From the NCBI RefSeq assembly GCF_009914755.1, contig NC_060941.1: a stretch of 64,000 nt of DNA; one strand, written 5' to 3'. Source of the stretch: the human T2T-CHM13v2.0 reference genome, Homo sapiens. Positions 1-64,000 of this stretch are shown here, piece by piece. The position numbers were made by a program, and so were the translations under genes. The number at the start of each line of letters is the position of its first letter. Position 1 is the stretch's first letter. The notes beneath the pieces are model-generated. The model ran no database searches, was not told where the DNA came from, and worked only from the letters and a program-made list of their open reading frames with translations.

Positions 1-616
1 TAACTCATTAAAATGAGCATGAATACCATACCCTCAGGAGAAGCAGAGTTTTGAAACACAGTTAAGTGTTAGCAATTGTGTTCTGCTTTAAAAGAATTAT
101 AAAGGAAATACCATCATGTTGAATTTGTTGAATATGAAAGACAGGAAAAATTGTCATGTTTCCTGTTGCTCTTTTATAAACACTGGAAACAAATTTATTA
201 TACTAGTTGCATATGCTTTATAAATTTGATGACATTAGTCTTTTGATGAAAAAAATGTTAGAATAACAGAAGATACTTGGAACATGCTAGAAAAGGGACT
301 TTGTATGTAAATTTGTCTTTTTTTCTTAATATTATACTTTTGTTCTTCAAAAATTATTTACATTGCTGGATTAACCTTAAGGCCAACAAATGAAAACCAC
401 TATCTCGGCTGGCTGTGATAACTGCCTCCTCCAAATTTCTGTAGTATATATTGTCTGTAGTGCTTATTAGGCCTGGCTTTACACATGCTTTAAATTAGTT
501 AATTTGGCTGGTATGGTGGCTTTCTTCCCCAAATAATATTTAGGATCCTAAAAAATATTAAATATACCTTAAAAGTATTAGCATCATAGTAATCAGCATT
601 AAGTTTTGCACATAGG

Positions 617-2120
<1,504 letters not shown>

Positions 2121-2296
2121 TTGGTGAAAAAGATAGATTTTTTTAATTCCTGCTCTCCAGATTTTTATCATTAAACTTACATTTCTTAATATAAAAGCAC
2201 CTTGCTGCAGATTTGCTTGTGAGTTCACTTGACAAAATGTTTTTTCCCTACCTCACCTGACAAAACTTTTTAAAAGTACAAATTCAGAATTTTTGT

Positions 2297-2332
2297 CTTT
2301 GAATAAATCTTTGAATGAATCTTTGAATAAAA
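2297..2332. repeat. 12-bp tandem repeat x3 (tctttgaatraa)
   Basis: tctttgaataaa tctttgaatgaa tctttgaataaa read directly. Confidence 0.85.
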
Positions 2333-3059
2333 TTAGCACTCCAAGAAGATGCTGTGTTATCAGTTGGTTTGCATATTTTGTGCATATTAAACTCTTCTCT
2401 AGTTTAAGAAGGATTTAAGGGTAATAAATTTGTATGTAGTAGATGGTTTGGAGGAGAGCTTTCTGAATTATTGCTTGACTGTACATACCACTTATTTTGC
2501 AGTAAGGAAGCCAGTCATTCTCTCTCCTTAATTAAACTTAGGCTGACAGTTTTCAGTGTTCCACAATTTATGTTTTGTTTTGAATATAAACAAATGTAAA
2601 GAATTTTGTATCTTATACAAATATATATTTGAATTTTATAGAGAATCATAAAATTGTAAGGATTATGAAATGATGAGACTTCAGTATCTAATTTGAGATA
2701 AATAAATGTCTGTGTCTAGGGTATAATGTGTTTTGGGACACCTGCCTGGATGACTAAATTCCCTTGTTATTTATTTGCATAATAAGAGAGTACTGACTCA
2801 TGATTCCCATTGTTTCTTGCTAATATGGGAAAACACTAGGAGAATTAAACTAAAATATAACAGTAAATATAGTCAACTACGTATAAGACAGTATACAGCC
2901 CTTGATTTCATTTCAGTCCATTATGTTACTTCCTTCTTAACTTTTAGGAAATTTGTCATGAGCTTCAATCACATGATTGCTTTAAGAACTGTTGAACATT
3001 TGACTTAACATTTGAACTTAGGAGAAGTTCATGTTTTGAGTAAGATGTTACACTTTCTG

Positions 3060-6300
<3,241 letters not shown>

Positions 6301-6518
6301 TGTCTTAAGGGTTTTATGTGATGCTTGCCAAGCATCAGATAGGTCAGAATTAGAGCCAGGATTCAAACTTTTATTATTTTGATTATGTAGCATATGCTTT
6401 CCCCCAATATATTGCATCTCAAAATGCTTCTGGTGATATAGAAGAGTATGGGTTTGATCTATTAAGTGTCACTGTTGATAACAGAACCTCATTGTAAGTA
6501 TTTTGGTTTTTCACCTAG

Positions 6519-6650
6519 GGTATCGGTACAGCAATCGGAGAGCTGCCTCCATATTTCATGGCCAGAGCAGCTCGCCTCTCAGGTGCTGAACCAGATGATG
6601 AAGAGTATCAGGAATTTGAAGAGATGCTGGAACATGCAGAGTCTGCACAA
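6519..6650 (+). CDS. VMP1: VMP1 coding exon (exon 7, 132 nt, phase 0-0): [44 protein letters not shown]
   Basis: Acceptor ttttcacctag|GGT and donor CAA|gtaaga. The translation is recognisable VMP1 ([10 protein letters not shown] motif). Exon number is from recalled gene structure. Confidence 0.97.
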
Positions 6651-7439
6651 GTAAGAACAGTGGGGATAGAAAATAGAACACTTTACTTCTTCCTAAAGAG
6701 GCTATTAAGGTAAAATTGTTAGTAGTTACTCTGAAGAAGAAAACTGCTAAAGTAAAAAAAAAAAAAAGAAAGAAAAATATTGCTTGAGATAGAATATTTA
6801 GAAAGGTCAAAATATAAAAGATAATCTTGATCTTAGAATAGAAAAATGCAATAAGACAACTCTTAATACACTAAAACACCTTGTCAGAAACCAGGGTAAA
6901 TTAATGTTGCCAATGATGTTAAGGAGCTGAAACTTACTTTCTCCATTATTTGTTTAGAGGTATTACCAAGCAGACTGCTGCTCTGAGTCCAAAATAATAG
7001 AACTTCTGAATTAATTGTTAAACATAACATCAAAGGACAGATGTGGTGGCTCACTCCTGTAATCCCAGCACTTTGAGAACCCGAGGCAGGAGGATTGCAT
7101 AAGCGCAGGAGTTTGAGGCTGCAAGTGAGCTATGATCATCCCACTGTACTCTGGCCTAAGCAACAGGCCCTCTCTCTAAAAAAAAAAAAGAAAGAAAGAA
7201 ATCTTATTTTATGGCTATATCTATAGTGGCCCTTTCCTCCCTTGAAAGCAGCTTCATTCTGTATTCCACATAGTGTGCAGAGCTGCTGAAATGTTTGCTA
7301 GGGAAATACATGAATTATATCAAATTCTTAAGTAGTTACTAAAACTTTAAACTAGTAAGCAATATGTAGTAGTATATATGACAATAGTAATAGTAGAACT
7401 TTTTCTTTCTTTGCTTCTTTCTTCCTTTTCTTTGTTTTG

Positions 7440-8391
<952 letters not shown>

Positions 8392-8805
8392 TGAATAATA
8401 TTTAACAGTTCAAACTATTCAGCAGTTCAGACTTGCCTTTGCCTCAGTCAGATTAATGAATGCCCTGGAGTATTCTAGACAGTGTCCTCAAGATGAGCAA
8501 GGTAAACTTTCAAAACAGAAAAATATTAAATGCTAGGCCTAGGCAAGCAGTAACATAATTGGTTGAGGCTTTTTGACCTAATCACAATCTGTGTATCAGC
8601 CTCTATCTCCGTTATCTCAACAGAGTGTTTTGTTTTCAGGAAAATTCCTAAAAACCTTGTTGAAAGATTGAATCTCCATCTTCAAGTCAGATAGGCTTTT
8701 TAAAAATGCATTATTACCGAGAACTTTGGGAGGCTGAAACAGGAGGATTGCTTGAGGCCAGAAATTCAAGACCGGCCTGGGCAACATGGCAAGATCTCAT
8801 CTCTA

Positions 8806-8985
<180 letters not shown>

Positions 8986-10213
8986 TTATGAAATAAAATT
9001 CAACCAAGTATGGTTATAGTTTTTAATTAAATACAAAACTTTCAAATATGAATTTAGAATAGCCAAATATAAACCAAATGAAATAAAGAGCCATGAACAT
9101 CTGCTCTTTGTGGAAAGAGCAAATTGCCCTGGTATCTGCTTTGCCTTATCTGCCAACCAAATATTATGCCTCTCATGACATCATAATGCTTATATTAATG
9201 CTAATAATTATTACAAATATAAACTTTTAAAATTATTTTTAACATTTTAAAAATCCAGTATTTAATATGACCCTTGTGTTAACTCTGAGGGAGTTTGGAA
9301 AGGTACCATTCTTCTAACTTTATAGAAAACAGTAGATTTAGTTGTTACTTCCCAAATTTCACATACTTATAGGTAGAACAAAAACTCAGAATGCCAGCAT
9401 TACTGGTATATTCCGATTACTGAAACCAGTCTGTCCACAGAAGCAGATGGGTGAGACTTGTGACAACTGATAGTTCTTTGAGTTATGGCACTAACTAATG
9501 TATGTCATTTAACATCTCTAAAATTCTTTTTTTATCTATATGAAATCAGCAAGTTGAAGTGGAATAAATATAAGGTGGCTTGCAGCTATACATTTTTTTG
9601 CTATGACTTGGATTCCAAATGGGTATGAGAGTTGTTCTCTCATAAGTCAACTAATGTACTATGATTATTTCTCCTTTTGTTTTTAAACCTTTTTTTCTTA
9701 GAATTAACATTTTCAAATTTGCATAGTCTTTACATCTCTGGCTTGCCTTCTCTCCCCTCCAACAGCCCTGTAAAAACATCTCATGATACCACTTTCCACT
9801 CGGTAACACAAATAAAATTATATCAATTCCATTTTTTTTCATGAAGTCATCTCTCTGGAGCCCTCCATGCTCCCACTCCATTCTGGACTTGCTGTTCAGT
9901 TGCCCTTCTGCACAGTTGCTTCTGTCTTGGTTTAGATTTCTTGTCTTCCTCTTTCTTAATTTACACCTTCGTTTTGCTTGAACATATTCTGCTGTAGCTT
10001 TCTGTGAAAGGGTGAGTAAATGGAAAATGTGATACCATACATTCTAAACTAGCATGTTCTTCATTCACAATTAATTAACTGAATATAGGATTGTGGGTTG
10101 AAAATCACTTTTTATACTTAGAATTTGGAAGGCATTGTTCAATTGTCTTCAAGTTTCTGTAATTGGTATCCAGAGGACTGATGCCCTTCTGAGTCCTCTT
10201 TATAAGCAGTCTA

Positions 10214-10692
<479 letters not shown>

Positions 10693-11021
10693 TTATGTGA
10701 GTTTTCCCTCTTTAGTCTCTGTTCTTGCTTCCTGGAATTCTAGTTGCTTCAATGTTAGGCCTCCTATGCCCATCCTTTTAATTTTTTAAACCTTTTTGCT
10801 TCTAATATTTATCTCATTTTACTATCTATGAGATTTCCCAAGTTTATCTTCTAAGTCTTATATCGAAATGTTTTTCTGCTGTTAACATATTTATTTTCAA
10901 AAAGCAATTTGTATGTATTTTTCAGGCATCGTCTTTTCTGTTTGTTCAATTTGGAGTTCGAGGCTTTCCTCAAAGCCTGATAATCCTTATTTGTATGTTT
11001 ATATAAGAATAAGGCACTTAA

Positions 11022-11328
<307 letters not shown>

Positions 11329-11519
11329 TTAAAAGCTAAGTGGAAGCTATGTGCGTACAGGCCAGGTGTAGTGATGGTGAGGCTTCCCTATTGTACAGTC
11401 AAGTGGCATCCAGGCTTAATATTTACTGAGAACCTCCATGTATCAGTGTCTATTGATCTTTTCTTGGGGATAGTTCAGTTTCTCCATGATGGATCCTTCA
11501 ATTTCTTGCCTAGGCAATG

Positions 11520-11922
11520 CAGACAGTCCCTAACTTACAGTGGTTTGACTTATGATTGTTCACCTTTACAATGGTATGAAATTGATACACATTCAGTACA
11601 AACCATAGGTCGAATTTTGGATTTTGATCTTTTCCCCAGCCAGCGATATGTGGTACCATACTCTCACACAATGCCAAGTAGCAGCAGTGAGCCACAGCTC
11701 CCAGTCAGCCAGGTGATCATGAGGGTAAACGTCCATACTCTGCAGTGTACTGTAATTTTGCCCAACTATGGGCTAATGTAAGTCTTCTGAGCATGTCTAA
11801 GGGAGGCTAGGCTAAGCTATGATGTTTGGTAGGTTAGATGTATTCAATGCATTTTTGATTTACGATATATTCAGTACGAAGGGGTTAAGACACGTCACCC
11901 GTTGTAAGTCAAGGAACATCTG
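11520..11922 (-). mobile_element. MER47-type (Tigger5-derived, TcMar) non-autonomous DNA transposon inserted in older L1M sequence
   Basis: TIRs cagacagtccctaacttaca / tgtaagtcaaggaacatctg with TA at the right flank; internal ggctaggctaagctatgatgtttggtagg is typical of MER47. Confidence 0.8.
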
Positions 11923-12399
11923 TATCAGCCTTGCTGCTGACACACTAAAGCTAGACTGGGGAAGAGTGGTTAGAGATCTCCATTTAGTATGTGGACTGTT
12001 GCTCAACTCACTTTCTGTTCTATCTGTGAATACCTACACAAACACAAGCACAAGTATGTCCTGAGCCCAGAACATTCACTTTTGTCTAGAGACTATGTCT
12101 CCCACTGATATGGGAGAGAGACTTGCCTGGCTGTGCTGAGTAGGGATGGGACCTGGGAGTCTTTTGCATTCTCCTTGTTTTCAGACCTATGCCAGCCTCT
12201 TCTGGCAGTTCTGCTGAAGAGCTCTTTTGGAGTTTTGTGGGGCAAAGTATTTTGCTTCTCTTACATATCCCTCACCTGTACGCTCTCAGGTATAATCTTT
12301 TCTTCTGTTTGTCCTGTCCTCATTTATTAATGCTAACTTCATCAAAGATTGAGTTCTCATTTCTGTTTTCTATGTTTTGGGGTTATTTTTAGAACAAAG

Positions 12400-12490
12400 A
12401 GTATTCCAGTTGTGTATTACTGAGTAACAAATCACCCCAACATTTAGTGGTTTAAACTAAGAAAAGTCATTCGTATTGCTCACAGAGTGC
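12400..12490. mobile_element. MLT1-like (MaLR) LTR fragment
   Basis: gtaacaaatcaccccaacatttagtggtttaaac resembles the MLT1 LTR terminus. Confidence 0.55.
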
Positions 12491-13011
12491 AGTGAGTGCC
12501 TTGTTTCTGTGTGATATCTCTCAAGGATCCCATCCATAGCACACCCTACATTGGCTAGAATATCAGAGTAGAAGACTTATTTCATTCTTTGCAGGGTTTT
12601 GATTTTGGAATTTTAAAGAATGAATTTCATAAGCTTATTGCCATCTAAAAGCTCAGTTCCTAAAACTAAGATCTTCTAGAATTTGATGAAGAATTCTTTA
12701 TTTTATCCATGTAATTTGAGCTCTTGAAGACTTTGACCATTTCTTTTCTCAGTCTTTATCTATCTACTGTTGGGGTAATAATCTTTTTCTTTCATCTCTT
12801 ATGTCCCTGATTAGTTACTTTTTGAGGGGATCTTCTCTGATACCACTTTTTCTTTGAGTCGTGGAAACCAGAATGCACACAATACTTCTGTTGGTTATGA
12901 GGTTTGGCTATTTTCATCCTGTAAAGCCAATAATTAAAATCACTATTTTAAGATAAACTGTACATTTCTCAGTACCTAATTTCATATTTGCTTATTTATA
13001 TTGAAAAATCA

Positions 13012-13203
<192 letters not shown>

Positions 13204-14589
13204 TTAGCTGGGCATGGTAGTAGTACGGTGCTTACCATATCATACTGTAGCAATATTTTCATCCAGGTTAATGCAATAAAAAGTGAAGAACTAGTTTTTT
13301 CCTCCTATATTGGATTTTTCGTGTTGTTTGTTTTTGTTTTTGTTTTTTGTTTTTTGTTTTTTTTGAGACAGAGTTTCACTCTTGTTGCCCAGGCTGGAAT
13401 GTAGTGGCGCCATCTCAGCTGACTGCAACCTCTGCCTCCTGGGTTAAAGCAACTCTCTTGCCTCAGCCTCACAAGTAGCTGGGATTATAGGCGTCCACCA
13501 CCACGCCTGGCTAATTTTTTGTATTTTCAGTAGAGATGGGATTTCACCATGTTGGCCAGGCTGGTCTCGAACTACTGACCTCAGGTGATCCACCCGCCTG
13601 GGCCTCCCAGAGTGCTGGGATTACAGGTGTGAGCCCCTGTGCCCAGCCTGATTTTTCTTTTCTTCATTCCTTTTCATGATTTTTTCACCAGTTTCCATCA
13701 ATTTTGTGGCTTATGATAGATTTCAGTGGATGTGGATATAATTTTCCTTACATACTTTTTCCCAGTTTCAGATTAGGTGTATAAGATTTTTAATTTTTAT
13801 TTGTTTATAGTTGTTTTGCAGTTGAAGGGGTGAGGGAGAACAAGTGGAAAGAGACTGTTGCCGGTTTTCCATGTTATAAATTATCTGAGAGAGTACTAAT
13901 GTTTTAATTCTTGTTCAAAGGAGAGTTTCTTGCTATGGCTTGGCAAAGAGAAGATTTTTAATGCTTTCAATCATGAATTTGTTTTAGGCCCTTTGCTTAT
14001 TTTATGTTTTACAGATCTGCATATTTTTTAATTATACAAGTAATTTTAGTAATAAGATTCTTACATTCCAAAAGTATTATAAAGTAAAAAGTGAAAGCTC
14101 ACACACCTTCTCCCCAGTGTAGGGTAATAATCACTGTATTCCAGACTGCTTTCTTTGCATACATAACTTTTTATAAAAATTAGAATCATACCATAAATTT
14201 TAGTCACAAGTTCCTTTTTCACAGTATCATAGACATGTGATACCAATGTTATTATAAAATTATTTTTTATTACGAAGTGATACATCTCATTGTAGAAAAT
14301 TGGTGAGTGCCCTTTAGTCTTTTCTCTATAAATATTTATATACCTAAGAGTGAAATCATATTGTTTGTTGTTTTGTGACTTGATTTGAATCTAAAAACGT
14401 GAACATTTTTCCACGCCATCAAATATTTTCACATCTTTGCTATAACGGGTTTTTTTCTTACTACAAAGTAAGTTTATTATAATGAAATGCTGAAAATACA
14501 AATAAAGAAGAAATAGAATGTTCATCTAACAGGTGCATATATCTTTTTTATGATATATTTTTCATTTTCTTACTGGTTTACATATTTAA

Positions 14590-15006
<417 letters not shown>

Positions 15007-15680
15007 TAAGTCTTTAATCTATGAAAATATTTTTACATATGATATGATGTAGGAATCTAACTTTTTTCTTTCTTAGGTAATTAACTAATTGTATATTGTT
15101 CCAATACTATTTTCCAAGTGATTTTAATATGTTAGTTTTGTCTTATATTTTGTTGTTCTAATTTGCATCTTTTTTCCTATTATATTTTTATAAATGTTAG
15201 AAATGGTATATTAAAAAGATACTGGGTTCTTATTTGCTAAGCTATAACTTTACTGACATCTTTCTAGTCACATCTTATTGGTTATGATTTACAAATTCTT
15301 ATAGTAATCAGTTTAGCAAAGATTCAAAGTTTATCTGACTTTGTTGCTGGGATCTGCTCGTAGATAACATGTATTTGGTAAAACCTCCAATTTGATAGAA
15401 GCAATAAAATACGGAAAAGTTGAATCAACTGTAGCTAAAACGGCAAATTAAGTAAAATCAATCCGTAACTATGAGTGGAAATTTAAATTTTAAGATTGCA
15501 TGAGAATGAGTTAGAAAATATGGGTTTTTATTTTTGAAGGTAAAGCCCTTTAGTAGATAAGTTTATCAGCCAAAAAAGTAAAAACAAACAAACAAAAAAA
15601 ACCACTTGGCTTTCATTGCTTTGCCATGTGCTTTCCAACTAGGTTAAATGGTGTATGTGATTTTACTAAGAAATTGTTGT

Positions 15681-15970
15681 GGCCGGGCGCGATGGCTCAC
15701 ACCTGTAATCCCAACACGCCCAAGGCAGGCGGATCACGAGGTCAGGACATCGAGACCATCCTGGCTGACATGGTGAAACCCCGTCTCCACTAAAAAATAC
15801 AAAAAGTTAGCCGGGCGTGGTGGCGGGCGCCTCTAGTCCCAGCTACTCCGGAGGCTGAGGCAGGAGAATGGCATGAACCTGGGAGGTGGAGCTAGCAGTG
15901 AGTCAAGATCGCGCCACTGCAATCCAGCCTGGGCGACAGAGCGAGACTCTGTCTCAAAAAAACAAAAAGA
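15681..15970 (+). mobile_element. AluY with small internal deletion
   Basis: CpG-rich with AluY diagnostics; TSD aagaaattgttgt. Confidence 0.9.
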
Positions 15971-16379
15971 AATTGTTGTTATGAAACAATTTTATTTACT
16001 TAAATTCCATTCTTGACTAATGGTTGGATGTCGTACTATAGATGTTTTAAGGGGGAAAAAAGATGATTAAAGCATTTATTTGTATTCTGATTTATTATGA
16101 TACCTGCTGTATTTTTGTGAGTACAATGTTGAGATTAGGCAGTATTTTTCCACTAAGCTGACTTCCTTTTGCTCTTGGCTTTCTATCGTGTTTCCACTAG
16201 ATGTCTGTGAGAGGTACACATGAATGAATGTAGCTTCCTCTGACCTTGAGCAATTTTAGCATCATTAATAAAAGTTAGGTCTAGATAGCTGTTTATGTGC
16301 TTTGTGGACTGTTTTATGCAAGGTTTAATTATTCTCTTTATGATCTTCTTTTCCTTCTTTGTTCCTGTGTTCTGTTAAT

Positions 16380-16853
16380 GCTATCACCATCCTAACAATC
16401 GCTTTGGGTCAAAATCTGAGTCATCTGACTCCCTCCTTTCCTCCCATCCCCAGTAATTAATTCTTTAAGGCCTGTTGATTCTATCTCCATAGTATCTTAC
16501 ATGCCCTCTCTTCTCCCTTCCCGCTACTGTTTCAGGCCTTTATCAACCCTTACCTAAATATTGCCAGCAGCTTGCTAGTAGGTCTACTCTTTACTAGTTT
16601 TTTATCCCAATCTTTTCCCACACAAAGTAACAAAAATAATTTTCTGAAAAATATCTCTACTTATGAAACATTGCTGCTCAAAAATCTGTGATGCCTCCCA
16701 CTGTGTATAGAGTGAAATCTAAACTATTTAACCCAGTTTTCTTCATTACTTGGCCCCAACCTACGACTACTTCTGATTTCCCTTTAACAGTTTTTTATCC
16801 TCTGTATTGATGGTTTTCAAGTTGAACTTTAAAAAACTGCCAGAATACCCATC

Positions 16854-16924
<71 letters not shown>

Positions 16925-17420
16925 TTGGAGGGAGGAAGGGAGAGGGAGAGAGATTTCTTTTAATTAAAGAACTCTGAAGTTTTTAAGTTTAAAAATTACT
17001 AGCCTGATCATTTGGAATAATTTAACTTTTTCCTCCACCACTATGCGGTATTGTTCTTTTTCGTAACTTTGCCTAGTGTGTCATTTCTTCCCATCTGCAT
17101 GTCTACTTTTTCAGTTTTCTTACCTTTCAATTTATGTGCTGCTGGCTTCTTTGTGAACTATTTTATGATTCCCTTCCTACCCCTACCTCACCCCCTTCAC
17201 TCCTCTCAAATTGTCTCTGAATTCCTATCTCAGCCCAGCTATGTCTTTCTTGTGTCACTTATCACATTCTACCTTCTTTTAAAACTATTTATAGACTTTT
17301 CTTATCTCTCCAGGAGTCTAAACTCCTTAAGAAGGGGGCTTAAAAATGTTTGTATTTTCAACAATGCCTGCCTACTGTTACACATACTACTCATGCAGTG
17401 GATACTTTGAATAGATGATG
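16380..17420 (+). mobile_element. L2 3' fragment, interrupted by a microsatellite region
   Basis: Pyrimidine-rich L2-like text (gagtcatctgactccctcc, cctgttgattctatctcc, gtgaaatctaaact). Confidence 0.65.
16861..16924. repeat. Compound microsatellite (GT)23(GA)9
   Basis: Counted directly. Confidence 0.97.
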
Positions 17421-18220
17421 AAATAACAGTAAGAAAAAGTGTAGCATTACATGAAACATGTCCATTAATATTCAGTCTTATTTTGCTGTAAAATGTAATT
17501 GAACAACAGTAATTTTACAAAGAAAGGAAGATTTAACTGTATTGCATCTTTGAGTTTAATAGTCATCTGAGAGCAATTGTCATCTGAAGATAATATAAAA
17601 GACACCAAGTTAAATGACTTGCAAATTTTTTTACTTTTTAAAATTTTTTTATTTTTTTAGACTTGCAAATTTTAATTCACATTGAGTAAAACAACTTTTG
17701 TAAAATTATATACTTTAGAAACAAATGAAGATTCTTGTGACTTGTTTATTCTATAAGCTGTATAACCAAAAAGAAAAATTAAAGATACTTTAGGAATAAA
17801 ATAATTTGAAAAATAAAAGAACTTATTTGCATGATGTATCCTGAAAAATTAGGGCAGCCAGTATTACTGAAATAATGGAGGAGTCCGGGAGTGGTTGTGG
17901 TATTTTTGTATTTAAAGCTTACACAATAGAGTAGAAACGTTGTGGTACATATTTACTTACAAGAATATGTTTTGAATAAGTTTACTTTCCTAAATGCCAT
18001 CTGTTTTAATGACCTGCTACTTGGATTCTTTCTCACAGTGTTAGGTTGCTGACTATGTGAAATTTCCTACTTCTTATTATTGCTATCAGAATAGGAAATT
18101 TAAAATTAAATCAGAAATGTAAAAGTCTTAAAACTTCACCTTTTCAAAGAATATCGGGGCCTGGCATGATGACTCATGCCTGTAATCCCAGCACTTTGGG
18201 AGGCCAAGGCAGGTGGATCA

Positions 18221-18487
<267 letters not shown>

Positions 18488-19029
18488 TCAGTTTTTTTCC
18501 TCTATTTTCATATCAATTAGCTTGTCTTTCTGTTGAGTATCGTTCATGAGTCTGCCGACCATTTTAGGTTGAATATTTCCTCAAAGGCTATTTTATAGTT
18601 TCTGAATTTAATCTTTTTTTAAGGGAACATTTTTAGGTTCTATTTAGGACTATAGTAATTAATGTAATTAATAATCAATAATTGCTACCTACTCTGTATG
18701 TTGAAGCTAAATCCCCAAATTAAGTTTTAATACTAGTATCTTTTACCTTACTAATTTCTATTAAATTTAAGGCTGAAAAAAATCTTATTTTTTAGCTTAA
18801 TAGGATCTTTGTCCTATTCAGAAGTTTTGAGTTATTTACATTATTTTACTAGTGAAAATATAAAACCAAAAAACAGTTTATTAGTTGTAATGGTAGTTCT
18901 CATTCTTATGGCCAATGCCTTTTTTTTAATGCAGTAAAACAAAATAGACATTTATCTAGCGAACATCCCTTTTCAAACTATAGGGTCAAAGTGAAGGATT
19001 CTTTTGATAATGATAGAATATGTGTTTGA

Positions 19030-20280
19030 TCATTTGAGTTTAAAGACTATGGGAAAGGAATTGATAAGATTATTTAAATACTCACGAAAGTGCTTTGGCA
19101 TTCCACTAATGCTATTCTCTTTTAAGCACATTTTCCTATGAAGTGTGTGCGGTTGCAGTTGCCTACACCATGTCAATGCCTGCTGGTTTTTCCTGCTGTG
19201 AAGTTTTTCCTTTACATACACAGATTCATGAAAGAGTTTATGGTGTAGATGATCTGAAACTAAACAGGACACATTTTCATACACTTTAGTACCATTTGAA
19301 GACTCTGGGTGTCAGTTGTTGCTGGGACCTGTTTTTGACTCTGATGAACCTTTACTGGTTGTGGTTTGTCTGGCCATCACATGACTTCTCTGAAAATTCC
19401 CCCTCCCCTTCATTTCCAGTAAACTGTTTGAGCAGGAGTGAGTCACAGTGAAACCAGCTTCCCTGTAACCACAGGGCTTGTTAAAGAATTTGTCAGCGTG
19501 GACTCTAGAGGGTTTGCATTAAGCTTTGCAGTAACTGTTATGGTTTGTGTTGCGTCAGGAGTTCCACAGAAAAGCTTCCTGCTTGCAGGATCTCTTGCTT
19601 GTTTGCAAAGAGTTAAACTGATCAACTTTACCATAGTGAACATGAGAGACACATGTTAAACACACTTCTTTATCATTAAAGGCGTTGTCAAAACTACCAA
19701 GAATTAGTGTAGTTTCTCTTTTCATAATCAACCAACCACACCCAATAATGTTTAGTTTTTGAAAAGGCGGGCCTGGTAGATAGTCTTTCACAGTTGGCTC
19801 ATGATTTTATCACAAAGTACCATCAAAATTAAGCAATTTTAAGTGGTCTTGATGGATTCTGTTACAGGATATTTTGACTATTCGCACAGTTAGGTGTCGG
19901 TACCAAAGGTCACTTACTTGCACTTTGTTCATCAAGAAAAGGTAGCACTTAGAGTAATTCTGGAGTTGTGATGTCTAAGCACACTTAGCATGATTTATAG
20001 TGGAATTCTTCGTGCCCCCTTTTACTTGCTTTCTCTAGAAGCATTTACTTTATTTTGAACTCTTTTGCCACCTCACTCGCAGACTTTAATCTTTCTCCCT
20101 TTTAATTTCTTCTATTTCTTTAACTCATTCCCATATTATCAACAAGGAAAGATAGTTGCAATGTGATGCAAGCTGTTAAATGAATGGCCAGTGGGAAACT
20201 TGTCTTCTCAACATACATTCCCAAGTGCATTTCTTTTTACATGCGCATTTCTGTATTTAGCCTTGTCACCTTTAGCTAGA
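19030..20280. promoter_or_regulatory. Candidate intronic enhancer (no recognisable repeat, motif dense)
   Basis: AP-1 TGAGTCA 19439; RUNX cores 19148, 19360, 19467, 19734; TEAD CATTCCA 19099; kB-like GAAAATTCCCC 19392; M-box TCACATGAC 19377; AAAGGTCA 19905; TGATGCAA 20164. Confidence 0.65.
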
Positions 20281-20305
20281 CTTACTTATCTAAAAAATAA
20301 ATTTA

Positions 20306-28450
<8,145 letters not shown>

Positions 28451-28989
28451 AAAATTTAAAACAAAACAAAAATCTCTTATTTTCGTTGTAAGATTGCAGT
28501 AGTAATTGTGCTTATCATAAGGTCTGATTGAGTAGATAAAATAAATCAGGCAAGATATTTTACTTCATTGGGTATCAGGTGTTTTTTGTCTCTTGACATT
28601 TACTAAGCAGTATAACTTCAATTTAAACAATTTTGTCTCATACTCAGTTTTGTTTATGGTGGTAGACATTATTATCATCATTTTACAGAAAAGATGAACA
28701 AACTGCGATTCAGAGAACCTAAAAGATTTAGTGTTATCAATGCTGTGTCATTTTAATATCATTAAAAACCATAGAATTGCTGGTGTTTGTATTGTTTCTC
28801 TCTATAGCACTTTTTATCTTTCTTGTTTTTGCTCTCTCTTGCTTTGTAGGTTTCATCCATCCTTCTTTCATCTTCCCTTTTACTTACTGCACCCTCTGCT
28901 TCCATACACATACCCTAAATTAGGTATCTCCCAAGGGAAAAAACTCGCCAGAACTCTCTTCTCATAGATTGTCAGCATGACCTACTCTC

Positions 28990-29260
28990 TCACCTCCTTG
29001 AGAATTTTGATGTTTTGGATCACCTTTTCTCTGAAGCCTTTCCTGACTGTCCTATTTAGTTTTCATCTCCTCCCACTAGAATATAAACTCCATGAGGTTC
29101 CAGATTGTTATCAGTGTGATTTAGCGTTGTGTTCTCAACTTCTACAATATTTGGCATGTAGTAAACACTTTTTAAACATATACGGAATGAATGTATGAAC
29201 GAATCACTATGTTCTCATCTTTGGATTCTTTATTACCTTGCACATAGTAGTTATCAGGTT
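28990..29260 (+). mobile_element. L2 3' end
   Basis: cccactagaatataaactccatgagg ... ggaatgaatgtatgaacgaat tail. Confidence 0.65.
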
Positions 29261-29579
29261 TATTCAGTTAAATGTAATTGCTTTTAAATAAGAATTCTGA
29301 TTTCTGAAAAAGGTTTCAATTTTGTCTTCCCAAATTGAGTGTGCACAAAAAGTACATTTTTTTCTAAGCAATTATCTCTGTTTTCCTAAGGAAATTGGAA
29401 GTAACTTTCAAAATGTTATAAGTTGTTTTTCTAAAACTTAGCATTTAAAATATTTAAAGCTATTCATTCCTCGTTTTCTTGCTTTAACTTACTCAATCCT
29501 CATGCTAATTCTGACAAACACATTCTTTAGAACCATCTGTACAAAAGGAAAATCATTTAGATTTTTTTCAATTGACAGT

Positions 29580-30912
29580 TATTATCAGTTGGCAAAATGG
29601 AAGCAATATTAAGAATAATTTGATTGACAGTCACTTTTGGAAACTGGCACTGTCTACTACAGTTAAACATACACATACTGTATGATCCAGCAATTCCATT
29701 TGTAAATCTATACTCACCAGAAGGATATGCCAGAAGACATGTACAAGAATGTTCATAGCAGCATTATTTATAGTAACTCAAAATTTCCTTCCTGTAGGAG
29801 ATAGCTTAAAAAGGAAAAATAAGGCCTGGCACTGTTGCTCAAGCCTGTAATCCTACCACTTTGGGAGAGCAAGGCAGGCGGGTCACAAGGTCAGGAGTTC
29901 CAGACCAGCCTGGCCAGCATGGTGAAACCCCCCCCCGTCTCTACTAAAAATACAAAAATTAGCCAGGCATTGTGGCACACGCCTGTAGTCCGAGCTACTG
30001 GGGAGGCTGAGGCAGGAGAATTGATTGAACCCGGGAGCAGAGGTTGCAGTGAGCCGAGATCACGCCATGCCACTGCACTCCAGCCTGGCGACATAGCAAG
30101 ACTCTGTCTCAAAAAAAAAAAAAAAAGAAAAAGAAAAAGACTTTTTAAATAATAGTTCAAAAGCGGAAGCAACCCTAATGTCCACCAACAATAGAATAAA
30201 TTGTGATATACCTATACAATGGAATAATATGTAGCATCTGCAACAAATTGATTACTGCTACATGCAACAGCATGGATGAATCACCTGGACATAATATAAT
30301 GTTAAGCCAAAGAAGCCAGACATAAAAGAGGACATACTGTATAATTCCATTTATATAAAGTTCAGGCCAGGCACAGTGGCTCACGCCTGTAATCCCAGCA
30401 CTTTGAGAGGCCAAGGCAGGCAGATCACCTGAGGTCAGGAGTTTGAGACCAGCCTGACCAATGTGGTGAAACCCTGTCGTTACTAAAAACATACAAAAAT
30501 TAGCTGGGTGTGGTGGCATGGGCCTGTAGTCCCAGCTATTCAGGAGGCTGAGGCAGGAGAATCACTTGAACCCGGGAGTAGGAGGTTGCAGTGAGCTAAG
30601 ATCGCACCATTGCAGCCTGGGCAACAAGAGCAAAACACCATCTCAAAAAAGTAAAATAAACTATGATAAAATAAATTTTTAAAACGAAGTTCAAAAATAG
30701 GAAAAGCTAAATCTGTGGTAATGGAAGCCAATGTTAGTGGTTATTTTGCAGGGAGTAATTACTAGGAGTGCCACCAGCAGGGTTTCTGGAGTTCCGGTAA
30801 TGTTCTGTATCTGGATCTCAGTAGTGGTTACATGGGTGTGTTGTAAATTTCCATTAAGAGGTATATTTTAGATTTGTATGCTTTACTGTATACGTTATGC
30901 CTTAGTTTAAAA
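29580..30912 (+). mobile_element. L1ME-type 3' end interrupted by Alus at 29823-30140 and 30365-30660
   Basis: tatgatccagcaattcca, acatgtacaagaatgttcatagcagcattattt and catactgtataattccatttatataaagttca are L1M 3' hallmarks. Confidence 0.8.
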
Positions 30913-31259
30913 AACTACTCATACTGTTTTCTCCTGCAACCTGCCCATGTAAATTTGGTAACAGAAATACATCTATACATCGAGAAATCCACTTAATCCT
31001 GATCTTGACCCAGAAATAGTTGATAGCTCCCTATTTTTGGCACAACACTCTGAAATGTGTGGTGTTCACAGTGGATTATGTATTTCCTGTGTGTATACAT
31101 GAAAAAAATTTGTGTTGATCAGTTCTCACGTAACTTTTGAAAAGTGTAATTTGGATAAAGCATCATGAGACCTACTACAGTCACAGCTGCCTCTAGATCA
31201 ATGACTTTTTTACTTCTTTTTTTAAACTGTAGCCAACAATACAAAATACATTGTACTTA

Positions 31260-31695
<436 letters not shown>

Positions 31696-32434
31696 TTACC
31701 AACTAAATTTTCACACCGCATTTTAATTTAATGAAACTGCCCTAGATAATATAAATATGAGTATAAACAGAAACCCAAACTGAATTTTGTTTTCAGATTT
31801 CTAGTTACATCTAGTTTTTGAGTACTTAATAAATTTAGCTAGTTGCCAAAATAAATGTTTCTTACTGTTTCAGAGAATAGTCAGATCCTTCTTTGCTTCT
31901 GGTAGTTTTTAGTTATGCCTGCATTGATTTTGATAGATATGAGAACTTATGTTTATATTGCATGTTTTACATATAATCTCTTCTTAAAACTTCTAAATCT
32001 CTAAGTTACTTTCAGAATAAAATATCCTTGCTTTTATGAAATGTGTTCATGTGATGTATTCTGCTTGCAGTATTATAGAGTTTTACCCTAATTTCTAATA
32101 TATATAGAAATACCAGTGACCATCTCTGATTTTACAGTTGGCTTTATCTAACCGTGTAAGCCATCAGCTGGATGTTAAAACGTTTCATTTTCAGGAATAG
32201 TTACACAACTCAGTTCTCATCACTTTTTGTTCTTAAATGGGTTTGCATTTTGTTATCCAACATCTTATAGCTAGTAATTTAAAATTTATTAACTATTTTC
32301 TTTGTTTTACAATCACTTTATTTCAACAATATCCCTACTTTTTTGGTAATTCTAGAATTTATTTCCTAACCACAGTCTTTATCCCGTGACCTTATTATGT
32401 TATAATTCAATAACAATAAATAATGTGTGACTTA

Positions 32435-32713
<279 letters not shown>

Positions 32714-33377
32714 TCAAAAAAAAAAAAAAAAGGCTTATTTAAAGAGGACCTACTCAAATATGCAAAATTAAAATATAAGCAATTACTTTAGTGATATTGT
32801 TGAGGAAGTCAACAGTAAGAATATTTTGTTCACTTTGAATTCAATTAATGCTCTATATTTTTAAAATAACTCAAAGAGCCCTGATAATGGGTAGAAAATA
32901 GTTATTAAGGCACTTTTTACTTTGTGTTCAAGAAAGATTTGAAGTTATAACTGCATTACAGAAAGTTTTACATTGCAGTTTCTATAAAGATAATAGTTAA
33001 TTGTATAATGTATTTCATTTTAGAAAATATTTAATGATACGTTATTAGGGTCTTAATAACAAGTTATTGTTTCAGACTCATTGTCTACTATGCTGAAAAA
33101 ACTTAAATTATTAAGTCATCATGACAAGTCATTCCATTTCTGCTTAATAGAGTTTTCATTGCTTGGCGTGCATATTTGACTAGCACGCAGAAACCAGCAA
33201 GTAATTTTTAGGTGGCACAAGAGCTTCACAAATAGACTATATTTTAACATAAATTTCCATTACACATGAGGAATCAGTATTGAAACAGTTGCTCTGAGGC
33301 TTTTAATATTGGCTGTGAAATCACTTCAGCTCCAAATCCAAAAGAAAGCATTATTAGCTCAGTAGTTTTAATATATA

Positions 33378-33851
33378 CAGTCATATGCCACATAACAGCC
33401 TTTCAGCCAGTGATGAACTGCATGTCTGACAGTTCATAATGGGGCTGAAAAATTCCCATCACCTAGTGACATGGTAATGTAGCACAACACATTACTCACA
33501 TGTTTGTGGCGATGCTGGTGTAAACAAACCTATTACGCTGCCAGTCATATAAAACTATAGCACATACAGGCTGTGCGCAGTGGCTCATGCCTGTAGTCCC
33601 AGCACGTTAGGAGCCTGAGGTGGGCAGATCACGAGGTCAGGAGTTCGAGACCAGCCTGGCCAGCATGGTGAAACCCCATCTTAACTAAAAATACAAAAAT
33701 TATCTGGGCCTGGTAGCGCGTGCCTGTAATCCCAGCTACTCAGGAGGGTGAGGCAGGAGAATTGCTTGAATCCAGGAGGCAGAGGTTACAGTGAGCCAAG
33801 ATCGTGCCATTGCACCCCATCCTGGGCGACAGAGCAAGACTCCATCTCGAA

Positions 33852-33922
<71 letters not shown>

Positions 33923-35243
33923 GCACATACAGTTATATATAGTACATAATACTTGATAGTAAATGAAATGTGTCATTGGTTTATATATTTACTATACTAT
34001 AGTTTTATCTTTTGTGTGTGTGTATGTTGAAGGGGGAGATCATCTTGCTCTGTTGCCCAGGCTGGAGTGCAGGGGTGTGATCACCGCCCACTGTAGCCTC
34101 AACTTCCTGGGCTCTGGCAATCCTCCTGCCTCAGTATCCCGAGTAACTGGGAACACAGACTTGCATCACCACACCCAGCTAATTGTTTTTTTTTTTTAAT
34201 TAGTTATAGAGACTTGGTCTCCTTATGTTACCCAGGCTGCTCTGGAAGTCCTAGGCTCGAGTGATCCTCCCATCTCGGCTTCCCAAATTGTTGGGATTAT
34301 AGGCATGAGCCACTGTGCCTGGCCCAAAATATCTTATATACCATATTGTATTTGTACCTTTTTTATATTTAAAAACATATTTAGGCCGGATGAGGTGGCT
34401 CATGCCTATAATCCCAGCACTTTAGGAGGCCGAGGCAGCCGGATCACCTGAGGTTAGGAGTTCAAGACCAGCCTGGCTAATGTGGTGAAACCCCATCTCT
34501 ACTACAAATACAAAAATTAGCCAGATGTGGTGGCAGGTGCCTGTAATCCCAGTTCAGGCAGGAGAATTGCTTGAACCTAGGAGGCAGAGGTTGCAGTGAG
34601 CCAAGATTGCGTCTTTGCACTCTAGCCTGGGTAACAGGAGCTAAACTCCATCTCAAAAACAAAACAAAACAAAACAAAAAACATATTTAGGCCAGGTGTA
34701 GTGACTCACGCCTGTAATCCCAGCACTTTGGGAGGCCAAGGTGGGCAGATCACTTGAGGTCAGGAGTTCGAGACCAGTCTGGCCAACATCGCGAAACCCC
34801 ATCTCTACTAAAAATACAAAAATTAGCTGGGCATGGTGGCACGCACCTGTAGTCCTAGGTACTCTGGAGTTTGAGGTGTGAGAATCGCTTGAACCCAGGA
34901 GGTGGAGGTTGCATTGAGCCAAGTCACGCCACTGCACTCCAGCCTGGGCGACAGAGCGAGACCCTGTCTCAAAATAAAATAAATAAAACAAAATAAAATA
35001 AAAACATGTTTAGATACACATATACTTACATTGTGTTACAATTGCCTACAGCATTTAGTACAGTAACAGGTTGTGTAGGTTTGTAGCCTAGGAGTGGTAG
35101 CTATACTAGATAGCCTAAGTGTGTAGTAGGCTATATAACATCTAGGTTTGTATAAATACACTGCATGATGTTCACACGACAATGAAATCGCCTAACAACT
35201 CATTTCTCAGAATATATGCCAGTTGTTAAGCCACACATGACTG
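33378..35243 (+). mobile_element. Tigger3 (Golem)-family DNA transposon interrupted by four Alus
   Basis: TIRs (ta)cagtcatatgccacataac / gttaagccacacatgactg; internal gatgctggtgtaaacaaacct and aatgaaatcgcctaac. Confidence 0.85.
33861..33916. repeat. Compound microsatellite (TA)12(TG)16 in an Alu tail
   Basis: Counted directly. Confidence 0.95.
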
Positions 35244-35499
35244 GAATGGGTTATAAAGGCAGGTAATTTAAACTTCCATAACATATTAACCAAGTATACA
35301 TTTATCTTCGGTAACATTGCATTGGTTTTACATGTTTAGGGATTTTCTGTTGCTTTTATTTCATTTTTTTATGTCGCCCAGGCTGTAGTGCAGTGGCACG
35401 ATCTCTGCTCACTGCAACCTCCGCCTCCCGGGTTCAAGCGATTCTCTTGCCTAGGCCTCCTGAGTAGCTAGGATTACAGGCGCCAGCCACCACGCCTAG

Positions 35500-35796
<297 letters not shown>

Positions 35797-37071
35797 TGAG
35801 CCACCGCATATGGCCTTCTGTTGCTTTTAAAGAGATCTTTTCATATGGCTTCCTCGTGAAAATGAAAATGTTTACTGTTACTGTTTGAAGATAAAAGTTA
35901 CTTCGTATATTTACATTCATGTTGACATCATTAGATTCAAAGATCAATATTTTGCAGACTGTTATTAGCCTTGTAGTTTCTCTTCTCTCTCAATCATAAA
36001 TATCTTTCTTAAGAAAAAGAAATGTGAAGCAACAATGGTACAGGCATATTCATAGTTTAAGGCTTTGTCTTTCTGTATTTAATCTTGAAATTCAGTGATA
36101 AGGAATTGCTGTGACTTTTTTTTATTAGTCTTGTAGTGCTTGGGAAAATGTTTCTTGCGTCTCCTGTTTCAGAAGCGTGATTGGTTTACATATATAATCA
36201 CTATGGGTTGTGGTAGGAAAGGTAATTTATTTACCTATAATTGGTTTTATTTTTGTGAAAAAAGAAAAGTAGAAAATGATTTGTAATTGCTAATTGTAAA
36301 TGCATGCTTCATATTTAAGTAGACTTAGAGAATGAAACTATCATCTCAGGCACTTAAGTTGTGAAATAGGTAAAAGTTGTGAAATGTAAATACAGAGAAA
36401 TGGAACTAATAAAAGGTGTTTGTTTTTAGTTTATGGATTTTTGAAAAAGTGAAAAATGACATGTGAGGAAGTAATCAAATTGGTCATGCTACATTGTTCC
36501 CCACAATACTCCAAAACTATTCAAATGAAATATTAATTTTTTTAACTTTTAATGGGAACATTGAATACCTAACATACAATTTGTTTGTAATCTTTTATTT
36601 AGTTTTTCTTAAAAATATTGTTTATTATTGGTGTGTATTTGTACTCAGCTTTTTTATTTTACTTGGACTAAAAAGAACAGCAAAATTTGTTTAAAATTTT
36701 TTTTAATTTTATAAAAGGGATTTTTTTTGTTTTGGTTTAGCTTTTTGGTGGTGTTAGGTGTGTGAGTAATAGAGTCAAGTTTATTAACAATATACGTAGA
36801 ATAAAATTCTCATTATAAAGGCAAATGAGAATATATATATTTTAGTTCATAAACAATATTATTCTAAAATCACAATAAGAGCCGCCAAATTATACAAATA
36901 ATTAAAAAATATACTGAAGTTGTTTTTAGAAAAACAAAGAACTTTTAAAACTACAGAGCAACAAGGAAAGCAAAATTGCACGTAACATATAGAACATTTT
37001 GAACAATAAAAGAATAATGTTTTCAATAAAATTATTACATAAAGCTGTTAAAACTATATAACTAAGTTTTA

Positions 37072-37236
<165 letters not shown>

Positions 37237-39248
37237 TCATCCGGGCGTTGCGGTGTGTGCCTGTAGTCCCAGCTACTCAGGAGGCTGAGGCAGGAGAATC
37301 ACTTGAACCCGGGAGGCAGATGTTGCAGTGAGCCAAGATCGCACCACTTCACTCACTGCAGCCTGGGCGACAGTGAGACTCCAGCTAAAAAAAAAAAAAA
37401 AAAAAAAAGTGAAATAAATTTAAAATAAGAAACAATAAAATATGTTCGTGTTTATCAAATCTAAACATTAAACTTTAGTTATTTTACTATTTTAAAATAC
37501 CAATGCAGTGCTTTCCTGGTTTTGTTTTCATTACACTGGCAAGGAAAAAAATCAAGAAAATACTGTCCATCAAACTGCATATTATGCTAATGTTTATTTT
37601 CTTGAAATAAAAACAACTGTGCAGACTTCATATTAATATAATTTCAGTAAATGTTTGTAGATTATTTGATATATAATGTAATTTAAATTCTGAGAATATT
37701 GTGAAAGACCTGGAAAAAATTATGGGAACTGAAAGTAGCATGGTCACTGTGTATGTTAAATACATAATAAAATTTGTGAAATCCTTTTTCAGTAGATGAC
37801 TTTCACTCTTTTTAAAAAGTAAAGCTCTCCATTAAAAAGGCACTTTACTTGTTTTCCTTATAATACATGCCAGCTTCAAATTTAAAAATTAAAAAAGGTA
37901 AAAGGAGGTTTCAGCTTCACGTGTTCGGATAGATTAACTCTTTGTGCTCAAAAAAAAGATTGTTGAAGCTCCCTTAAGGATAACTAATGAGGAGCACCCA
38001 GGCATCTGAAAGAACGAGAAGTCTGTTTTTCGTTCTTGCCTAATTGCCGTTAAGCAAAGATACTCTTCCCTAAAAGGGAAAAATGGCTCCTTACGTGTTA
38101 TTCCTCTTTGTTAGTAATGATCACTGTGTTTTGACCTCTTTTCAGGATGTTTTTTAAACCATGTTTTCTGGTTCTTCTGTAGTCTTAAGTATGTTTGATA
38201 TTGTTAGGTGATCTGCATAATGTTTAATCATTTTTTTCTTTATATAAACCAGTTGGTATAATTATACCTCTTTTCCTATTTAAGTTTGTATGTGTATATG
38301 TGATTCTATAGAGTAGAAAAATGCCATCAGTTTGAAATGATGGCACAATCTTAGTCACTTGGTTTAAATAAATAGAAAATTCTAAAGCCTTAAAATTAAG
38401 ATAATGCTCTTTGGCAAACTCAAAATAAAAGCAAAAAAAAAAAAAGGAAATTAATATAAAAGAAAGCAGGACACCAGACCTTCTAAATACAATACTTGTT
38501 GATCTTGTCTATACCATTTAATGTAGAAAAACTAATTTTCTATAATTGTGTCTATTAAAGGTGACATTAATGCTGATAGAAAAATATTCCCACATATATC
38601 TGACTTGGAAAACTTATAAAAATTGTGCTGTCTTTAAAATAAAATTTGTATGCTTTTTTTGTTGTTTACTTTACCTTTTCTTGGCAATTGAATACAATCT
38701 TCCCTCTCTTAAAAGTGGATTTGCTATGAAAATTTTAAGGGCTGTAAAGGAAGGCATTTTCCTGATTTTATATATTTAATGCTTGTGCTATAGTAATTAA
38801 AATTTCATAACTAGTTTTTAATTTAATAGTATCTGTTGATACTTTAGACAATTAAAACATTTTTTACCAGTTTTTATTTAGTGCTTCAAATGGATTATAA
38901 ACTTAGTAATTTGGGGACTAATTGTATAAATTGTTAAAAATAAATGGATTTTGCAGAAGGATAGGATTAGTGAAAAGGAGCAGTAAATAATAAAATGTAA
39001 TAGAAATAGAAATGTAATTTGTTTTTAAAATAAGCTATATAGGAAAACTGATTGATTATATATTCTTATATGGTTTTAAATCAATAAAACTCAGTATTTC
39101 ACATTTAATGCAATAGATGCTAAGAAAAAAATTAACCTTCAGCTAGAAATCTAAATAAAAATAGAAAATACCCTTTGCTGCAGTAGTTCAGTTGTTTAAA
39201 AATATTAAATCTGAGGCCTGGGGTGGTGGCTCAATGCCTGTAATCCTA

Positions 39249-39484
<236 letters not shown>

Positions 39485-39941
39485 TCAAAAAAAAAAAAAA
39501 AAATTAAATCTGATATAACTGATTTAGTGAAAAAGTAAGTCTAATCCCAAAAAGAAAAATTAATAATTATCTCTTTGGAAATAAATTATAAAATTGCTAA
39601 ATTTTGTTGTAGAGTTTAGCTAATGATTAACTTTGAGAGCCTATGTATTTGGACTTGAAAGTGTTTATATTGACTGATCATATTTTTTTTTAATATAGTT
39701 TATTGGTTTGGTTTCTTTGACTTTCTCATCATCTTCAACAAGTAGAGTTAGGTTTTTTGTTTCTTTGCTTTAATTTCAGTATTAACTACTGTGGTAATTT
39801 GGTAGGACTATTCTACACAATATTATTTGTCAAAATGTTTTTGTAAGTGGGGATACACAGATTCTGTGCCAATTAGAGAACTATATTTTTCAACTAGTTT
39901 GCTTTTCTGGCTTTAAACTTTGTTTCTCCTCTCTATGATAG

Positions 39942-40625
<684 letters not shown>

Positions 40626-40859
40626 AAGTTGGACTAAAGAGAGTGGAAGAGGTTCTATGATATGAAGACTTATTAATAAAGCATTTACACACATTCAAAA
40701 AATAAAGCATTTACACATTAGCTCATTTTTTGTCTTATGAACTATTTTCATTGGAATTTGGATTTGAATATATGCCATTTCAAAACCAGAAAATAATTAA
40801 AGTCAAATATTTGTAGCATCAACATGCCGAAAGAACTAGCCAGCCGAATGCATGTTTCA

Positions 40860-41110
40860 GCATGGGAGGAGGTAACAGAGTGAAGTAAAAAGCACTGATT
40901 TCACAGTCTGAATATTGAATCATGTCCTATCTTTGTCCCTAACTGACATTATGATCTTGATCACTTACCCTTTCTGGGCTGCAGTTTTGTGGTCTATAGA
41001 TTGGTTATAATAATATCCACTATACCTACATACCAGAATCGAAGGCTCAAATAAAATCATGGTGAGAATGTTTTACAAAACTAGCACAAGCTGTGCAAAT
41101 GTAGGATGTT
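40860..41110 (+). mobile_element. MIR
   Basis: cacttaccctttctgggctgcagttttg core and tataataatatccac. Confidence 0.6.
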
Positions 41111-41567
41111 CTTTTGCTTCTGGGATAATGAATGCTTACTTATTGCCACATAACTGTTTTTTCCATCTTCTGGCTAGTGATCGGCAGAGATGTATTCATG
41201 AAGTCTGGCAAATTATAGAAGAAAGGAAAAGGTAGATGTTGTAGGCTAGTGTTTCCAAAATAATAAATTGGTTCATGGTTAGTTTACAGTATTTTGTTAA
41301 TCCCTAGAATAACCAGAGAGAATACTAAATTTAAATTTACAGTGTTTTGGTTTATTCTTAAAATGTGGTAAGAGCTTAACTTTAAGGATGTAATAGTCTA
41401 TCATTATTTTACTTGTGTTTCAGTGAACAACCTACTGTAATTTTTTTCATCATTCATCTTATTAATCAGTGTCATCAGATTGGGAGATCTTTAATAAACT
41501 CTAGAAAGAACCATCTTTCCTTCTTTTCCTACTTCGCATTAATGTTTCTAAATTTGCCTTTTTACAG

Positions 41568-41648
41568 GACTTTGCCTCCCGGGCCAAACTGGCAGTTCAA
41601 AAACTAGTACAGAAAGTTGGATTTTTTGGAATTTTGGCCTGTGCTTCA
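41568..41648 (+). CDS. VMP1: VMP1 coding exon (exon 8, 81 nt, phase 0-0): [27 protein letters not shown]
   Basis: Acceptor gcctttttacag|GAC and donor TCA|gtaagt; continues the frame of the previous exon. Confidence 0.97.
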
Positions 41649-41765
41649 GTAAGTGAATTGTATTAAAACAGAACTTTTACTAAGTGGTAGTGTTATATTT
41701 TGATCCATATATACTCCTGAATTAACAAAAGTGCTATCACTTTTATTGGGTATGTAATTTTGTGA

Positions 41766-42562
<797 letters not shown>

Positions 42563-42845
42563 CAATTCAACTTATTAAATGAGCTGTTTTCTGTTGAATA
42601 GGTTCACATCTTGTTTATTGGCTTTTAAGTATTTCATCATGTAGTGATGACTTCAGACCTAAATGGCTTAAATCAGTAAGAATAAAAGAGACAAAATCCA
42701 TTCTTCCAATGAAGAATATACTACATTTAACCAAATTAAACTACATTTAACCAAATAAGGATGACTTCATTCTTTCCTCAAATTTATAGATAAGAAGTCT
42801 TTTTCCAAAGTTTCAAGTATTAGTTACAAGGAAGAATTTATATAA

Positions 42846-43250
<405 letters not shown>

Positions 43251-44426
43251 TGAGTTGGAACCTTATGATAAAGGAAAAAAAAGTTATAACTCATAGAATT
43301 ATGAGAGTCACATGAGCAAATATAACAAATAGCAGGTGTGATGCTGTATAAATGATATTATTATATGGTTGTAAGAGATGAAATAATCCTAAAGCATTTG
43401 AATTTGGATGAGAAAAACAAAAATGAGTCATTGAATCCAAGTGTTACTAACAAAGGAATACTTGAATTCTAATTTAGTCATGTCTTTTTTAAAGATCATA
43501 TGTGACAAGTATTTTTTAAATAACTAGGCTTTTCTTTCAAAGTTCAAAAATGAAATTATATAAATTAATTGGCTTATTAATGGTTCAGCCAACAGCCACA
43601 AGGTCAGAGTACTTTCATAGGAGAAGAAGGGATGAAGTGCTCAAAAACAGCTTGTGGCTTCTTTGCATTTTTACATGAAATGTCTTTTAGCATTCTTAAA
43701 ATGTGGGAATGTTTGGGAAAGGTATTTGTTGTGAATTACTTCTTTGTCTGGGACTGAGTATTCAAAACATCTGAATCTGTGTGATCTCATATTTCCACAC
43801 TTGATCTTCTTTATAAATTGTGTCACATAGCCCTCAGACTTGGTCTCTCGTAAAATAAAATACAAATTATTAATATTTTATGTTGAGAATAACAGCACAT
43901 CCACCCATAAATGTATTTGAGAATTTATTAAAATATTTGCTAATGATATGAGTGCTTTCCAGATAATATTCACATTTCAAGCTAAAGATTTTAGAACCCT
44001 AACTGCTGAAACAATCTTAAGGCTCTTTCTTCACTCATACCTCACCTTAGAAAACAGCCACCAAATATCCAGGAATCAACTGAACGGGATTAAATTCCTG
44101 CAGGTCCACTTACTTTATCCAGTTCTCATGTGATGGGCACACACACAAACACACACACAGTGCCTTAGCCATGAGTAATATAAGCAAAAGGACACCTTGG
44201 TTTGCTGTGAGCAGATTGAACACCTAAGGTGAATATGAGACCCAGCTTCTAGACACATTAGGATGTTTGCCTAACCTCCTTTTGAACAATCCAGTAGTGA
44301 TCAAGGAACCCATATATTGCTTTGCAGTGTAAGCAGGCTGAAAGCAGAATACCACATATCAATGGGTGATAAAATTAAATTGTTCTTTGGATTATAATAT
44401 GGAAGTCCTTCTTTTTCTCTCTATAG

Positions 44427-44597
<171 letters not shown>

Positions 44598-44708
44598 TGA
44601 AACATGCTCATTCCTAAGTGAATTATTTAGTTATTCTTTCTGCTTTTTTGGTTGGTAGCTTACTTAGGTAATACCACATAGAATGTCATTTGGAATTAGT
44701 GATCTCCT

Positions 44709-44794
44709 TGTTTTCTTTCTTTTCTTCTTTCTTCCTCCCTCCTTCCCTTTCTTCCTTCTTTCCTTCCTTTCTCTCTTTCTTTCTTTATTTTTTG
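44709..44794. repeat. Polypyrimidine low-complexity tract (CTTT/CCTT)
   Basis: Read directly. Confidence 0.85.
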
Positions 44795-45426
44795 TCCTGT
44801 GAAACTATTTATCCAGGACTTTCACCAAACAAAAATAGTGTTTGTGTGCAGAAAGATGCACATCATTTTTATATACACAGCCCAAAAAATGTAGTTTTTT
44901 GTTTGTTTTGTTTTGTTTTACCAACCACAAGCTGAGAGAATATTGCCATTCACTAATTCTTACTTTCTTTCACATACTCTATATATATAGAGTGTGTAAA
45001 GCAGTTCCTCCCATGTTACCAATATCCTTTACCGAAAAACAGCCAGATGTTAGTGTGGGAGGAGAATGGGGAAGAAGAGGGTCTCTGAAGAGGCGAGGAG
45101 ATGTGGGTTGTGGTCAGAGAAGTGAGAATCTGCTAGTCCTCAAAGCCACTCTTAACAAAATCTTTAGGATGGAGGGTGTGTGCATGTGTATGTGTGTGTG
45201 CACACATATATGAATAGAGAGGAGAGAAAAGGTTAACAATTTAAACGAAGGGAAAATGGATATGTGCTTCTAGAACTGTGATATGAATTACTTCCTTCTA
45301 AGGGCAGATCTCAATAGAATAAAATAAAAATTAACCTGGAAAGAATTTGTTTTATATCAGTATGGTTTGTAACAAAGAACATTATTAACCAAAAGAAAGG
45401 AAAGAACAACCAAGCGTGGTGGCTCA

Positions 45427-45785
<359 letters not shown>

Positions 45786-46223
45786 CTACTTCCAGTTCTT
45801 AGAAGGGAAGAATGAAACAGGAAAACTTCGGCTGCTTCTACTTATCCAGTTTATAATCTTAGATTTTGGCATTTGGGTCAAGTTTATTGCGTCTGTCCTC
45901 TATTTTCCTGCCATAATCACTCAGAATTTCATGATGTTTTTCCTACTTCAAAGAATATATTTCCTCCCATTTAAATTAAGTATTTTGTTCAATCAACGAA
46001 CACAGGTTTTTTAATATTACAGTGCTAGTTACTATGGTTAAGATTTAATACTGGCCAGATGCGGTGGCTCACACCTGTAATCCCAGCACTTTGGGAGGCC
46101 GAGGCGGGTGGATCACCTGAGGTCGGAAGTTCCAGACCAGCCTGACCAACATGGAGAAACCCTGTCTCTACTAAAAATACAAAATTAGCCGAGCGTGGTG
46201 GCGCATGCCTGTAATCCCAGCTA

Positions 46224-46397
<174 letters not shown>

Positions 46398-46755
46398 TTA
46401 TTTTCAATGTATCTGAAAATAGGTTTTTCTTTAATCTTTAGAGTTGTTTCTAGAAGAGAGCTGTCATTTAGCTTCTTGCAGTCCTTAATACCTAAGGAAA
46501 AATAACAGATTATTTTATTTCATAACAAGAACTTCTCTAGTAATCCATAAGTTTTATGTGTCCTGCTTTATACCTCTTGAATGCAGTGCCTTTCTATAAA
46601 TTATAGTAAAACGTATTATGCCATAAGTACCCTATCTGTAGTGGTAAGATATGCAACTTATCAGACCTTTCATTTCAGAAAGATTTAAAACTAGTATATA
46701 TTTAAACATACTCAGATTTTTTCAATTTATGATGATTGATTGATTGATTGATTGA

Positions 46756-46971
<216 letters not shown>

Positions 46972-47059
46972 TGACCTCATGATCTGCCCGCCTTGGCCTC
47001 CCAAAGTGCTGGGATTACAGGCATGATCCACTGCGCCTGGCCGATGAGTGATTTTTTTA

Positions 47060-47480
47060 TGGAACTTCACACTTTAAAGCACTTATCTATATGATTTAAT
47101 TCTTATAATCCTGGGATAGAGGAATTACTATACCCATTTTGTAATTCTCAGAGGTAGGGAGGTTAATAAGTAATAGTTGCTTAAGAGAGTAAGTAACAGC
47201 TGGAATTTGAACCCAAGTCTTTTGACTTCAAGTTCAGTGTTCTTTCCATTCTTTTGCATTGCCTTCTTAACTTTAATGTATTGATATGATTAAGGAAACT
47301 GAATTGTTTAATGCCTGCTATTGATCAGGACCTGTGCAAGGTAATTTGCAGTAGTTATCTCATGGCAGACAATCTTGAGAGGTTGTTATTAACCACATTT
47401 CATAGATGAGGGAACTGTGTTAGAGAAGGTAAAATACTTGCCTAAGGCCCTAGAATCCAACCAAGCTCTGTAAAGATAAA
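47060..47480 (-). mobile_element. Two MIR fragments
   Basis: ggaatttgaacccaagtcttttgacttcaag and cattt catagatgagggaactg...aaatacttgcctaagg. Confidence 0.7.
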
Positions 47481-48333
47481 GCTCTTTCCCTGTATCTATG
47501 TGGAAGCAAAAAAGAAAAAGAAAGCTAAAATCCATTTATGTTTCTGAAAGGAAAGAATCTGAGTTCCTTCACTAAACTAAGACCGTGGGATATGTTTGCT
47601 GTGTTCCATCGTATCATAGTGACATGCTTTGTAAAGGCATGTCACTTGATGTACATCCAGATGTAGCTTAGGGTAACAAACATTTCTCATTCTGTGGGTA
47701 AACAATATTAGTAATATAAACATTTTAACCATTCTGAAATAATAGTGGGAAAGCCACACACACACCGATTTTTTTCTACCCTAATAGTAAACCTGTCTCC
47801 TTGTCTGCTTTTCTTTCTTCCCTTTTTCCTCAGCTTAAAATTAGACAACCTTCTTTAATAAATATTGCTATTTTTATTGATGTCTTCCTCTTAACCTTCC
47901 CCTAAAAGATTCAAATCAATCTACCTATAATGTTAGATCAGATTTCCCCTTCCACTGCACAGAGTCAAGTACTCTGTCTGTAGAAGTATCCTTAGATAGG
48001 AAAAGGCATGAGAAGAGTATCTTTTTAGAAAAAATTTTTTAAGATGTAGTATCCTTAGAGACATTACCTTTGTCCCAAATAATTAAGAAAAGCAACATAC
48101 TCATTCATGTTATTTCATGTACCATTTAACTTACTTATTGTACCCTTAAAATACATCACTGTTCTTTATCTCTCTACCTTCACACTCACCAGCACACACA
48201 CAGTATTATAAACTCCCAGGAGGGCAGAGAATGTCTGTTGGTTCACTGATGTATTATAATGCCTAGAATAGCATCCAGGAGATAGTAGGCACTCAATATT
48301 TAATAACTGAATCTGTCTTAAGATTCTTCTTTC

Positions 48334-48627
<294 letters not shown>

Positions 48628-49470
48628 ATTCTTCTTTCCAATGAAGGACTTCTTTTACAGATGGTTCCATCTTTGTTCATTCTAGCACAATTAGTTTCTC
48701 CCTCCCATGTCTTTTTTCCTCCTCCTCTACCCTTTCCTTTGTTTCTTCTATGCATGTGGTTAAGAGGGCTCTTCCGTGGTCTGTGCCTTTTATTTATTTT
48801 GTAGAATTCCCACTCAGACCTCCTGCCTGAAAGACTAAGACATATGTTCTTAAATGTGTGACACATTTTTTGTCTAACCCAGAACAGTGACTTTTCAAGC
48901 TGCTACATACAAAAAGAAAATCTTGTTTTGCTGTTTTGCATTGAAATTGTGCAATTATTTAGGCATTGGCTTATTTTGATTGTTAAGAAATGATAGTAGG
49001 GAAAGTTCATGGTGATGAAATCACTGGAAGGCAAGAACTACTAGCTCTGTTGATTAATAAAAGATTTATAGCTCTAAATAACTGGTTTTTGGTATAGACC
49101 CCCTGCTTTTCTTCACAAATTATCTGTAATAATAGCCTTGCTAGCTTCATAATATTCACATACCAATTGTATACCTTTGCCTTATTAGTCTTCTTGCCAG
49201 AAATAATGTACGTTAGTCTAACCTGTCCAGGTTCCTGAGATTCATAGTGAGTGGATAAAAAGAAGACTACTGTTGGCTGGGCACAGTGGCTGACGCCTGT
49301 AATCCCGCACTTTGGGAGGCTGAGGTGGGCAGATCACGAGGTCAGGAGATCGAGACCATCCTGGCTAACACAGTGAAACCCCATCTCTACTAAAAATACA
49401 AAAAATTAGCCGGGCATGGTGGCGGGCGCCTGTAGTCCCAGCACTTTGGGAGGCTGAGGCAGGTGGATCA

Positions 49471-50336
<866 letters not shown>

Positions 50337-50461
50337 TAAAGAAATTTAAAAATTGCAATTAGGGGCACAATCTTACCTCTTTAGACTATTACCAGAATTG
50401 TGAATTTATGTTGGTTTTTTGATGACTAAATAATTTATTTTAACTGGTGTTTTCTTTACAG

Positions 50462-50523
50462 AAAATTTTTGTTATAATAACATTCAGCAAGCACATAGTG
50501 GAGCAAATGGTGGCTTTCATTGG
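50462..50523 (+). CDS. VMP1: VMP1 coding exon (exon 10, 62 nt, phase 0-2): KIFVIITFSKHIVEQMVAFI(G)
   Basis: Acceptor gttttctttacag|AAA and donor TGG|gtaagt; in frame with exon 9. Confidence 0.96.
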
Positions 50524-50951
50524 GTAAGTAATTCTTCAAGGACTAATATTAATATAATTACTCTTTAAATGGGAGTAAATGTGTACAAGACTGAATTGAA
50601 ATAGAATTTTTGACATAGTTCTTTATTTTTTGAGGAGCAAAAATAACTTGCTGTTATTAGTAAATGAAGAATACTTTCTTGTTCTATAGTAGGGAAAGAT
50701 AAAGCTTACATTATCCCTGTTTAATTGTAAACCAAACATCTATCAAGTCATATAATTCTGGGTTTAAAAGAAGCTTTGGGGTTTGAATCTGTAGCCCCAC
50801 CAAAGAAATAAGAAATTGTCTTTATATAAAAGATATGTGTATATCATTGCAGTTTAATGGTGCTTTAGTACAATGCTGTGATTTTTGGCCAAACTAGATG
50901 CCAGATACACAGCTGCATTTAATGTAAATGTAAATCTTACATAAAATTTTA

Positions 50952-51137
<186 letters not shown>

Positions 51138-51989
51138 TTAATTAAGTAAGTCATGTTAGATGGCATAATATTAACAAAATTTGTCAGGTCTCTATTACTT
51201 CACTAGAGAAAAATTAGGTTATTTTAAAAGGCTAAACTGGCCAGGCACGGTGGCTGATGCCTGTAATCCCAGCACTTTGGGAGGCCAGGGCAGGCGGATC
51301 GCCTGAGGTTGGGAGTTCAAGACCAGCCTCACCAACATGGAGAAATCCCATCTCTACTAAAAATACAAAATTAGCCGGGCGTGGTGGCACATGCCTGTAA
51401 TCCCAGCTACGAGGGAGGCGGAGGTTGCGGTGAGCTGAGAGCGCGTCATTGCACTCCAGCCTGGGCAAGAAGAGCGAAACTCCATCCCAAAAAAAAAAAT
51501 TAATTAAAATAAATTGCAATAAAACCAAAAGTTGTTAGGTTTTTAAATCATTATTATAGGGGAGAGGTTTTCTTTTCATTCAGTAGTACAGCTGCCCCAC
51601 GGGGGAAATGTGTCAAGTTTAAGTGCCCTTTGTTTAGTTTTAATGTAAATCTTTATCTTAAAAGCCACTTACAGAGCAAACATTTATGGAAATTTTTGCT
51701 ATTTAAAAAAAGAATGCCACTTGATGCTGAGTTTGTGACTATTGATTTTTTTGGTCATATATATGTTCATTCTTTTCTATGTATTGTAATAAAATAGTTT
51801 TTAATATTTGCTAGTTCAGCTTTAATAAGGAAAAAATATATTCTTGAGATTGTACTCAGTGGAGCCAGTCATTAGTTTCATTAATTCCTGAGCTTATCAG
51901 TGTGGATTATAACTTGTACACTAAAATTTACATTTAAAATTAAAATTAAATTTACTCTAGTTTTTTGCTGCCTGAATCCTTACAAATAA

Positions 51990-58122
<6,133 letters not shown>

Positions 58123-58249
58123 CCTTTTTGTTTTTTTAATTACGATTTAATACTAATTTTTATTTAATTTTAGACTTTCTCCAGTGGGAGAGACCTGTGC
58201 ATATTTCTTAAAGAGCATAACCAAATCTAACTTTTAAAGTTATGATTAA

Positions 58250-58800
58250 AATGACATGTTCCCATATTCTCACCAAATAGGGGATGTGAATTCCCAGAAA
58301 ATAACATTAAGCATATGACTCGCAGCAAACCATATGCAGAACATTGGCTCATTGTCATGTTGCCAGGGTCTTATTGGAAGACAAAGTCCCCAGTTTTACC
58401 ACACAAGAAAAGTTTCCATAACTCAATCATTGAACTTGAGGGCTGGGGGATGGTGTTGGCTGGAACAGGGACTTTTTACCAGATACAGAATGTTCCATGC
58501 TCTTCTTTGCTGTCTCCTATTTCTGAGCTAACTTGATGCTTGACCTCAGAGTCAGGCTTGCCTGTGGCAAGAGAGATCATTTTAACCAGTGAGTAATAAA
58601 GTGCTTGAATCCGAATGTTGTTTCTTATCCCTCACTCTATGGAAAGTGGTCAGAATGAGCTACGTGGGCCTGGACTTTTTCTTCTACAGAAAGAAAATCT
58701 GTCCTTTCATTTTAGAGGATAAAATGGTCCATGTATTTGATTCTCTTTGACTTTGATCATTGAAAATAATCAGAAAAAGTTATGGAAGTGTGGAACCCCA
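58250..58800. promoter_or_regulatory. Candidate enhancer in intron 10
   Basis: STAT TTCCCAGAA 58291, steroid-receptor-like GATACAgaaTGTTCC 58482, HRE TACGTG 58661, ETS GGAAGTG 58784. Confidence 0.5.
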
Positions 58801-59981
58801 GCATTTGTATTATCTGATGAAAGGATAGAATTTAAGGCTTAACACAGGGTTTAAACCCCAGCTGCCGAGACTCAGTTATACAGTCTAACATAACCTCTTT
58901 CTGCAGCTTGGGAAAACCCCTTTCTCTTCTTGTCCGTGGTAGTTTATATATCCTTCTCTTTTGACAGTTAACCTTTCTATATGTTTGTTATGGATATTGG
59001 GAGACCACATAAAGGTTAAAACAGGAGTTCTGGAGTTAGACTGTTAGATGAGAAATGGGTACATTGTATTTGGAAGTTACCGTTGACCATTTAATGGAGC
59101 ATTTTAGTAGCATGATGAAAATTAAAACCCAAATATATTGGATTACATGGAATTGTGGGCTAGAGGAAAGGTCAAGCGAAAGTCATGTCTGACACATTTT
59201 AATTGTTTTGTAAATATTTGTTGACCAGATGAATTAATTCATTCATTAAATAGGAGGGACCAGTGTGTATTTTAGGCTGAGGGAAAAACTCTAGTAAAAT
59301 GCTAGAGATAGAAAATATAAATGAAGAAAGGGAAGGATGTGGGAAGGAAATTAACATTCAGTAAGCACCCACTGTGCCAGATGCTTTACATAAATATTCA
59401 TTTCATATCCATAACAAAACCTGTTAGGTACTATTACAGAGAAGTTAAATTCATATAAATGATAAGAGATGATTGAGATAGGATCAATTCTGGAGTGGAT
59501 TGATTATCCTCATGAACCAGTTCTTTCTTGAAAACTGGAGTGAAGACTCCAAGATGTTTTGAGGCAGAGAAGGGGGACACTCCTGAGGGAGCACTCTGGA
59601 AGCCAGTGAAGTCATTTGCTGGAAGTTGGAAATTTAGACTAGAGCACCAGTTTCAAACAGCTGCTGTGTGAATTTGGTAGGGATGCAGCATGAATTCTGT
59701 CTATTCTCCTGTGCACACGTGCATCCACCTGTGTGCAGCTGTAGCTAGTTACTACTGTGGTTACTTTCAATGAAAAACCTACTGGTTTCTGTAGTGTACA
59801 TTTAAGTGCATTTTTTCCCCTCTCCCAGCATCCTTCTAGATAGAGTTCCTTGAGGACAGAGATCATAACTTTTTTTTAAGTGAGATTGAATTTCAATCAA
59901 TACTGTCACTTTTTTTTTCTTTTTTGAGACAGGGTCTCGCTGTGTTGCCCAGGCTGATCTTGAACTCCTGTGCTCAAGTGA

Positions 59982-60200
<219 letters not shown>

Positions 60201-61761
60201 TAAGACTACAGGCATGCACCACCACCCCCAGCTAATTTTTGTATTTTTACTAGAGTCGGGGTTTCACCATGTTGGCCAGGCTGGTCTCAAACTCCTGACC
60301 TCAGGAGGCCTCGGCCTCCCAAAGTGCTGGGATTACAGGCATGAGCCGCTGTGCTGGCCTGATTTTTAAGTTTTAGAACTCAGTGAGTCTTCAAACCAGT
60401 GCAGATCTGTCACTATAAAAAGCTGCCACCAGGCCCACTCACACCTGTAATCTTAGAACTTTGGGAGGCTGAGGCGGGATTGCTTGAGCCCAGAAGTTTG
60501 AGACCAGCCTGGACAACATGGTGAGACCCCATCTCTTGAAAAAAATTTAAAAATTAGCTACTGTGGCCCCAGCTACTCGGAAGGTTGAGGCAGGAAGATT
60601 GCTTGAGCCCGGGAGGTCAAGGCTGCAGTGAGTCGTGTTTGTGCCATTGCACTCTTGAGTGGGCAACAGAGCAAGATCCTGTTCCCAAAAAAAAGCTGCC
60701 ACTGGGGCCAGGTGCAGTGCCACTCGCCTGTAGTTCCAGCTACTTGGGAGGCTGAGGCAAGAGACACAACCTCTTTAAAAAAAAAAAAAAAAGCTGCCAC
60801 CAGTCTGTCATTTTCTATAAATGCAATCAGTTGATTTTTAACAGAGTTTTGTTTTGGCAACCAATCAGTTTTACCTAGTCCTTATAGACCACTCCTTTAG
60901 CTCTGGCCACATTCATCAGCACAAATGCCTGCTTTTCTCCTGCTGCTCAAGTCTGCCTTCTGAAATGAGGTTTTGTTCTCTAGAGCTTCTCTTTAATGTT
61001 AGCTTATTTCAAAGAGTAGCTGCTAATGATAAGGAAGTCTAACCTCCAATCTGATTCTTACAGAAAATAATGCTAAATCTCCAAAAGCTAGGGCAATTGC
61101 AGATTATTTTGTGATAAAATATGCTGTAAGGCAGTAGAAACAATGTACCTGATAAAATACACCTGGAGAAAGCATGGTCTTCCTTCTACACAGCCAGAAA
61201 GAAACCCATGGTGTCATGTGTTCATAATACCACTCTGCGTACAATGGACTAACTTAAGTACAAAAGAAGTTTTAATCATTTGAAAGGGCACAGATGTGAA
61301 TGAAATTCAAGATGTTTTAATCCCAGATCCTGGGGTCAAATCACAACGAATTTTAGAAGGTGCCAGGGACTGTCAGTCCAAACTTGTATATATGAGAAAG
61401 CCCTAGATTTTCTAGTATAGTGTGTGATTTTCATCCTGAATTTATTTTATGTTGGGGTGCCATTCCAAGATCCTGGATGTAAAGAAACATGATTAGGGGG
61501 CTACCACATTTCAGATCCAAAGCAAGTAGAATACATCAGTTACCAGTTTTTTCTTATAGTATCAGCTTCAAAGATTCATATACTGAGCCAGGCACAGAGG
61601 CTTATGCCTGTAATCCCAGCATTTTGGGAGGTCAAGGCAGGCGGATCACTTAAGGTCAGGAGTTTGAGACCAGCCTGACCAACATGGTGAAACCCTGTCT
61701 CTACTAAAAATACAAAAACTAGCAGGGTGTAGTGGTGCCTACCTGTAATCCCAGCTACTCA

Positions 61762-61914
<153 letters not shown>

Positions 61915-62039
61915 TTAAATGGTAAAGATAATAACACTTTCATTCCAGTCACACAGGATAACTAGATCCTTTTTTACTAGGTTAAATATGTGTTTATTTT
62001 CAGTTAGCACCTGTTCATTTACTTATTCTGGATTAATAA

Positions 62040-62330
62040 AGGGCTGAAAGGCTGTAGATATTAATGAGTCAGCATGATGGCCTTTGGCTTCTTCAGAAAG
62101 ATTGCATGATAAACTCCCCCACCCTTTTCCGAGCAGTCTACCTTACTAGGAAAGGCAGTTTCATGTGGAGGGCAATCTGTCATTTTTGAATAAGGGCAAG
62201 AGTCTGAGGTCCATTCTGAGTCACTATGAATAGAGCTCTAGTATTGGTTGGTCCCCAGGGAAACTGGTGGTTAAATACTGTGAGAATCTTTATCAGACAG
62301 GAAATGACAACTCATTAAAATACTAGCCGT
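62040..62330. promoter_or_regulatory. Candidate enhancer in intron 10
   Basis: ATGAGTCAGCA (NRF2/BACH ARE plus AP-1) 62064, TGAGTCA 62217, EBF TCCCCAGGGA 62252, ACAGGAAAT 62297. Confidence 0.55.
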
Positions 62331-62824
62331 TAAGCCTGTTTAGATCACTGCCTAGGGGGTAGGAAGGAAAATTTAACTCTATAATGTTTGACTAAAATGT
62401 GCACATTTCTGAAGATGGAGAATTATTTACAAGACTGTTACCGAGAAAGGGAATTGCTAGGCTGTCTTGTTGCTGATCTTCTCCCACACCCTCTTTTCCT
62501 CTTTTGTACATATAACAGATCAGCTTGTAATGGGAGTAGGATAGGGAAGGGCTTTAATTTCATTCCTGAAAGTGTATCCTACTATTGCCTTAAATGTAAA
62601 ATTCAGTCTCTTCAGCAGAAGAGGCGGTTGTTGGCTTCAGTTAGAACAGGATCATTTTCTATATAGGAGTCTACTCCTGTGCTCCTGGGCCAAATCTCAA
62701 TTGATAGAACTCTCTGGGGTCAGAGGATAAATTTGATGTATTGATTTACATACAGTGGTCCTCATTCAATCAAGAAAATTCTAAAGATCCTGATATTCAT
62801 TTAGAACATAATTAAATTTTATAA

Positions 62825-63139
<315 letters not shown>

Positions 63140-64000
63140 TGAATCTTCTCCTGAAAAATTTTTTTTTTCATTTATAAGCTTTCAGGGATCTGACTTATGA
63201 CACCCTGAGATTCTTTAGACTTTGTGATTAATCATCAGAGGGAATACTAACCCAGCACAAACAATGAAATAAAGGTAAAAAACTGTTGTGCCCAGACTTT
63301 TTTCTAAGACAAAAGGCTTATTACTCTTTGTAAAGAGGCTATCGCCTCCTTACTAGAATTTATGTCAGAATGTTTTTCAGGAGGGTAAATATAACCTATA
63401 TGCTCACATTAATGCTGAGATCCTCAAAAAAGTATTTGAGAAAGGAGCAGAGCCTATATTAAATAAAAAATTTACTTTATTAATGCTGGTAAAATATTCT
63501 TAGGCTTAGAGACTTCAACTGCTTAGACTTTAAGTATACACTCTGTAAATAGGGCTAAACAAGGTGAATCAATCTTTTTTGTTGGTGTTTTAAGAAACAG
63601 GTTCTCCCTCTGTAGCCCAGGCTGGAGTGTAGTGGTGTGATTTTAGATCACTACAGCCTCAACCTCCTAGGAGGGCTCAAGCAGTCCTCCCCACTCAGCC
63701 TCTTGAGTAACTAGGACTACAGGTGTGCACCACACCTGGTTAATTTTCTGTGTGGGTGTAGAGACAGGAGTCTTACTGTGTTGCCCAAGCTGATCTTGAA
63801 CTCTTAGACTCAAGCAGTCCTCCCACCTCAGCCTCCCAAAGTGCTCGGATTACTGGCATGAGCCACCCTATCCTGCCTGGCCAGATTTCAGATCTTACTT
63901 ATTTATTATCTATCTATCTAATCTATTGATTTATTGAGAGAGAGACAGGGTCTTGCTCTTTCACCAAGGGTGGAGTGCAGTGGTTCAATCCTAGCTTACT

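What the first reader, a model, noticed from the sequence alone, without database searches (positions are those of the whole stretch)
36150..36410. Candidate 49-nt poison (NMD) cassette exon at 36173-36221
Seen: strong acceptor tttcttgcgtctcctgtttcag|AAG and donor AAG|gtaatt (the same intronic hexamer exon 9 uses). The exon is open in the exon-7 frame (KRDWFTYIITMGCGRK plus 1 nt), shifts the frame through exon 8 and stops at TGA 44444-44446 in exon 9, well upstream of later junctions, so NMD is predicted by the established 50-55 nt rule. It has an internal GTGATT/AATCAC hairpin, a downstream RBFOX element TGCATG (36301) and a QKI-type ACTAAT (36405), in sequence with no recognisable repeat. 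Inference: regulated unproductive splicing that tunes VMP1 protein dose.
Basis: partly seen in the sequence, partly recalled or inferred. Interest (0 to 1): 0.7.

Follow-up and report, generated by a model that had tools for sequence, protein, structure and literature searches.

The report
Unproven pseudo-exon in VMP1 intron
A 49-base stretch deep in a long intron of the human autophagy gene VMP1 looks like a small exon that would destroy the message if spliced in, but equally good look-alikes occur by chance nearby and nothing I could reach shows that cells use it.

Summary
The sequence observation is correct. Window 36173-36221 (+) is a 49-nt AG...GT-bounded segment in VMP1 intron 7. If spliced between 6519-6650 and 41568-41648 it shifts the frame to TGA 44444-44446, 97 nt before the next exon junction.

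The features are not clearly above chance:
- Equal-or-better splice-site pairs number 11 on the gene strand: 1 real exon, 2 sharing this acceptor and 8 others. The gene-less strand has 6-7.
- The open frame (41% of 48-nt frames) and the 6-bp hairpin (21% of 49-mers; fold z -0.70) are ordinary.
- Only TGCATG 80 nt downstream is uncommon (1.7% of positions), and it was picked post hoc.
- The 'QKI' ACTAAT overlaps an AATAAA poly(A)-like signal.

No paper or catalogue I could read lists this exon. The VMP1 NMD events I found there are skips of upstream exons.

Conservation and RNA junction support, the decisive tests, could not be run with these tools.

Most likely this is an ordinary intronic pseudo-exon, unused or included only as NMD-cleared noise (about 0.62). 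A regulated poison exon remains possible (about 0.1).

The parts
36150..36172 (+). Acceptor-like site: polypyrimidine tract gtttcttgcgtctcctgttt plus cag. The AG-free zone upstream is only 34 nt, and its only adenines are the four at 36145-36148
   Evidence: AG exclusion zone. Best 40 of 4328 AGs on the + strand by a simple matrix. No good yUnAy branch point inside the AG-free zone, but two real exons score no better
36173..36221 (+). 49-nt exon-like segment (candidate cassette or pseudo-exon). GC 0.37, very TA-rich centre, contains TAGG and GGG
   Evidence: Single copy in the own genome
36222..36227 (+). Donor-like site AAG|gtaatt (mismatch to consensus at +5). Same intronic hexamer as the real donor at 44544
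   Evidence: Best 93 of 3404 GTs on the + strand
36301..36306 (+). TGCATG (RBFOX-type hexamer) 80 nt downstream of the donor
   Evidence: 12 copies in 64 kb; a random position has one within 90 nt in 1.7% of cases. Binding not tested
36405..36413 (+). ACTAAT (QKI-type core, 36405-36410) overlapping AATAAA (36408-36413). TGTA lies about 20 nt upstream and a GT/T-rich run follows downstream, so the same letters also read as a poly(A) signal
   Evidence: 4 of 85 AATAAA sites in the window score as well on the crude TGTA plus GT-rich criteria
44444..44446 (+). TGA reached in the shifted frame if the 49-nt segment is included; 97 nt upstream of the 44543 exon end

Best explanation
This is an ordinary intronic pseudo-exon. 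A good acceptor-like and a good donor-like sequence happen to lie 49 nt apart in a single-copy, very AT-rich (26.5% G+C) part of the 34.9-kb VMP1 intron between 6650 and 41568.

It is either ignored by the spliceosome or included only at noise level. Any transcript that did include it would be frameshifted, would stop at 44444-44446 and would be cleared by EJC-dependent NMD, leaving no selected regulatory role.

Shown: the anatomy, the frame consequence and the chance level of such site pairs. Inferred: lack of use and lack of function.
For: 1. Decoy density. Site pairs at least as strong occur 11 times on the + strand (1 real exon, 2 with this acceptor, 8 others) and 6-7 times on the - strand, where there is no gene. 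Splice-site quality alone therefore gives roughly 1 real exon per 8-9 decoys here.
2. Ordinary features. The open frame (41%), the internal hairpin (21% of 49-mers; region fold z -0.70) and the branch-point context do not differ from background or from decoys.
3. Exon body. It is 49 nt, TA-rich (12.2 TA per 100 nt against 2.5-6.5 in the four real exons), carries TAGG and GGG and has few GAR triplets.
4. The ACTAAT 'QKI' site is equally an AATAAA.
5. Catalogues. VMP1 is absent from the held supplement of the GTEx screen whose main text reports 394 conserved, expressed, unannotated cassette exons. It is also absent from three other catalogues.
6. Two catalogues that do list VMP1 NMD events give only skipping of upstream exons, and none with coordinates in this intron.
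7. Ten full-text searches found no mention of such an exon.
Against: - Both sites are strong: the acceptor is in the top 1% and the donor in the top 3% of the window. Only 1 of the 4 real exons matches it on both.
- Block-shuffled sequence yields only 1.3 such pairs per window.
- TGCATG sits 80 nt downstream, where RBFOX sites are known to enhance inclusion (established knowledge). That is true of only 1 of 11 strong pairs and 2 of 86 relaxed pairs on the + strand.
- Two CpGs (36158, 36176) flank the acceptor in DNA where only 0.21% of 25-nt windows hold two. This could reflect constraint.
- VMP1 is broadly and highly expressed (recalled), so low-level inclusion is likely to be detectable in very deep data.
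- Absence from catalogues is weak evidence. Some held files are cut, GENCODE/Ensembl and the other nine RefSeq models were not visible, and my hg38/hg19 coordinates are estimates.
Confidence: 0.62

Rival explanations
1. One reading: a regulated poison cassette exon. Tissue- or state-dependent inclusion (for example enhanced by RBFOX binding at 36301, modulated by QKI at 36405) diverts part of the VMP1 pre-mRNA into an NMD-degraded isoform and so tunes VMP1 protein dose.
For: - The frameshift and the stop 97 nt before a junction are real.
- The splice-site-like sequences are strong.
- TGCATG lies 80 nt downstream and is rare.
- Two CpGs are retained at the acceptor.
- VMP1 is reported to have NMD-sensitive isoforms whose share changes on ZCCHC17 knock-down (PMC10055234, passages).
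- A Vmp1 splicing event accompanies higher Vmp1 mRNA in Srrm2+/- mouse ES cells (PMC11070786, section 9). The event itself was not visible to me.
Against: - No RNA evidence was found in any source I could read.
- The catalogued VMP1 NMD events are skips of upstream exons, which suffice to explain the 'NMD-sensitive isoform'.
- VMP1 is absent from that paper's held supplement; its main text reports 394 conserved cryptic GTEx exons.
- Decoys of equal quality are as common on the gene-less strand.
- The motifs were chosen post hoc, and the QKI core lacks a nearby UAAY half-site (the bipartite rule is recalled) and doubles as AATAAA.
Confidence: 0.1
2. A real, reproducibly included but unregulated minor NMD isoform. 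It may already be present in GENCODE, CHESS, VastDB or one of the nine RefSeq models I could not see. In that case it is real splicing without a dedicated function.
For: The sites are strong. The gene is long and highly expressed (recalled). The GTEx re-analysis reports 2310 expressed unannotated cassette exons, most of them poison (PMC11632617, abstract and section 15), so such exons are common. The hub table shows only 1 of 10 RefSeq transcripts.
Against: The annotated unproductive-splicing table of PMC10123112 has no entry with coordinates in this intron. That rests on my estimated hg19 coordinates. No mention was found elsewhere.
Confidence: 0.2
3. An alternative terminal exon. The acceptor at 36173 is used, the donor at 36222 is skipped, and the transcript is cleaved and polyadenylated after AATAAA 36408-36413. 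This gives a truncated, NMD-immune VMP1 mRNA whose frame closes at a TAA 111 nt after the acceptor.
For: AATAAA has TGTA about 20 nt upstream and a GT/T-rich run downstream. Only 4 of 85 AATAAA sites in the window do as well on these crude criteria. The read-through frame stops after 37 codons.
Against: AATAAA occurs 85 times in the window, and 20% of positions have one within 200 nt. A good donor 187 nt upstream would be expected to suppress it through U1 (established 'telescripting', recalled). No paper links VMP1 to intronic polyadenylation here: the listing gave 3 papers, 2 of which I read in passages with no relevant mention and 1 of which I did not open.
Confidence: 0.05

Closest known systems
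Intronic pseudo-exons (splice-site pairs in long human introns that are not spliced; concept recalled from Sun and Chasin's work on HPRT)
   Same: Good AG and GT consensus sequences at exon-like spacing, deep in a 34.9-kb intron. They occur at the same density as on the non-transcribed strand. The body is AT-rich with silencer-like TAGG/GGG.
   Different: The sites are stronger than in 3 of the 4 real exons in the window on at least one side, and a rare TGCATG lies downstream.
Poison (NMD-inducing) cassette exons, such as those of SR-protein genes and the cryptic poison exons of PMC11632617
   Same: Inclusion would frameshift and place a stop codon 97 nt before an exon junction. The length is not a multiple of three. 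The position is deep intronic.
   Different: No RNA support, no response to NMD inhibition and no conservation could be shown. VMP1 is not in that paper's held supplement, nor in the other catalogues read.
Known VMP1 unproductive splicing (skipping of 'essential' upstream exons)
   Same: Same gene, same outcome (an NMD isoform that lowers productive mRNA).
   Different: Those events are exon skips at hg19 chr17:57812699-57812834 and 57814814-57814904 (PMC10123112 supplement) and hg38 chr17:59737452-59737543 (PMC13078869 supplement). By my estimate they lie upstream of this window. They are not inclusion of an intronic exon.
Recursive-splicing exons of long vertebrate introns
   Same: A cryptic exon-like unit in a very long intron.
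   Different: A recursive site needs AG|GT so that a 5' splice site is rebuilt after the first step (recalled). Here the acceptor is followed by AAGCGT, so this defining feature is not met.

Membership tests
Poison (NMD-inducing) cassette exon | Bounded by a 3' splice site (polypyrimidine tract plus AG) and a 5' splice site (GT with consensus flanks) | tested here: met
   This is a sequence-level match only. The acceptor is in the best 40 of 4328 AGs and the donor in the best 93 of 3404 GTs. MaxEntScan and SpliceAI were not available.
Poison (NMD-inducing) cassette exon | Inclusion creates a stop codon more than 50-55 nt upstream of a downstream exon junction | tested here: met
   TGA 44444-44446, 97 nt before the 44543 junction. 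At least one further junction follows (50462).
Poison (NMD-inducing) cassette exon | The exon is actually included in RNA (junction reads, cDNA or an annotated transcript) | tested here: inconclusive
   Not found in 10 full-text searches or in the held supplements of 6 catalogues. No junction database and no full annotation were on hand. Some files were cut, and Table S6 of PMC11070786 could not be opened.
Poison (NMD-inducing) cassette exon | The inclusion isoform rises when NMD is inhibited | not testable with these tools
   Needs RNA-seq or RT-PCR with cycloheximide, an SMG1 inhibitor or UPF1 depletion.
Regulated (functional) poison exon | Splice sites and flanks conserved across species | not testable with these tools
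   Only prokaryote genomes and the window's own assembly are held. The only indirect hint is two retained CpGs at the acceptor.
Regulated (functional) poison exon | Bound and controlled by a splicing regulator (RBFOX, QKI) | tested here: inconclusive
   The motifs are present, but they were chosen post hoc. ACTAAT doubles as AATAAA. No eCLIP data were available, and the papers holding VMP1 with RBFOX or QKI showed nothing relevant in their listings.
Intronic pseudo-exon | Splice-site pair of a quality that occurs at background frequency in non-exonic sequence | tested here: met
   There are 8 other pairs on the + strand and 6-7 on the gene-less strand at or above its scores.
Intronic pseudo-exon | Not included in mature mRNA | not testable with these tools
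   Same limitation as above. Absence from catalogues is only suggestive.
Recursive splice site / RS-exon | AG immediately followed by GT so that a 5' splice site is regenerated | tested here: not met
   cag|AAGCGT.
Intronic-polyadenylation terminal exon | Acceptor followed within a few hundred nt by a functional poly(A) signal, with 3'-end reads | tested here: inconclusive
   AATAAA at 36408 with TGTA and a GT-rich flank. 3'-end data are not available.

The most novel reading that the evidence does not exclude
An unannotated poison exon that is enhanced by RBFOX and so included mainly in brain, heart and muscle. There it would divert part of the VMP1 transcripts to NMD and set the dose of this essential ER scramblase and autophagy protein. 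It would also offer a splice-switching oligonucleotide target for raising VMP1.
Probability: 0.07. Interest if true: 0.5.

Novelty: not a real feature. Interest (0 to 1): 0.15.

Why it matters
If the exon were real and regulated, it would add VMP1 to the genes whose dose is set by unproductive splicing. VMP1 is needed for autophagosome formation and lipoprotein secretion, and it hosts MIR21. The exon would also give a handle for raising VMP1 with an antisense oligonucleotide.

As it stands, the case is a caution. Strong splice-site pairs with a frameshift consequence are common in long AT-rich introns: about one per 8 kb per strand in this window. They should not be called poison exons without junction reads or conservation.

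Tried and rejected
**Hairpin as a feature: rejected.** 361 of 1729 window 49-mers have a 6-bp inverted repeat (467 of 5000 composition shuffles do), and the 96-nt fold has z = -0.70.

**Open frame as a feature: rejected.** 41% of 48-nt frames are open. It is also irrelevant, because 49 nt frameshifts anyway.

**Branch-point quality as a discriminator: uninformative.** The candidate scores 2 of 5 inside its AG-free zone, but real exons score 3 of 5 and 1 of 5.

**Exon versus flank G+C: uninformative.** The difference is +0.09, within the real exons' +0.04 to +0.16.

**Repeat origin.** No second copy exists in the own genome for 36100-36420 or 35815-37100. There is no Rfam hit in 35815-37100 at E up to 1. 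No ATG-started ORF of 40 aa or more overlaps the segment; the two found in 35815-37100 are on the - strand and lie in or next to the flanking Alus.

**Recursive splice site: rejected.** There is no AG|GT.

**Literature (all 10 full-text searches used).** VMP1 was searched with:
- 'poison exon': 0 papers.
- 'cryptic exon': 5 papers. I read the VMP1 passages of 2, which concern fusions or mutations. The other 3 were seen as listings only.
- 'nonsense-mediated' plus 'exon': 24 papers. I read passages in PMC10055234, PMC9105363 and PMC6515687 and in PMC4424892. None names an exon in this intron.
- 'UPF1' plus 'splicing': 11 papers, listing only.
- 'RBFOX': 17 papers.
- 'QKI': 16 papers.
- 'exon inclusion': 6 papers.
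- 'pseudoexon': 2 papers.
- 'intronic polyadenylation': 3 papers. I read VMP1 passages in PMC8712528.

The tenth search located the catalogue papers.

**Supplements (all 15 look-ups used).**
- No VMP1 in PMC11632617, PMC7347940, PMC8091538 or PMC12727881.
- VMP1 appears only as upstream exon skips in PMC13078869 and PMC10123112.
- Of the 6 VMP1 mentions in file 5 of PMC13078869 and the 3 in PMC10123112, only 2 each were shown. The rest were checked only through coordinate prefixes.

Full report
**What is there**

The window is human chr17 (T2T) inside VMP1, according to the hub annotation. I re-read the sequence and recomputed the frames.

- The segment 36173-36221 (+) is 49 nt.
- It is preceded by gtttcttgcgtctcctgtttcag and followed by gtaatt. 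That hexamer also follows the real exon 44427-44543.
- The upstream exon 6519-6650 begins and ends in phase 0.
- The segment is open in that phase for 16 codons plus one base.
- The next exon, 41568-41648, is open in the shifted frame.
- The first stop is TGA 44444-44446, 97 nt before the 44543 junction. At least one more junction lies downstream.
- By the established 50-55-nt rule, an mRNA that included the segment would be an NMD substrate.
- TGCATG is at 36301 and ACTAAT at 36405, as stated.

**Is it more than chance?**

I ranked every AG and GT in the window with a simple position weight matrix. The frequencies are recalled and approximate, and I used them only for ranking within this window.

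- The acceptor is among the best 40 of 4328 AGs on the + strand, and the donor among the best 93 of 3404 GTs.
- Only one of the four annotated exons (44427-44543) equals the candidate on both sides.
- Pairs 25-300 nt apart in which both sites are at least as good number 11 on the + strand. That is the one real exon, two pairs using this acceptor, and eight others.
- The - strand, where no gene is annotated, has 7 such pairs. With a strand-symmetric background the counts are 11 and 6.
- Composition-preserving block shuffles give 1.3 on average, range 0-4 in 30 shuffles.

Real genomic sequence is thus richer in such pairs than random sequence. The proper null, however, is non-exonic genomic DNA, and it produces them at about the same density as the gene strand.

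The other supporting features are ordinary:

- 2366 of 5814 sampled 48-nt frames are open.
- 361 of 1729 window 49-mers contain a 6-bp inverted repeat.
- The 96 nt around the segment fold no better than shuffles, z = -0.70.
- A crude branch-point scan finds nothing good inside the 34-nt AG-free zone. The same holds for two of the real exons.
- The exon body has 37% G+C, is unusually TA-rich and contains TAGG and GGG. In the recalled literature these read as exonic silencer-like elements. It has few purine-rich triplets.

Two things are uncommon:

- TGCATG occurs only 12 times in 64 kb, and a random position has one within 90 nt downstream in 1.7% of cases. Among site pairs, 1 of 11 strict and 2 of 86 relaxed pairs on the + strand have one within 100 nt.
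- Two CpGs (36158, 36176) flank the acceptor in a 1.3-kb stretch of 26.5% G+C. Only 0.21% of 25-nt windows in the low-G+C parts of the window hold two.

Both points were noticed after the fact and would not survive correction for the number of motifs and windows inspected. They are the best arguments for a second look.

The ACTAAT core overlaps AATAAA (36408-36413). That site has TGTA upstream and a GT/T-rich run downstream. Only 4 of 85 AATAAA sites in the window do as well on these crude criteria. The 'QKI element' can therefore equally be read as a poly(A) signal.

**Surroundings and both strands**

- The segment lies in a roughly 1.3-kb single-copy stretch (35815-37100).
- That stretch is bounded by Alu-like sequence, seen as sub-threshold Metazoa_SRP and Alu-derived miRNA-family matches. 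These lie at 34030-35000 on both strands, 35363-35814 on the - strand and 37104-37387 on the + strand.
- Nothing in Rfam matches 35815-37100 at E up to 1.
- The stretch matches only itself in the 3.1-Gb assembly. This excludes a young repeat but not an ancient one.
- No ATG-started ORF of 40 aa or more overlaps the segment on either strand.
- No strong site pair on the - strand overlaps it. The nearest is 37115-37384, in the Alu.

**Evidence of use**

I used the paper library instead.

*Full text.* Ten searches found no paper that names an exon in this intron: VMP1 with 'poison exon' gave 0 papers; the other nine are itemised under Tried and rejected.

PMC10055234 (passages read) says VMP1 has an NMD-sensitive isoform in Ensembl 101 that rises on ZCCHC17 knock-down. 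It does not say which exon is involved.

*Supplements.*
- VMP1 is absent from the held file of PMC11632617. Its main text reports 394 conserved, expressed cassette exons from 9423 GTEx samples that are not annotated in GENCODE or RefSeq.
- VMP1 is also absent from PMC7347940, PMC8091538 and PMC12727881.
- PMC13078869 lists one VMP1 AS-NMD event: NMD on skipping of hg38 chr17:59737452-59737543.
- PMC10123112 lists two annotated 'essential exon' skips, at hg19 57812699-57812834 and 57814814-57814904.
- By my estimate all of these lie upstream of the window.
- Searches of the same two papers' files for coordinate prefixes covering the candidate and the two flanking exon ends found no chr17 entry.

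*Caveats.*
- My hg38/hg19 coordinates are estimates. They use recalled positions of MIR21 and VMP1 and assume few indels.
- The hg38-hg19 offset agrees with the two catalogues' coordinates for the same exon.
- Some files were cut when stored.
- Only the first two VMP1 mentions per file were displayed.

*A lead I could not follow.* Srrm2+/- mouse ES cells show a robust Vmp1 splicing change together with higher Vmp1 mRNA (PMC11070786, section 9). The event is only in Table S6, which I could not open.

**Most likely explanation**

This is a pseudo-exon: a chance pair of good splice-site-like sequences in a long AT-rich intron. It is unused or included only as splicing noise that NMD removes, with no selected role.

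Confidence is about 0.62. It rests on three things:
- the decoy density (about 8-9 decoys per real exon at this quality);
- the ordinary exon body;
- the silence of every source I could read.

Rivals:
- A real but unregulated minor NMD isoform, possibly already annotated somewhere I could not see (about 0.2).
- A terminal exon ending at the AATAAA (about 0.05).

A recursive-splicing exon is excluded because the acceptor is not followed by GT.

**Comparison with what is known, and novelty**

In form the segment would work like a classical poison cassette exon. Two defining features are met at the sequence level: the splice-site consensus, and a stop more than 55 nt before a junction.

The features that make an exon real could not be shown. 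These are inclusion in RNA, stabilisation when NMD is blocked, and conservation. I therefore do not file it as a member of that family.

The VMP1 unproductive-splicing events I found in print are of a different type, skipping of upstream exons. If the exon proved real, it would be a new member of a well-known kind and not a new mechanism.

**Verdict**

Interest is 0.15. A few minutes with Snaptron, a conservation track and the full GENCODE set would settle it.

Noticed in passing
TGTA lies about 20 nt upstream and a GT/T-rich run downstream. Only 4 of 85 AATAAA sites in the window score as well on these crude criteria. Together with the acceptor at 36173 this would form a terminal exon of about 255 nt.
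   Followed up: partly
window 36158 and 36176 (+): Two CpGs 18 nt apart straddle the acceptor in a 1.3-kb stretch of 26.5% G+C that holds 7 CpGs in all. Only 0.21% of 25-nt windows in the low-G+C parts of the window hold two CpGs. This is either chance or a hint of constraint.
   Followed up: no
window 35363-35814 (-) and 37104-37387 (+): Alu-like elements in opposite orientation bracket the 1.3-kb single-copy stretch that holds the candidate (sub-threshold Metazoa_SRP matches). Such inverted pairs can base-pair in pre-mRNA and influence local splicing or editing (recalled). Not examined.
   Followed up: no
window 5821-6066, 6186-6277, 9766-10011, 10237-10337/10512, 21726-21843, 24732-24816, 63621-63722 (+): Other + strand splice-site pairs score at least as high as the candidate. 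6186-6277 lies only about 240 nt upstream of the real exon 6519-6650. Several overlap stretches the hub lists as masked repeats.
   Followed up: no
outside the window (upstream VMP1 exons; hg38 chr17:59737452-59737543, hg19 chr17:57812699-57812834 and 57814814-57814904): The VMP1 unproductive-splicing events found in two catalogues are skips of upstream exons (PMC13078869 and PMC10123112 supplements). They probably account for the 'NMD-sensitive isoform' reported to rise on ZCCHC17 knock-down (PMC10055234).
   Followed up: partly
mouse Vmp1 (not in the window): Srrm2+/- mouse ES cells show one of eight robust splicing changes in Vmp1, together with higher Vmp1 mRNA (PMC11070786, section 9). 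The type and place of the event are in Table S6, which I could not open.
   Followed up: no
window 36213-36218 (+): A second, weaker donor-like site GTG|gtagga lies 9 nt upstream of the proposed donor. Using it would give a 40-nt segment, which also frameshifts.
   Followed up: no
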